A stretch of 63,873 nucleotides of DNA, filler included, from Hyphochytrium catenoides (lineage: Eukaryota; Protista; Hyphochytriomycota): NCBI GenBank assembly GCA_900088475.1. It is 7 parts of 7 records of this genome, joined end to end, with 100 filler letters (N's around TTAATTAATTAA, not from the genome) between each part and the next. Parts side by side here need not be neighbours in the genome. Positions count along the whole stretch, not along the records: positions 17,010 to 48,427 come from FLMG01001427.1; 6 more parts are not named here. The stretch is one strand, 5' to 3'. The notes under the pieces were generated by a model that worked only from the letters and a program-made list of their open reading frames with translations, was not told the origin of the DNA and did not search any database. Each line of letters starts with the position of its first letter. Within the stretch, counting starts at the first letter, position 1. This document shows positions 1-63,873 of this stretch, one piece after another. A program made the translations under genes and the position numbers.

Positions 1-25
1 TCTCTCTTTTCTCTCTTTTCTCTCT

Positions 26-68
<43 letters not shown>

Positions 69-363
69 TTCTCTTTCTCTCTCTCCCTCTCTCTCTTTCT
101 CTCTCTCTGCGTCCTTCCTTCTCCCTCTTGCTCTCTTCTCACTATGATGTGCTTCTCTGGCTCAATAGGAACCCAAGTATATCCTCTTCTCTTCCTTCTT
201 CCCCCTTTTTGCTCATAAGAGGGTGGAAGAGAGAGAGGAAGAGAGAGAGAGAGAGAAGACAAGGAGAGAGAGAGAGAGAAGAAGGAGAGGGTCCTGAAGA
301 AGAGGTGCTCACAACAAGTGATGATCTGCAAAGGCAACCCTCACTTGCCACTATGGCACCATA

Positions 364-401
<38 letters not shown>

Positions 402-961
402 CTAGGTCCTCTCTCCTCCTTTCCTTACCATCGTTCACTCCTTTATCTCTCTCTCTCTCTCTCTCTGTCTCTCTGTCTCTCTTCTTTGTTTCCTGTCTTC
501 TCCCTCTTCTTGGCGTCTGTTCACCCGCATTCTTGTTTCCATCATCACTCTTGGGTTGCCCTTTAGGTTGAGTTGATGTGCTACTCCATGAACAGCAGCA
601 AGAGATGGTTGTACCGCCTCTCCTGTGTCACTTTCGAAGTCTCTCTCTCCTCATTCAGTTGCACGCCTTCAGCACGGATGATACGGAAAAGGAGAGAGAG
701 AAACCAGTGAAGGAAAAAATACAGGGAGAGAAGAGAGAGAGAGAGAGAAAGACACGCTCCGATCTTGATCTTCACGAAGGGAAACAGTTCAACTCTTCTC
801 CAGCCCATTTCTCTGCTCTTTACTCCTCTCTCTCTTTCTCTCTGATATCGCCTGTTTTCTCTTCGTATATACCTGTCTCTGTCCGTCCAGACTGGGAAAG
901 GAAGAGAAAGAGAGACAGCAGAGACAGAGACTTCCCGTTCAAAAGGGGACACATTTCCAAG

Positions 962-3118
962 ATGAACGGGACATCAAATCTCTTCTTCTCTCTTCCTTTC
1001 TCTCTCACTTTCTCTTTCTTCTCTTTCTCTCTGTTTTTCCTTTTCTCTACTTCTTCACACCTCAGTTCTGCCGAGAAGATTCCTCTTCGGTCCCGAGGAA
1101 TGAGACCCATACCAGAGCTTGAAGGAGAGGAAGGAGAGAGCGAAGGAGGAGAAAGAGCGGCTTTCCGCGCACGATCTTCTCCTTCTTCTTCTTCCTCTTC
1201 TTCTTCTTCTTCTGTTACTCCTCCTCCTCCCATGCAAATGAGAAGCTTTGATAGTCTAGTCCGCAGTGCCAATGAAGCATCGTTCTCTTCTCTCGCTTCC
1301 TCCGCTCCAGGCAGCGGCGTCTCTTCTCCTGTCTCCTCTCCTTCTTCTTCTTCTTCTCTTCCCTCTTCTTCTTCTCCTTCTTCCTCTTCTCTCCCGCTAG
1401 ACAGTGATCCCTTCGGACTGCTCCTGGTCGGGACGTTTGAACTGGAGAATAATCGCTCCGCTGATCTAATCATTGACACGGGCAGCTCCGATTTTTGGAT
1501 CAATGGCACGGAGACCTTTGCCCGTGCCTCACTGCAGAGCTACGGCCCTGAGTGCTGCCAGAGAGGCCTCTGTTGCGCGGGGCCCAAGTGTGATAACTTG
1601 AAGAGAGAACCAAGGTTCAGTCTGCAGCGATGTGATTTTTTCGTGGACTATGTCTCAGGCCCTGCCTCCGGACTGCTGGGGATCTCTACTCTTTATCTGG
1701 GAGGAGACGCTTCTTCTTCTTCTTCTTCTTCTTCTTCGTCTCCTTCTTCTTCTTCTTCAGCATCATCAACAGCGTCGTCTCTCCCTTCCTCCTCCTCCTC
1801 ATCAGCATCAAGACGCATCGTAGAGAAGATGCAGCTGGGCGTGGGACAGTTTGGAGATCCCACCTTTCGATCAATCTTACCTGGCATTGCAGGCTTTGGC
1901 TTCTCTCCTCTTTCTCGCTTCACAAGCCCGACGATCACGGAGAGACTCAAGACGTTCATTTTGAAGCTTCCGTCTTCTTCTTCTGCTGCTGTTAATAGTC
2001 CTAATAGCGCCGCTCCTCCAGCCTCTTCTTCCTCTTCCGTTGTCTTTCCTTCCTCCTCCGCATTGCTAGTTGGACAAGAAGCAGAGACTCTCTCGCTCCC
2101 ATCTCCGCTTCGTTGGCTGAACATACCTTTGCAGCCCGTGAGCGCACTTGGAAGAAGAGACATGCTCTGGTGGAGCTCTGTCATCACCGACATTTCAGCC
2201 ATCGAAAGCAGCGAGAAAGATAGAGCAGGGCAAAGAAAGAAAACCACTCTCTTCCCTCCACAGCAACCGCAGCAGCCAGCAGGAGGCGGAAGAGGAGGAG
2301 GTGGCAGCAGCGGAGGAGAACGGTCATTGATCTTTGACTCTGGCACTGCTTTGGTTATCATCCCATCCGCAGACTATGGTCCTTTCATGCAGAATCTCTT
2401 CTCTCTCTCTCCTTCTTCTTCTTCTTCGACCACTTCTCCTTCTGCTCCTTCTCGTCCATCATCGTCTTCGTCGACCGCTGCCGCTGCTGCTGCCGGGAAT
2501 AGCACTAATAAGCCCAACTGCGAGAAGAGAATGTGCAACCGTGCGGGTCTGCAGATGTACATCTGTTCCTCTCTCGCTGGTCTCCCTACGCTCTCCTTCT
2601 CTTTCAAGGGTGCAGGAGAAGAAAGAGGTGGCGGGCTGTCTTCTCTCTCTCTCTCTCCGGAGGAGTACTCTCTCAAGGGCGTCTGCGGCACGGCAACAAT
2701 GTCCTCATTCTTCACGCTCATCTTTGTGGAGTCAACCTCATTCAACAGCAATAATGGCGGTGAGTTGACCATGGGATGGATCTTTGGCATGTCTTTTATG
2801 AGGAATTTCCAGTACGTTCGACATGATGTCAATAAGGCCGTCATTTCTTTCGCGGTCACACCGGCTGGTGGGGGAGGAAAGACAGGAGAAGGTCTCTCTT
2901 CTTCTTCTTCTCCTCCTCCATCGTCTGCTGCCGCTGGCACCGATGGGAAAAAAGGAGCAGACTCGGACAAAACAGAGGGAGAAGATGGGACCAACAGGAC
3001 GAGTTCAGCTTCTTCTTTTCGAAGATATTATGGGAGAGAAAGAAAGGAAACGGCGTACCTTCTTGCCTTGCCGCTACTACCGCTACTCTTCTTCTCTCTC
3101 TCCCTGCTCTTTCTCTAG
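962..3118 (+). CDS. Pepsin-like (family A1) aspartic protease, secreted and probably GPI/membrane anchored, intronless
   Basis: Two catalytic motifs, LIIDTGSSDFW and LIFDSGTALVII; flap-like DYVSG; GIAGFGF and WIFGMSFMR signatures. ATG at 962 is followed by a hydrophobic signal-like stretch, and the C-terminus is hydrophobic (LLALPLLPLLFFSLSLLFL*). The ORF-track start at 578 (GTG) is probably not the real start. Confidence 0.88.
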   Translation: MNGTSNLFFSLPFSLTFSFFSFSLFFLFSTSSHLSSAEKIPLRSRGMRPIPELEGEEGESEGGERAAFRARSSPSSSSSSSSSSVTPPPPMQMRSFDSLVRSANEASFSSLASSAPGSGVSSPVSSPSSSSSLPSSSSPSSSSLPLDSDPFGLLLVGTFELENNRSADLIIDTGSSDFWINGTETFARASLQSYGPECCQRGLCCAGPKCDNLKREPRFSLQRCDFFVDYVSGPASGLLGISTLYLGGDASSSSSSSSSSPSSSSSASSTASSLPSSSSSSASRRIVEKMQLGVGQFGDPTFRSILPGIAGFGFSPLSRFTSPTITERLKTFILKLPSSSSAAVNSPNSAAPPASSSSSVVFPSSSALLVGQEAETLSLPSPLRWLNIPLQPVSALGRRDMLWWSSVITDISAIESSEKDRAGQRKKTTLFPPQQPQQPAGGGRGGGGSSGGERSLIFDSGTALVIIPSADYGPFMQNLFSLSPSSSSSTTSPSAPSRPSSSSSTAAAAAAGNSTNKPNCEKRMCNRAGLQMYICSSLAGLPTLSFSFKGAGEERGGGLSSLSLSPEEYSLKGVCGTATMSSFFTLIFVESTSFNSNNGGELTMGWIFGMSFMRNFQYVRHDVNKAVISFAVTPAGGGGKTGEGLSSSSSPPPSSAAAGTDGKKGADSDKTEGEDGTNRTSSASSFRRYYGRERKETAYLLALPLLPLLFFSLSLLFL

Positions 3119-3679
3119 GTTATATCTCCCCAAGCGTGTTCGTGGTAAAATTATAAATAGAAGTAACGTCTTTCCTCTTCTCTTCTTCTTCCTTCCCTCG
3201 AGTTTCCCCCTTCTTTTGCCACTTGTCCTATCATCATCTAGCAAGCAGGTAGAGGAAGAGGAAATGGTAAGATTGTTAGTCCTTGCTCCTGATAATTGCT
3301 TCTTTCTCTTTCTTATGGAAGAGGAAGCCTTCAACAAAATAACAATGATGAAGAGAGATCGGCCACGGTCATCGACAAAGGAAGCAAAGAAAACCTTAGA
3401 ACATACGTGGGAAGTAGTCAAGCTCAAGACAGAGAGAGAGAGAAAGAAAGAGAGAGAGGCCGAGAGAGGAGAGAGTGGAGAGAACATAGGAAATCAACGT
3501 TTATTTCTTCTACATGGAGAAAATTGGAGACAGACATGCCATCGTCATACAATGATCCGTTGTCCTTTTTGTCAAAGAAACGCACCGAGGTTGCCCTTTC
3601 TTCTTTTATTGCGGGTTGTTTCTCTTCTTCTGTCATTTCTGGTTTTTGCCCCGTCTGGCCACCAAAGAAAGGTGTGAGA

Positions 3680-3783
3680 NNNNNNNNNNNNNNNNNNNNN
3701 NNNNNNNNNNNNNNNNNNNNNNNNNNNNNNNNNNNNNNNNNNNNNNNNNNNNNNNNNNNNNNNNNNNNNNNNNNNNNNNNNNN
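3680..3783. other. Scaffold gap (N run, no linker)
   Basis: Run of N. Similar linker-less gaps at 15506-15586 and 49089-49109. Confidence 0.99.
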
Positions 3784-6067
3784 CTCCGTCTTCTTCTCCT
3801 CCTTCTTCTTGTTCTTCCTCTGCTTCTTCTTCTTCTGCTTCTTTTCCTTCTGTTGCTTCTTCTCTTCCTTCTCGTCCCGCTGCAATAGTGATTGTTTTCT
3901 CTTCTTGACACCTTCTCTTCTCTTTCTCTTCTTCCCCTTAAGAGAGGCGTAGACAAACAAAGAATAGACATTCAGCAATACTCCGATCATTCTTACTTTC
4001 CCGTGATAACAGAGAAGGAGAATAATGAGACAATGACTGTTGTTGCTCTTGCGTCTCATCCACTTCTTCTCTTGTTCTCCTCCTTTCTCTTCACTAGTAG
4101 TTCTTTCTTCTTTCCTCTCCGCTTCTAACTATCATCGCCGAAGAAGAAAAGAAGGAGCGTACATATTCGTCTTTCTAATCTATTCTTCTTCTCTTTCTCG
4201 CGGATTTATCCAGAGAGAAAGGTTGACGGCTCTCGAGACCTTACACAGCTCCTTATCTCTTCAGGTGTTACCTCCTTCTCCATTGTTTTTTCTGTCTTTC
4301 ATAATAAACTATGGCGTTTTTTCGTTCTTCTCTTTCTTGTTCATTGGTTTCTTAGATCACAAGAGACCATCTCCATAAGTTTATGCCTTAGAATGTGTCG
4401 TTCTTTCATTCTTTCTTTCTCTTCCTCTTTAATTCTTGCTTTCTTTCTTAGATGATCAAAGGACGGCTCTATTCCAATCACTCAAAGTGTAGTTGCACCT
4501 GGTTATCGCTTCATTAGTTTTTAGGGTCTCCTCTTTTCTTCTACTCTAGAGAGAGAGAGAAGGTTATGCTTATTTGAATATCTGCATCATAGATGGCCTA
4601 GAATCAACTCAAAAAGTAAAGAAAAGAAGGAAGGCCACCTTTGATATTTCGCTTGGTCGCACTTCTTTTCTTAACCTCTACCATTCACAGTCAGGACACA
4701 GAGCGAGAGAGAAGAGAACGAGAGCAGCACAGAGAGATAAAGAGAGGCCAGAAAGAAGAAGAGAAGTGACAAGGATGAGAAAGAGAAAAGCAAATGCTGA
4801 CTTTCTCTCCCTGCGGACTCCATGTGCTTCACTCTTCTCAAAACAAGAAGAAGAGAAATGAGAAGAACGAAAAGGTGAGTTCTTCATTAGACTCATCGCG
4901 GGAAGACGATGTTGAGAGGAGAGGAGAGAGACTACGAGGAGAGTAAAACTTGAAAAGTTAGAGCGATGCGGACACGAGGAGAAGGAGAAGAGAAGGCCAG
5001 GAAGAGGACTCTGACTCTCAGAGCAACAGAATGTTATTCTATGATAGGGTTCAGATTCCGAACCCTTACCACTGCAGAAAGGAGAGACCGCGAACTGAGG
5101 GTTGGATGTGAAGGCAAAAACGTTTGTCCATTCTAAAAAAGGAAACACGAGCCGATGCAAAAGAGACAGAAGTTGCGGAGACAGGCAATCATGCTGCAGG
5201 CACATTGGAACGATAGAGATGATTGGAAGAAGAATGAAGAACAACAGGAGAGAAAGTGACACGAGAGTAATAGTGAGGTAAAGATAAAGAGAGAGATAAA
5301 AGCCAGAGATGCTAAGGCAGATTGAGGAGTGAAGAGCAAGAGAGAAGAACAGTTGATTGACCGATTGTTGGAACGAAGCAACCACGAGTTGCAGATGAGA
5401 AAGGAGCGATGCATGTGACAACTATTGAGAAGAGACGAGTCGCGTGGCCAAAAAGAAAGTTGAATTCCTAACAGAGAACAGGGTGCACGAAGGAGATAGT
5501 GAGACAGACAGAAGACAGAGAGGGGACGAAGCAGTTATAGAAGATGTGGAAGCAGGGTCGATTCAGCTGCTGCACGATGTGTAATCTGTCGCGTGCCTTT
5601 TCTACTCGTGCAGTCACTTTCTCATCTCTTCCGCTACACCAGCAGCTGTTGCATGTTTCTATTGTTGCTTCTTCGTGCTCCTAGGAAGTGCCTTACCAAT
5701 ATTGGCCGGTAGCCTCTATTTATGACCTCCATTTGGCCGTCACTTTATCAGCAATGTTGGCTGTTCCAAGGGACCGATTGTGGAATAGGGGGCAAGAAAT
5801 CCAGGAGATCTTTACACCAGAGGAATTCGAGATAGTTCTTTCCAGTCACAATATTATCTGGAACTAAAACAAATTGGTTTGGGATAAAAACGACTCGTGA
5901 GAATGATGCGAACTTCCCTCTTCGCTCAAGCTGAAAGTCCGAAATGATGGGGGCTAAAGCCCTCATGTCAAGGCATGTACTGCTATGCGCGGGGCGGAGT
6001 TATTGCATGAAACGGACAAAAATCTTCAAGAAGGGAAGAAAATCTGCGCCTCAATGAGCCTCATTCG

Positions 6068-7754
6068 ATGACCTACCACTCAGTGACCGAAGCTTATCAG
6101 ACCACAAATCTTTGCCAGCCTACTCTATACACGTCATATGCTAAGACCATGGAGCAACTTTACGACGGACAGCTTGACCTAGCGCCAACCCGTTCGGTTT
6201 CCGAGACGGAATATCGTCAACGGATCTTGGAAGCTGTGCTTGACATACTCTTTCATGGAGTATCACAGCAAAAAGCACTGAAAGATGGGGCGGTAAATGA
6301 GAGACGGGTCCGACCCTACTTGAAGCACTTCTCAAAGTATAGCAGCGAGGCTTCCGTTCGCCACAAACTGGAGCGACTCCTGAAACTTGGGGACAGGAGG
6401 AGCTACTCTGACGCAGCGTACAACCATCCCAAATTCTGAACGGCGATGAAGTGGGGTTTGACCCACGTGGAAAGATGAAGAAAGTCTTTGTCCGGCGAGG
6501 CACCGACAGAGCATTCAACGTTGTTCGAGGAGAAAAAGCTCCTTTTTGGGTAACTGTACATATCATCACCAGCGCGGACGGTTATTGTCCTGTTCCCCCA
6601 TTCGTGGTCCATCAAGCCGACGCAACAAAAGGTGGAAGCCGCCTGCTAGTTGAGGATTTGCCAGCTGACTTCGGCTACGCGCACAATGAGAGCGGGTACA
6701 TGGACGAGGATGGAGGAATATTATTGGCGCGACATATCGTAAGAAATTTGCCCTTAGGTCGACCTAGGCCTTCATATATCCTTCTTGACGGGCATTACTC
6801 CCACATAACCAGAGAGCTCCTTGAAATATTGACAGAGAATGACGTCTTCATCTTATATCTGGCATCAAACAGGAGTATCTGGGACCAGCCGAATGATAAC
6901 GGCATAAATAGCCGTCTTAAGGCTGAGTATGGAAGAAGCATGAAGGCACTTCAGCTCAAGGAGCATGCTCTCATTGATCAACATCCTTTAACCGTGCATT
7001 TGTTGATGCTTGGCGTCGCACCAAGGTAGCTTCCGATGTTATCAGATCTGGGTTCCGGAAGACTGGTATTTGGCCTCTCAACCGGCGTGCTCAGAACTAC
7101 CCAGAGGTGTCCTTTCGCCTTTCTGGTTACGCTACGTTAGCGATGGGCAGCCATACGTTTGGAGAAGAAGACAACAAGGAGAACTACGGCTCGCCAACAC
7201 CTGGCACAACGGAACGCAATAACCAAGACAATACCGTTCTCACACCTATGGATGGAGCATCCGCCATGGAAAGGCAGCCCTTCCTGAGAGTTGTTAGTAA
7301 CAAGAGAAGGGCCAAGGAGCTCACAAATGACCAGATACGACAAGCAGTAAATGAGAATTTGGTCAAAATGATGCAAAGAGATCAACAGGCCATCAAAACG
7401 CTCCATGAATCAAAGCAGAGGGCAAAAAAAGCAAAAGCTTACGGAATTTCAACGTTCGATGGTGCCTTCGGGTCCGTAGAGTCGCAGATTGAAAGAATTC
7501 AATATTATGAAGACAAGAAGAAGGAGAAGATGGAACAAGAGCAGCGGAAAAAGGAAGCAAGGAAGATGCAACAAGAGAAGATTACTCAGAAGCAAAACCA
7601 GGCACTTTCCAAGCTGCGAGAGGCTGGATTGAAAGCCTTGACAGTTCCAGAGCTGAAATTGGCGGGTATTAAACCTGGGATGAAAAAGGGGGACATTGCT
7701 AAGATGAGGCGCCAAGAGTTGCTGGCTACTGTGGAGCGATTGGAGGCTCAATAA
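6068..7754 (+). pseudogene. pogo-like DD35D transposase, frameshifted and probably internally deleted
   Basis: N-terminal HTH-like segment (EYRQRILEAVLDILFHGVSQQKAL). After a frame change: ILNGDEVGF (D1), VTVHIITSADG, SGYMD, YILLDGHYSH (D2) and QPND (D3, 35 residues after D2). A second frameshift near 6985 leads into FNRAFVDAW...IRSGFRKTGIWPLN, which runs to the stop at 7754. Confidence 0.85.
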
Positions 7755-7850
7755 AGAATTTGTAACAAGGAAATGGGGGAGATGAAAGAAGAAGAGCACG
7801 ACATTAAGTAAGAGAGGAAAAGATAAGAGTGAATACTATTGATCGACGTG

Positions 7851-7960
7851 CATCATCATCGCTGCTGAATGCCAGAACCAACACAATAGAATGACGGAAT
7901 TGAGTTGAGCGATGATGAACTTATTTGCAATAAGGGACATCATCATCGCTGCTGAACGCC
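7851..7960 (+). repeat. 23-bp direct repeat (CATCATCATCGCTGCTGAAYGCC x2) in the 3' part of the transposon
   Basis: Copies at 7851-7873 and 7938-7960, 1 mismatch. Confidence 0.85.
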
Positions 7961-10424
7961 CATGATCATTATTCTCCTTCTTGCGATCTTCTTTGAATGA
8001 TGACACAACCCCTAAGCAGGAGAAAGAAGAAGTAATTATCTATACACCAGAACTGCCACTCTTGTGCTTCTCCACCACCTCCTCTGGCTGCTGCTCACTG
8101 CATGATGAATGATTGGTCTCGTCCTTCTTCTTCTTCTTTTGCTGCGTGGCCAGAAGCTAGGAAAGAGGATGACAACGTTGAGAGTGGCGAGTGTAACGCC
8201 CCAGCGGCTAACGGCTAAAAAAGCGGCCTTAGGCTGGCTCACTTTTCTCTGACTTTGAGGTCGAATATCTCAGAATCGATGGAGTGGGACCTTCGGCATG
8301 AAGACCTGAAAAGTACTCTGCATGAGTAGACGCTTCAAACAATGTATTGAACGTAGGGCACTGGGCATCTCTTCACTTCGAAAATAGCGTCCGAAAAAGC
8401 GGCCATAATTTGGTTGGGTACTTCCTACTTCCTTCTCTGGCATGTCGCCGTCCCCGCTCTCTCTCTTCCCCACTTTTCTCTCTTCCCCTCTTACTTGTTT
8501 TGCTTTGGGACTATGTTGCTCGCTCTTCCTCTTTGTTGTCATCGTTACTGTCTGCTCTCTACTCTATCCTTGATAATGTTTTGTCTCTTCTGTTTGTCCC
8601 GGATTGCTTTCTATACAAATAAGAAATAACAGGGCCTGCTTTTTGTCGAAGAATGAACTTTGTTTTTTGGGCTAAAGAAAAGAGAGTTGTCATTTCATTT
8701 CTCTTCCCTCTCTGTTTCCTCCATTCTGGACTGAAAATGAGAAGAGGAAAGGAGGCAGAGAAAAGGGGACGGAAAGTAGCTCCAGCCACTTTGACAGTTA
8801 CTGGGGAGAACCCCATCATCCCGAGGTGGACGGGTCCGAGCGATTACTCATCTCCCTGCAGCGGGTCTTCGTTCTCTCTCTCTTATTCTGTATGTTCGGT
8901 GTCCCTCTTTGTTTTATTTTGCTCTCTTCTCTCCTTCTTCCATCATTTTCACGTTTTCACAGCGCTGCCCTCTCTCTCTCTCTCTCCCTCCCGCCCTCTT
9001 ACTCTCTCTTCCTCACCGGTTGTGGACGAGAGACGCACTCTCTCCTTTCTCCCTCTGTCTCTTTGTATCCCAAAGTAGGTTGGGCTTGTCTCTCTTCTTC
9101 CGCCTGTGATCTCTTGACCGTTCATTCTGCTTCATCGTCCGTTGCTGCCTCTACTTTGCACCCGAACCGGTTGACGTGTACCCTCATCTGACTCTCTGCG
9201 TACGAGAGAAAGAATGCGTCACAAGCCTTTATACTAAGCTCCTTTGGGAAATATAGATCGAGAGCCCGATGACGCTAGAGCCAAACAGAGCAAAAGAGAG
9301 CGGGGGTAGGGAGGAAGAGAAGGATGAGGGAAACAAACGAAAAAATAAAAAAAAAGTGAGAGTGAGAATATGGCGAGAAAGAGAATGGAAAGCGACAGGG
9401 AGAAAGAGAAGTGAAAAGAGAAAGAAGGAGGAAGAGAGAAAGAGAGAGAAGAGACAAGGATTGCGACTCCCTGGACACATCCTCCAAAGAGCGGTCCAAA
9501 GAAGCTGTTGTGGTATAGTTTCATCGAACGTTCCATCCATCAGTCAGAATGTTTCTGACTCATCAAATAGTTCAGTGGTTAATTGTGAAACGTTCCCCAC
9601 GAAGTTTTCAAGAGTTGGTGCGAAACTTTCGTTACCGTTTTACAGTAGAGACCATCCATCTCCGGGTGCCCACTTCAACAATACTGCAACAGCAGCATAC
9701 ATAGTAATAGTCAGTCGTACTACAGGTAAATGTCGGTGTAGGAAGTACGTATTAGTTTTTAAGAATCTTAGGAGGAGTTGGCCACCTCCAGGGACCGTCA
9801 ACCCGTTGCTACCACCCATGTTACCCATGCTTGCTTTCTCTCCCTTTCTCTCTTTGCATGTCTCTGGAACTAGGATAACGATGCCGAAGCTGATGCCGAC
9901 GAACTCTCTCTCTGACAACCCTTTCTGGAATAGAACTATCCCCTCCGTGTTCCCTACTACTCTCTCTGTACACAGATTCAGCCAACCATCTGCTTTGCAC
10001 ATCCCGCCCTGCAACACGTGCTGCCCATCATTTGACTCCCGTCGCTCATCTGGCGACATGAGGTTTCTTTTCTTTTCTGGCACCAGTGCCTGTCTCTTTA
10101 CACTCTGCATGGGAACCTGGCGGCAGCAGACAGCAGTAGGAACAGAGAAGGAGCCTTTTACAATCACCTAGCATGAAATGCTCTGGTGAACCCCCAAAGT
10201 TTGGGGTAGGTGTGCTTCAGATAAATTTGGCCGAGTAATAAGGATGAGATGTTCTACCACCCACCATCTTTTATAAAAAAACATGCGACCAGTGATTCAG
10301 CCTTTGACGAAGGACTTGGTGCGGTCCCAAAGCGCTACATGCAGCAGCAATAGTTCAATCTATCCTCTTTGTTTATAAATCTAGAGAAGCCCATAAATAA
10401 ATGACATAGCAAGAATGCCGCATG

Positions 10425-10584
10425 CACTACACGTCCTTGTTTAGTTCTATTTTGATGGTCTCTAAGTTAAACCTCTTCCATTCTAGTAGAGTAGCTTGCC
10501 TTTAGGAAGGGCTGGTCTCAGATTAAATTAGGACTATCAACCCTTTGCGCCACAAAAAATAGAACTAAACCAGGATTTATAGTG
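10425..10584. mobile_element. 160-bp MITE-like element with 29-bp TIRs, CACTA...TAGTG termini, CATG on both sides
   Basis: Left TIR CACTACACGTCCTTGTTTAGTTCTATTTT; right AAAATAGAACTAAACCAGGATTTATAGTG (25/29 match as an inverted repeat, inner 15 bp perfect). CATG at 10421-10424 and 10585-10588. Confidence 0.65.
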
Positions 10585-13162
10585 CATGTTGTCTTTCAAA
10601 TTTCTGATAGACTTATTTCTTAGCACTTCCGGTACAGTTTTCACCCGACAAACAACTGGAAGAGGAAACATATGACACGCTAATAATATAGGAGGCACGG
10701 TCTACCGTACCTAAGGACGTTTCTCAGCAGCTCTTTTTCGTAGAAAGACTCTAGTTCTATTGGTAACTTATAAATGAAGGAGGAGGAAAGGAGGATAATA
10801 GATGATTCTTTTTTCCATAGTCGCTAATAAAATCATTCTAAGAATATAAGGGGAAGAGTGACAATCAGTAGTCAAAAACAGACCATAAACTGCTACAGAA
10901 TGGAGTGATTTGGTCGGCCCGTTGAACTCTAACTCCGTTAGCGGCTCTAGATGTCACACCAGCCTCCGTCGGGCAAGCGATAATAAATATCTTTCTATTC
11001 CTCTATTTTATATAAAATGACACCACCATAAGGATGATTGGTTTTGTTTGTGTCGGGGAAGCATTACGTGTTGGCACCAGGGAATATAACGGGAACTGGG
11101 GACACAACCAGAGCAACCCCATAACAAGGCGCTATATCAGTTTCAAGCGTTGGCGGCTGTCCGAGCAAAGACCTGATGATACAGCTTCTGCCACATTAGC
11201 CGTTAAGCTCTTGCAATCATAGTCAAGCAGTGTTCAATTGCCCTCTGGGCGGCGCTAACCTAGACTATTGGAGACATAGAAATCCTTCAACGCAGAGTCA
11301 AAATCTGATGTTTAATGTTCAAAAATCTCAAAAAAGCAGCGATAAAGATAAAAGCAGAAAAAGGTAATAGAGTTTCTGAGTCACTTACCCTTCGACCCTC
11401 GTTATCTGTCGGAAGTTGAGCCCACAGAAGATGGACAAAAGATAAAAGATGGCGACCGTTGCTGGCCGGTCGCAGTGCACACATACCGCTCTCTCGCATC
11501 TGTCCCTCTCTCGCTGCCGCAGGCGCCTCTCTCACGCAGTTGTCAGCTCCCCAAATTTCTAGCTTGGGTTGTTTGTCTATCATTATTCCAATCTTTCTTG
11601 AGAGAAAGACAGACCATTCAATCCACGGGGAAGTAGAACAATCAAACGCAGTTTTTGTCCTTAACGCTAGTGCGATAAAACCTACTATCCTTAGAAAGAC
11701 TTCAGAGAGAGAATGTAGAATGGGTGGGAAGAAGCGTCAGCGTGTTGAAGTCCCTAGCAGCAAGGCGCTGAGGCGGGTGGGACGCTTAGCTTACGTCTTC
11801 CCACGTCAGTTCCCCATTGGATTGAGTGGCAATGTAACGCCATGCAGAACGCACAAAGAATGTGTAAAAAGATGGCCAAGAGAGACAAGGGAAACGAAGA
11901 CAGAGAGCGAGAGACAGAGACAGAGACCGAATGAGCCTTATTGACATAGCAAAGAAACCATCTCCACCTGTGAATCAAGGACAAAACAAAGAAAGAAGAA
12001 GGAAAAGAAAGACTAAGAGGGAGAGACAAAGAGGGAGAGAAGGCTCGTGTGCCAGTAGTCACTACTGTTTTATCCTGCCTGGGCTCGGAGGAGAATGTTT
12101 GGAATATCTGTAGAAGCTGTGAACCATTACAAGCTGGAAGTGTAGGAGAAGCGGTGCATGTTTAGGACAATGTTCACAATTGAACTCTTTTTCATGGGTA
12201 GCGTGAAGACAATGCGATTTTACAGGGAGGCTCTCTACGTCGTGAAGAAGGAATGCTATAGAACTTGAAGAGAGAGAGAGACCGTGTGTCTGTGTGAGAA
12301 GAGAGAGAGTGAGAGAGAAAGAGATAGGAGAGAGAGAATGGAGAATAGCGTTAAGACTATTCCTAAGAAAAAGCGTGCATGTACAATGAGACACCTAAAG
12401 TTATAGGTGTGTGTGTGAGAGAGAGAGAGAAAGAGAGAATGAGAGAGAGAGAAAGGGGTTTGTGAGGAGAGAGAGAAAGAACTATTTTTCCCACAAAAAA
12501 AGAGAGCAAGACGCCCAGGGAGTGGAGGCAACTATTTCTATTCGAGCTGACTGGTAGAACATAGATTCTAGTTGACTGAAGGATGTTACATAATCCCCAG
12601 GACCAGTCATCATGCCAACTGATGAATGGTGACACATGCAGAGGAGAGAATCGAAGGAACGTTCTAACTTCCCTTCTTTCTCTCTGTCTCTCTCTCTCTC
12701 TCTCCTCTTCTTCTCTATCTGTCGTTTTATACCGAAAGGCCCTCGGTCTCTCCCCTCTTTTCTATAGCTTTCTTCCTCTCAAGACAGGCGGACTCCTCCA
12801 AGTCCTTCCGCTCCTGCCACCACTGATGGCAACAGACCGTGAATTTACAAGGAGACAGGCCAGATCCAGACGCGCAAGAGAAACTCTCAAGCTCTCCTTC
12901 TTTCTCCCTCGCTTGGTTATTCTCCCTCTCTCTTTCTCTTGTTCTTTCCCTCTCTCTTCCTCTTTCTCTCTGTTCTCTCCCTCTTCTTCTTTGTTTTTAA
13001 CGTCAATATCACGTCACCGGAAGAGAGGGGCGACCCCACAGAATAGGACTGGATAGGAAAGGGATGAGGGTTTCTATTCCTTTGTTCTGCTCTAACCTTT
13101 TCCCCTTTCTGTCTGCCAATGGCTGCTCACTCTTTTTGATCTTCTCCTTCCCTGTTCTCTCT

Positions 13163-13237
<75 letters not shown>

Positions 13238-13411
13238 ACACATATTTTGGACCCTGAACCCCAAAAGGAAAGACACAAATGGAGGAACAAGAAAGAACGG
13301 GGAGCGTTGCACTTATGCGCCCGTCTCCCGGTCTTCCCTCACTCCCGAGGAGACAAGGATGGGCGCATGGCATTGAAGGCTCTTCCTTTTTCTCTCTCTC
13401 TCTCTCTCTCC

Positions 13412-13442
<31 letters not shown>

Positions 13443-15869
13443 TCGTGTCTATTGCATGTGGCTTATGCATCAACCCACCCGCCGGTGCAGCAGCTGGAGG
13501 ATGGGTTCTCTTCTCTCCTCTGATAACGGAGTGACAGCAACAAGAACAAAAAGGGGAAAGAGAACTGTAGACCCCATGCAGCGCTGTGAGGAGAGGAAAC
13601 AAGATAAGCCAAGCCATAAATGGGGAGCGTACAAGGAGGGAGGGGAGATGGAGGGAGAGAGGGAGAGAGAGATAGAGACTCAAGCCACATCAGGAGGAAA
13701 ACAGAAAGAGCGGAGAAACATCCCCTCAGTCTTCCATTCTCTTCCATAAAAGAAAAAGCCCGCGCTTTGCTGGTTCCCTACCGCCGCCTCATCCGCCGCC
13801 CACTCTCAGTCAAAGTTAAGACGAAGAGACGACCTCGCAAAAGACAAAGGGAAGAGAGAGAAAGAAATTAGAGAATGAACTCAAGCGACATCTCTTTCTC
13901 TCATCAAACTCTAGCCTTCTTCCCTTCTTCTTCCTCTACTAGGAGACAGATCAAGAGCAACGACAAGCAGACTCTTTCTCTCCCTTTCTCTCCTCATTGC
14001 CCTCCAGCAATCAAAGTCATAATCAAGCACCGCACTCTACCACAGAAAACAAAGGAGAGAGAAACGAGCGAAAGGACGAAACCAGGAGAGAAGTTGTTCT
14101 TTCTCTCTCTCTCCTCTGAATCTTACCACTGCCAACGGAACAGCGCCATGATGATGGAGGAGGGGCAGCGACCTCTGGGAGAAAGTGCTGTCAGTCATCT
14201 TGAAAATGGCAGACGAGGAGAGAGACGAGAGAAGCGGCTCCTAACTCTCTCTTCGCCTTCCATTTCTCTCTCTCTCGGATCCTCCTCTCTTCTCTCTCCC
14301 CGGCAGCAGACAAGCCACACTACTATAGCAATATCAACTGAAGAGAGGGAGAGAAGACGAGAGGGAGACCACACTTGCTCAACGACGCTTCTACTTGGAG
14401 AAGATCGGAGAAAACAGAAAGAAAATCTTGGCGAGAAAGGCCAAGAGAGACAACGAGGAAGACTTCTCCATCCCCGTGTTGCTGCTCTTATCCAAGAAGA
14501 AAGAAGCGTCGGGAGAGACATCCCAGCGCCTTGGCCACGCTCTCCTTCTCTCTCTCCCTTCCAAGTCCGTGTTCTCCCCTCCGCGGGCTAGGAAGAAGAC
14601 AGGAGAAAGAGTCGTGATAGGCTTGTAGATTTTCTTCTTCTGTCTCTCTCCTAACCTTGAGGGCTCCTGATCGGGCCCACCCCTGTAAAATCTATTGACG
14701 TCTCTCTCTTCTTCTTTCTCTCGCTTCTTTTTCTCTCTCTTTGTCGGCTGCAGTTAGCTATCAGGACAAAGAGACGCTAAAAGAGAGAGAGAGAAAGAAA
14801 GAAGGTGAATGTTTGATTATTTATTATTGTTATTGGTAACAGTGGCTATCATCATCATCGTCCACGTAATAAAGCTTCACTATTACCGATAATGAGTCAT
14901 AACTGAACAGCTGATGAAAGAGACTTAGTACTCTTTTCTGTCTCTCTCTCTCTCTGTCTCTCTCTCTCTCTCTTTCTTCTTTTCTTTCTCTCTCCTCCTA
15001 CTTTCCATGGTAGTCTAGCTGCGTCTGTCTAGTTAGCTATCATCATCCACTAATCTGCCTTTTTCTGGTCTGTTCCATGTTGCTGGCGCTAACGATGAAG
15101 CGATCAAGTCTTTCCTAGGTTCATCATCTTACTCTAATCAACACAGCCAATCTTCTCTCTCCGCTCATAAGCAACGGCTCCGTCCGGTACCAGAAGCACA
15201 ATCCGAATCAACCGGAGAGAGAGAGAGAGAAACAGAGAAAGAAGAAAGAGAGAGAGAGAAGGAGAGGATGAGGCTTGAAAGGAGAGGACACAGAATGTTT
15301 TGGATGATGGAAGAGGCAAAGGCCCGTAATTATTGTGGCTGATAAGGAGGATTAGTTCCTACCCACTTCTTCTCCTCATTTCATCTCCCTCTCTGGTTCT
15401 CTCTTGTCGCTCGCTCTCTGTCTCTGCACTGTTTGTCCGCCAGCTTCCTCTAGCACTCAGCAACAAGAGAAGGGGATTAGGCAAGAGAGCCAAAGGAGAG
15501 AGAAANNNNNNNNNNNNNNNNNNNNNNNNNNNNNNNNNNNNNNNNNNNNNNNNNNNNNNNNNNNNNNNNNNNNNNNNNNNNNNNNNATCACAAACCCTAA
15601 CTTAAGACCTAACATACATACAACACAAGAATCCAAGAGGGAGGGAGAGAGAGAGAATGAAGAGAGAGAGAGAGAGAGGAAAAGCCCCGCATCTTTTTTT
15701 CTCTCCCACTTCTCGTAGGTGGTGTAGGGTGTAGGGCTTTCTTCTATTATCATGTCGTAATTGTGGCACTCCAAAAGCAACAGAGAGTGAGAAAAGCAGA
15801 GAGAGGAGAAGGAGGTTAGCAACAGAGAGAGAGAGACACGGCAAAAGAGAGAGACAGAGAGAGAGAGAC

Positions 15870-15900
<31 letters not shown>

Positions 15901-16249
15901 GACAGAGAGAGAGAGAGGGAGAGAGAACGAAAACTGCATATGTCGAGGGTTCAAAGTGAGACATAGAATTTTATGGTGATAAACGTGTACGAAGCAGTAG
16001 CCGGACGGAAGTGACATATGTCACATAAATCAAGAGACAGAGATAGAGACAGGCAAGGAGAGACAGACCGATACGAAAACAGAATATTCAGGGGAAAAAA
16101 GAGAGAGAAAAAAGAAGACGACAAAAAGGGGAAGACAGAGATTAGGACGACAGAGAGAGTTCAAAAGAGCCAAATAGAATTGAAAAGAGAAGAAGAGAGG
16201 TAAAAGCCACCAATGATGGAGAGAAAGCAGCACAACGAGAACCGTGAAC

Positions 16250-16306
<57 letters not shown>

Positions 16307-16909
16307 AAAGAAAAAGAAAGAAGAGCAAAACAAATAGGCTCCACAGCGTAATATACAGATTATGTTACTTCTTTGTTTTCCCTATGACTCCTCCTTTTTA
16401 TAATAGACTGTACGACTTGAGTTTGTATATTCCTTCAAATAGGGTGATAACAAACGGTAAAACAGTAGAGGCAAAACTGTAGAATTGAATAAATAATATG
16501 TAAGAGGGAAAAAGGGAGAGAGAGAGAGAAAGATGGGCACAATGAGAGAGAGAGAGAGAGAGACAAACAGACAGAGAGAGAGAAAAGAGAAAATGGAAGA
16601 GAACAAAAGGATGTGGCTCCACGCCCCGTCGTCCTGCAGTACAAAAGCGTGTGGTGGATCTTTCATAGAACACGCAGCACTTGTCTTCTCTCTTCTCTCT
16701 TTCTTTTTTACTCTCTTTACCTATAAGGAAAAAGAGCTCTTTCTCGCTTTATAGTGTCCTCTGGGCCGTTTAACCTTCTCTTTTCCCACGTTCTTTCCTC
16801 TTCGCTCAGCTTATCTTAGGCCGGCCCTTGTAATGGAAGGGCCCTTGTAGGTGACACGCGCGAAAAGGAATCAAACCGGCTTGCAACTCTCTCTCTCTCT
16901 CTCTCTCTT

Positions 16910-17009
16910 NNNNNNNNNNNNNNNNNNNNNNNNNNNNNNNNNNNNNNNNNNNNTTAATTAATTAANNNNNNNNNNNNNNNNNNNNNNNNNNNNNNNNNNN
17001 NNNNNNNNN
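16910..17009. other. Artificial contig-join spacer (N44-TTAATTAATTAA-N44)
   Basis: The 12-mer gives stop codons in all six frames. Identical 100-nt spacers at 48428-48527, 56435-56534, 58004-58103, 59631-59730 and 62578-62677. Confidence 0.98.
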
Positions 17010-19815
17010 AACCCACGACATCATTCTCTCTAAGATTAGTACAGCAAACACAATTTGTCGGCAAGACTACTACAATTCTCTACCGCACCGCGCCAGTAAT
17101 GCGCACGTGAGTGGAGGTAACTTACTTCTCTTCTTCCCTCTCTCTCTCTTTTTCTCTCTCTGTCTCTCTCACATATGTATACCTGACACTCGCAATCACT
17201 CTCTCTCCTTTTTCCCTCTCTCTCCTCACCCATCGCTGTCTCTGCGTCATCAACATGGCAAGACAACGCTGTCCGCATCATCAGCAACGTCTCAGGTGCC
17301 CTGGTCGTTGGACACCTGGAGGGCCCCAGAGGCACAGACCACACTCTCTCCTATTCCTATCTGGCTTCAGGGATCTAGTCAAGAGCGAGGGCTCTAGCTG
17401 CAGCATCGGCTGTTGGTGAAGAGTGAAAAAAGGGTTCCCGCCGCAGATCCTGTTAGAGCCTTGCTCAGTCTACTTTTGACTGTCCCCTCCCGAGGCGACG
17501 ATGGAGACGGAATGATAGCTGTTAATAGGACACCGACCGCCTCGCGCTGGTTCCGACTGATCCCACTTTACTACTCTCTGTAGCTGTAGGCCTTCTATCC
17601 GAGGATGGACAAGTCTTAACAGCTCTAGACGACGCTGCTCTTTGTTGACCACCTTCTGGCACGATAAGTTATCTCTAAATGTAGAAGAGAAGTGAGATGT
17701 AGAAGTAGAGAGTCACCTCCTCGTCCTCTTCGTTGGACTCCTGCTGCTTCTTCCGTTGAGGTTACCCTTCTTATATGAGAAGAGTAAGTTAGCTATCTAC
17801 TCTCATCGCCTTCCACCAGCGTTGAGGACGCTGCCTTGAGAGTGCAACCGTCTTAGTAAAGAGTTCACTTGCACTTGCACATGGATCTATCGTGAAGTAG
17901 CTTCATCGGCTCCATGGGCTCAGTGAAGACCAACAGTGCTGCCTGCTGTCCATCTTCTTTCCTCTTAAGCACACGTCAGGAACCCTAACCCCCTATAAAT
18001 CTGTAAGATGAAAGGTCTGTCGCTCGCTTGCTGAAGCCGCCTCTCGACCCTATCCAATGTTGAAGCACATGGCCTTTATGTTTCAGGTTAGCTAAGGGAG
18101 CCACTCAATAGCTGCCGGTGCCGGGAAACCAAGATACCCATCCCGTCAAGAGAACGTGCTGCTACGAAACTTCCTAGTGTAAGAGGGGCTCATTGCTCTT
18201 GCTCTGAGTGGAGCAGTGTGTTAACTGGTAGGCCATGCACCAGTACCATCTTCTGGAGAATGGACTGCACAATCACACCCATCGCGCTCTTAGATAGGTC
18301 TAGAAAGCTAGCCTGGCCTGGCTGTGATGGCATTAACTGTGGCAACGCGCCAAATCCCATTCTGAGGAGGTAGGGTCACTGGGCAAAGGAAGACTCATGG
18401 TAACGCTGTTCAAGAGTGATTGACCAGTAGCGCGTTGATCCATCAGAGTTGCGCATTGAGCCTTATCCCAACTCCGTACTGAGCTCTGCATGTGGCTCCA
18501 ACTACTCTGACCATTACCTGCCATGCACCACTCTATCCTGTCATTCTTGGCTCCTTTGGCTGACCAAGGCCACACAGTCCTACCTTCAAGGAGACTGGCT
18601 GATCTGATGCATTAATATTCACTTGCGGCTGCCTTGGGACAAGGCCGTGCCCTCCGTCATCCTCACATTCAACAACACCGTTAGAGATGTGCCAGGAGTG
18701 GTGAGGCAGAAGAGTAAAAGGACAAATGCAGCGGGAGACGCATTGAGTTCCTCCTATAGCAGCCACCCTATTCCCTGTCTCTCTCTCTCACTCGGTCTTC
18801 TCAGTCAGGTTCCGATTGCGTCCTCTCTCCCCTTCTCTCTCTTCTCCTCGTCCTCCTTTCCGACTTCTTTAGTCGAGTCCAGCTCTTCCTGCTCTGAGCT
18901 GCGAACCTACGAGATCGCCTGAGAGAGAGAAGGGGAAAGTAAGAGACCCGTAGGAAGCTGCAACATCAGCATGATGTGAGGGAACGCGGTACAGAGACAG
19001 TGAAGAAAGAGTGTCACTTGGCTGTTGTTTATAAGGAAAGTGGGAGACTGGAAGAGGGGAGAAACGCTGACCTCTACAAGAGAGAGAGAGAGGTATCCAG
19101 GAGAGAGAGAGAGAGAGAGAGCAAAGGGGAGCAAAGAGACACAGATAAGGATCTAAGGGAAACAGAGAGAGACAGAGAAAGAGAGAGAGGGTTAGAATAG
19201 AGAGAGGGATAGAGAAAGAAAGAAAGAGAGAGAGAATATGTGTGTGAGTGTGAGAGAGGACACAGACAGAGACAGAGAGACAGGGAGAGAGGGACAGACA
19301 CACAGAGAGAGAGAGAGAGAGAGAGAGGAAGAGAGAGAGAGATAAGAAGAGACTGTGAGTGATGGGAGCTGGTCATTCTGAAGCTCTGACAGGCAGCGCC
19401 TATTACTAGACCTCAGCAGAGGTTCTAAGAGCAACAAAGCGATATTACCACTCCAGATTTCTGGATTCTGATCGATCGCTTGCATCCTCCGCGGTCGGTC
19501 GCCAGTGGGGCTGCTCCCGACCTCATGACCCGGAGCATTTTGACCGATCAGCAGCTGATAGCAGAAGGACCACCTGCCAGTGTAAGCTGCTGATGAGAAG
19601 AATCGGCATGCAGCTTGTCTGCAAGTCCTTCTACCATTCCTAGGGCGATAAGAGGCACCCAAATGGGGCTCAAGCCAGAGCTGCTATCTCTGCAATAGTG
19701 AATCCTTTCGCGAGGCCACTCTGCTCAGCCCGAGAAATGGAGCAGCAGCGTCATTGAGTCAGCTACCTTTTTTGTCATCAATAGGCTCCCTTCCTCAACC
19801 CAGGACTCGGTAAGA

Positions 19816-22800
19816 ATGAGCTTCACACAGCTGGAGGTCCTGGTAGGGATTTTGAGGAGGAGTGGACAGCTCGTATCTATCGAGAAACATCCCAGCGCCA
19901 GAGGCTACAGAGCCGTGATCGAAGAAATCCCACCTGGTGGTGAGTCCCTGTCGCGCTGAACTCGTCGGCCTCAGCTTGCTCTGTAAAGCCTCTTCACTCT
20001 TCGTGTGTCTTCGTTACTCGTCTCTGCCTGTAAGCGTCCTACCTCTTGTCGGTTTTACTTCTCCCTTTTCAGCACACTATGCCCGTGACGCACACTATGC
20101 CCGTGACTTATGGAGCTCCTAATATTTCCATCAGCTGAGAGGCAATTTTTATTGGACTTCCTTCCGGACTCCGGTGAAGAGAAACGGGAGGTCATCGTCT
20201 GCTTGTGCTGTGAGAACATCTTCTCCCCGTCCCAGTGGCTGCTTCACAAGGGAGACAGGGGAATGGAGACTGGCCATCCGAATATTATCCCCGTCACTGC
20301 TCAGGGCATCTCTGGGAAGGAGGATGAGAGACGGGAGGTGGTAGGAGGTGATATGGACGCAGACGCGCTAATGTCAGACTCCATGGCTTCTAGCGATGGA
20401 GAGTACATCCAGAGCGCGGAAGAGAAAGAGGAGAGGAGCGCTCAAGCCTCCAGAAAGCGACCACGGGTTGTTATTAGAGAGTTAAGTGCCGGAGAGGAAG
20501 ACTTAGAGGAAGTTGACGAGGAAGAGTACTCCATACATAGCGACGAAGAACCTGAGGATGCTAAAAAGGTAAAGGCCGAAGGAAGCACGCTCTGTCTGTC
20601 TGCCTAGCTTTCGTATCCTCTAGCTCTTGGTAAGAGACAGTAGTATAGTCTCTCGGCCCTAGATTCCCCTAACATCAACCCATCCCTTCCTTGCCCCGCT
20701 ACATCTCTCTGCTCTCGCAAGCCTCGAAGGTCCAAACCTGGTACGTACCGGCCCGATCGCTTTTTGTCCATCATCTGTGCTTATACTCTCTCTCTCTCTC
20801 TCACCATCTCTCTGTAGATATCACTGCAGAAGCATCACCGCAAACCGCGAAGAGGCGGAAGAGTTCCCCCAGCGCCATTGAGCAAAGGTGCCAGCCGACT
20901 CGATCCACACCTGTCCTGCAATCTGCATGGCAGACTCCCGTTATGACATGCTGCTCGCTCTTGTCTGCGATGGGTGCACCAGGTGTCGCTGTCTTCAATG
21001 CGTATGTTCTTACTTCTCCATGTGTGCCCAGGTCAATCTTTGCCACCAGGCGCTCTCCTAGGACCATCCCGGACGGCAAGTGCCTGAAATGCGGCATTGA
21101 GGTGCATGGCAGCCTAGGGGTATGACTTCCTTCCCCCCTTTCTTCTCCCCGTATGCTGAGGGCTTCTTTCCTCCTATTACTTAATATATATGTGACTGTC
21201 CTCGGACTTTCTCTGTGCGAATTGCGTTATGCAAGGCTTTGTGCACCCGCTGCTCCCAGGATGAAGGTACGAGGACGACTCCAGCAGAAAGTTACGCAGA
21301 AGACGACAAGGAAAATGAAGGTTGGCTCACGATGTAATGGCTAAGCCAAGGAAATCTTTGGGGAATAACGCCAACTACTTTGCCGTTTATGCTTTGCCAC
21401 TTGACATCTGCAGCTGAGGCTCCAGAAGGATGCCGAGTGTGTTTCAAGGGCAATCTTGAGCATACCATTCTCCTGTGCGACGGTTGTGATGCGGAGTACC
21501 ATCTGCACTGCCTTAAGCCTCCTCTCTACGTCATTCCCGAAGGTGAATTTCCTTATCTGAGATCCTTTCTCTTAAGCTCCCTACTGTCTCTCGATCAAGA
21601 GGTTTTATGGAAGACGTTTAAAGAGACAACCCAAGAATATGTTTGTCTTCCTAATTGGATGTCCAACAGTTCATTAACACTTCTTATCTCTCACTGGTGC
21701 TTTGCCTTCAAGGTAACTTTTACTGCATGTACTGCGCGCCATTTGGTCGTGCACGTCTCTCAACGAATGGAACGGACCGCGGGAGGAGTTCGGCAGGCCG
21801 GACATACCTCGGTGCTGCTTGCAGGGGAGTTACATGCTACATGCAGAAAGACTGTAAGGGCTCAATATCCTGACTCTCCAGACGCGCTATAATTTCCCCA
21901 ACAACCTTCTCTCGTCAGATCTTGCCTTACGCAATTCAGGACTACGTATTGTATGACCGTATGGCAACCCTCAGACGTCCGCTAGTCTTTCATCTGCTTC
22001 CCTGAGACTATCATTGCGATCTATCCCTTCTGCTCCCTTGGGCTGCTTGCATTCACCGTTTCCCTTTTCAGCTTCTCATTATCCTAGTGCAATTCAATAA
22101 CACCCTATCTCCTCTACCTCTGTAGCCACCCTGCTTTTTCGCTCTTACATCGGAAGTAAAGGCATGAGGAAATCATTAGGAACCTATAGCAATCTTGAGC
22201 AGGTGCGAAAGTGATCGCCATACCAATGACACCTCGTTCCTGCGGCTTAACGCCTGGCGCGTCGTTGCGGAGGCAGGACGAAACCGCGCCGGATTGCTTC
22301 ATCCTTGCGCGTTGCACTTACTGAATGTCATACCGACACCCCTGACCTCTACCCCGTCGTTCCTTTGAATGCCAGGCAGCAGATGCGTACGACCAGGCTG
22401 CAATGCGCTTACACGGGGAAAAGGCCATCCTCAACTTTCCAGAAAAGTATGGCTTACCTCCTGACGAGTCTAAACCTCCCCTAGATTTAGCTGAAGCGAC
22501 TCGAAAGCTCGTCTCTTATCGCACCGCTCGTGAGGAGGACGAGATAGAAGAGGGACTAGCGCAAGAGGACTCAGAGCAAACAGGGAGAGGCCTATCTTGT
22601 GATGTGCACAGAGAGATGCAGGAAAGCCTAAACAGACTACAGGTAGTATGGAGCCCCTTTGTTGCGCTCTCATCCTGTCCTCCTCACTAAGTTACCTGTG
22701 GAAGACAGAGGTTCCTTTTTCCTAGATTGGCGCTCCTTGTTCGGGCTCCGCTGACCCTTTCCTCACGTAGCCATAATTCGCATCGCTTGATTTCCTCTTT

Positions 22801-25800
22801 TGCTTCACACTTGCTTGCAATCTAAGCGTTGGAGCCCTAAATTCTATCTAACATACGTTTTCAAGTTTATCATGGCCTCGGTATCCTGTGCATGTGAGCG
22901 ATTGCTCCCCACTGCCGCGTCTCTTACCCCTGCGCTCGAAGCGTTTAATACAATGAAAGAAAAGATTCTGAAGGACCTCATAGACACTGCTCAGGCGTAC
23001 AAAGAGAGCGAGAAGGATTTTCGAGAAGCTAAGACGGCAGGAGAAGCACTGGGTGCCAGGATATCTATGGTCTCTTATCTCTCGGAGGCCGATCTTAAGA
23101 AGAGTCTTCGTCTATTTCACCGTTTCCTTCCCACAGCTGAAGTTGGGAAGAAAACCCCATTTAGATCTCCTCAACAGTTGGAAGAAGCACAGGCAGATAT
23201 ACATAAACTGAGGGAGGCCGATGTAACAGGTATTATCAAGAAATTAGGGCCTATCAAGCCGAAAGACCTCTCTTAATGCTCGGCTCCTCGCTACACTTTA
23301 TTTACTGGACCCGTTGCGTACTTCTGCCGTTGGATATCACCCGTCTATCCTCCAGCTCGTAATTTCATCTCGTGATTTCACTAGAATATTTCCTGACCCA
23401 GTCGTCCTTTCGGTTTAACCTGCTCTCTTCGCCCCATGACACCCCGTTGTCTCTTTGGCTTCCCGCGTTCTGCAGCATCTAAAGAGTGGCATGCAGTCCT
23501 ACAATCAGTGCACAACTCATTTCAGGAACTAAAGTCTGCGTCTCAGAGTGACGTCCAAACCCTAAAGCGTTGGTCTTCTGTCTCAAATCGTTCATCATCT
23601 CCATCCTCCGTACAGACTCCTTCCGCCTTGAAAACGAAACACGCTGTGACGTGGTACCATCAGCTCCTTCGTATTCCCTTTGTTTATAAAGGGAAACTTA
23701 TATATCGGTTTGGTCTGGTAGAGGAGCCCTGGCAACTTGAGGACCTCTCCGAGGTTGAGACGGTGAATGTAAGGGTTTTCTTCACCGAGTACGAGAGTGA
23801 AGGACTGGTGAAGAAAGAGAAGGCCCTGCTCTCTTTATTACGTTCTCATGAGGTTGGCGAAAATCCCTCTTCTCTGACAGTAAGAGACAGACGGAGAAAA
23901 GCAAGGGAATCCCTACCAGACAGTAGTCTTTTTCCTGTCACCCCTGATGATCTAAAGAAATATGTCATCAGCGACAAAGACTATTATTTCCTAGCAAGGA
24001 CTGCAACCACATCCTCATATCAAAGAGGAGATGGTGCAGAGAGCGCAGGACTTACGACTACCCCAGGAAGGAGACGGAAAGAATCAATGACACCTATGGA
24101 GATCGAGGAAGATGACGCAATAGGAGATCAACTGGAAGACAGGGAGGATGCGACCAGTGCACCAGGATCCATTGACGTGACAACGGAGAATGTTGAAGTG
24201 CTGACTCAAGATACCAAGCATAGACAGCAGGAGATCGCAGTTCTACATCAAGAGCTTGAGATAAGTCGACGCTCTCTCGTGTCGTTGTCGCACAAGCTCC
24301 TAGAGATCACCACATCACCTTCAATAGATAAGTATGAGGCTGTGAAGGTTGAGAGAGAGGACGTTAAGAGGAAAAGCAGGGACTATACCATGGTGCGGGA
24401 CATGATGAAAGGCATTAGAGAGAAGTTGATAGAGGAGTATGGGTCCAGCTGCGGAAATCAGGTAAGCATTAAACTTCTGGCTACGTTCTGTGTTAGAACC
24501 TCTTGCATCGATACCGTCACGTCCGTACGAAAGGGTCTTCTAGGTCTGTCAATCTGCATGTTGGCATCTCGTAAGGATACAAATCGTAGGTTTCGCTGAC
24601 AATTTCTTATGACTCTGTTGGCTCCGCGTACCCTATGCTGTTCTCTCTCCCGCCATGTGTCCATTCCCTTTTGTAGTGGAGTGTAAAATCCCAGGTCCTG
24701 GCGTCTCCGTCAATTTCAGCAGCCTTATCCGGCTTGAAGGATTGGATACAAAGTCTGCATCTTGAGCTTGACTACTTTTACGGTGAGCTTCGAGAGATGG
24801 AACCCGACGGGCTCGAGAGGGAGTCAACCGGACTAAACAGAGAAGTAAAGAAAGCCCCTGAAAGCACCAGAGAGGAGGCTCGAGACGGTGGGCTTTTGAA
24901 GGGCGACGCAGTGAAAGCAACTGAATCGAAGGGACTCGAAGAGACAGTAATGAGAACTGTTGACTCCGAGAGAGACGGCAACAGCACTCCAGAAGGGTTT
25001 GAAAACCCAATGGAGGAAGGAGACGGTAGATTAGAGGTTTTGGTGTCCCATTATAAGGAGTTCTACATCCAAGAGCTCCTCTCTCTCTGGACCAAGAAAG
25101 CTTACACTCAGCAGGCTCTCTACCTCCTTCGCCGTTATGCCAACGTTGCAAGCGTCGAGGACCTGAAAGTCGACAGGGAAAGCGCTGAACGACAGGACGA
25201 TTTGGATAGATTGACGAGGCAAGGCAGAAAGAGGGTATTAGAGGAGGTCTTGGCAAAGGTCGACGGGCTATTGGAGGAGCTTGACGGACCAGTATGGCTA
25301 AGTCTCGGTGAGATTCGTAAGCAAAGAGACCCTCCTTGTTGTGCTACCCTTTTCAGTCTTCAACAGTGGCATTGCTCCACACTTGCGCAGTACCTGCTGA
25401 CCGCCATCCAGAGGATTCATTAAAAGATTGTTCCATTCTTGTCCACTCAACCTTACTCCATTAGGCACCTGGGCAAGAGATACCTGGAACAAACGCACGA
25501 AGCATGGTGCCTTGAGCCGGCAGACCTCCGTCTTTTATCACAACCTGTGCTTTGAGCATAGAACTCCACCGCAACACCCGGAGAGTCACCTTCGACTACA
25601 GGTGAGCATCTTCTCGTGGGCTCTTACCTCGCTCAGCTGCTAAACGGCTTATATCCGCCTTTTCTCGTCCATCCTTCGTGGTGACGCACAATAACCTTCC
25701 CGCTCTTCTCTCAGATGGTGCTTCGTGCCATCACTGATTATATCCAAAGAGTGCAAGAAGGACAGCAGATCCGCATAGAGAAGCTTACGAAAAGCTACTT

Positions 25801-28800
25801 CGATCTTGTTCCAGAGGAAATACTGCTTTTATTGGTAAGCTGCTGAGCAATAAGCAAGCGATGGATGCTAGTTACGTGGCTTACAGAAGAATATACCCTC
25901 CTGAGAGCGGCTCCGCTAAAGGTTAATGGACCCCTTTCCTTGGCTTAACAGGTGCACTCTTACGACTACATGCGAGCTCTTAGGGAGACGGCGATGACTG
26001 CCTCTACGGAAGGTAAGTGCTACAGGGCGGATCTCGGTAGCTTTAGCCACCCGAGGTTCCATGAGTTTGTCACGCTTTGCCCTTCCGACTCAAAATGAAG
26101 TAAAACAGCTTAAGCAAACATCATGCCAGGAGCTGGGAGACATACATGAGCTTTCAGAAGTCAGGCCCCTGACACAAACTTAAATATAGGAACCCAGCTA
26201 GCTTTCGAAGTGAAGGAATTAGCTAATTTCTGCGGGCCGAAAGCGTGGGCAGAGGAAGAGACTCCAACCGAGGAAGGATCGCAACAAGAAGGACGCAGGG
26301 CGCTGTCGGATTCGCCTCAATCTGATAACGTCAGTGGAGAAGAAAGAAAACCAGAGCACCAAGCGGAAGAGACTGGTGCAGTGGAGGAAACAGCTACAGC
26401 TGAGCACGCGCAAGCTCCTAATGGGAACGTATGGACTCTTACTCTTTGTCGTACGCTTCGGAGTTACCAGCCGTCACTGACAGCTCCGCTTTGTGCAGGC
26501 GATACTTCAAGTGGAGGCCGTCTCGATGAGCACCGTGGAAGAAGGAGGACCTGGAGATGATAGCGGCAAGGAACATGCTCTTCAAGAGCTGCAAGTCTCT
26601 GAAATAGGTGACAACGTAGGATTAGTAGACGAGCCAGCAACCGTAGAGACAGATCGAGAGAAGGATGACCTTGCACCGAGTCGCATGGAAGACATCGATA
26701 CACAAGGACGGGAAGACAGTACAGTACAGAATGTCTCGAATGCCGACGATAACCGTCCTGAAACTCAGACAGTACAGAGTACGAAGCTCGAAGGACCACC
26801 TGAGACCGATGATAAAAGCGTGGATCAGAAAGGCGACGAAGAATCCAGCTCCTTCCCAGCTGGGGACGGCCCAAGACAACTTGGACAGCACCAAGCCGCT
26901 AAGCAGAGTTCCGGAGGGCCGACTGACAATGACACTCCACACGTACCTATCGAAGTTTCCGACGGGATTGCTTGCACAGAATCGGGCAGAGAAGCAGAAC
27001 TAGCAGGAAAGGAAGGCCTTCACGTCGTAAGAAAGGTTTTAAACGCATGACTTTCTTGAGAAGCTGAATTCAATTATCAATCCTCACCACCTCATGTGGC
27101 CCTTTTTTATGCTTCTTTCTTGATGCTTGACAGGCGGCATCTAGGGCATGCCCTTCTAATGAGAATCTAGACCAATCCATGATAGAGGAAGGGAAGAAGA
27201 TGGCACTAGAAGATTCTTTGCTCAGGAACAAGGTAACCGTTAGGTTGAATATGCTCTTCAGAAAGCCTTTACCTACCTCTCTTGTTCCGATACCTATTCT
27301 GGGCCAAGCTCCCGGTTCGAAGTTTCTCTAGCTCTTCAAAAGTGGGACTTGAAACCATCCCCTCATGCTTCATGTCCAAGAGGATGTTGCTAGTTTTGCG
27401 CTTTGACCATCTTTGACTTGATAGGATGAACCCATGGAGAATCCCACTGAAATGGAAATGGAGCTCTCAGCACAGGAACCAAAGGTAGTGAGGCTTCTAC
27501 CCAAACAATGCGTTTTCTTGAATAGAACCTATCTCCTCAAACCTTTTCTCCTGTCACCCTCCTTATTACCCTGATTCTCTGTCACGATAGCATCCGCTCT
27601 TTACCGGTACTTTCATCCTTTTCCACAACGTCCTGCTGGGGCGTCTTTACTAATCTACCTGTAAACAGTGTGCAGCCGGGAATGCGGCAAAGGTACTTCA
27701 GGATGCCGTCCCGCTCTGTGGCAGCCCATACCTGGAGCTTGACCTTATGTGTCAAGAAGACCTGCGTTCACATGAGCAAGTAATAGCGCACATCTCTATT
27801 CAGTCCCGTATAGGCCGCTTGCATGCCTTCTCATGTCCTTTCGTCTCGGCTCTCATTCTCCGGTCAGGACCCAGGTCAAGGTCGCAAGGGCCAAGGCATC
27901 AAGGTGTCTGGGGAGAAAAAAGAAAGCACTGAGGACGGAAACCTAGATATAAGGGAAGATAAGGAGAATGGGGCCTCGCCGACGGCATCATCTGAAGATG
28001 AGGGTGAGCTCAGGAATAGAGAAACGACCAGAACTCTGCTGACAAAGACGACAGGGAGCGGCCACAAGAGCGAAAGTAAGAATCGAACCTTGACAGATTT
28101 AACCTCAACTCTGCCATCTTCTTCCATCGCTGCCATTGTACTCTGCACCCTCCCTCTCTTTAATACTTTTGAAGAGCTCAGCTTTCCTTCATCACTCGTT
28201 TGGTGACCCTTTGTTCCAGTAGCCAATAGCTTTTTGGTAATTGACATAAGCCCCAGGTACGCCTCACCAATCTTCAACGTATGTGAGCGCCAAGTCATGG
28301 GCGGCTGCGCTAGCAGCGGTGGGCACTCTGTGCGAAGCGGTGGCTTCAATATTGGAAAAGAGGTGCAGAAATGCTCTAGCAATAGTTCGACCGCCAGGTA
28401 AGTTGACATAGGACATTGGGGATCTTATGATTATTGAGGCTTCGGCTCTTACTCCCATCAATGCTGCCTCTTCCCCTTCGTGACTTTAATGCCTTGACAC
28501 GCAAATCCGCATGTGGTGGAGTCTTGTCACCCTGCGTATGTAGGCTACCATCTAGATTGGCTAACTTTTCGTATCTCCCTAGGCCATGGAGTGGGTCGCC
28601 ATGGTGCTCCTTTCCTGTCCTCGTCTACATCCTTTTCTCTATTGAACAATGTGATGGCGGCAACTGTTTTCGCTCGGCTCACTCCAAGTGTGCGACGAGT
28701 GGCTATCATCGACTGGGGTCGTTATACTGGACAGGGAACAATGGAGCTGGCTGAAGGAGATACAGAAACTCTCTTCTTACAGGTAGTACATTCTCTCTCC

Positions 28801-29388
28801 TAACCTCATTGTACCTGACCTTGAGCTCTAGTTTTGAAAAGTCACTCGCTAGGTCAAGCATGGAGCTAGGACTGATAACTGTGGTGCACCTGGAAATGGC
28901 CTCATCCGGAGAGAGTAAGAGGCAATCATTTTAAGCTTCGAAAACAGACTTAATGCTCAGCTCAAACGACCCACGTTTTTTCCCCTTGTGCATTCCCGTT
29001 GCAGGTGTGTCCGGTGGCATATGAAGGAAGAAGTATGTCCCAGCGTAAGACGGTTTGCCCCAGATTTGTTGATAATCTCCGCTAGCTTTGATAGCCCTGG
29101 CGATGTCCCGGGAGAAGGCAAAAGCCTAGACCAAGAGGTAAGACTGCGATGGCAAGACCCAGATATCAACCGGCAGCCGGTAAGAATCCGCCCCTGGACA
29201 GAGAAACTCACAAACGTGATGGTCTCCGCTAGGATTATGCTTGGGCTACTGCCCAGCTGGCTGCGCTTGCAGAGGAGCTGTGCGACGGCCGCTTACTGTC
29301 TGTCCTGGAGGAGGGATATGATAAAGGGACTGAGATGTCTGCCCTCACTGATTGTATTGTGGCGCACTTGAAGGCGTTGGCGTCGTGA
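19816..29388 (+). CDS. Large multi-exon chromatin protein: N-terminal C-x-C-C/SPSQW Zn-like motif + PHD finger + AP2/ERF DNA-binding domain + degenerate class II-like HDAC domain
   Basis: Phase-consistent GT-AG chain of more than 20 exons from ATG 19816 to TGA 29386-29388. PHD CRVC...LLCDGCDAEYHLHCLKPPL.VIPEG|NFYCMYC (21414-21542, then 21713-). AP2 CRGV...FRSYIGSKGMRKSLGTYSNLEQ|AADAYDQAAMRLHGEKAILNFP (21713-21853, 22126-22202, 22376-). HDAC motifs HPESHLRL, VHSYDY, NALAIVRPPG, NNV, RVAIID, FAPDLLIISASFD, GRLLSVLEEGY. The 5' exons and the small exons are less certain. Confidence 0.85.
20072..20107 (+). repeat. Perfect 18-bp tandem duplication (GCACACTATGCCCGTGAC x2) in intron 1 of the HDAC-like gene
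   Basis: Read directly from the sequence. Confidence 0.9.
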
Positions 29389-29843
29389 GGAAGACTGTAG
29401 TTGCGCCATTACCCTCGGCGAGCGTAAGAGCTGAACCAGACTAACCCGGAGGCAGCAGCCCATGCGCAACGAGGCCATTTGCCTTTACCAGCCAAAAAGT
29501 ACAGGGCGTAGAGGGAGTCCAATGAGAGCAGGCGAGTCCCTTTGCCTAGCAACCTAAGACTGCCCGTGCCCTTCCAGGATAAGCCGTACTGCTGTCCCAC
29601 CGCACTCTTTCTTCAACCACATGTCACTTGAGTGAGAAGCAGCATGAGGCGGACACCTGAAAACGAGAACCAGGTGTCCACTTAATCTTAGAGCCATAAG
29701 TGGGTTAGGTATATATCCAAGCCAGTCGTATACTCGAGTAGCCCGTGCTAGATTTGGGACGGCGTGGAGGCATAACCTTCCTTTATCTATATAGGAAGCA
29801 AGTAAACATAAGCATTTAGAGCTCTTGGCCCTTTCACACCAGA

Positions 29844-31301
29844 CTAAAGGTTGTCAGCGCAATTTGCGGCAGGAGGATTAGCGGGATCGGACCTATCACC
29901 AAGAGGTGGAGTCTTGAAAAAGGGAGAGAGAACCTCGCCCATAGGAAGGTAGCTGTGGAGAAAGGCAGAATTGGCCCTCGATCCCAGATAGATCAGTACC
30001 CCAATCGTGGCCAGGACGGTCCCTACCATATTTACCGCAGTGAGAGGAACACCCCAATATAGAGGTAAGATGATGCTCAGCAGCACTCTTCGGAACGCTT
30101 GGAGTACTGAGAAGCTCAGTGGTGAAGTGCGCGCAAGGACCATAAAGCTAAGGGCAGAGTAGATATACTGGGATAATCCACATGTAAGCAAAGAGAGAAC
30201 CGAGCCGGAAGTAGTCTTGGACGTTAGGATTATGGAAACTTCGCCACTGATGGGGAACAAAGGCATTCCCAGCACGAAGGAGAAGCAGCATAATGCCCAA
30301 TGCAGATTGATGTCGTCCAGGATCCGTTCCTAGGGCAAGGGGAAATTGAAAACACTCTGTTAACGGGAAGGGAGGTGGGACTGCATGGGAAGCAGCACCG
30401 AAGCAACACAGAATATGGTCGTGATACACAGATTCAGCTGAAGACATCTCTCCCTCCTGCCCGGGAATGCGGCACGCACGTCAGACCATAAAGGATAGTC
30501 TCAAGAAAGCCTTAGTGCACCACAATGTACCTGCAATAAGTAGCCAGAAAACACTATCAACAGGGCCATTGATATGTTGGCTATCGCGGCGGAGAGGACC
30601 TCCATGAGCCCTACGGACTCTGCTCTCAATGATGATAGAACAAGGCCCAAACAGAGCGGCACAAGTGCAACAATTCTAAAGACGGAGGTATTTTGCTGGA
30701 TCAAGAGGACAGCGAAGCCTGCTGTGAGAGCGGGTTCAAAGGCTAAATGCATCTGCGCATAGCTCTCGCTCCCGCCGCCAAAGTTGGCGTTTGTGCATAG
30801 AGAGCCGAAAGCTTGACAGAGAGACAGTCCCAGGACGTATCTTGTCTTTGTGCCAAGGAAGGCTTGAGTTGGATAAAGCTTGAGGACGTAAAGAATCAAA
30901 AAGCCGCTTATCGCAGAAAGAGCAAACTGTGCCAGCGTTAGAATGACTGGAAGCCGTGTCCCTCTCACGAAGTCAGCACCCAGCACCTCAACGAAGAAAG
31001 AGAAGACAAAACATCCGGCGTACAAGGCTCCGATGACAGCTGGGCTGTCTCCTAGGGCGACCGCAGCCGTATCGATAGTACTCAGTCCCCTTCTTCTCTC
31101 AGGCATAGAGTGAGCACCATCTTCTTGGTTGGGAATGACTACTGCCGAAAGCTCTATCTCTGATAATAGGGGCTCGGACGACAGCGAGAGTCTTCTCTTC
31201 TCAGGGGAAGGCCCACCTTCTCCAATACTTCCATTGATTGCAGCAGTAAAATCCTCCTCAGACTCGGCGCTTCGCCTTCGCTGAATCATTTCCTGAGGCA
31301 T
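29844..31301 (-). CDS. Triose-phosphate/nucleotide-sugar transporter family (TPT/DMT) membrane protein, 2 exons, ~418 aa
   Basis: Exons 31301-30531 and 30329-29844, joined by a phase-0 GT-AG intron. Multiple TM helices; motifs PVILTLAQF, FEPALT, LVPLCLG, TSPLSFSV...RRV, NMVGTVLATIGVLIY. Confidence 0.85.
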
Positions 31302-31439
31302 ACTAACAGAGGCCACTTCTCCTCAGCATGATGAGGCACCCCAGTCCATACGCAACCCTCCTAACGACGTGACTGGAAGGGGGCTCTCCAGACCAAGCCT
31401 CTCACCTTTCTGCAATCATCCAAGGCAGAGAACGCATTT

Positions 31440-31994
31440 TTACCCTAGAGCCTCGTCATAAGGGAACGCCATCTTACGTGTCCGCTCCGGCAGAGGTTTA
31501 GCTGTCCCGCTTCTGGACTTCTGGACAAACTCCTGACACATGGAAGCTATATTCATTCCCGACGGGGCCTGACTTGTGCAAGTGATGGTGCAGGAAACCG
31601 TAACATCGCTCGAGTGAGTTGCGCAAGTGAAGGTGCAGGTAATAATGAGATCTACAGGGCAGCCAGATCCCAGCACTGCAGTCGCAGTGTGGAGCGCGTT
31701 CGTTGGTTGAGGTGTTGCTGACTCTGGACCCAATATTTCTTTGCTGATGCTTGTGAAGAACCAGAAGACCAAAGGACAGAGCCGAATGATGAAAGCTTCA
31801 GAAAGACTGAGGCAAGCTGGGGGAAACATTGAGAACTTGTCAGAGAAAGCCGGCAGGTCATCGGCAAGTAATAGATTTCGATGACGAGCTGACACGTTGG
31901 TCCAGCCGCTAACGGTGTTCTCTAGATCTGGAAGAGGCTGGCGGCGCCGACCAGAGCGAGCGAAGAAGAAAGCCTTTCTCTGTTCATCTTCCAT
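31440..31994 (-). CDS. Hypothetical protein (184 aa), divergent from the DIX gene
   Basis: ATG-initiated, non-microsatellite ORF in a gene-dense region; no recognised motif. Confidence 0.3.
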   Translation of the reverse strand: MEDEQRKAFFFARSGRRRQPLPDLENTVSGWTNVSARHRNLLLADDLPAFSDKFSMFPPACLSLSEAFIIRLCPLVFWFFTSISKEILGPESATPQPTNALHTATAVLGSGCPVDLIITCTFTCATHSSDVTVSCTITCTSQAPSGMNIASMCQEFVQKSRSGTAKPLPERTRKMAFPYDEALG

Positions 31995-32176
31995 CTTCAG
32001 CTCCCATCATCACGTTGCTGCTGATAGCTCCTACTGGTCCATCAGTGCTCTGCGACTAAGCAGGGATGCAGTGCCATATGCACATGATATATTAATCCTC
32101 CTCGAGGTCACAGGCGTTATAAGGGCGTCCGCGTCTTCGAACGCGGTATAGGAGTCAGAACTGTGTGAGCGCAAGG

Positions 32177-33145
32177 ATGCCGAGTGTCCACGTGTTATAC
32201 ACAGTGGTTGGCGAGCTAGATGATGACCCTGAACATCCCAACGCCTTTGAATTATATTATGACGAAGGTTAGATGGTGGAAAGTAGTGGTGAGCAAGGTG
32301 CCTTGGATGCGTGACTGATAGAGGTTGTGACAAAACAGAACCGTTACGGTTGAGACACGTCCTTGAAGGCTTCCCGTTGGAGCCTGCAATGGACAACGGA
32401 TATCACTTCGCCTTTCAGACAGAGATGGTGGTACGTTACAGGCACTACCGCTATTCATGGTTTTTGATCCACCACGCAAGAGCGAGCTTTTGACCTTGAG
32501 CTCCTCCTCAAGCAGGAAGAAGCCCGAACGCCAATCTTCTGTGATTTGACAAACCCAGATTCTGTTGTCCCGATGATGCAGAGCAAGGTGGTGGCAAGAG
32601 TGATCCCTCTTGGTATGCTCCAGTCCACGTTCATTGGTCAGCATGCATATATCACATATACCTTACCTTCCGCGTTGTAGTGAAGCCTGTGCCTGAGTTC
32701 GTCGATAGACGGAGCATGACGCCCATGGTAAAGCACGCCGAGAGTGAGATTTCTTCGCACGGATCGATTGAGGTAGGGTAGCCAGTCTGGCACCTCGCTA
32801 GATCGTGCTTGACATGCAATCTCTTAGAGGTTAAGCAGTGGCAGTGGCCTTGAGCCTGACACCAGAGCCGGGCAAGAGAAAAAATACATGGGGGCAGAAG
32901 AAGAGTGGGACGACACCGCATCTACCTCTTCAAATGACCTTGGAGCAAGCACCAGGGTAACATTGCTTCACCTGTTCTCACGCACGAACGACTTCTTCCC
33001 TTCTCAGATGCTCATCGACGGTCTTGTCTAGGCTCAAGCCGCCGAGGCTGCAAAAATTGCTGCCGCCGTCACTAGAGAGGGCGCCACCATGGCGAAGAAG
33101 GCCGTAGGCTCTCTTTTCTCTGCTGCCCGAAGGGCCATGGGCTAA
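32177..33145 (+). CDS. DIX-domain-like protein, 6 exons, 204 aa (not captured as a whole by the ORF track)
   Basis: Exons 32177-32267, 32339-32430, 32516-32612, 32681-32772, 32828-32956 and 33032-33145, all GT-AG and phase-consistent. N-terminus VLYTVVGELDDDPEHPNAF...LRLRHVLEGFPL...YHFAFQ...IFCDLTNPDSVVPMMQSKVVARVIPL fits the DIX pattern (Y..., YxFxFK, VWxD...VP...G.I.AKV). Confidence 0.78.
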
Positions 33146-33260
33146 GTGAATGTATATACTACTACTAACAGAGAGACTAAGGGATAATTTATTTATGGAT
33201 GTTTCTTATTGACAAAAGCGCGGGGAATCATAGCCGGGTCCATCGGCTGGTGGCAACTCA

Positions 33261-34004
33261 TTACCAAAGAGAAAAGCTTGGCCAGTAGCTGGACTCTGGC
33301 TTCGTCCCTTCCTCCAGGATTTGCCGAATCTTTGCGAAGATGCTCTTGGGCCCCATCTCCCCAACATAATAGAGTACAGACGGGGGAATAGAGCCATTCA
33401 GGTTCATGTGAGCGATAATGTTGATCTCTGTGAGATCGTCAGTTATCGAACGGAGGACGTAGCCAATAATGTACGCATGACCACGCACAAAGTCAGCTGG
33501 CCGAGGATCGTGCGGGTGCTCAATGGAGCGGGACGCAATGACGGTCATCCTTTGATCTTCCAACTCGCTAACATGTGTCAGCACTATAAAGTCTCTCGCC
33601 GCGACGACAGTGTACGACACCCCCATCGCATGCCGTACTTCGGTCCAATCGTCAATTTTGTCCAGACAATCGGTTCTTTGACAAGAATCATCGAACTCCG
33701 GGATCCTGTCCAGGTCAATGACCAAATCACGTACGGCATGCCGCGGGGCTTTAACCTTTCCGACGGCCTTCAGGCATGGCCATTCGTTGTCTGGAGCAGT
33801 TCCGACAAAAAAGTTGACATCGTCTTTAAGTCCCTTGTGCTCCCAGTAGTTGTCCACAAGGTCTTCCCCGGCAAGTCTGGCCATCATGGCGTCGATATTT
33901 CCCTTCGCATAATCCCTCAGCTCTGAGTGGAGCTTTAGTCGGTCTGGTTCACTCATAACTGGGACGTCATCGGCCAGCTGGGGCTCTACCTCCTGGTTGC
34001 TCAT
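33261..34004 (-). CDS. START (SRPBCC) lipid-binding domain protein, 247 aa, intronless
   Basis: W...K....V, CLKAVG, RIPEFD, VAARDFIVL, IASRSIEHP...P..DFVRG, GYVL, NLNGSIPP are START signatures. First ATG at 34004. Confidence 0.88.
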   Translation of the reverse strand: MSNQEVEPQLADDVPVMSEPDRLKLHSELRDYAKGNIDAMMARLAGEDLVDNYWEHKGLKDDVNFFVGTAPDNEWPCLKAVGKVKAPRHAVRDLVIDLDRIPEFDDSCQRTDCLDKIDDWTEVRHAMGVSYTVVAARDFIVLTHVSELEDQRMTVIASRSIEHPHDPRPADFVRGHAYIIGYVLRSITDDLTEINIIAHMNLNGSIPPSVLYYVGEMGPKSIFAKIRQILEEGTKPESSYWPSFSLW

Positions 34005-34869
34005 GTTACCGGTCTGTCCTGTCAGTCCGCTTTTTTCAAAAAGGCTCAGCTTCCGATGCTCTGGTCTAAGTGCCAACGCGTTGTCCAGGAGGTAATATAG
34101 AGAATGAGGTCCAGAGCTGGGCAGACGCTAATCAGATGTGCGCCTCCGTCAGTTGCAACTCTGAGGAAAATGTGCAATAATCTTCATCCCCCTGCGGCTG
34201 TCTATGCAAACGGCAGGGAGGAATACCTGTGAAGGAAAGTTAGTGCCAATCAGCAGTCGGACAGTTAGCATCTGGCGGCGAAATATCGGGGCGGACAGGG
34301 GCTTGTTAGGGGCAGGTGGACAGGTCAGAATCAGACGTATTACTACTTTACGTGTCACGAGCGTTTATCTGAGAATTGACGTATTTCGCTTAACAAAGCC
34401 AATCGAACTATTATTCCACAACGGACATTTCTCATTATTCCTCTTTTTCCTGGATAGATTGTTATCATCATTGATCCTAGCCTCTTATTTATGTACTTAT
34501 TCCGGACACAGGAGGTGGTGGCCTCTAACGGCAAGCTTGGCTGCCTGTTTACTGTACTCGCCTCATTCTTCAGAGTCACAAACAATCACATCAACCCTCT
34601 GGTCGGTCTCGGGCTCCTCATTATCAATGATGATTGTCGACAACGTCTCAAGGCAATAATGAAGCTCGGTACTACCAAGGGTACCAGGTGGTTGGCTAGG
34701 TTAACTCACTCATATTAGTGATTACTAGGATATTAATGAGCATCCATAATGGCGTTACACTGCAGCCAAGCGGTCAAAAACTCTGCAGCTTTGGCTCTTC
34801 TCTTATTCGGGAATCAAGTAACTGGGAGAGTGGAGGGACGGAAGGGCGAGGGAATGATAACGCTACATC

Positions 34870-35778
34870 TTAGATCTTGGTAGAATCAGATCCGCAATAG
34901 TTGTAGATAGCTCTGCCGTTGAGAGGCTGTACATCCCTATTGTTGAAGTTCAGGAATGGTGCCTGTGGAAACGCCAAGACCTGCGAGAGCTGGGTAGTGA
35001 AGATGTCTGAGATAGAAGCGTAGACAGTACTGTGAAGTACAACCCAGTCAACGTTCTCTGTGCACGGAGACCTTGTGAGGCTTCCTTCGTAGTGATAAAA
35101 TCCCTTAGACATGTCCATAATGGCTCCAAGATCCAGCGGCTCCTGAATTATAAGCCCCTTCGGACTTCCATGGCCGTAAGTGTTAATCTGTTCTCTGGCA
35201 TAGGTGGAAATCTGGTTGAAGACATATTGCTGCTTCTCTGCATTGCTCATTCCGCCAGAGCGACGGAGATACTCAGAATCATGTCCAGAAGTAGCATTGT
35301 GAGTTTCAGGAGTGTGAATGAACTGCCCGATCACAAGCTTGCTGTCATCATCAGCTGCATGAACAAAGTGAAGCTCCATGGGGGGTCTGGAGCCCATTAT
35401 AGTGTGCTCTGCAAGGTAGTGCAAGTGGGCATTGATGAGCTTGTAAGTCTTGTTTTTCCATTGTATTTTGTAGTTGTCAGGCTTAAGGACAGCGATGTTA
35501 AGTGGCCCATTCACTTGAACTTCGAGAGTTCCCGGAGGGATGACGCCGTGCTTTACAACGAGATGCGTTGACTGGGTGCACTCTGTCGGTGTCGGAGGGA
35601 GTTCAATGGGTGACTGCCTCTTACCAGCACATGTGCCGCAGGCTGGCTCCCCCCAACGACCCTGCTCAATATAGTTGAAACAGTAGTCAGGCCCACTGCC
35701 ACCGTCAGCCTGTGCACATGAAGCAAGCAAACCAACCGCCATAGCGGCGCAGATTGCGACAGTCTGAAAGCTCACCAT
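34870..35778 (-). CDS. Secreted alpha-carbonic anhydrase, 302 aa, intronless
   Basis: Signal peptide; CAGKRQSPI; Zn ligands in AHLH and MELHFVH; AEHT; YHYEGSLT; NNRDVQPLNGR. Confidence 0.92.
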   Translation of the reverse strand: MVSFQTVAICAAMAVGLLASCAQADGGSGPDYCFNYIEQGRWGEPACGTCAGKRQSPIELPPTPTECTQSTHLVVKHGVIPPGTLEVQVNGPLNIAVLKPDNYKIQWKNKTYKLINAHLHYLAEHTIMGSRPPMELHFVHAADDDSKLVIGQFIHTPETHNATSGHDSEYLRRSGGMSNAEKQQYVFNQISTYAREQINTYGHGSPKGLIIQEPLDLGAIMDMSKGFYHYEGSLTRSPCTENVDWVVLHSTVYASISDIFTTQLSQVLAFPQAPFLNFNNRDVQPLNGRAIYNYCGSDSTKI

Positions 35779-37771
35779 GGCTGGGCAATGGCACTTTGAG
35801 AGAGTGAGATGTTACTAAAGTAAAGCTCCTATTGGGCTGCTCTTGCACCGAGGCTGTAGATTTGGAAATGAGGCAGGTTGAGTGCAGTGGGCTCGAAGAT
35901 ATCTTTTCTTGAATGGAGGAAGAGGGTAGCTTAAGGTTCCTAGTTTACACTGCTTCAGCAAGACCAAGTCCTAAGGTACAGTTTAAAGGTTGAGATAAAC
36001 GATCATCACGTCATCCCTAAAAACAGTTCAGTAATAGCTGTTGGAGCTTCGCCTTTCCCTTCCTTCCTGATCTCTTCATCATTCTTCTCCATCAGCCAGA
36101 GATTCAGAGCACTTGGTTGTCCAACAAAGAGACGGCTCACGCCTCAGAATCTTACTTCGCCGCCCACATTACAGATCACAGAACCACGTCAAGTCTTCAT
36201 CTCAAAGATCCCCACCAATCCTGTTGTTGTCGCTATTGTGGCGGATACCCAGTCTGCCCTCCATTTCCTACTGGGTGTGATGTAGGCAAGGCCATAGGGC
36301 ACTTTAGTGGGCATTTCTGAATTGTTGTTGATAGTTATGCCACACTGCTCATTGTCGCATTATTGCCTTGCTAAAAACCCATTCAAGTACAACCTAGCCC
36401 AATAGCCTATCGCCACTAATAAAACGGAATGGAGGACTCGGATAATGCCCAATAAACTCTCTAAAAACCCGTCTCAACTACTGATTGGCCGTTGGCAATG
36501 GGGCGTCCGTGGTTCTATTTTTCTAGACCACAGTAATAATAAACTTCATACATGACTTCGCAGTTCTAAAGCCCCAAGAATTAACCCTCATCATCTAGGC
36601 AAGGGCAATGTCTAACCCAGAAGGGGCCTGATGCCTTTCATGCGGTTCTATTTCCACCGACTCCAAAGGGTGAATACAACTTCCGCTAGTTCATCTCAAT
36701 GAGAGGCCCTATTTTAGAACTACAGGAGGTAGAACACAAGATGCACCGTATAGAGAAGACTTGGAACCTTATCCCGCTGCACGTGCCCCCATTTCTCTGT
36801 TTCTTCCTGCCTTCGAAGACACAGCTCCACAATCTAACCTAGGGAAGTGCAAGGTCATTACTTTGCAGATCTCCGCAAGAGCACTGAGCATCTGACAAGA
36901 GACGGCGATTGCTTCGCATTGCGGATGCCGATTAGTGAAAGTAGGAGAAGATACCGAGACAAGATGGGCGTTATCTCTTTGTTGTGGACTGGAGTCTGTT
37001 GTGGGTGGCGGAGGTAGTGTTGGTGGAGTTACTACGGTAAGAGACGTGTTCTCCCAGGGCTGGACCATCAGTGGAGGTTTCTCAGATATTGTTCGATTCT
37101 GCGGCACGCAAGGACATGAATGACCAAGTGAACATTGTGAGGTTGGGGCTTGGTTGCTATTAGACGTAGGCAAAGCAAACTTTTAGTCTTGCTGACTGAG
37201 AAGCCTACCTACCAAGGACGAATGTAATGGTAACTTGCAAAGTGGGATGTGCACTTAATGCTACATTATTGCTTCAGTTTCTATGTACCGTGAACACTTT
37301 CGACGAGAGTGGCAATCTTGGTAAAATGATGACGAAGCCTTGGAACCGCAAGGGTAGCACTTGCTAAGGGCTCAACTTGGCAGCGCGCACCCAAAAAGCA
37401 GAACGGAAGCCAGGAATGGGATTGGTGACAAGTGTCAGGACCTTCTCGAGAGTAGTCGTGACTATAATCTGGGGATCAACCTTCCGCAGGTATATGCTTT
37501 TGAGAAAAAATATCCGCCATTTATCTGTTTTGTTGCCCATCAAAGTCAGTAGGTCTGATGGTCTGAATAGGGAGCCACCCAGAAGCCAGCTCTTTGGAGG
37601 AAGCAGGGATCACAGCGATGAGTCCTAAAACATCAAGCAATATGATGAACAGTAGGTAATATGGCGTGGCCAGAACTGGCTTCAGCCACAATTTGGTGGC
37701 GCCTCTGTCATGGGTGTGATCCGCCTGAAGCTTTCTGACTTTGACAAGGAATCCTCCGTCACAGCTGGACT

Positions 37772-38855
37772 CTAGCGGTAGCCGAGTACAATAAGGACAA
37801 TAGCGTAGACGGCAAACGAGAACCAGCAAAGCTGGAAGATGTAGAAGATGATCAAGTTACGCCACCCCACACATTTCCCTAACATGTAACGTGCTCAAAG
37901 AAGTTAAGGATGACAAGCCAGCCATTGCGCAAGAGGAAACTAGGGACGAAAGGTAAGAGGCCATGGTGAGATAGGTAGCATGATAAGGATATAGTGATGG
38001 TCATGATCTTCTATGCAAACGTTGCAGTCTTCACAATGCTCTGCCGACGCCGGTTGATCAATCCCGCAGATGTCTGCATGCATACATCGTTAGAAGGGGA
38101 AGCTGGGAGCGCCAGCTGTAACTTGATCTTCGCTTACCGCAGAAGGTGTACCATCGCCTGCCTTTCTTTTCCAATTCTACTTCGCCCACCTTCTTCAAAA
38201 CGATTCCTGGATCCGACAGCGCTGTCAATAGCATTGTAGCTGTGGATAAGGCCCACAAGATGATGCTGGCATAGTATTGCGTCTCAGACCAATCATGCCC
38301 TACGACTCTGCCAAAGCAGCGGAGTGCTGTGAGGACGATTGACTATAGATAGGAGAAAAGTAAGCGAAAAGAATATAAGGGCACACTGCAGGAACCAACT
38401 AACATTGAGCTGGACTAGAAGCAAGCCGCTCCTTTGGCTAGTGCTAGAAGAGAGGTCGCCTTACTTACATTTGGGAAATAAAGATATAAGTAGCGGCTTG
38501 CAGAAGTGCGAAGGTCATTGAAAGCAGCCCCCAGTTTGGGCCAACTGCAATGAGGATCCGGTGCTTACGCCGCAAGAGTACCACGATAGACCTGCAGACA
38601 ATACCATAAATGTTAATCGCTCAGTGGCGACACTAGCTGAGATTATGCCAAGACTAGTCCGTACCCAATCCTCTCTATGCCTGGCAGTCCGGAAGGCTGG
38701 ATGTGAGGGAGATACTTATGTCTTTCAGCTTGCCCGAGTAACGCGGAAGGCCCTTTCTCATCATCTCCTTCCGCTGCATCATCGCCATTCAAGGAGTGCT
38801 GGATCCTGCGTCGAAGCAGGAGAACATCTTCCTCTTCCGTGGCTTCAGTGTCCAT
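37772..38855 (-). CDS. DHHC-type protein S-acyltransferase (palmitoyltransferase), 5 exons, ~227 aa
   Basis: Exons 38855-38665, 38591-38469, 38307-38138, 38073-37993 and 37890-37772. Translation contains VGPNW, SDPGI, FCDICGIDQPASAEHCEDCNVCIEDHDHHC-YMLGKCVGWRN-LIIFYIF. The DHHC motif is completed only by removing an AT-AC intron. Confidence 0.9.
37891..37992 (-). other. U12-type (minor spliceosome) AT-AC intron, 102 nt
   Basis: 5' splice site ATATCCTT at 37992-37985. Branch box TCCTTAAC at 37910-37903, 12 nt before the 3' end (...TTTGAGCAC). No polypyrimidine tract. Splicing joins T+GT = Cys of DHHC. Confidence 0.92.
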
Positions 38856-39332
38856 GGCCGCAGTTGAACCGCCGTACCTCCCAGATCTACTGCTCCTCAA
38901 GCGAAGAAAGATCTCCCGTTCATTGCCACAAGGCTATTGACGCAGCAGAACCTTGAAAGTGTTGAGCGGACAGAGACCAGCAAGAGCAGCCGTGGCTTTA
39001 GGGAACAACGGCGCCAGCGGCTTCTGCTTGGCCGGCGCAGCGGGCCACCGCGACATCAACAAGTCAAGCTGGTCTGTGTTCAGAACTTGGGCGGTCTACT
39101 TATGGGTAGAACAATCCTTTCTCCCCCTCTCCTTGCTAGGTCTGTGTTCTATACAAGTCCATCGTCGGCTTAGGTTTAGGTGTGGCCATAGAAGCTTCGC
39201 AGTGTTGAGGATGGCGAATTGATGTTGAAGATCATCAGCCTGACTTCCCCAGACAACAGTGAGAGCACCTTGTATGATGCTTCTCTGGCCACAGCGCTTG
39301 GCTCTTTTCCTCTCTCTCTGTCTCTGTCTCTG

Positions 39333-39368
<36 letters not shown>

Positions 39369-39686
39369 TTTTCTCCTCTCTCTCTCTTGCTCTACCTTGC
39401 TTTCACTGTTCATTCGTCTCGTCTTTCGCTCTCGCTCCCTAGCTTACATTGCAGTCACAGCTCTCCCTGTGGACCCAAGGCTCTTTGTGTCCTTTCTCTT
39501 TAGTCTCTCACAACTACTCTTCCTGGTCTCTCAACGTCATTGTCTATCCAACCACGGTGTCAAGGGGCAAAGTATCAGCTGCAGTGTATTTCTCCGTTCC
39601 TTTGAGTCTGCGCATCTACAGCGCGTTGCTCTGATGAAATTCTGAGGTCCTGGCGCTCTCCAACAGGCCTCACAAGTCAATCAACT

Positions 39687-40391
39687 ATGGGATGCAATGT
39701 TTCCGCCCTTTTCTGCGGTTCTGGCGATGATACCCCACCTGTAAGGCAGAGAGTGAGGCTGCTATTTAGATGATGCTTGTGACTGGGTTCTCGATTCCAG
39801 CTTGCTTCTGCGCTTAAGGAGTCCCCCGTTCTCACCCCTTCTCAATCGTTTTGTCCGATTCCTTTCACCCCTGACTGCGGCCTGCGACTGACCCCTTTAT
39901 TGCAGGAGCGTGCAGCCCGCGATGCAAAGCTCAGTGACCCAAAGTCTGAAACTAATGGTGCGGGCTCATCGACCAAGGGATTGAACCCCATGGTCCCTAA
40001 GGCCTTTGAGCCTAAGAACATGAACGTTAGGCGTCGCGGCCGAAGCCTCCAATGTTCGTGTACATTGATTGCTTCTTTCTTCTGGTCCAAGCCGTCACTA
40101 TCTCAATCTCAACTGCTAGCGCCACCTTCTTTATCGCTCCTGCTTGGCTCGCGCACGATGCGTTTTGCACCTCCCTTTTTCTTCCAATGGCTTGTAACCT
40201 CTTGGTGCTGCTTGAGTGACATCTTATTACTTAGATTGCCTTTGGTGCTTAGAATCTCAGGCCACCCGACTCTTCTTTATACCTCTCACAGTCATCTTAC
40301 ATTCTGCATTGCCCTCTCGTCTCATCAGCTTCAAAGTCGGGCACTGCTCTCATCTAAAGCGTCGAAGGAGGTTTGCTTGGATACTACTTAG
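39687..40391 (+). CDS. Small putative N-myristoylated/palmitoylated protein (~78 aa, 3 exons)
   Basis: Begins MGCNVSALFC. Phase-0 GT-AG exons 39687-39740, 39906-40025 and 40329-40391; the last exon is uncertain. Confidence 0.45.
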
Positions 40392-40805
40392 GACTATCTC
40401 ACTCCGCAAGGGTCCTAGCACAGTGCCGTTTTGAGAGCTAAAGCTGGCTGTCCCTCTTCTGCGGTCTGCATTCGACCATGGCGGCGGCATTCAAAAGCAT
40501 TACCTTTACTATCCTAACTTCCTCCTCTTGTTCCTTAAGTGTCAAAACCCAGGGGAGTTCTATGTCCCCTGTTCTGTTACTCTTTCCCTTCTCTTCTTCC
40601 CCCTTGTTCTCTTTATCTTTGGTGTCCCTCTTTATTATTCACTTCCCTCTTCGAGGCGGACTAACCAAGCCATCTAAGGCTAAGTAAAGACTAAGCGAGA
40701 TAACATATTGAAATAAATAGATTTATGTTTAAAAATAGCTGCAGCACAGAGGTGGCATGAGGAACGGAGGGCAAGGGTTAGAGCGAGACACACAGCAAAC
40801 TATGT

Positions 40806-43800
40806 CTAGCGGCCGAAGGTAGCCAGCGAGGGCCGCCGCTGAAGCAATAACTCTCGATTGCTTCCTCCCTTGCCAGCTAATAGCTTCTGAAGGGTTGACC
40901 CCATCGGTTGGCCGAGGTTGGCTGGTCGCGGCTGATCCGGCTTCTCCTCAAAAGTGGAAGAAGCTGGTAGCGAGCCTGCTTGCTGGTCCTTATCCTTCAC
41001 TACTACTTCCGCCGGTGCAGCTGACCTTGAAGGAGAGGTGTTAGGACTTCTCAAGGCTGTGTCTGCTGAAGGAAGGACAATTGTGCGTCCAAGCCCTGCA
41101 AACATATATGGCCGCTTCAGCACGCTGTCGTTGACGTTCTTCTGTCTAAGCGTCAGCTGGAACGTAAAAGAAAGTTTAGCAGAGGGACATGAGCAAAGGT
41201 GAGCATCCGAATACGTAATATGTGATAGCAGAGCAAGCAGGATAAATGCTTTAAATCATCCGCCTGCTGCCAATACTTTGCTCCTTTCACAGAGCTCTCT
41301 CTCTCCTTTGACCCTCAGTCTCCTTACTTTATAGTGTCTCTTCTTTTGCTTCTTCTTTCAATGTCCCCTTTTCTTTTGATATCCCTATGCTCATCCAGGT
41401 ACAGACCCATAGCCGCACAGTGTTGATTTACAAGCTTGCTTTCATCAAATATACCCTTTCCTTCGCCGCCTTCTCTCTCTGACTTACCGCAGGTGCCAGC
41501 ATGTCGGTCTGCATGGCCAATTCTCGGGTCTCAGGATTGCATTGAATGCCAATGTGGCCAATATTGGTACGGCGCCTGATGTCAGCATCATAAAGTTCCT
41601 CGTACTAAGAAAGGGAAATGACAGAAAAGTCAAAAACACATCAATTGATCAAGGGCTAAGCCACAAACAATCCCAGAGAAACTAGCTCATCTTATCACTC
41701 GATAAATGGAGCCCTGGAGATGCTGATCAAGGAAGGCAAGGCCGCAAAAAGTAGGACCAGGAAAGCTCTGACTGAGGAAACCAATCGCCGCAAGAGGTAG
41801 CGGCCCAAGGCTTCATTTTCGAAGGGGTAAAGGTAAGACTAGAGATGTGGATACCTTCTTTTTGAACTCTGCTAACTGGTCAACATAAAGATGTCCCTCA
41901 GCCTTTGCAGCCTTAAGGTCTACTTCAAGGTTATGTCTAGTGACCTCTAACATCCTTATTGAGTGTTTGAGCTGTTCATTAGAGGTTGAAGTAGTGAGCT
42001 CCCTGAAAGCGGTGAGGAAGGGTGCCAGCACAGCTCCTTACCTCTTCTCTTGCCAACTCTAACTCTCTAACAGTCCTTTTGAGTGCGTCGACCTTCTTCT
42101 CGGACGCATCTAGTTCAAGCTGCAATGTAAAGAGGTCAACACACTTCAACTTTCTTGTACCATTTCTTCCCCTACGCCCTTTATATAGCTATTGCCCCTC
42201 ACTAGTCTCCTACACTTTGTTCGTTCCCGATCATCCCATGTTCTGGCTCTTCTATGCCTTACCTGGAAGGCCTGATTGTTCTTCACTTGTTGGCTGAGTT
42301 GATTCTGAAGGTCTCTAATCTGCTGCTGCATGGTCCAGAGCTCCGTCTTCATCCTCTTGGTTTCTGCTTGTGATTCCTTCGGTCGTGGCCATTGTGAGGG
42401 AGGAGGAGTTTGGTGAAAGAGTTAGATAGAGCATAATAAATGCGCTATCTAACCCTCTGAGACAGGGCTGGTAGGCCCCTACTGTCTGTGAAAAGACAAA
42501 GCTATGTCGTACCATGTAGTCGTTGACTTGGGATTCCAGGGCCTTGGTTCTCTCTATCAGGTCCTTCTTGAGCTGCTCTTCCTTCTCGAGTATGGAGCGC
42601 CTAAGTGATCGGGTTGAAGGCAAGGGGAAGTGAATGTATTAGGGCATACTATGAAATGAGGACAAGAAAGTAAACAGAATGACCAAGGGACCCCAATCGG
42701 ACGATAAATGTCTCTGCCACTTTCTCCCTAGTTGTCTATCTCTACGAGAGACTAACATGCTTGCCGACTGCTCTTGCAGTTCATTTTTCTCTTTAGTTAT
42801 TGCTTGGAGCTGAGCATTCTTGGTCTCAACCTGAAATGTCAATTAACAAGCGGCGAGATGGGTGGTGTCATTTGGCGTTAGATTGTGGGCAAGGCGGTTC
42901 GCTTCGTAGATAAGGTTGACATAGAAAACAAAGAGTTAAAGATTGAGTAGGATGACAATGCCTCGCGACGGTAAACCTCAGGGACAGAAAGAGAGAGAGA
43001 AGAACGGAGTCCCCGTACGATGGTCACGATGTGTTTTATGGTCCTGTCAAAGTCCTGAGGAGTATCAAATGCCAAGGCCGGCACTGAAGGAGCTTCTCCG
43101 TCTGGTACTTCTACTTCTTGCAGTGTTTTCTGGAGGTTGGTCAGGACATTGGAGGTCTCCTTCGCCATTGACTTCCACTCGTCCCGCTCTTCTACTGCCT
43201 TGCGATTCTGTATCAAAGGCAAACGGTTCAGCCAAAGAGATTAAGAGAAAGTGCGTTCTTCATGCAATGAGGAATGGACAAGTAGATCCTTTAGATGGAG
43301 AGGTAAGAAGGATGCTAAGGTCAGCTACTAACATCGCGAAAGAGGAGACGGAAGAAGGAGAGGAGGCTATAGTATGACGAAAGCCAGCCTGGCTTAGAGG
43401 GAGAAAAGAAAGGTAATGGCGGGACCAGAGAAAGCATAATTTCGTATTCGAGCTGAATGAAGTCTCGCCTTTTTGTCACGCTCACTGGCCGCCTTTGACT
43501 TAGAGCTCTCTGGTGGCTTATCTCCTCCCTTTTCCCGTGAAGATGCCCTGTACAGACAATTGCAACGCTTTAGCAAGTTGGAGCTAAAATAAAGAGAGAC
43601 AGCTTATTCCCTCGGGCGATGGAGGATGAAATGAAGGAAGGGCGAGTATAGCCACGGTTACTAAACGTTAGTTCTTCCTCACTTTTGCCTTAAGAGGATG
43701 TCCTGTGCGGTCAACTTTGTGATTTGCATCTCCATGTCAGAAGCTCGCTGCTTCAGCTCTAAATTGCTCAGGATCATTTCCTGAGCAAAGTGAGAGCAGG

Positions 43801-44191
43801 ATATACAGAGGTAGGTAAGGCATCATTGAATGGAAGGTAGGTAAGCCATCGTTGAATGGAAGAAGAAAAGTGACTAGAGGAGCAGTATTAGAAATATACT
43901 GAGGCGGATCAAATCGAAGATCTGACCGGTGACGCGCATCCGTGAGAAATGAGTTAAAGTGAGAGAGAGCTGAAGAGGTGGATAGCTGTAACGCAAGCTA
44001 ACCAGATCCTAGTGTTACTCACTCTGAGGGATGTGTCTCTTCGTTCTAGTTCCCTCTCCATGACCGCGATCTTCTCTTCAAATTGTGCTCTCGCCTGCGC
44101 CAGTTTCAATGGTGTTATAAGATATCTAACCGTAGGAATTTGTATTCAAACGGGCCGACTCATGTTCTCTCTCTCCTCTCTCTCTTCTCTC

Positions 44192-44246
<55 letters not shown>

Positions 44247-47200
44247 ACATTTGGCTGCCTCTCCGTTTCTCTCTGGCGCTTGACTCCTCTTTTCTTCCCC
44301 TTCTCTTCCCTTCCCTCCCCTTCCGTCTGGGTTTATAACCTTGGACGAGAGACCCCCGCTTGTCGGTGACTCATACTCATCTAGCCTAGCCTTTAGACTA
44401 GCCTCCGAAGTTCTCAGCTGAGCACAAAATTAGTTTGCGACCTCCAGGCAATGAAGCAAATGATGAAGTACAGGCATTTTAAATGAACCAGGGGCTGAGG
44501 TATCTTTCATTGGGAGAGTTGGACATTGACACGAACGAGGTAGATTAATACGTCGATCAAACCTGCTGAAGCTTGTCCTCCAGGTCTTCCACAACCTTCT
44601 CGTTTCTTGCGATTTCGTCTGCAAGCTCTACCTTGGCCTGCAGAGAAGTTGGACTGTTAGAAATCAGGATCACAGTGATAACGTATGGCCTAGAGGTGTG
44701 ATGGAAGGTGAAACAGGTACAGACTTCCAGTATCGTCTGCAATTCTTCCGCTATCCCCTTCTTATCTCCATCTCTTCTACGTTCTCGCCCCCACAAGTTG
44801 GCGCTCTCTCCTTCTGTATGGAGACACATCTCTTACTCTTTTGTCCTACCTGGGCCAGCTGTTGCGTCAAGGCAGCTTCAGCTTGCCTCGCTTCTTCCAT
44901 CACTGCATTTTTCCGAGCGACAGCTTCAGTAGCTTCTGTGACTGTATGGGCATGTTAGTCAAAGGCACATGACGGAGGTATTGCTAGATGAAGGGTACCG
45001 GGAATGATAGGCCTAGAACGATTTATAAGGGAAAGGAAGACGTGGACATGTAGGCTGACTGAAGTCTAAAACAGGGAAACGGAGTGGGAGATAAATCACA
45101 GCCCTTAGAAGAGAACAGGACGGGGAGGTACGTAAGGAAAGTAGATCTCACGTGTGGTCCTCACGATTTCCAGCTCCGCCTTAAGAGACGACTCGGTTTG
45201 GTAGGCGTTGCCAAGAGCCTCTTCGAGCCTTTTAGTAGGTGTACATGCAAATCAGCTAGCTTAGCGACAGGGGGATGGAGTTTCAAAAGAGACCACACAG
45301 AGCAGGGACAGAGAGAAAAAAAGCGAGCGAGCGAGCGAGCGAGCGAGAGAGAGAGAGAGAGAAAGAGAAAGAGTAACATGAGAAGCAACCATGAGGCGGA
45401 GGGAGTTCGAGGGGAGATATAGCAATGGTAGAAGCATAATACGATAGAACTTACTTCCCCAGTCGTTGTGCCTGATGCTCCATGGTAGCCACATTCCTTT
45501 GCCTGTCTTCAAGAGCCTTCTCCCTCTACCATAGTGTGGATTGTTAGTGCTACAAGGCAGGCGACGGAAGTCGGCAAAACTGAAATCGGAGCACAACGTC
45601 TGAGGTCCAACCTGCATAGAGGATTTGGAGAAGACGGGTGATCGAGAGAGTATCATGCTACGCCCTTTACCTCCTCTCTTAGATGACAAGCTTCCACTTC
45701 GATCCTCTTCAGTCGGAGTACCTCCTGGTTAAGCTCTCGAACAATTTCCATCAGCTTCGAGAACAAGAGAAGTCTTTTAGCCAAGCAGCCAAGAACTTAA
45801 ATTCAAGATCTAGTCATTGGGGGACAGAGTAGGTTGATACAGAGAAGATAAAGAAAAGACGAGGATGATTCACTCAGGGAGCAAGAGAAAAAGATGCGCA
45901 AAGGAGACAACGTAAGGGGGAACGTCCTTTCACCTCGTTGTTCCTCTCCTTCGCATTTTCAAGCTGCCTTTTGAAGTTGTCCTCTCTTTTCTGGAACATC
46001 TCCTGAACTTCATTCTTCCGACTGATCAACGTGTTCTTTAATTGGGCGATCTCGCCAAGGAGAAACTCCTGCTCGCTCTTCTTCTCTGCCAAAATACTCT
46101 CTTTCTCTTCCTAGAGCCAAGAAAGCCAGGAAGTGAGCACTGGATCGCTTCCTCACCCTTTGGTGCTCTTTGGCTACACTGCCGCCCCCCAGGCTATGGG
46201 TGTCAATCTCCAACCATAGTGGCATGGGCATGTCTACTTAAGTTTGCGGCTAACCTTTGCTCGAAGCAACTGCATACTGAGCTCCCAGGCTTCTTGGGCT
46301 TTCATCTTTTCGCTTTGTTTGCTTGCATCTAACTGCACGCGTATCTCTGTCACGCGATCGTCCTAGGTTTGACCGGAACCATAGGACAGACATATGAGGA
46401 AGGTGCCGGTCCCAAACGACGAATGACACTACTGAGAGTAAGAAGACGGCTAAAAGTCGCCGAAAAAGGCACAGGTTGAAGAAAGTGAGAGACAAAAAGA
46501 AGGCCAAAGCGAGAGAGAGAGACGAAAAAGAGAGAGACAAAGATGGAGCATAATGGAAGAGAAAAAGGTGCCTGCGAGAAATCTTACCTCTCTATGGATG
46601 AGCTCATAGCTCCCACCGCATCTCTCGCAGTTCGAGAAGTTAAACTTGAGATCCTTTGGCGCAAATAATCGAAGAAAGGGCCTCATATCGAAGGATGGAA
46701 AGGAGGTCTGAACATGCTTCAAGTCGACCGAGTAGTCCTTTCCCTGAATCTTTTTATTCAGCAGTTCATCCTATGAGGGCACCATTCAAGAAGAGGAACG
46801 TCATAGATGTTATACATACACAGCGCGAAAAAGAGGAGACAGAGATAGCAAAGAGAGAAAGAAGAAGAGAGAGAGAGACTAACAATGATAGAGGAAGAGG
46901 AAATAGATAAGAGCTTATTGTTGTCCAAGACGTTGTACTGTCTGGCCAAACAGATTGCGCCAAGTTGATCAATCATTCACCCGGAGCACGAGAGAGAGAG
47001 AGAGAGACAAAGAGACAGAGAGACCGAGAGAGACACAGAGAGAGAGAGACAGAGAGAGAGAATTCTTTCGTTCACGGAGACAGACAGGCTAAAAAAGGAT
47101 CGAATTGAAGGTGGCCAATGTCACATGTAACCAGGTACAGCGATGTCTAACAATGAAGAGAATGACTGAAAGTTGAAGCGGCAAGAAGGGAAGCAGATCA

Positions 47201-47832
47201 TAGGCACAAACACTGGACCTTCAAGCTGCTAACATCTCTATGGTAAGCTTTCCTAATCTCATCTAGAAGGATACCACGTCGATGGAGCTTCGCTCTTAAG
47301 AATGACACTTCATCCTCTAGCTGAGTCTGGCACGCATAAAGAAGGGTTAGCAGAGGCGAAGATGACCTGGCAGGGACTCAACATTCATCACTTATATCAC
47401 TTCTCCCTTGATTCATATTTTATACCTCGTCTCTTTCTCTCTATGCCACGATAGAGATCTTACCGGATCCATCGCCTGGTTCCTCATGGCTGCTTCCTCT
47501 TCTTCCTCCAGGTCCTTCACAACTGGCTTGGCTAAAAGCACGGAGGTCCGACCTTGTGGGGCAGCCAGAAAGCTTCCTGCTGCTCCAGAAGGCACAGCCC
47601 TCGACCGCCGCGGTCCGAACGAATCACCACGAAGAGGCTGAGCGGAGGCCATCGGCTCTCTTGCTATTGCATCTTCTGAAGATGGAATGGGAGCAACTCC
47701 ATGGATGGATCCGTTCTTCAGGCGAGGGAGAGGAATTCCGTGTCCCAAAGGATGGCTTGCATCTTCAACATTCTCGGGATGGAAGGCACCAGCATACTGG
47801 CTTTGATTCCTGGAAGAGCGTGAGAGATCCAT
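40806..47832 (-). CDS. Large multi-exon coiled-coil protein with an N-terminal CxxCGG motif; function unknown
   Basis: Phase-consistent 5' exons (..NQAMDP|TQLEDEVSFLRAKLHRRGILLDEIRKAYHRDVSSLK|DELL...CERCGGSYELIHRE|DDRVTEIRVQL..), followed by many E/K/Q/L heptad-rich exons. Last exon ends ...RRPSLATFGR* at 40806. Not every internal junction was checked. Confidence 0.7.
43809..43860. repeat. 26-bp tandem duplication (AGGTAGGTAAGSCATCRTTGAATGGA x2), intronic
   Basis: Two adjacent copies, 2 mismatches. Confidence 0.8.
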
Positions 47833-48804
47833 GGCAACCGCCCTTTGCTCAACAGCCAACAAAGTGGGCGGTATCACTCCACTCCACTCCCTTCCAGCTT
47901 TATGACGCTAGAATCAGGAGTTTGGTCGCATGCTATCAGCCATCGTGGGTTGCGGGGTTATTTATGCTGATGGGTTATCCTCCCTTTAGATTCCTTGAAG
48001 GTGGAAAGGCGCTCACTGGCTTACGCTCCTTCCGCCCTGTTCACGTGACGGTCTATTGCCTTTCGCCCATCCATCGAGACTTTTAAGAGGTTGTTGGTCT
48101 CTAAGTCACCTTCTTTGTCTGGGTGTCTCTGTCTCCCTCCCTCCTTATCACTCTGTGCCTCTCCTTCTCTTCCCTGGTCTCTTATCTCTCAGCCCGAGTT
48201 CTAGTTCCTCCTTCTCACCACCGCTTCGTTCTGCTGTGAGTGGTCAGCGCAGCCATGGCTTTTCTTGGGGAAGTTGTCTCTAGCTACTAGCTCTCCTGTT
48301 CCTCCTTTCCCGACTCTCGACCTCTTTCTCTTCTTGCTCTCTTCGTCGGTCTTCCGCTATTCTCCGCTCTCCCTTCTCCCCACCCTTCCCTCTTCCCTTT
48401 TCCCTCTTCTCTCTTCTCTCTTCTCTCNNNNNNNNNNNNNNNNNNNNNNNNNNNNNNNNNNNNNNNNNNNNTTAATTAATTAANNNNNNNNNNNNNNNNN
48501 NNNNNNNNNNNNNNNNNNNNNNNNNNNGAGAGAGAGAGAGGAAACGTAGAAAGATGAAGCTGGGGGAGGAGGGAGGAGCCAGAAAGGTGTGGATGTGTCT
48601 CATCTGTGCTGGTGGTGCCTTCTCTCTTCCTCGCCCGCTTTCCAAAGCAGTCTCTCCTTTCCGTCTGCAGTCTTCACGAGCCCTCGAAGCTAAAGATTCC
48701 GTCCCCTGCTCAGCCTCTCTCTTTCTTGGGCTGTTTCTGAGAGAGGGAAAAGAGCTACCAAGAAGAGACAGTCTTCCTTCCTTTCTCTCTTTAGCTTGAC
48801 CACC

Positions 48805-48947
48805 ATGATTGGCCGTCTCTTCTCCTCTAAGCTGGGCCATGTGGCGCGCACACATCAGCCTTCAGGGCTCTTCTGCAGGTTAGTTTCTTAGTTATTGTCT
48901 CTCGCTCTTTATCTCTCCTCCTCTTCACATAACTACTCGTTCTCTCT

Positions 48948-48978
<31 letters not shown>

Positions 48979-51299
48979 GCTCTCTCTCGCTCTCTCTCGC
49001 TCTCTCTCTTTTCACCTGGGGCCAAGACTTCATTCTCTTCTTTGTTTGGCCTTCTGCAACTGGGAAGTGTCTTCCTCTTCTCTTTCTTNNNNNNNNNNNN
49101 NNNNNNNNNCTCTCTCTCTCTCTCGCTTTCTTGCTCCTCGCGCTTCTTAGGGCTCTCGCCTCCCAAGTTTCCGCCCAGAAAATTGCCGAGGAGCCGTCTC
49201 CATCATGGATGGCAAAGATGCGGAACATCGGTATCTCTGCCCACATTGACTCAGGAAAGACAACGCTGACAGAGCGCATTCTCTTCTACACTGGAAGAAT
49301 CAATGCGATCCATGACGTGAGAGGGAGAGACGGCGTAGGCGCCAAGATGGACTCCATGGACTTAGAAAGAGAGAAGGGCATCACCATCCAGTCTGCCGCT
49401 ACCTTCTGTGAGTGGAAGAACGATCACTATATCAACATTATTGACACACCAGGACACGTGGACTTTACTATCGAAGTAGAGAGAGCCTTGAGAGTGCTGG
49501 ACGGCGGCATCCTCGTTCTCTGCGGCGTCTCAGGCGTTCAGAGCCAGTCTCTCACGGTGGATAGACAGATGAAGAGATATGGCGTTCCTAGGCTTGCCTT
49601 CATTAACAAGCTAGACAGAATGGGCTCTAATCCGTGGAAGGTCGTTGAGCAAGTGCGGAAGCAGCTTAAACTCAACGCTGCGCCCGTCCAGGTTCCTATT
49701 GGTCTTGAAGAGAAGCATGAGGGCGTTGTTGACCTGGTGGCGATGAAGGCCATGTATTTCAAAGGTCCCAATGGAGAGGAGGTGCAAGTCGCTGACATCC
49801 CTGAGGATACGAAGTCGCTGGCAGAGGAGAAGAGGGCAGAGATGGTAGAGAAGCTGGCAGATGTGGACGAGGAGATTGCAGAGTTCTTCCTGATGGAAGA
49901 GGAGCCGCCTATGGACGTGCTTAAGGCCGCCATCAGACGCCAGACTATCGCCCACAAGTTCGTCCCAGTCTTTATGGGCTCAGCTTTCAAGAACAAGGGA
50001 GTTCAGCCTCTCCTCGACGGCGTTTGCGACTATCTTCCCGCACCTTCAGAGATCCAAAACTATGCCATTGACACTAGGACAGATGACGAGCAGAAGCTTC
50101 CCGTGGAGTGTGATCCTGAGGGCCCTCTCCTTGCCCTGGCTTTCAAGCTCGAGGAGAGTCGCTTTGGGCAGCTGACGTACATGAGAATATACAGAGGTAC
50201 CATCAGTAAGGGCCAGTTTATCTTCAACTCATCGAACAAGAAGAAAGTCAAGGTTCCTCGTCTTGTCAAGATGCACAGCAATGAGATGCAGGAGGTAAAC
50301 AAAGCTCAAGCTGGAGATGTCGTGGCTCTTTTCGGCGTTGACTGCGCCTCTATGGACACCTTTACGGAGGGAGACACTCATCTCAGCATCACTTCTATGC
50401 ATGTTCCTCAGCCTGTGATGTCGTTGGCCATTATGACCAAACAGGGAGGTACCTCGCCCAACTTCTCAAAGGCATTGAACCGCTTTACGAAGGAAGATCC
50501 CACCTTCAGAGTGCACATGGACCCAGAGACCAAGCAGATGGTGATCAGTGGGATGGGAGAGCTTCATTTGGAGATTTATGTGGAAAGAATGAAGAGAGAG
50601 TATAACCTTGAGGTCACGACTGGAGAGCCAAAGGTGAACTTCAGAGAGACTATCACCAAGAAAGCAGAGTTTGCCTACCTGCACAAGAAGCAGAGTGGTG
50701 GACAGGGTCAGTACGCTCGTGTCATTGGGTACGTTGAGCCTCTGGAAGACAGCTCTCAGCCTGTCGAGTTTGAGAACGCAATCATCGGTATGAACATCCC
50801 TCCTGAGTTCATTCTGGCTTGTGAGAAGGGTGTGAGGGACGCGGCAGAGAAGGGATCATATACTGGAAACCCGATGCAAGGGTTCCGTGTGGTTCTTACA
50901 GACGGACAAACACACGAGGTTGACTCTTCAGAGCTGGCTTTCAGATCTGCCATGATTGGCGCCATCAGAGAGGCGTCGCAAAAGGCAGGACAGACGTTGC
51001 TGGAGCCTCTTATGGCGGTCGAGGTTGAGTGCCCAGTAGAGTACCAGGGCAGCGTCATTGGCTCCGTTAACAAGCGAAAGGGCTTGGTGCAGAGCTCGGA
51101 GAGCGACGACATGACCTGCGTCATTCGATGCGATGTCCCTCTGGCTAATATGTTTGGCTTCTCTACGGAGTTGAGGTCTCAGACGCAAGGCAAGGGAGAG
51201 TTCTCTATGGAGTACAAGGAGCATGCTGAGGTGCCAAGAGACGTGAGGGAGAAGCTGGCAGCTGAGTACAGAGCCTTGAGAGAGAAAGGACAGGCCTAG
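48805..51299 (+). CDS. GFM1: Mitochondrial translation elongation factor G1 (nuclear encoded), 2 exons, ~740 aa
   Basis: Exon 1 48805-48878 (caccATG; presequence-like [25 protein letters not shown]), then a phase-2 intron spanning the small gap, then exon 2 49151-51299. Motifs [67 protein letters not shown]. Confidence 0.96.
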
Positions 51300-52797
51300 G
51301 CATATTTCTCAAATTTCTCTTTGGAGGAGGAAGTATAGGTGTGGCCTAGCCGGTGATGAATAAGTGTATAAAGATAGCTCTCACATGTTCAACTTCTCCT
51401 CCTGTCCTCAGCCCGCCTGCTCCCCTCACGTACATGCGCCTTCTCCCTTGCAGACCACAACGCTCTCTCTCTCCCTCTCTCATGCATGCACTCTCTCTCT
51501 TTCTCTCGCTGTCCACTTCGCTAGAATTGTAAACGAAGGTTGATGGAGCGCCGGGCAAGCAAAAGCAGACATAGACCTAGTTCTTAGGCTGTGAGAAGAG
51601 GACCACCAGTCTTTTCTTTACGTAAGAGCAAGAGGCGAAGGTGGAAGGGTCAGGTCTCATAGTTGCGACCACGAATGGAGGCAGCTTATTCTGTTCCTTA
51701 TGGACACTTAGAAAAACTTAAAGACTACCGACTCAACGACGATTGTGGAAGAGCCTTTCCTAGGTCGGACTGAAGAAAGCAGCCACTAAATGGTTAGATT
51801 GGAGTGCAGCCACCACGTTATCCCGAACGGCTGACGCCAACGGTATGTGTACTATGGCTCCCTACACCTGTTCCTAGAGACACTCCCAGGCCCAAGCAGG
51901 TTTTCTCATGGGACTAGGCAGTTCTTTGGCCAGGTCCATACTGTCAAGGACTCCCCAAAAGCTCTTGAAATACAATTTCTACCAAGAACCTAGCTTTGAG
52001 AGGTTCTCTCTGGCAGAACTTTAGGCTCGGCCCATTCCCGATTAAGGCTCCCTTGAAGCTGGGCTACACAATCTTCATCTCCCCAGTCTGCGGCTCACTA
52101 CAGATATATACTATCTAGGACCTCGCCACAAGCTCTAACCGAACTATCTAACATAATAAACCTAAAGGTACACCTCGAAAGGCTCTCGCTGGGAACACTT
52201 GGAGCTCTGCCCACTTGCCGACAAAGCTTTCCTTGAGGCCGGGCAGCCCCAGTCAGCGCTCTTGTCGTCAGGCTCACAGAGATCCAAAGAACCAAAAAAG
52301 TCTCTTGAAGCTTCACAGCCTGTGATAAATGAAGCTTATCCTTCCGATGATCAGAGATAAATCAATAATCAAGTTACTAATTATAACCTTTATTTGGTAA
52401 TCATTGCTTTGATGTAATTGGCCATATCGCACATGCAATGATCCCCTATGTTCTACTATACAAGTCAATAACGTTAAATCGGAGTTTTCTTCAATGTCGC
52501 TACCCAGTCTTATTGAATACCCGTGAGGCATACTTATAGCTTTCTATAAGTTTACTCGGGCAAATACTCTTACCAAGGGTATTGCACTTACATGGGGACT
52601 GGCCTGGTTCTCTCAGCGGCGCTGCTCGGGAAGCCAGGGATTTTATTGGGAACTGGCGATTTATTGGGAACCTCGAGGAAATCTGCGTCTCTGTCGAAGC
52701 TTCAGCTCCAAATCTACAGATCTCTAGAAGAGAGGCTCACTTTCAAGACCTGAAGATCAGCTTCTTTCTTAGATCCCATCGGAATAGAATTGGAAGA

Positions 52798-53451
52798 ATG
52801 ACCGCTGCAGGAAAAGCTGTTCGTTGGTGGAAGATGCCCTTCTGGCAGTATGTCAAGTGGCAGATTCGGCAGCCTGAGACTGCTCCTTTCCTCGTTTTCG
52901 GCAACCTGTACGTCTTCCAATGCTTTGTCAATCTGCCCGGTTTAGAACCTCCACCGTAGTCATTAGTTGAAATGCTCTTAGCTATTGATTTGACATGAAG
53001 TTCTCAAATTACTCTCGCTTTTCTGCCTCTGTTTCTACAATGTAAACGCTGCATGCTATTACGTCTATAACACGCTTCTCTCGACCTCTGTAGGGGAGTC
53101 CTTTCTCTCGCCGCATTCGTTCACTTCAAGACTAGCGGTAAGTGAAGGCAAAAGTTCTTAATCAGCTTTTCAATGGCGCTTTTCCCACTGGCATTAGCGG
53201 CTACATACATGCTTCCTCAAATCTCATGGGCTCCACCTGTTGAGGGATCCTTCTTGGTTGTGTGCTCTTACTTTCGTTGCATTGTGATAACACTTACGCT
53301 TTGGAATAGCTATCATCTCTCGTTCTTTAAGAGCCTCTTGGCGTGTCTCTTACCTCTGCTGCTCTTGGTCTCTTTTGCAGAGGAGGACAAGCTGAAGTCA
53401 AAGTACTACAGCAAGTACATTCTGGGCAACCAGAACCAGGGCGGCCACTAA
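52798..53451 (+). CDS. Likely mitochondrial ATP synthase small subunit i/j (6.8PL / plant 6-kDa-like), 74 aa, 3 exons
   Basis: Exons 52798-52907, 53094-53137 and 53381-53451 are phase-consistent. Protein MTAAGKAVRWWKMPFWQYVKWQIRQPETAPFLVFGNLGVLSLAAFVHFKTSEEDKLKSKYYSKY... has one TM and the PFL...(T/S)EEDxKxSK(F/Y) pattern I recall from plant 6-kDa subunits. Confidence 0.65.
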
Positions 53452-53973
53452 GGGCAAGGGCTTGGCCCCCTAGCACTTCTGACAGAGATTCAGAGATCAG
53501 AAAGGGACAGCACGTCTTCTCCATCTCAGTCTCGTTCTATCGTCACTGTATGTAGGGGTGCACTGCCGTCACGCGGGACAGCCTTCCACTGTGTGTGATG
53601 CAGCCAGGATTAGGGAGAATACGTGCTGTTTATTCGTCTAACAAGCACGGCGGAAGGGAGATGAGAGAGAGAGAGAGTATTTGAAGATGAAGATGCAAAG
53701 CTATCGCTCGCTTTGTGGCAATAAATAGTGAAACAGTGACCTACGGTGCTCTCAGTGGCTAGCCTTCTCTTCAGCTCTCTGTCTTAACCTTGGCCGTCTA
53801 GACTGCACTACCTACTGAGGAGTCTATTCCTTTCCCTTTTTGATGGTGTCTAGACGATGTGGCTGCCCTGTATAAGGCTCTGCAGCCTCTCCGAACTGCC
53901 GCTCTCCGTCAACAACTTTCGCGTCCGCTCGGGAGGGACGCCAGACGCCTATGTGTGTCACCAATGATAAGCA

Positions 53974-55424
53974 TCAGTTGCCAAAGACAACGCTGTCTTT
54001 TTGAAGGCTCACCTTGAACTGCTGTCCCGCCTCGGCGAGATCCGCGAGTCTACTTGAGCTTCCGGAGAGAGACTGGCCGGGTTTGGAGACGGGGACTGGC
54101 AGACGTCCTGTGTAGCAAGAGACCAAGCGGAACTGAGCGGGCATACTTTCTTCCTCTATCAGGTCTCCTGTCTCCCCTCTGACAGCTTGAATTAGACTTG
54201 CGGTTCTCACCTTCTGCCGCCCGAGCCGCCTTCTCCCGCTTCTGGGCCCTGTCGTCCACAGTTACCTCGCCTGTGAGGGAGCCAAGCTTGTTTCCTGTGC
54301 CGGTGAACTGCCCGAGGAAGACGAGAAAGCACCATTATCGAGTAAACGAAAGAGTTAGACAAGGACTAATGGTATGGACGGTGATTGTGTGCATATGAGA
54401 GGGAGGGAGAGAGAGAGAGAGAGAAAGAAAGAAGTTAGAGTGAGAGAGGGAGAGAGGCATGGCGAGGGGGGAAAAGTGAGCAAAGGCAAGAGACCTTCCA
54501 GGAAAAGAGAGAGGAAAGAGCAAAACAGAGTGAAACAGTGTTCTTCGAGGCTTACTGGCTCTACGTAGGGCTCTATCGACTCCTGCTCCTGAGATGGACG
54601 GGAGGCACTGGAGCTGCGTGGGCCATATACTCTAACGCTGCGTGGCTCTGTTGAAGCCAAAGAGAGATGGAGAGAGAAGGAGAGAGAGAGAAGAAGAGAG
54701 AGGGAGAGAGAAGAAGAGAGAGAGAGAGGAGGAGGAGAGAACAGACTTAGAGGCAAAGGAGAGAGCTGGGCAAGAGCAAAAGGACACAGAAACTTGGAAA
54801 ACATTGACGAGGAAGAGATGCCTGCCGACGAAAGCACGGGGTCTCGCTTTTCCTCTCTCTCTCTGTCTCGCTCGCTTCTCTCCTTATGTTACTTACGGCT
54901 GTCAGCGGTCTCCAGAGTGCCCAAAGGAGGTTCCTGGGTGGGGAGGAGGGAGCCAGCTGCGACAGTGTAATAAATAAAGCCCTGGCATCTCAGCGCAGGA
55001 GCACAGAAACAGACAAGAGATTGACAGCCCATGGAGGCAAGGACGAACGGGAGAGAGAGAGAGAGAGACAGAGCGCAGGAAAGGACCAAGACAGTTAGAG
55101 ACACCTATTGCGCCTGTTTCAATGGCTCTTTTCCCTTTTCTTTCTCTCGCTCTTTCTCAAGTGGGCCTTATGTTCGCCTGGCTTGGTCTCGCTCTCTCTT
55201 TCCTCACCCTTTTACTTTCTTACTGATCTCTCTCCATCCTCTTCTCTCTTCTTGTGCTCTCTCTCAGAGCCCAGAGGCCTCCGTCTCTCCCTTCTTCTCT
55301 GCCATACCGGCTGTGACTTGAGCCACCCCAGACACGTGTTCTCGATATAGCCAATTGTTCCCCAAGAAGGAAAGACAAAGCGCAGATAGCCATAAGCAAC
55401 TAGAGTGACGAAGAATGAGGAAAC

Positions 55425-55485
<61 letters not shown>

Positions 55486-55739
55486 GAGAGAGATAAAGCA
55501 AGACGAGGGAAAGAGAGAGTTGATTAACAGGTTAGAATGAGCATAGGCTGGACGAAGCACGAGTATCATGCGAGCGAGGGAGAGAGAGAAAGATACACAA
55601 GAGCGAAAGAGGAGGGTGAAGAAGGAGCAAACAGGCAAGAGAGAAGAGAGAGAGAGGAGGAAAAGGAGAAAAGGGAGCACAAGGACGACAGTAAAATAAA
55701 CTCCAAGCTATTATATAGTTTGGTGGATCATGAAGAGAG

Positions 55740-55771
<32 letters not shown>

Positions 55772-56050
55772 GAGAGAATGGGAAAGAGACAGAGAGAGAA
55801 GGAGAGGGATAGAGGAGAAGAGAGAGAGAGAGTTGTCTGTTTGAACCCGAAAACGGCTCCTTCACTTACAAAAGTATCCTACCGCTGTAGCCACGATGAG
55901 AGCGAAGCGGATGCCAAAGAAGAGAGAGAAGAGCAGCGTCAGGAGAAAAGGATAATACTCCGACTTCACGTGGAAGGGAAGAGGCCACAATCTTCTCTTC
56001 GTGTCTGGCGCTAGACAGCACTCCACCACGGTGATGGCCAAGATTATCCC
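53974..56050 (-). CDS. Rhomboid-like/Derlin-like ERAD membrane protein, 3' part only (5' end not found in this contig), with SHP box and VIM
   Basis: Exons give GIILAITVVEC...RRLWPLPFHVKSEYYPFLLTLLFSLFFG...AVGYF|FAYGYL...IENTCLGWL|GFIYY...|FTGTGNKLG (SHP box)...REKAARAAE|GRL (VIM, R-x5-AA-x2-R). Confidence 0.68.
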
Positions 56051-56535
56051 CTGGAAAACCAAGAGGGGGTGAGAGAATGAACGACGAAGAGAGAGAGAGA
56101 GACATAGCTGGCAGTGATGGTGAGAGGATGAGGGTAGATATCAAGAGAGACCAAGAAAGAGAGAGAACCAAAAGTAGTCAGCCAGACTCACAGAAAAGAA
56201 AGAAGAAGAGGAGAAGAAAGAAAGACGGCGTGGAAGAGAGAAAGGGAAATAGACAGAAAAAGGGAGTGGAGAAGAGACTGAGGGCGAACTTGAAAGAACA
56301 CAAAAAGGCGGAGTTGACCACTGAGCGGCGAAAGGATAACAATGCCCCAGCCCCACTCTCAAATGAAGAGATGGATAGAGAGAGAGAGAGAGAGAGAAAG
56401 AAGAGGAGAGAGAGAGAGAGAGGTGAGAGAGAGANNNNNNNNNNNNNNNNNNNNNNNNNNNNNNNNNNNNNNNNNNNNTTAATTAATTAANNNNNNNNNN
56501 NNNNNNNNNNNNNNNNNNNNNNNNNNNNNNNNNNA

Positions 56536-57969
56536 ATTGGTGATGGGATTGCGCGAGTATATGGTTTAAAAAAAGTACAAGCGGGTGAAATGGTTGAATT
56601 TGCAAATGGAATTAAAGGAATGGCTTTAAATTTAGAACCAGATAATGTTGGGGTTGTTGTTTTTGGAAATGATCGAGATGTTGTAGAAGGTGCAATTGTT
56701 AGAAGAACTGCTTCTATCGTAGATATTAATGTTGGTACAGAAATGTTAGGTCGTATTGTAAATGCATTAGGGGAATCTATTGATGGTTTAGGAAAAATCG
56801 TAACATCAAAAAAGCAACGTGTAGAGGTAAAAGCACCTGGTATTATGCCAAGACAAAGTGTTTCTGAACCAATGCAAACAGGCCTAAAAGCAGTTGATAG
56901 TTTAATTCCAATTGGTCGCGGACAACGTGAATTAATTATTGGTGATCGCCAAACGGGTAAAACAGCAATTGCTATTGATACTATTTTAAATCAAGTAAAT
57001 ATACATGCATCTAATGATGAAAATAACAAATTGTATTGTGTTTATGTTGGAGTAGGTCAAAAACGTTCAACAATTGCAGATATTGCAAGAACATTAACAA
57101 AAACAAATTCATTTAAATTTACATGTATTGTTGCAGCAACAGCTTCAGATTCAGCGCCATTACAATTTTTAGCGCCATATTCAGGATGTGCTATTGGAGA
57201 ATATTTTAGAGATAATAAAAAACATGCTGTAATTTTTTATGATGATTTATCAAAACAAGCTGTTGCGTACCGTCAAATGTCATTGTTATTAAGACGTCCA
57301 CCGGGTCGTGAAGCTTACCCCGGTGATGTTTTTTATTTACACTCTCGTTTATTAGAAAGAGCTGCTAAAATGAGTCAAAAAATGGGAGGTGGTTCTTTAA
57401 CAGCATTACCAATTATTGAAACACAAGCTGGTGACGTTTCAGCTTATATTCCAACAAATGTAATTTCTATTACAGATGGTCAAATTTTTTTAGAAACAGA
57501 ATTATTTAATCAAGGACAAAGACCAGCAATTAGTGTAGGATTATCAGTAAGTCGCGTTGGATCTAAAGCACAAATAAAAGCAATGAAACAAGTTGCTGGA
57601 AGCATGAAACTAGAATTAGCGCAATTTCGAGAAGTACAAGCTTTTGCACAATTTGGTTCTGATTTAGATCCAACAACACAACAACAATTAAATCGTGGAT
57701 CTCGTTTAACAGAAATGTTAAAACAAAATATTAATGCTCCATTGCCAGTTGAAGATCAAATTATTATCATTTTTGCAGGTGTTTATGGTTTTTTAGATCG
57801 TATTGAAATTAATGCCATTTCAGAATTTGAAGTTTCATGGTTAAATTATATTAAGTCAAATCATTCAAATCTTTTAAAAACAATAAGAGAAAAAAAAGTA
57901 TTAAATGTATCAGAAATTGATTTTTTAAAAGATCTTTGTGATAAATATGTGAATCAGTTTAAAAAATAG
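56536..57969 (+). CDS. atp1: F1 ATP synthase alpha subunit, mitochondrial-type, 5'-truncated; occupies its own AT-rich contig
   Basis: The frame is open from the contig edge ([10 protein letters not shown]). Motifs [70 protein letters not shown]. Strongly A/T-ending codons and no introns, unlike the nuclear genes. Confidence 0.96.
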
Positions 57970-59730
57970 AATTTGGTAAAAGGTTAAATAGCTTTTTCTA
58001 TCCNNNNNNNNNNNNNNNNNNNNNNNNNNNNNNNNNNNNNNNNNNNNTTAATTAATTAANNNNNNNNNNNNNNNNNNNNNNNNNNNNNNNNNNNNNNNNN
58101 NNNCCATCTCTCAACAATCTCCTCTCTTCCACTTCTCGCTTCCAGGAGCATCGATCCTTATTCACCATTTCTTACCTTATTTTAGCTGCGTCTATCACCG
58201 CCGCTGCGAGAGCTGCTGCCATGAACAAGGAGAGTGGAGCTCAGGGTGGTCAAGAGGAGGGAGAAGATGGAGCCCGACGATCAGTGGAGGACAACAATCG
58301 CAGCGCTCGACCCAGGAAGGGACGGTTCTCATCATCTCTCGCCCTATTCTCAGAGGAGGAGGAGCCAAGGCCTAGAAGAAGGTCTGCAAGGCATGAGAGC
58401 GGTGAAGAGTAAGTGTGACCAGGACCCAGGACTGGGCCGTCGCAATAGGTGAGAGTAACCCACTCATTGTCTTCTATCTAGGGCTCAGCAGCAGGATAGC
58501 AAGGCAGCGAACCGAGCCGGAAGGCTCTTCCGCGGACTGACGGGACTCACCGCCAGCAGACAGAAGAGAGAACAAGAGGCCGCTGCTCCATCTCTCTCGT
58601 TAGCAACTCCAGGAGGTAAGATCCAGGCCCTGTCCTTCTGTGTGGATGTTGCTGACATAGAGAGCGAGATAGATAGATAGATAGATAGAAAGAGAGAGCG
58701 CGAGACATTCTTGCCTTAATGAGCGCTGGTTGTTTGTCGCGTTTATTGGACTGATTGATCTTTCTTGGACCCATTTCACAGGGGCAGAGAGGGAGGAACA
58801 TGCACCACCGTCAAGACGGCTTGGTGTCAGCTCCTTGGACAACTATCGAGCTCGAAAGGGAGTCCAGACAGCTTAGGCGCTGGAGGATAGAGGTAGGAAG
58901 GGGACGAGAAGAGAGAAGAAGAAGGAGGCCTCCAGGCACGCCGAGAAAGAGGGTGCGGGCGGGGGAGATGGGAAAGAGATGCTGGAGAAGAGGAGAGAGT
59001 TGCCATGGTGCATGCACCTAAGGACTTCCTCTTCTTGCTCGTCCACTCCCCTCGTCATCCTTCTTCTTACTTCTTTCTAGGAAGAAACAGCATCCTTCTT
59101 TCCCTGGACAGAGAAGAAATGCGATGGAGACAGAGGAAGCAGATCAAAGGACTATATCTATAGAACTATAAGTGTCTTTATTATCTAGAGGAGAAAGAGA
59201 TAGTTTGTCTTAGCGTTTATTACTCTTGCATAGTCGTCTTTAAAATGTACCTGCATGTCTCCTCATCACCAGCTTCTCTTCTTCTGCTGCGGAGGATCTC
59301 GTGGTGGAAAGGAAGGGAAGAGGCAGCAGGGCAAGGAGGAGGCGAGGAAGATGGAGAAGAGAGAGAGAAGGCAGGAAAAGAACTGCGCAGCCAAACCAGA
59401 GAGAAAGAGAGAGAGAGAGAGTTCGCTGAGGTCAAAATTACTGCTGGTTCGTGTGATAAGAAGGCGAGGCGGAGAGTTTATTGGACGAGGGAAGAGGGGC
59501 AGTACGCTGCTGTCTTCCAGACAACAGAGGACGCTTTGATCCTGGCGATCTTCTTCCTGACAAACGCAACAAGCTGATGGCCTTAAGTTCGTCGAGGAGG
59601 CCATGTCTCTCTCCTTTCTCTCTCTCTCTCNNNNNNNNNNNNNNNNNNNNNNNNNNNNNNNNNNNNNNNNNNNNTTAATTAATTAANNNNNNNNNNNNNN
59701 NNNNNNNNNNNNNNNNNNNNNNNNNNNNNN

Positions 59731-60401
59731 ATAAAAGGCGGTGTCTCAAAGTTCTTGAAGCCTCTCATTTCGATCACCTTGTCAATCTTCACATCCTTGA
59801 CATTAACAATGGCCTTGACGTCTGCACTGCCCTTCATCACCCAGTTGAACTTGTCTGCTGTCAGCAAGTAGGCGTTGAATTGTGCCAATGCGTCAGCAGA
59901 GACGACCTTAGCGGTAGAGGTCAGCGTCGCAGCCTCCTTGTTCTTCTTCGCCTTGAAAGACTCGGAGTCCACAAGCTTCGCCAGCAGAACGTTCTCACCG
60001 TTCTCCTTCTCCCAGATGAGCTCAAGATTGTCGTTCATAGAGACCGTAGCATCCACAGGGCCAGATTTGGTCATCTTCTGCAGCGCCGTGGTCTTGAACT
60101 CTGTCTCTCCAGGGTTGATAATCGTCGCGGTGACTATCTCAATGCCAGAGCTGTCTACCAAGTGCTTGACCATCGCGGGGATGATAGCGAGGAAGAGAAC
60201 CAGGAGGATGACGAGAAGAGTGAGAAGAGAGACAACGCCGCAGATGAGATAACTGCGCTGTCTTCTCTTCTTGTCTTGGCTCTTGAAGCCCCAGCAATCG
60301 CCCTTGCGGCCTTTCCCGGCGTCCTTTCCTGCCTCATAGTCAGTCTTTGGATCGTCCATGATAGAGTTATACTTTTGAGAATCCTCGTTGTTCCGAGCCA
60401 T
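59731..60401 (-). CDS. Type II membrane protein, DUF3712/LEA2-like, 3'-truncated at the contig end
   Basis: Basic N-tail, single TM (LICGVVSLLTLLVILLVLFLAIIP), then IVTATIINP, FNAYLLTADKFNWVMKG, and VKIDKVIEMRGFKNF, typical of DUF3712-like repeats. Confidence 0.7.
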
Positions 60402-60678
60402 TGTCTCTGTCTTGGCAGCCCTAGGAGTCCGCTGTTTCTCTCTTGCTGCTGCTTGCTTGAGAGGAGGAAGGTTGAGAAGTGAAGATTGAGGGAGAGAGTG
60501 TTACTTGTGATCTTCTCTCTTTCAACGGTTTACCCTCTGTCGCTTCTTGTCTCTCTCTACTACAATCTCTCGCTCTCGAAGCTGCTGAGTGCTATTGGAG
60601 GTCAAGCAAGGTTCTTAGGCACAGATAATGAGTACAAGCTCTCTACGGTGATAGGTAGGACGAGGAGGAGAGGGGAAG

Positions 60679-60727
<49 letters not shown>

Positions 60728-62677
60728 GGAAAGTGAAGGGTGGTGGGACGGAAGGAAGAAGAAGAAAACGAACAGGTTGTTCTGATGATCATGATGAGAG
60801 TTGAGAAGAAGACAAGGGACGTGGAGAAAGTCTTTGGACGATTGGCCTAGCCGCCATGCTGCTGACGGATCCTGCAGAGGTGCAGCACTGCGGGTGTGAC
60901 CCCTCCTTGTCCCCTCCTTTCCCTCTTCCTTCTTCTCTCTGTCTCTCCTCTCTCACTCTCTCCTCTTCTCTCTCTCTCTCTCTCCTGTTACCTCTCTCTC
61001 TCTCTTCCTTTTCCCTCTCTCTCTCCTTTCGTCTCTCTCTCCTTTCGTCTCTCTCTCTCTCTCTCTCTCTCCTGTTCTTCTCCCTTCTTTGTCAACTCTC
61101 TTTCTCTGTTTCTCTCTTCTTTATGCCTTGGAAAAGTAAGAAAAGTCAGAACATCAGCGTTCGGAACAGAGAGAAAGGACCCTAAAAAAACGGAGACAGA
61201 GCAACGAAAGATAGAGTTCTCTATGGCAATTCTGAGATAAGCGTTAAATGAGTGCAAGAGAGATATGGTAGCTGAGGGGAGGAAAGGGGAGGGAAATGTG
61301 CACCAGGATGACACTCCAGCCTCACTTGCAGGTGAGAGGAGAGGGTCAACTGATCCCAGGGCGGTATATTAACGGATAATATTCGTTCATCTGGCACCGT
61401 GCAGGCCGGCAAGGAGGCGAATGTATGAGTTATATGGGTGGTGAGACCCGGTTACCGCCATGGCAAACCAACATACATTGTGATAAGCTTGTAGCTATAG
61501 TAATATCTGATTGTCACACCTTTTGCTTGGTAGTGGTAGTAAACCCTGGTTCATGCAGCCCAGGTCCATGGTTTACAAACTCTAGTCTCTTGTTATTGAA
61601 CCCAGGAAACCCTAGATATGATGGTTACTTACCCTTTTTAGCCCAGACGACCTCCGCGACGGTGATGCACAGGGTACCCCCCTGATGACGCTCCTTCGGG
61701 GAGAATGATCACACCTTTGGGTGGAGGGCGCTCGCATTAAGCCGTCTGTTTACAAGGGCCCACCCCTTCAAAGTATGACAACTAGTAACGCTCAGAAGAG
61801 TAAACGAAACTAATGATTTATTCCCACAATTCACAAGGGCTGAAAGAATAGAGTTCTCTACTATATAGTAGGACTTTCAAATGAAACTTATTTAATGCAT
61901 TTGATTGTTTATTTCCTGCAATTTAAGTTTCAGTTGAAGTTCGCTGAGGGGCCACCTAAACACCGCCTTTGTGACTGCTACGCTCCTCTCCTCTCCTCGC
62001 GTTAGTCCTCTCTTCTTGTCTCTTGTCTCCTCATCTCTCTCACATCTCTGTATTCTTACTTGTTAGGCTCTATTCCCCTTTATGTTCTCTCTCTCCCTCA
62101 CTCTGTCTCTTCTCGTGTCTCTCGCTCTTTGCTCCTTTCTTCCTTCCTCTCTCTCCTATTTTTCAAGTTCTGGCTACCTATCCAAAGAAAGAAAAGACCT
62201 CGTCGACACCTAGTATTCTTTTGCCTTGAGCAGCGTCACTTCCCACCTCATTTTCCACCTTTTTCCCTCTTTTTCTCCTGTTTCTCAGGATGTTGACACA
62301 GCAGAATGAAGCCATTCGGAGTCTTTCCAGGCCTGTGGGCTGCTTTTCTCTATAAGCTTTTAGAATAACCAATGGATTCTTAGGCTTCGACAGCAAAAGT
62401 AGAAACTACTTGCTTTAGGAAGATCTTCCCCCACATTTTTTGCCCTCCATCAGCACGCAGCAGCATCACCCTTCGCCGACTCTTTGGACCTTTCGAATTT
62501 GCAGCAGGTGGCACTTTCCTTTCGCATTCGTTCGGCAGCCCCTTTATGTCTAGGGTATTCAACGCAAATGTTATACGNNNNNNNNNNNNNNNNNNNNNNN
62601 NNNNNNNNNNNNNNNNNNNNNTTAATTAATTAANNNNNNNNNNNNNNNNNNNNNNNNNNNNNNNNNNNNNNNNNNNN

Positions 62678-63600
62678 CCCTAACCCGCTGCCCTAACCCG
62701 CTGCCCTAACCTGCTGCCCTAACCCGCTGCCCTAACCCGCTGCCCTAACACGCTGCCCTAACCCGCTGTCCTAACACGCTGTCCTAACCCGCTGCCCTAA
62801 CCCGCTGCCCTATTCCTAACCAGCTCCGTGTCTTATACCACCCGGCTGCCCCATCCGAAATCCGCTTCCTTATCCGAAATCCGCTGCCTTATTCAACACT
62901 ACGCTACCCTTTCTCACAACCGCTACCTAACCCACTGCCCTGACCTGCTGCCTATCCTACCCTAATCCGCTGCCTAACTCTAACCCGCTCCCTATCTTAA
63001 ACTAATCCGCTGCCCTTTCCCAAATCCGCTGCCTTATCCCTAACCCGCTACCCTTTCTTACCCGATGCATAACCCGCTGCCCTAACGCGCTGCCCTAAAC
63101 CCGCTGCCACTACCTCTACCTACCCAACCGTAACCCGCTGCCTAACCCTAACCCTAACCCTTATACTGTCCCGCTGCCCCATCCCAAATCCAATACCTTA
63201 TACAGTTACACGCTACCCTTTCCTACCCGCTGCCCGCTGCCCCTTCCCAAGTCCGCTGCCTTATCTTGAACCCGCTACCCTTCCTTCTTACCCCTTCCTA
63301 ACCCGCTGCCCTAATCCGCTGCCTATCCCTAACCCGCTCCCTATCTTAAACTAATCCGGTGCCCCATCCCTCCGCCTTATCCCTAACCCGCTGCCCCATC
63401 CCAAATCCTCTGCCTTAACCCTAACCCTTCCTTACCTGCTTCCTAACCCGCTGCCCTTACCTGCAGCTATCCATAGCCCGCTCGCTATCTTATACTAATC
63501 TAGTACCCCTTCCCAACCCACTGCCTTATCCCTAACCCGCCACCCTTTGTTACCCGCTAGCTAACTCCCTGCTCTTATTTTTATCCGCTGCTACCGCCTG
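62678..63600 (+). repeat. Telomere-like 13-bp satellite (CCCTAACCCGCTG)n, decaying inward from the contig start
   Basis: 10 near-perfect units at 62678-62807, then degenerate units with higher-order blocks (CTAACCCGCTCCCTATCTTAAACTAATCCG near 62979 and 63329) and an embedded (CCCTAA)3 near 63140-63160. Confidence 0.9.
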
Positions 63601-63873
63601 CCCTGCGCCCTCCCTTTCTTCTTTCTTCTTGAGTTTATCGCTCTTTCTCTCTAGCACCAACTGCCCTCCTCAATATCTTCATAACCTGAAAATGCTCTGT
63701 TTTTAGCAAGTACTCTCCCTTACTCTTTTTTAACCTTGCAAATGCCCAATCATTTTCACGCTCCTAACTCTTCTACCCCAACTTCAATCATTGGGGTCGA
63801 CTTATTTACACTGTATTATATGTTACTTTTGTTGAGGATCAAACTTTTCTCTCACGTTCTTTCATCTGACTCT

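What the first reader, a model, noticed from the sequence alone, without database searches (positions are those of the whole stretch)
21414..29388. Single polypeptide fusing a PHD finger, an AP2 DNA-binding domain and an HDAC fold
Seen: an unbroken, phase-consistent exon chain links the PHD (21414-21740), an AP2 domain split over three exons (~21815-22443) and a C-terminal HDAC domain (~25500-29388). The complete AP2 domain appears only after splicing. Inference: a self-targeting chromatin regulator combining a histone-mark reader, a sequence-specific DNA binder and an HDAC-fold module. I recall AP2/PHD-HDAC fusions being noted in oomycetes, so the architecture may be a stramenopile family rather than unique; this needs checking.
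Basis: partly seen in the sequence, partly recalled or inferred. Interest (0 to 1): 0.72.

Follow-up and report, generated by a model that had tools for sequence, protein, structure and literature searches.

The report
PHD–AP2 protein with dead HDAC fold
A multi-exon gene of an unsampled protist appears to encode one long protein that joins a histone-tail reader (PHD), a plant-type AP2 DNA-binding domain and a class II histone-deacetylase fold that has lost two of its three zinc-binding residues. It is most likely a DNA-tethered scaffold or reader rather than an enzyme, but no transcript data could be obtained to prove the single transcript.

Summary
A PHD finger, an AP2 domain that exists only after splicing and an HDAC domain ending at the TGA at 29386-29388 lie on the + strand. 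They are linked by a GT-AG, phase-consistent exon chain with no internal stop.

Three things are added:
- The gene probably starts upstream, at ATG 20110, with a NINJA-type TDBD motif (Pfam PF16135).
- The HDAC fold is degenerate. The conserved D-W-D-x-H-H-G is D-W-G-R-Y-T-G here, so two of three Zn ligands are lost. The His-His dyad is broken and about 20 residues of an active-site loop are missing. I read it as a pseudo-deacetylase.
- 2.2 kb inside the HDAC domain (26013-28256) is either one long intron or about 310 aa of acidic exons.

Oomycete class II HDACs with PHD, two AP2 domains and a C-terminal Med27 domain are published (PMC5112689). This gene has one AP2, no Med27, a TDBD and a dead active site.

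Verdict: new variant of a known kind, moderate interest.

The parts
20110..20568 (+). Probable first coding exon: ATG at 20110, then a TDBD (NINJA C-domain type, V-C-x-C-C...F-S-P...H-K-G) and an acidic tail; donor AAG|GTAAAG
   Evidence: Pfam PF16135 E 9.1e-6, 26.0 bits against a cut-off of 23.6. The frame opens one codon before the ATG. An (AG)90 microsatellite at 19164-19342 lies upstream.
20569..21413 (+). Unresolved 5' section. One in-phase path uses exons 20722-20740, 20818-21119 and 21260-21320. It contains NLS-like K/R runs and a Cys-rich stretch resembling a degenerate PHD half.
   Evidence: DP paths differ with the penalty used. No Pfam hit. Manual reading of the sequence.
21414..21542 (+). 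PHD finger exon, first six zinc ligands (C-x2-C...C-x2-C-x4-H-x2-C); entered in phase 1
   Evidence: Pfam PF00628 E 3.2e-8; junctions verified.
21713..21853 (+). Exon with the last C-x2-C of the PHD (21724-21735), a short linker and the first AP2 strand (C-R-G-V-T-C-Y)
   Evidence: Direct reading; intron 21543-21712 is GT-AG, 170 nt. This exon alone gives no Pfam hit.
22126..22202 (+). AP2 exon 2: strands 2 and 3 (L-F-R-S-Y-I ... K-S-L-G-T-Y)
   Evidence: Phase-consistent GT-AG introns on both sides. Pattern only: no PDB or Pfam hit for this 25-aa piece alone.
22376..22642 (+). AP2 exon 3: C-terminal helix (A-A-D-A-Y-D-Q-A-A-M-R-L-H-G-E-K-A-I-L-N-F-P) and the start of the linker
   Evidence: phmmer against PDB: ERF096 5wx9 E 4.5e-4, AtERF1 2gcc/1gcc E 0.02-0.03.
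22866..23229 (+). Linker exon 1 (121 aa). Its donor CAG|GTATTA lies 44 nt before the TAA at 23274-23276.
   Evidence: Codon log-odds are best in this frame.
23476..24461 (+). Linker exon 2 (328 aa) inside a 400-aa stop-free run; no known domain
   Evidence: Longest open frame of the region, beyond all shuffles. No Pfam hit. Zero hits among 1.84e9 representative proteins. Atlas search found nothing. AF2 single-sequence pLDDT 44.
24677..25307 (+). Linker exon 3 (210 aa; acidic, then helical-looking). Its donor TCG|GTGAGA lies before the TAA at 25421-23.
   Evidence: The 248-aa open frame exceeds the shuffles.
25465..25601 (+). First HDAC exon (..F-Y-H...H-P-E-S..). It has no ATG in frame and is entered in phase 1 through the best acceptor of the neighbourhood.
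   Evidence: Local HDAC profile positions 102-133, E 0.015. Acceptor in the top 1.1% of AG sites. The ORF listing finds only a TTG start.
25715..25834 (+). HDAC exon 2 (helical N-terminal part)
   Evidence: GT-AG, phase 0. Continuity with the next exon (..L-L-L-L | V-H-S-Y-D-Y..) read directly. No hit alone.
25952..26012 (+). HDAC exon 3 (V-H-S-x-x-Y motif); strong donor AAG|GTAAGT, leaves phase 1
   Evidence: donor score 10.0.
26013..28256 (+). Unresolved 2.2 kb inside the HDAC domain. Either a single intron (a direct splice is in phase) or acidic low-complexity exons 26542-27026, 27134-27232, 27425-27484, 27702-27779 and 27868-28075 (about 310 aa, 23% D+E).
   Evidence: DP paths. 26200-27000 is purine-rich with 14% T, like the gene's acidic exons. 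Its 189-aa open frame is within the chance range. No repeat elsewhere in the piece.
28257..28397 (+). HDAC exon ending in R-P-P-G. Its acceptor is weak (28256, or 28250 as an alternative).
   Evidence: Pfam PF00850 E 6.2e-8. HDAC6 E 4e-9. Acceptor scores -4.8 and -6.3.
28583..28782 (+). HDAC exon with the degenerate catalytic core: G-H-G-V-G-R-H-G in place of G-H-H-A, and I-I-D-W-G-R-Y-T-G-Q-G in place of I-x-D-W-D-x-H-H-G-x-G
   Evidence: Gapless alignment to HDAC6. All 14 metagenomic HDAC relatives carry D-W-D-[LVI]-H-H-G-N-G-T. Pfam PF00850.
28853..28914 (+). Short exon (20 aa) standing in for a loop that is about 20 residues longer in canonical HDACs
   Evidence: Phase-consistent GT-AG introns. 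The local profile jumps from position 284 to 327.
29005..29137 (+). HDAC exon with the retained third zinc ligand (S-A-S-F-D-S for S-A-G-F-D-A)
   Evidence: HDAC6 alignment; Pfam PF00850 positions 214-240.
29233..29388 (+). Last exon: L-E-E-G-Y (catalytic Tyr kept), end of the HDAC domain, TGA at 29386-29388
   Evidence: 5ji5 alignment E 3.6e-6. Pfam PF00850 positions 255-294 of 298. A convergent TPT gene ends about 460 nt downstream.

Best explanation
One gene on the + strand, about 20110-29388, has 19 to 24 exons and GT-AG introns mostly of 70-270 nt. It encodes a nuclear protein of about 1,480-1,790 aa. The domain order is N-terminal TDBD motif, PHD finger, one plant-type AP2 domain, a lineage-specific linker of about 750 aa, and a C-terminal class II HDAC fold.

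Shown: the domains, their order and strand, the in-phase chain, and the loss of catalytic residues.

Inferred mechanism: the AP2 domain places the protein on specific DNA sites. The PHD finger (AIRE/CHD4-like spacing, no aromatic-cage Trp; judged from memory of these families) holds an H3 tail. The HDAC fold has lost two of three Zn ligands and an intact His-His dyad, so it cannot deacetylate. It would act instead as a docking or acetyl-lysine-binding module that recruits or regulates an active co-repressor, as proposed for vertebrate class IIa HDACs. It is therefore a DNA-tethered co-repressor scaffold, and a variant of the PHD-AP2-HDAC fusions described in oomycetes.
For: Domains.

Chain:
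- Every intron is GT-AG and there is no internal stop.
- The four linking junctions are stable in the DP model.
- Linking donors rank in the top 0.2-7% of GT sites, scored with a matrix trained only on the nine domain-anchored introns.
- At three of four junctions the best donor and the best acceptor are mutually in phase.
- Codon log-odds are highest in the proposed frame for all three linker exons.
- The 400- and 248-aa open frames exceed the shuffles.

Against a gene boundary inside the span:
- The non-open gaps between linker frames are only 41-120 nt, the size of the gene's introns. The one clear intergenic gap nearby is about 460 nt.
- The first HDAC exon has no in-frame ATG.

Dead enzyme: D-W-G-R-Y-T-G against D-W-D-x-H-H-G in HDAC6 and in 14 of 14 metagenomic relatives, plus a gap in profile positions 285-326.

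Precedent for the architecture: PMC5112689.
Against: No homologue spans the linker, so the fusion has no comparative support.

Weak points in the chain:
- The acceptor of exon 28257 scores at the median of AG sites.
- At junction 22643/22865 the in-phase acceptor is only second best.
- Three of four in-phase best pairs has a chance probability of about 0.11 (my arithmetic).
- The 5' section 20569-21413 and the 2.2 kb at 26013-28256 are unresolved.

The first two AP2 exons have no statistical support on their own, and the spliced domain was not searched. The functions of the PHD and the HDAC fold are inferred from residue patterns only.
Confidence: 0.6

Rival explanations
1. There are two or more adjacent genes. 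A TDBD-PHD-AP2 transcription factor ends at TAA 23274-23276 (intron 23230-23475 not removed) or further on. A separate HDAC-like gene starts at an ATG in the linker, for example 23436 or one of the Met codons in 24677-25307.
For: An ATG at 23436 opens a 387-aa ORF. Read-through past the donor at 23230 adds only 15 codons before the TAA. No transcript or homologue ties the parts together. The phase statistics are modest.
Against: The gap between the TAA at 23276 and the ATG at 23436 is 159 nt. It would have to hold a 3' UTR, a promoter and a 5' UTR, whereas the convergent neighbour lies about 460 nt away. Consensus donor and acceptor sites flank each stop in the right phase. The first HDAC exon lacks an ATG and starts at a strong acceptor.
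Confidence: 0.22
2. The HDAC part is a decaying relic. The ancestral fusion lost its enzyme, and the tail is drifting or no longer translated, so the degenerate residues, the deletion and the weak acceptor are signs of pseudogenisation.
For: Loss of Zn ligands and of the dyad, a deletion of about 20 aa, a weak acceptor at 28256, and a 2.2-kb interruption.
Against: All eight HDAC exons keep open frames and GT-AG borders in phase. The frame ends at the canonical end of the domain. Non-catalytic core motifs are well kept: R-P-P-G, L-L-N-N, R-R-V-A-I-I-D-W, S-A-S-F-D, L-E-E-G-Y.
Confidence: 0.1
3. The HDAC domain is still an active deacetylase or amidohydrolase that uses replacement ligands, for example His in G-H-G-V-G-R-H-G and the Tyr that replaces the His ligand.
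For: The third Asp ligand and the catalytic Tyr are kept. Two His residues remain near the dyad position.
Against: In the arginase-deacetylase fold the Asp-His-Asp triad is invariant in active enzymes (established knowledge). It is present in all 14 relatives fetched and in all PDB hits aligned. Gly cannot ligate metal.
Confidence: 0.06

Closest known systems
Oomycete class II HDACs with an N-terminal PHD, two AP2 domains and a C-terminal Med27 domain (Wang et al. 2016, BMC Genomics 17:927, PMC5112689)
   Same: The order is the same: PHD, then AP2, then a class II Hist_deacetyl domain in one predicted protein. The best PDB matches of the HDAC pieces here are class II as well (HDAC6, HDA1, Clr3, HDAH).
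   Different: One AP2 domain was found here, not two. There is no Med27, because the protein stops at the end of the HDAC domain. Here there is an extra N-terminal TDBD, a linker of about 750 aa without relatives, and a catalytic site that has lost two Zn ligands. Whether the oomycete proteins keep their catalytic residues could not be checked, and orthology is untested.
Vertebrate class IIa HDACs (HDAC4/5/7/9) (review PMC12383505)
   Same: A class II HDAC fold with crippled catalysis that works mainly as a scaffold or acetyl-lysine reader. It is brought to DNA by a sequence-specific factor and recruits an active HDAC complex.
   Different: Class IIa enzymes keep all Zn ligands and change only the catalytic Tyr to His. 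This protein keeps the Tyr and loses the Zn ligands. In class IIa the DNA binder (MEF2) is a separate protein, whereas here the AP2 domain is fused.
Plant AP2/ERF repressor, NINJA, TOPLESS and HDA19/HDA6 co-repression (established knowledge, not tested here)
   Same: The same parts list: an AP2/ERF DNA binder with a plant-like helix (hits ERF096 and AtERF1), a NINJA C-domain type TDBD motif and an HDAC module.
   Different: In plants these are separate polypeptides held together by EAR motifs and TOPLESS, and the HDAC is active. No EAR motif or TIFY partner was looked for or shown here.
Plant TDBD-PHD proteins (Pfam PF16135 together with PF00628)
   Same: A TDBD motif followed by a PHD finger at the N-terminus.
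   Different: As I recall, the plant proteins continue into a GNAT acetyltransferase domain. This protein continues into AP2 and an HDAC fold.

Membership tests
PHD finger (PF00628) | C4HC3 zinc-ligand pattern with canonical spacing | tested here: met
   Pfam E 3.2e-8 for ligands 1-6. Ligands 7-8 (C-M-Y-C) are supplied by the next exon in phase.
AP2/ERF domain (PF00847) | C-terminal amphipathic helix A-x-A-Y-D-x-A-A...G...A-x-L-N-F-P | tested here: met
   Exon 22376-22642 against PDB: ERF096 E 4.5e-4, AtERF1 E 0.02.
AP2/ERF domain (PF00847) | N-terminal three-stranded sheet (R-G-V ... W/F-x-A-x-I ... L-G-x-F/Y) and a whole-domain profile score above threshold | tested here: inconclusive
R-G-V-T, F-R-S-Y-I and L-G-T-Y are present in order, with spacing within one residue of AtERF1 (reading against remembered sequences). 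The single exons give no hit.
Zn-dependent class II histone deacetylase (PF00850) | Sequence similarity over the whole fold | tested here: met
   Five collinear matches covering Pfam positions 68-294 and local profile positions 102-411. The best PDB hits are HDAC6, HDA1 and HDAH.
Zn-dependent class II histone deacetylase (PF00850) | Asp-His-Asp zinc triad | tested here: not met
   The first Asp is Gly and the His is Tyr in a gapless alignment. Only the third Asp is kept.
Zn-dependent class II histone deacetylase (PF00850) | Tandem His-His general acid/base (R-P-P-G-H-H-A) | tested here: not met
   The sequence reads R-P-P-G | H-G-V-G-R-H-G with a six-residue insertion. At most one His can align with the dyad.
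Zn-dependent class II histone deacetylase (PF00850) | Catalytic Tyr in G-G-Y | tested here: met
   L-E-E-G-Y aligned to L-E-G-G-Y of 5ji5.
Oomycete PHD-AP2-AP2-HDAC-Med27 proteins | Two AP2 domains and a C-terminal Med27 domain | tested here: not met
   Only one AP2 was found. No Med27 hit appeared in any exon scanned, and the stop codon follows the HDAC domain directly.
Oomycete PHD-AP2-AP2-HDAC-Med27 proteins | Orthology of the HDAC and AP2 parts | not testable with these tools
   No oomycete sequence could be fetched. The word search only reaches proteins of 0.55-1.75 times the query length, and the exon queries are short. The paper's supplements list no such entries.
TDBD (PF16135) | Profile score above Pfam's gathering cut-off | tested here: met
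   26.0 bits against 23.6, E 9.1e-6.

The most novel reading that the evidence does not exclude
An all-in-one co-repressor of an unsampled protist lineage. A class II HDAC fold that has lost its metal site has been repurposed as an acetyl-lysine reader or docking module. It is covalently tied to an AP2 DNA binder, a PHD histone reader and a NINJA-type TDBD. This would be a natural 'Rosetta stone' predicting that AP2 factors, PHD readers, NINJA-like adaptors and HDACs act as one machine in SAR protists and plants. It would also be a naturally zinc-less HDAC pseudoenzyme with a built-in DNA address; I found no described example in the one literature search I ran for this, which is not a systematic check.
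Probability: 0.3. Interest if true: 0.65.

Novelty: new variant of a known kind. Interest (0 to 1): 0.5.

Why it matters
AP2 factors in plants and in alveolates silence genes by recruiting HDAC complexes through adaptor proteins. A natural fusion of AP2, PHD and an HDAC fold states that partnership in one polypeptide. The loss of the zinc site suggests the HDAC fold has a non-catalytic role (reader or scaffold), which is still debated for vertebrate class IIa HDACs. If the single transcript is confirmed, the protein offers a simple system to test what a catalytically dead HDAC fold does when tethered to DNA. It would also extend the PHD-AP2-HDAC architecture beyond the oomycetes in which it was noted.

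Tried and rejected
- phmmer of the 400-aa linker frame against 1.84e9 representative proteins gave zero hits, not even the protein itself.
- The word search with AP2 exon 3 found no candidates.
- Taxon identification through neighbouring genes failed. The alpha-carbonic anhydrase has relatives of at most 31% identity, all unnamed or distant. The TPT transporter has nothing at E 1e-5. The exact-product look-up found nothing, and there was no Rfam hit.
- The Atlas search of the linker found nothing. For the HDAC exon it returned only generic HDAC clusters.
- An AF2 single-sequence model of linker exon 2 had pLDDT 44 and was not searched further.
- The metagenome scan with the degenerate HDAC exon returned only canonical, mostly high-GC and probably bacterial HDACs. 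None shares the G-R-Y substitution. They served as references.
- The ab initio DP model is unreliable as a gene predictor. With low intron cost it over-splices into 46 exons. With high cost it skips proven domain exons. It was used only to test how stable the junctions are.
- A TE or repeat origin of the 2.2-kb interruption was rejected, since there is no second copy in the piece.
- Exons were searched one by one by reference. Joined translations were made only inside scripts, to check phase and stops.
Full report
**Setting.** The piece (17010-48427) is eukaryotic. It has about 50% G+C, (AG)n/(TC)n microsatellites and GT-AG introns. Searching or folding the joined protein was left out. Joined translations were made only inside scripts, to check phase and stop codons.

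**The three domains.**

PHD:
- Pfam PF00628 matches the frame holding 21414-21542 (E 3.2e-8).
- That exon carries six of the eight ligands.
- A donor GAAG|GTGAAT at 21543 and an acceptor at 21712 (170 nt, phase 1) bring in N-F-Y-C-M-Y-C, which completes the C4HC3 pattern.

AP2:
- The same exon runs on to C-R-G-V-T-C-Y and ends at 21853.
- Exon 22126-22202 adds L-F-R-S-Y-I ... K-S-L-G-T-Y.
- Exon 22376-22642 adds the helix A-A-D-A-Y-D-Q-A-A-M-R-L-H-G-E-K-A-I-L-N-F-P.
- All three joins are GT-AG and in phase.
- The third exon alone matches plant ERF structures (ERF096 E 4.5e-4, AtERF1 E 0.02).
- The first two exons are too short to score alone.
- The complete AP2 is therefore supported by one significant piece plus ordered motifs and phase, not by a whole-domain score.

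HDAC:
- Pfam PF00850 matches 28250-28408, 28498-28800, 29006-29137 and 29233-29385 in profile order.
- A profile I built from 11 HDAC-family ORFs fetched from metagenomes gives five collinear matches, from 25506 to 29382.
- The best solved relatives are class II: HDAC6, HDA1, Clr3 and HDAH.
- The frame ends with TGA at 29386-29388, at position 294 of 298 of the Pfam model.
- A convergent TPT-transporter gene ends about 460 nt further on.

**The chain between them.**
- Three long open frames lie between AP2 and HDAC on the same strand: 161, 400 and 248 aa.
- The 400- and 248-aa frames exceed anything seen in 300 shuffles that keep local composition.
- Each frame-ending stop is bypassed by a consensus pair:

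| Intron | Donor | Acceptor |
|---|---|---|
| 22643-22865 | CAG\|GTAGTA | |
| 23230-23475 | CAG\|GTATTA, 44 nt before TAA 23274 | TTCTGCAG\| |
| 24462-24676 | CAG\|GTAAGC | |
| 25308-25464 | TCG\|GTGAGA, before TAA 25421 | CCATTAG\| |

- All four are in phase.
- Scored with matrices trained only on the nine introns anchored by domain continuity, these donors rank in the top 0.2-7% of all GT sites and the acceptors in the top 1-26% of AG sites.
- At three of the four junctions the best donor and the best acceptor in the neighbourhood are the in-phase pair. That alone has a chance probability of about 0.11, so it supports the chain but does not settle it.
- A dynamic-programming model kept these four junctions at every intron penalty tried.
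- Codon log-odds, trained on neighbouring genes only, are highest in the proposed frame for each linker exon.
- The stretches that are not open between the frames are 41-120 nt. That is the size of this gene's introns and far too short for a 3' UTR plus promoter.
- The first HDAC exon has no in-frame ATG.
- My full model has 24 exons and 1,791 aa, or 19 exons and 1,481 aa without the acidic insert. It has no internal stop and every intron is GT-AG.

1. *The gene probably starts upstream.* An ATG at 20110 opens an exon with a TDBD motif of the NINJA C-domain type (Pfam PF16135, above the gathering score). It is preceded by an (AG)90 tract at 19164-19342. An in-phase path links it to 21414, but the exons between 20569 and 21413 are not settled. 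An alternative start at ATG 21389, in frame with the PHD, cannot be excluded.

2. *The HDAC fold is not enzyme-grade.*
   - In a gapless alignment the invariant I-x-D-W-D-x-H-H-G-x-G of HDAC6 reads I-I-D-W-G-R-Y-T-G-Q-G here.
   - All 14 metagenomic relatives that share the preceding R-R-V-A-I-I-D-W carry D-[LVI]-H-H-G-N-G-T.
   - The Asp and His zinc ligands are therefore Gly and Tyr.
   - R-P-P-G is followed by H-G-V-G-R-H-G instead of H-H-A, so the His-His dyad is broken.
   - About 20 residues are missing between profile positions 284 and 327.
   - The third Asp ligand (S-A-S-F-D-S) and the catalytic Tyr (L-E-E-G-Y) remain.
   - By the established chemistry of this fold, a site with one of three ligands cannot hold the catalytic zinc.

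3. *The HDAC domain is interrupted by 2.2 kb (26013-28256).*
   - A direct splice is in phase and would give a compact domain. It would, however, be ten times longer than the other introns, and its acceptor is weak.
   - Alternatively, five exons rich in Asp and Glu (about 310 aa) can be threaded through in phase.
   - 26200-27000 has the purine-rich, T-poor make-up of the gene's other acidic exons.
   - Its open frames are within what such composition gives by chance.
   - This stays open.

**Relatives.**
- The 400-aa linker frame has no hit among 1.84 billion representative proteins.
- The neighbouring carbonic anhydrase has relatives of at most 31% identity, and the TPT gene has none at E 1e-5.
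- The organism therefore belongs to a lineage absent from the collections, and I cannot say whether it is a stramenopile.
Oomycete class II HDACs with an N-terminal PHD, two AP2 domains and a C-terminal Med27 were described in 2016 (PMC5112689). I found no other paper reporting the combination.

**Mechanism.**
- Shown: the domain content, the order and the residue losses.
- Inferred: AP2 gives the DNA address; the PHD finger binds an H3 tail; the zinc-less HDAC fold serves as a docking or acetyl-lysine-binding surface, as discussed for class IIa HDACs (PMC12383505); the TDBD offers a further protein contact. Its spacing is that of the AIRE/CHD4 group, without the Trp of K4me3 readers (my recollection, not tested).
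- Rivals: two adjacent genes (0.22), a decaying HDAC tail (0.10) and a still-active enzyme (0.06).

**Verdict.** This is a new variant of a known architecture. Interest is moderate (0.5) until a full-length transcript and a test of the dead active site are in hand.

Noticed in passing
window 20072-20107: A perfect 18-bp tandem duplication (GCACACTATGCCCGTGAC x2) ends three bases before the probable start codon at 20110. Each copy contains an ATG in another frame.
   Followed up: no
window 19164-19342: An (AG)n microsatellite of about 90 units lies upstream of the gene. Similar (TC)n/(GA)n tracts occur at 44166-44242 and 46990-47061 and may mark intergenic or promoter regions in this genome.
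   Followed up: no
window 20900-21100: A Cys-rich stretch looks like a PHD finger split between two frames. One frame reads ..L-L-A-L-V-C-D-G-C.., and the next reads ..F-N-A-Y-V-L-T-S-P...I-P-D-G-K-C-L-K-C... This could be a decayed first PHD, a one-base assembly indel or chance. There is no Pfam hit in either frame.
   Followed up: partly
window 34870-35778 (-): An apparently intron-less alpha-carbonic anhydrase with a signal peptide (Pfam PF00194, E 1e-27). Its nearest database relatives are only 25-31% identical.
   Followed up: partly
window 33261-34076 (-) and 29847-31322 (-): A START-domain gene and a two-exon TPT-family transporter gene. The TPT gene is convergent with the HDAC end, with about 460 nt between the stops. 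The TPT piece has no relative at E 1e-5 in the word search.
   Followed up: partly
window 24636-25343 (-): A 236-aa stop-free frame lies antisense to linker exon 3. Its codon log-odds are lower than in the sense frame, so it is probably a shadow of the coding strand.
   Followed up: partly
window 21338-21889 (+): The frame of the first PHD exon stays open for 184 codons through the PHD intron. Intron retention would therefore give a protein without the last zinc pair and without AP2, rather than a quick stop.
   Followed up: no

What the first reader, a model, noticed from the sequence alone, without database searches (positions are those of the whole stretch)
37891..37992. AT-AC minor-spliceosome (U12) intron splits the catalytic Cys codon of a DHHC palmitoyltransferase
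Seen: on the minus strand the exon reads ...GAC CAT CAC T|ATATCCTTATC...CATCCTTAACTTCTTTGAGCAC|GT TAC ATG... Only AT-AC splicing restores D-H-H-C-x4-K-C-V-G-x-R-N. Unspliced, it reads DHHY and hits a stop; the other three introns are ordinary GT-AG. Known: ATATCCTT and TCCTTAAC are the U11/U12 recognition consensuses, and the minor spliceosome has been lost repeatedly across protists, including several algal stramenopile lineages. Inference: this organism retains a functional U12 spliceosome, which may be unrecorded for its lineage, and active enzyme depends on minor splicing. GT-AG-only gene finders would mis-annotate the gene.
Basis: partly seen in the sequence, partly recalled or inferred. 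Interest (0 to 1): 0.8.

Follow-up and report, generated by a model that had tools for sequence, protein, structure and literature searches.

The report
Minor-class intron in a hyphochytrid gene
A fungus-like protist related to the water moulds keeps the rare 'minor' RNA-splicing machinery and uses it to cut a real AT-AC intron out of a lipid-attaching enzyme gene; this is expected for its kin, but its minor introns also carry an extra signal that may explain a known oddity in one of the machine's RNAs.

Summary
The intron is real. The 102-nt AT-AC intron (37992-37891, minus strand) has a textbook U12 5' site and branch site. It is the only splice that restores the DHHC motif, and a transcript-type contig joins exactly 37993 to 37890. 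The assembly holds U11, U12, U6atac, a U4atac candidate, CENATAC and CRIPT, plus dozens of similar AT-AC sites.

The organism is not an alga. It has no light-harvesting genes, its aconitase is stramenopile, and its contig count and three rhodopsins match Hyphochytrium catenoides, a relative of oomycetes, which are known to keep minor splicing. DHHC genes are classic minor-intron hosts, and two unrelated environmental DHHC genes have an AT-AC intron at the same codon. The finding is therefore a new member of a known kind; I found no earlier record for hyphochytrids.

A side result is more interesting. U6atac is the 'CC variant', which pairs poorly with the canonical 5' site. Candidate AT-AC introns show a biased +9 to +13 stretch (C at +11 in 14 of 17) complementary to U6atac nt 8-12. 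This may compensate; it is inferred and untested.

The parts
37891..37992 (-). U12-type AT-AC intron, 102 nt, phase 1 in the Cys codon of DHHC
   Evidence: junction seen in contig of run X1
37985..37992 (-). U12 5' splice site ATATCCTT; pairs with the 5' end of this genome's U11
37980..37984 (-). intron positions +9 to +13; 3 of 5 pair with U6atac nt 8-12 (part of the biased extension seen across candidate AT-AC introns)
   Evidence: inferred pairing
37903..37910 (-). U12 branch site TCCTTAAC, complementary to this genome's U12
37891..37892 (-). 3' terminal AC
37993..38073 (-). exon 4: cysteine-rich domain up to D-H-H and the first base of Cys; Pfam DHHC positions 11-35
37772..37890 (-). exon 5: rest of Cys, x5-C-V-G-x-R-N, hydrophobic helix, stop; Pfam DHHC positions 39-71
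38074..38137 (-). intron 3, GT-AG, 64 nt
   Evidence: RNA joint
38138..38307 (-). exon 3 (hydrophobic helix, DPG motif); 5' boundary inferred
38308..38468 (-). intron 2, GT-AG; acceptor inferred from frame
38469..38591 (-). exon 2 (first hydrophobic helix)
   Evidence: inferred
38592..38664 (-). intron 1, GT-AG, 73 nt
   Evidence: inferred
38665..38855 (-). exon 1 from the likely ATG; whole model 227 codons
   Evidence: inferred

Best explanation
An old U12-type (minor) AT-AC intron in a DHHC palmitoyltransferase-family gene of a hyphochytrid, very likely Hyphochytrium catenoides. U11 reads the 5' site and U12 the branch site. U4atac delivers U6atac, and U6atac with U12 catalyses the cut. Joining T to GT makes the TGT Cys codon; retention gives a stop. 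Shown: the sequence, the spliced junction, the snRNA genes and their complementarity, and some minor-specific protein genes. Inferred: that the minor rather than the major spliceosome does the cut, the species name, and enzyme activity. The organism inherited minor splicing, as oomycetes did. The site inside the Cys codon is shared with other eukaryotes and is probably not a special regulatory device.
For: Junction in contig. Unique frame-restoring splice. U11 47.5 bits (cut-off 39), U12 55.9 (53), U6atac 69.5 (33), U4atac 47 (53; E 1.6e-5). The U4atac candidate forms a -40 kcal duplex with U6atac, reached by 1 of 2000 shuffles, and a separate U4 gene exists. CENATAC E 6e-16, CRIPT, a 25K-type match, two zf-U11-48K matches. 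AT-AC pattern genome-wide: 122 hits against 48 for the reversed control. Candidate hosts include RRP46/EXOSC5-like and Sm-like genes and a second DHHC gene. The second DHHC gene's AT-AC intron has flanks that read like human ZDHHC14 (S-P-A-x, phase 2). Two metagenome DHHC genes have an AT-AC intron at the identical DHH|C site. Species: 4758 scaffolds plus mitochondrion published, 4759 contigs here with the last one mitochondrial; three rhodopsin genes, as published; aconitase falls in a 99-support clade whose named members are all stramenopiles, outside the oomycete clade.
Against: RNA support is one low-depth contig from a run only guessed to be RNA. U4atac is below the Rfam cut-off. PDCD7/59K and SCNM1 families were not found, but those searches rang nowhere and are uninformative. 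G000 is 61.0 Mb against 65.7 Mb published. No nuclear 18S rRNA was recovered to confirm the species. The protein has Y-M instead of the usual P-W after DHHC and seems to end after one post-DHHC helix, so activity is unproven.
Confidence: 0.93

Rival explanations
1. The intron is cut by the major spliceosome as a U2-type AT-AC intron, and the minor RNAs are relics.
For: U2-type AT-AC introns exist (noted in PMC8280824). U6atac here cannot pair with +6 and +7 of the 5' site.
Against: Perfect U12 5' site and branch site, and no pyrimidine tract at the 3' end. Intact snRNAs with matching changes between U4atac and U6atac. The CC variant is shared with oomycetes, Acanthamoeba and Physarum, which have minor introns (PMC2396436).
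Confidence: 0.03
2. The organism is an alga or another lineage thought to have lost minor splicing, so this is an unexpected retention.
For: Ochrophytes are reported to lack minor introns (PMC10639083). The aconitase tree does not resolve the query within stramenopiles, and raphidophytes are as close by identity as oomycetes.
Against: No LHC match. Contig count, mitochondrial contig and three rhodopsins match H. catenoides.
Confidence: 0.03
3. The intron was kept or placed in the catalytic Cys codon as a regulatory switch on palmitoylation.
For: The site recurs in other eukaryotes. Human ZDHHC16 has a U12 intron one codon downstream. Eleven human ZDHHC genes host minor introns.
Against: Retention of any stop-bearing intron kills the enzyme equally. 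No other DHHC paralog here has a U12 donor at this site. The published survey favours neutral explanations for minor-intron evolution (PMC10639083).
Confidence: 0.1
4. Assembly artefact or dead gene with a chance motif.
For: The assembly is a polymorphic diploid draft (PMC5795050). The residues after DHHC are unusual.
Against: Spliced contig, open model of 227 codons, and 0 of 300 simulations give the signal.
Confidence: 0.01

Closest known systems
U12-type (minor) AT-AC introns of oomycetes (Phytophthora, Saprolegnia) and Blastocystis
   Same: Same 5' site and branch site, a related stramenopile lineage, and the same CC-variant U6atac as reported for oomycetes (PMC2396436).
   Different: Hyphochytrids were not found in the surveys I could search. 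A U4atac candidate is present, where one survey found none in most water moulds and proposed a hybrid U4/U6atac (PMC11347168). The AT-AC class looks dominant: excess over control about 74 hits against about 21 for GT-AG, with patterns that are not identical.
Minor introns of human ZDHHC genes (ZDHHC1, 5, 8, 9, 11, 11B, 13, 14, 16, 17, 18)
   Same: The DHHC family is an established minor-intron host (PMC8280824 supplement; PMC2831892). The second paralog here (L057) has an AT-AC intron whose flanks read like ZDHHC14's.
   Different: No listed human ZDHHC intron lies in the Cys codon. The nearest, in ZDHHC16 (GT-AG), is in the next codon (Pro), 3 nt downstream. Whether the two are related by intron sliding is not tested.
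DHHC protein S-acyltransferases (Pfam PF01529; ERF2, ZDHHC9 in PDB)
   Same: Complete cysteine-rich pattern and DHHC motif, DPG motif upstream, hydrophobic helices.
   Different: Y-M replaces the usual P-W after DHHC. The model ends soon after the next helix, with no TTxE motif seen (read by eye; the usual motif is from my own knowledge).
C-rich stretch after the 5' site in Acanthamoeba castellanii U12 introns (PMC2846911)
   Same: A bias downstream of the canonical 5' site, in another species with CC-variant U6atac.
   Different: That paper gave no mechanism and thought it specific to Acanthamoeba. Here the bias is position-specific and complementary to U6atac nt 8-12.

Membership tests
U12-type intron | 5' site RTATCCTT | tested here: met
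   ATATCCTT at 37992-37985
U12-type intron | branch site TCCTTAAC about 10-20 nt from the 3' end, no pyrimidine tract | tested here: met
   37910-37903; 10 nt between motif and terminal AC
U12-type intron | removed from the RNA at these ends | tested here: met
   contig joins 37890 to 37993, ends AT..AC on the minus strand; single low-depth contig
U12-type intron | complementary to the organism's own U11 and U12 | tested here: met
   duplexes; snRNA alignments
U12-type intron | splicing depends on minor snRNPs | not testable with these tools
   needs knockdown or lariat mapping
U12-type intron | intronIC-type score above the minor threshold | not tested
minor spliceosome | U11, U12, U6atac genes | tested here: met
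   all over Rfam cut-off
minor spliceosome | U4atac gene distinct from U4 | tested here: inconclusive
   47 bits, under the cut-off of 53, but full length, Sm site, strong pairing to U6atac, and a separate U4 on C1841; likely real
minor spliceosome | minor-specific proteins | tested here: met
   CENATAC, CRIPT; weaker or ambiguous 25K-type and zf-U11-48K, a domain also found in other proteins; PDCD7 and SCNM1 not found, uninformative; 35K and 65K not tested
minor spliceosome | U6atac AAGGA box pairing with 5' site +4 to +8 | tested here: not met
   CC variant: +6 and +7 mismatch; a known variant in oomycetes and others (PMC2396436); no second, AG-type copy found
DHHC S-acyltransferase | DHHC cysteine-rich domain C-x2-C-x9-HC-x2-C-x2-C-x4-DHHC-x5-C | tested here: met
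   exon-wise Pfam hits E 7e-6 and 0.007; pattern complete across the junction
DHHC S-acyltransferase | four transmembrane helices and TTxE motif | tested here: inconclusive
   three hydrophobic stretches and no TTxE seen in the 227-codon model; no fold run because the joined step was left out
DHHC S-acyltransferase | auto-acylation and transfer activity | not testable with these tools
   needs assay

The most novel reading that the evidence does not exclude
In lineages whose U6atac carries the CC variant, the lost pairs with intron positions +6 and +7 are made up by a second helix between U6atac nt 8-12 (UUGAG) and intron positions +9 to +13 (consensus near CUCAA). This would be an extended 5' splice site, here in a hyphochytrid that also keeps a true U4atac. 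It would explain a variant called 'difficult to explain' in PMC2396436 and the unexplained C-rich stretch of Acanthamoeba minor introns.
Probability: 0.35. Interest if true: 0.62.

Novelty: new member of a known kind. Interest (0 to 1): 0.33.

Why it matters
It adds hyphochytrids to the lineages with a working minor spliceosome, which fits loss being confined to ochrophytes within Gyrista rather than general. It offers a Gyrista U4atac that bears on the proposed hybrid U4/U6atac spliceosome. It gives dozens of introns on which to test how CC-variant U6atac recognises the 5' site. The headline as first written, a surprising retention in an alga and a catalytic-codon switch, is not borne out.

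Tried and rejected
Algal host: rejected, no LHC match. Rhodelphis: considered from mitochondrial gene content, dropped after the aconitase result. Mitochondrial nad7, nad5 and cox1 searches gave mostly unnamed environmental kin and did not place the organism; nuclear 18S was not recovered. Alternative GT-AG or GC-AG splices around the site: none restores the motif. U12 donors at the same codon in other DHHC paralogs: none on a contig with a DHHC match. A ZDHHC16-type site one codon later: two hits, neither at a scored DHHC match, unresolved. The loose pattern has many false hits (35 in the control); one lies inside an open aconitase exon (L061). Metagenome hit L071 is not a DHHC gene. The Physarum minor-intron paper is not held, so prior mention of the extended 5' site there is not excluded. 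The big protein search was not used.

Full report
Observation. On the minus strand the 102 nt from 37992 to 37891 start ATATCCTT, carry TCCTTAAC at 37910-37903 and end in AC. The flanking exons hit Pfam DHHC at profile positions 11-35 and 39-71, and exon 4 matches ERF2 and, weakly, ZDHHC9 among solved structures. Trying every GT, GC or AT donor with every AG or AC acceptor nearby, only this pair gives an open frame with DHHC-x5-C; unspliced, the frame reads DHHY and stops after 17 codons. The combined signal appears once in the piece and never in 300 simulated copies.

Transcript evidence. One run (X1, kind guessed as RNA) holds a 214-nt contig of depth 2.6. It joins 37890 to 37993 exactly, with 81 letters on the short side, and also skips the 64-nt GT-AG intron upstream. 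A contig lacking two introns must derive from spliced RNA. It is a single contig, so it shows that the junction exists, not how efficiently it forms. The five-exon model has 227 codons; introns 1 and 2 are inferred from frame only.

Machinery. The assembly holds U11 (47.5 bits, cut-off 39), U12 (55.9, 53), U6atac (69.5, 33) and a full-length U4atac candidate (47, 53). U11 and U12 are complementary to this intron's 5' site and branch site. The U4atac candidate has an Sm site and pairs with U6atac at -40 kcal/mol, matched by 1 of 2000 shuffles. A separate U4 lies on another contig. CENATAC and CRIPT are present, with weaker 25K-type and zf-U11-48K matches. PDCD7 and SCNM1 were not found, in searches that cannot show absence.

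Other minor introns. An AT-AC pattern gives 122 hits against 48 for the reversed control. A GT-AG pattern gives 84 against 63. Hits include repeats of the same site, so these are rough: dozens of AT-AC introns under about 230 nt, and fewer GT-AG. Frame-restoring candidates fall in RRP46/EXOSC5-like and Sm-like genes and in a second DHHC gene. EXOSC5 is a known shared human-plant U12 host (PMC2831892).

Organism. There is no light-harvesting protein match. A long aconitase exon has oomycetes and raphidophytes as best named hits (78-79%). It falls in a clade of support 99 whose named members are all stramenopiles, outside the oomycete, raphidophyte and brown-alga subclades (one gene, quick tree, rows limited to the top hits plus a few distant ones). 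The assembly has 4759 contigs, the last a 48-kb mitochondrial sequence. The Hyphochytrium catenoides paper reports 4758 scaffolds plus a mitochondrial record (PMC5795050). Three microbial rhodopsin genes are found, as published for that species. The total length differs (61.0 against 65.7 Mb), so the name is very likely, not proven.

What is known. Minor introns and snRNAs are established in oomycetes and Blastocystis and reported absent from ochrophytes (PMC10639083; PMC2846911). No searchable paper joins Hyphochytrium with the minor spliceosome, and two species lists I could check lack it. The species table of the largest survey was not available. Retention in a close relative of oomycetes is the expected state.

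The host gene and the position. Eleven human ZDHHC genes carry minor introns (PMC8280824 supplement). The second DHHC gene here (L057) has an AT-AC intron after S-P-A-x in phase 2, as the flanks of human ZDHHC14 read. For the site in question, a scan of metagenomes found two unrelated ERF2/ZDHHC9-like genes (L070, L072; GC 58% and 64%, organisms unknown) with AT-AC introns of 119 and 97 nt at the identical DHH|C position. L070 has a full U12 branch site; L072 lacks a clear one. The site is thus not unique to this gene. Human ZDHHC16 has a GT-AG minor intron one codon later. No other paralog in this genome shows a U12 donor at the Cys codon. The enzyme needs the splice because retention brings a stop; no evidence points to a special role for the split Cys codon.

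Side result. U6atac reads GCCGA where humans have AAGGA, so intron +6 and +7 cannot pair. This is the CC variant reported for oomycetes, Acanthamoeba, Physarum, a moss and early animals, and called difficult to explain (PMC2396436). I took the 17 held candidates that start AT and have AC 6-13 nt after the branch motif, chosen without regard to positions past +8. Position +11 is C in 14 (background 0.29, p 7e-6), +12 is A in 10 (p 2e-4) and +13 is A in 9 (p 1e-3). These p values are uncorrected; about 32 position-by-base tests were possible. Genome-wide, sites with C at +11 number 34 against 6 in the control, and sites without it 32 against 17 (Fisher p about 0.03). The +9 to +13 tendency is the reverse complement of U6atac nt 8-12. 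Mean pairs are 3.2 of 5 in that register against 1.6-2.8 in the others. Both environmental introns also have C at +11. A C-rich stretch was noted without explanation in Acanthamoeba (PMC2846911). I infer a second helix that offsets the lost pairs. The set is small, only one member is RNA-verified, GT-AG candidates show only a weak trend, and a protein preference could give the same bias.

Verdict. It is a new member of a known kind, interest 0.33, with most of the remaining interest in the U6atac and U4atac side results. The gene was searched exon by exon; the joined protein was not sent to any search or fold tool.

Noticed in passing
L003:1501-1628 (minus), G000 C1895: U6atac is the CC variant; candidate AT-AC introns show a +9 to +13 bias complementary to its nt 8-12.
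   Followed up: partly
L004:48-177, G000 C215: U4atac candidate just under the Rfam cut-off, with strong pairing to U6atac, in a group where U4atac was mostly not detected and a hybrid spliceosome was proposed (PMC11347168).
   Followed up: partly
L057:1501-1598 (minus), G000 C3289: Second DHHC gene (ERF2/ZDHHC9-like) with a 98-nt AT-AC intron whose flanks match the human ZDHHC14 position.
   Followed up: yes
L070 and L072: Environmental DHHC genes of unknown eukaryotes with an AT-AC intron at the same DHH|C site, both with C at +11.
   Followed up: partly
L013, L056, L039, L031, L052, L059, L048: Candidate minor introns in Sm-like and RRP46/EXOSC5-like genes (weak Pfam support); HSBP1-like, EngB-like and others recognised only by eye or unassigned.
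   Followed up: partly
window 37874-37888 (minus): Residues after DHHC are Y-M-L-G-K, not the usual P-W-x-G-N; the protein seems to end after one more helix.
   Followed up: no
G000 C428, C2047, C1506, C2857, C2991, C2495, C3910: Many DHHC paralogs are split near Pfam positions 35-39, i.e. at or beside the DHHC motif, without a U12 donor at the Cys codon; their intron types could not be read.
   Followed up: partly
window 47274 and 24580 (minus), 20613 (plus): Three more GTATCCT sites in the piece; none has a convincing U12 branch site at a fitting distance.
   Followed up: no
G000 C4759 (L006-L010): 48-kb mitochondrial contig, standard code, with atp1, nad7, nad9, nad11 and a possible rpl10; partial inverted repeats; no tRNA-Thr or tRNA-Gly found by ARAGORN.
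   Followed up: partly
G000 C2531 and C3799: Three microbial rhodopsin genes, two on one contig, fitting the published channelrhodopsins of H. catenoides.
   Followed up: partly
window 20110-28200 (plus), 29844-31316, 33261-34076, 34870-35778 (minus): Neighbours: a long gene with Tify-binding and PHD domains, a triose-phosphate-transporter-family gene, a START-domain gene, and an intronless alpha carbonic anhydrase with a signal-peptide-like start.
   Followed up: no
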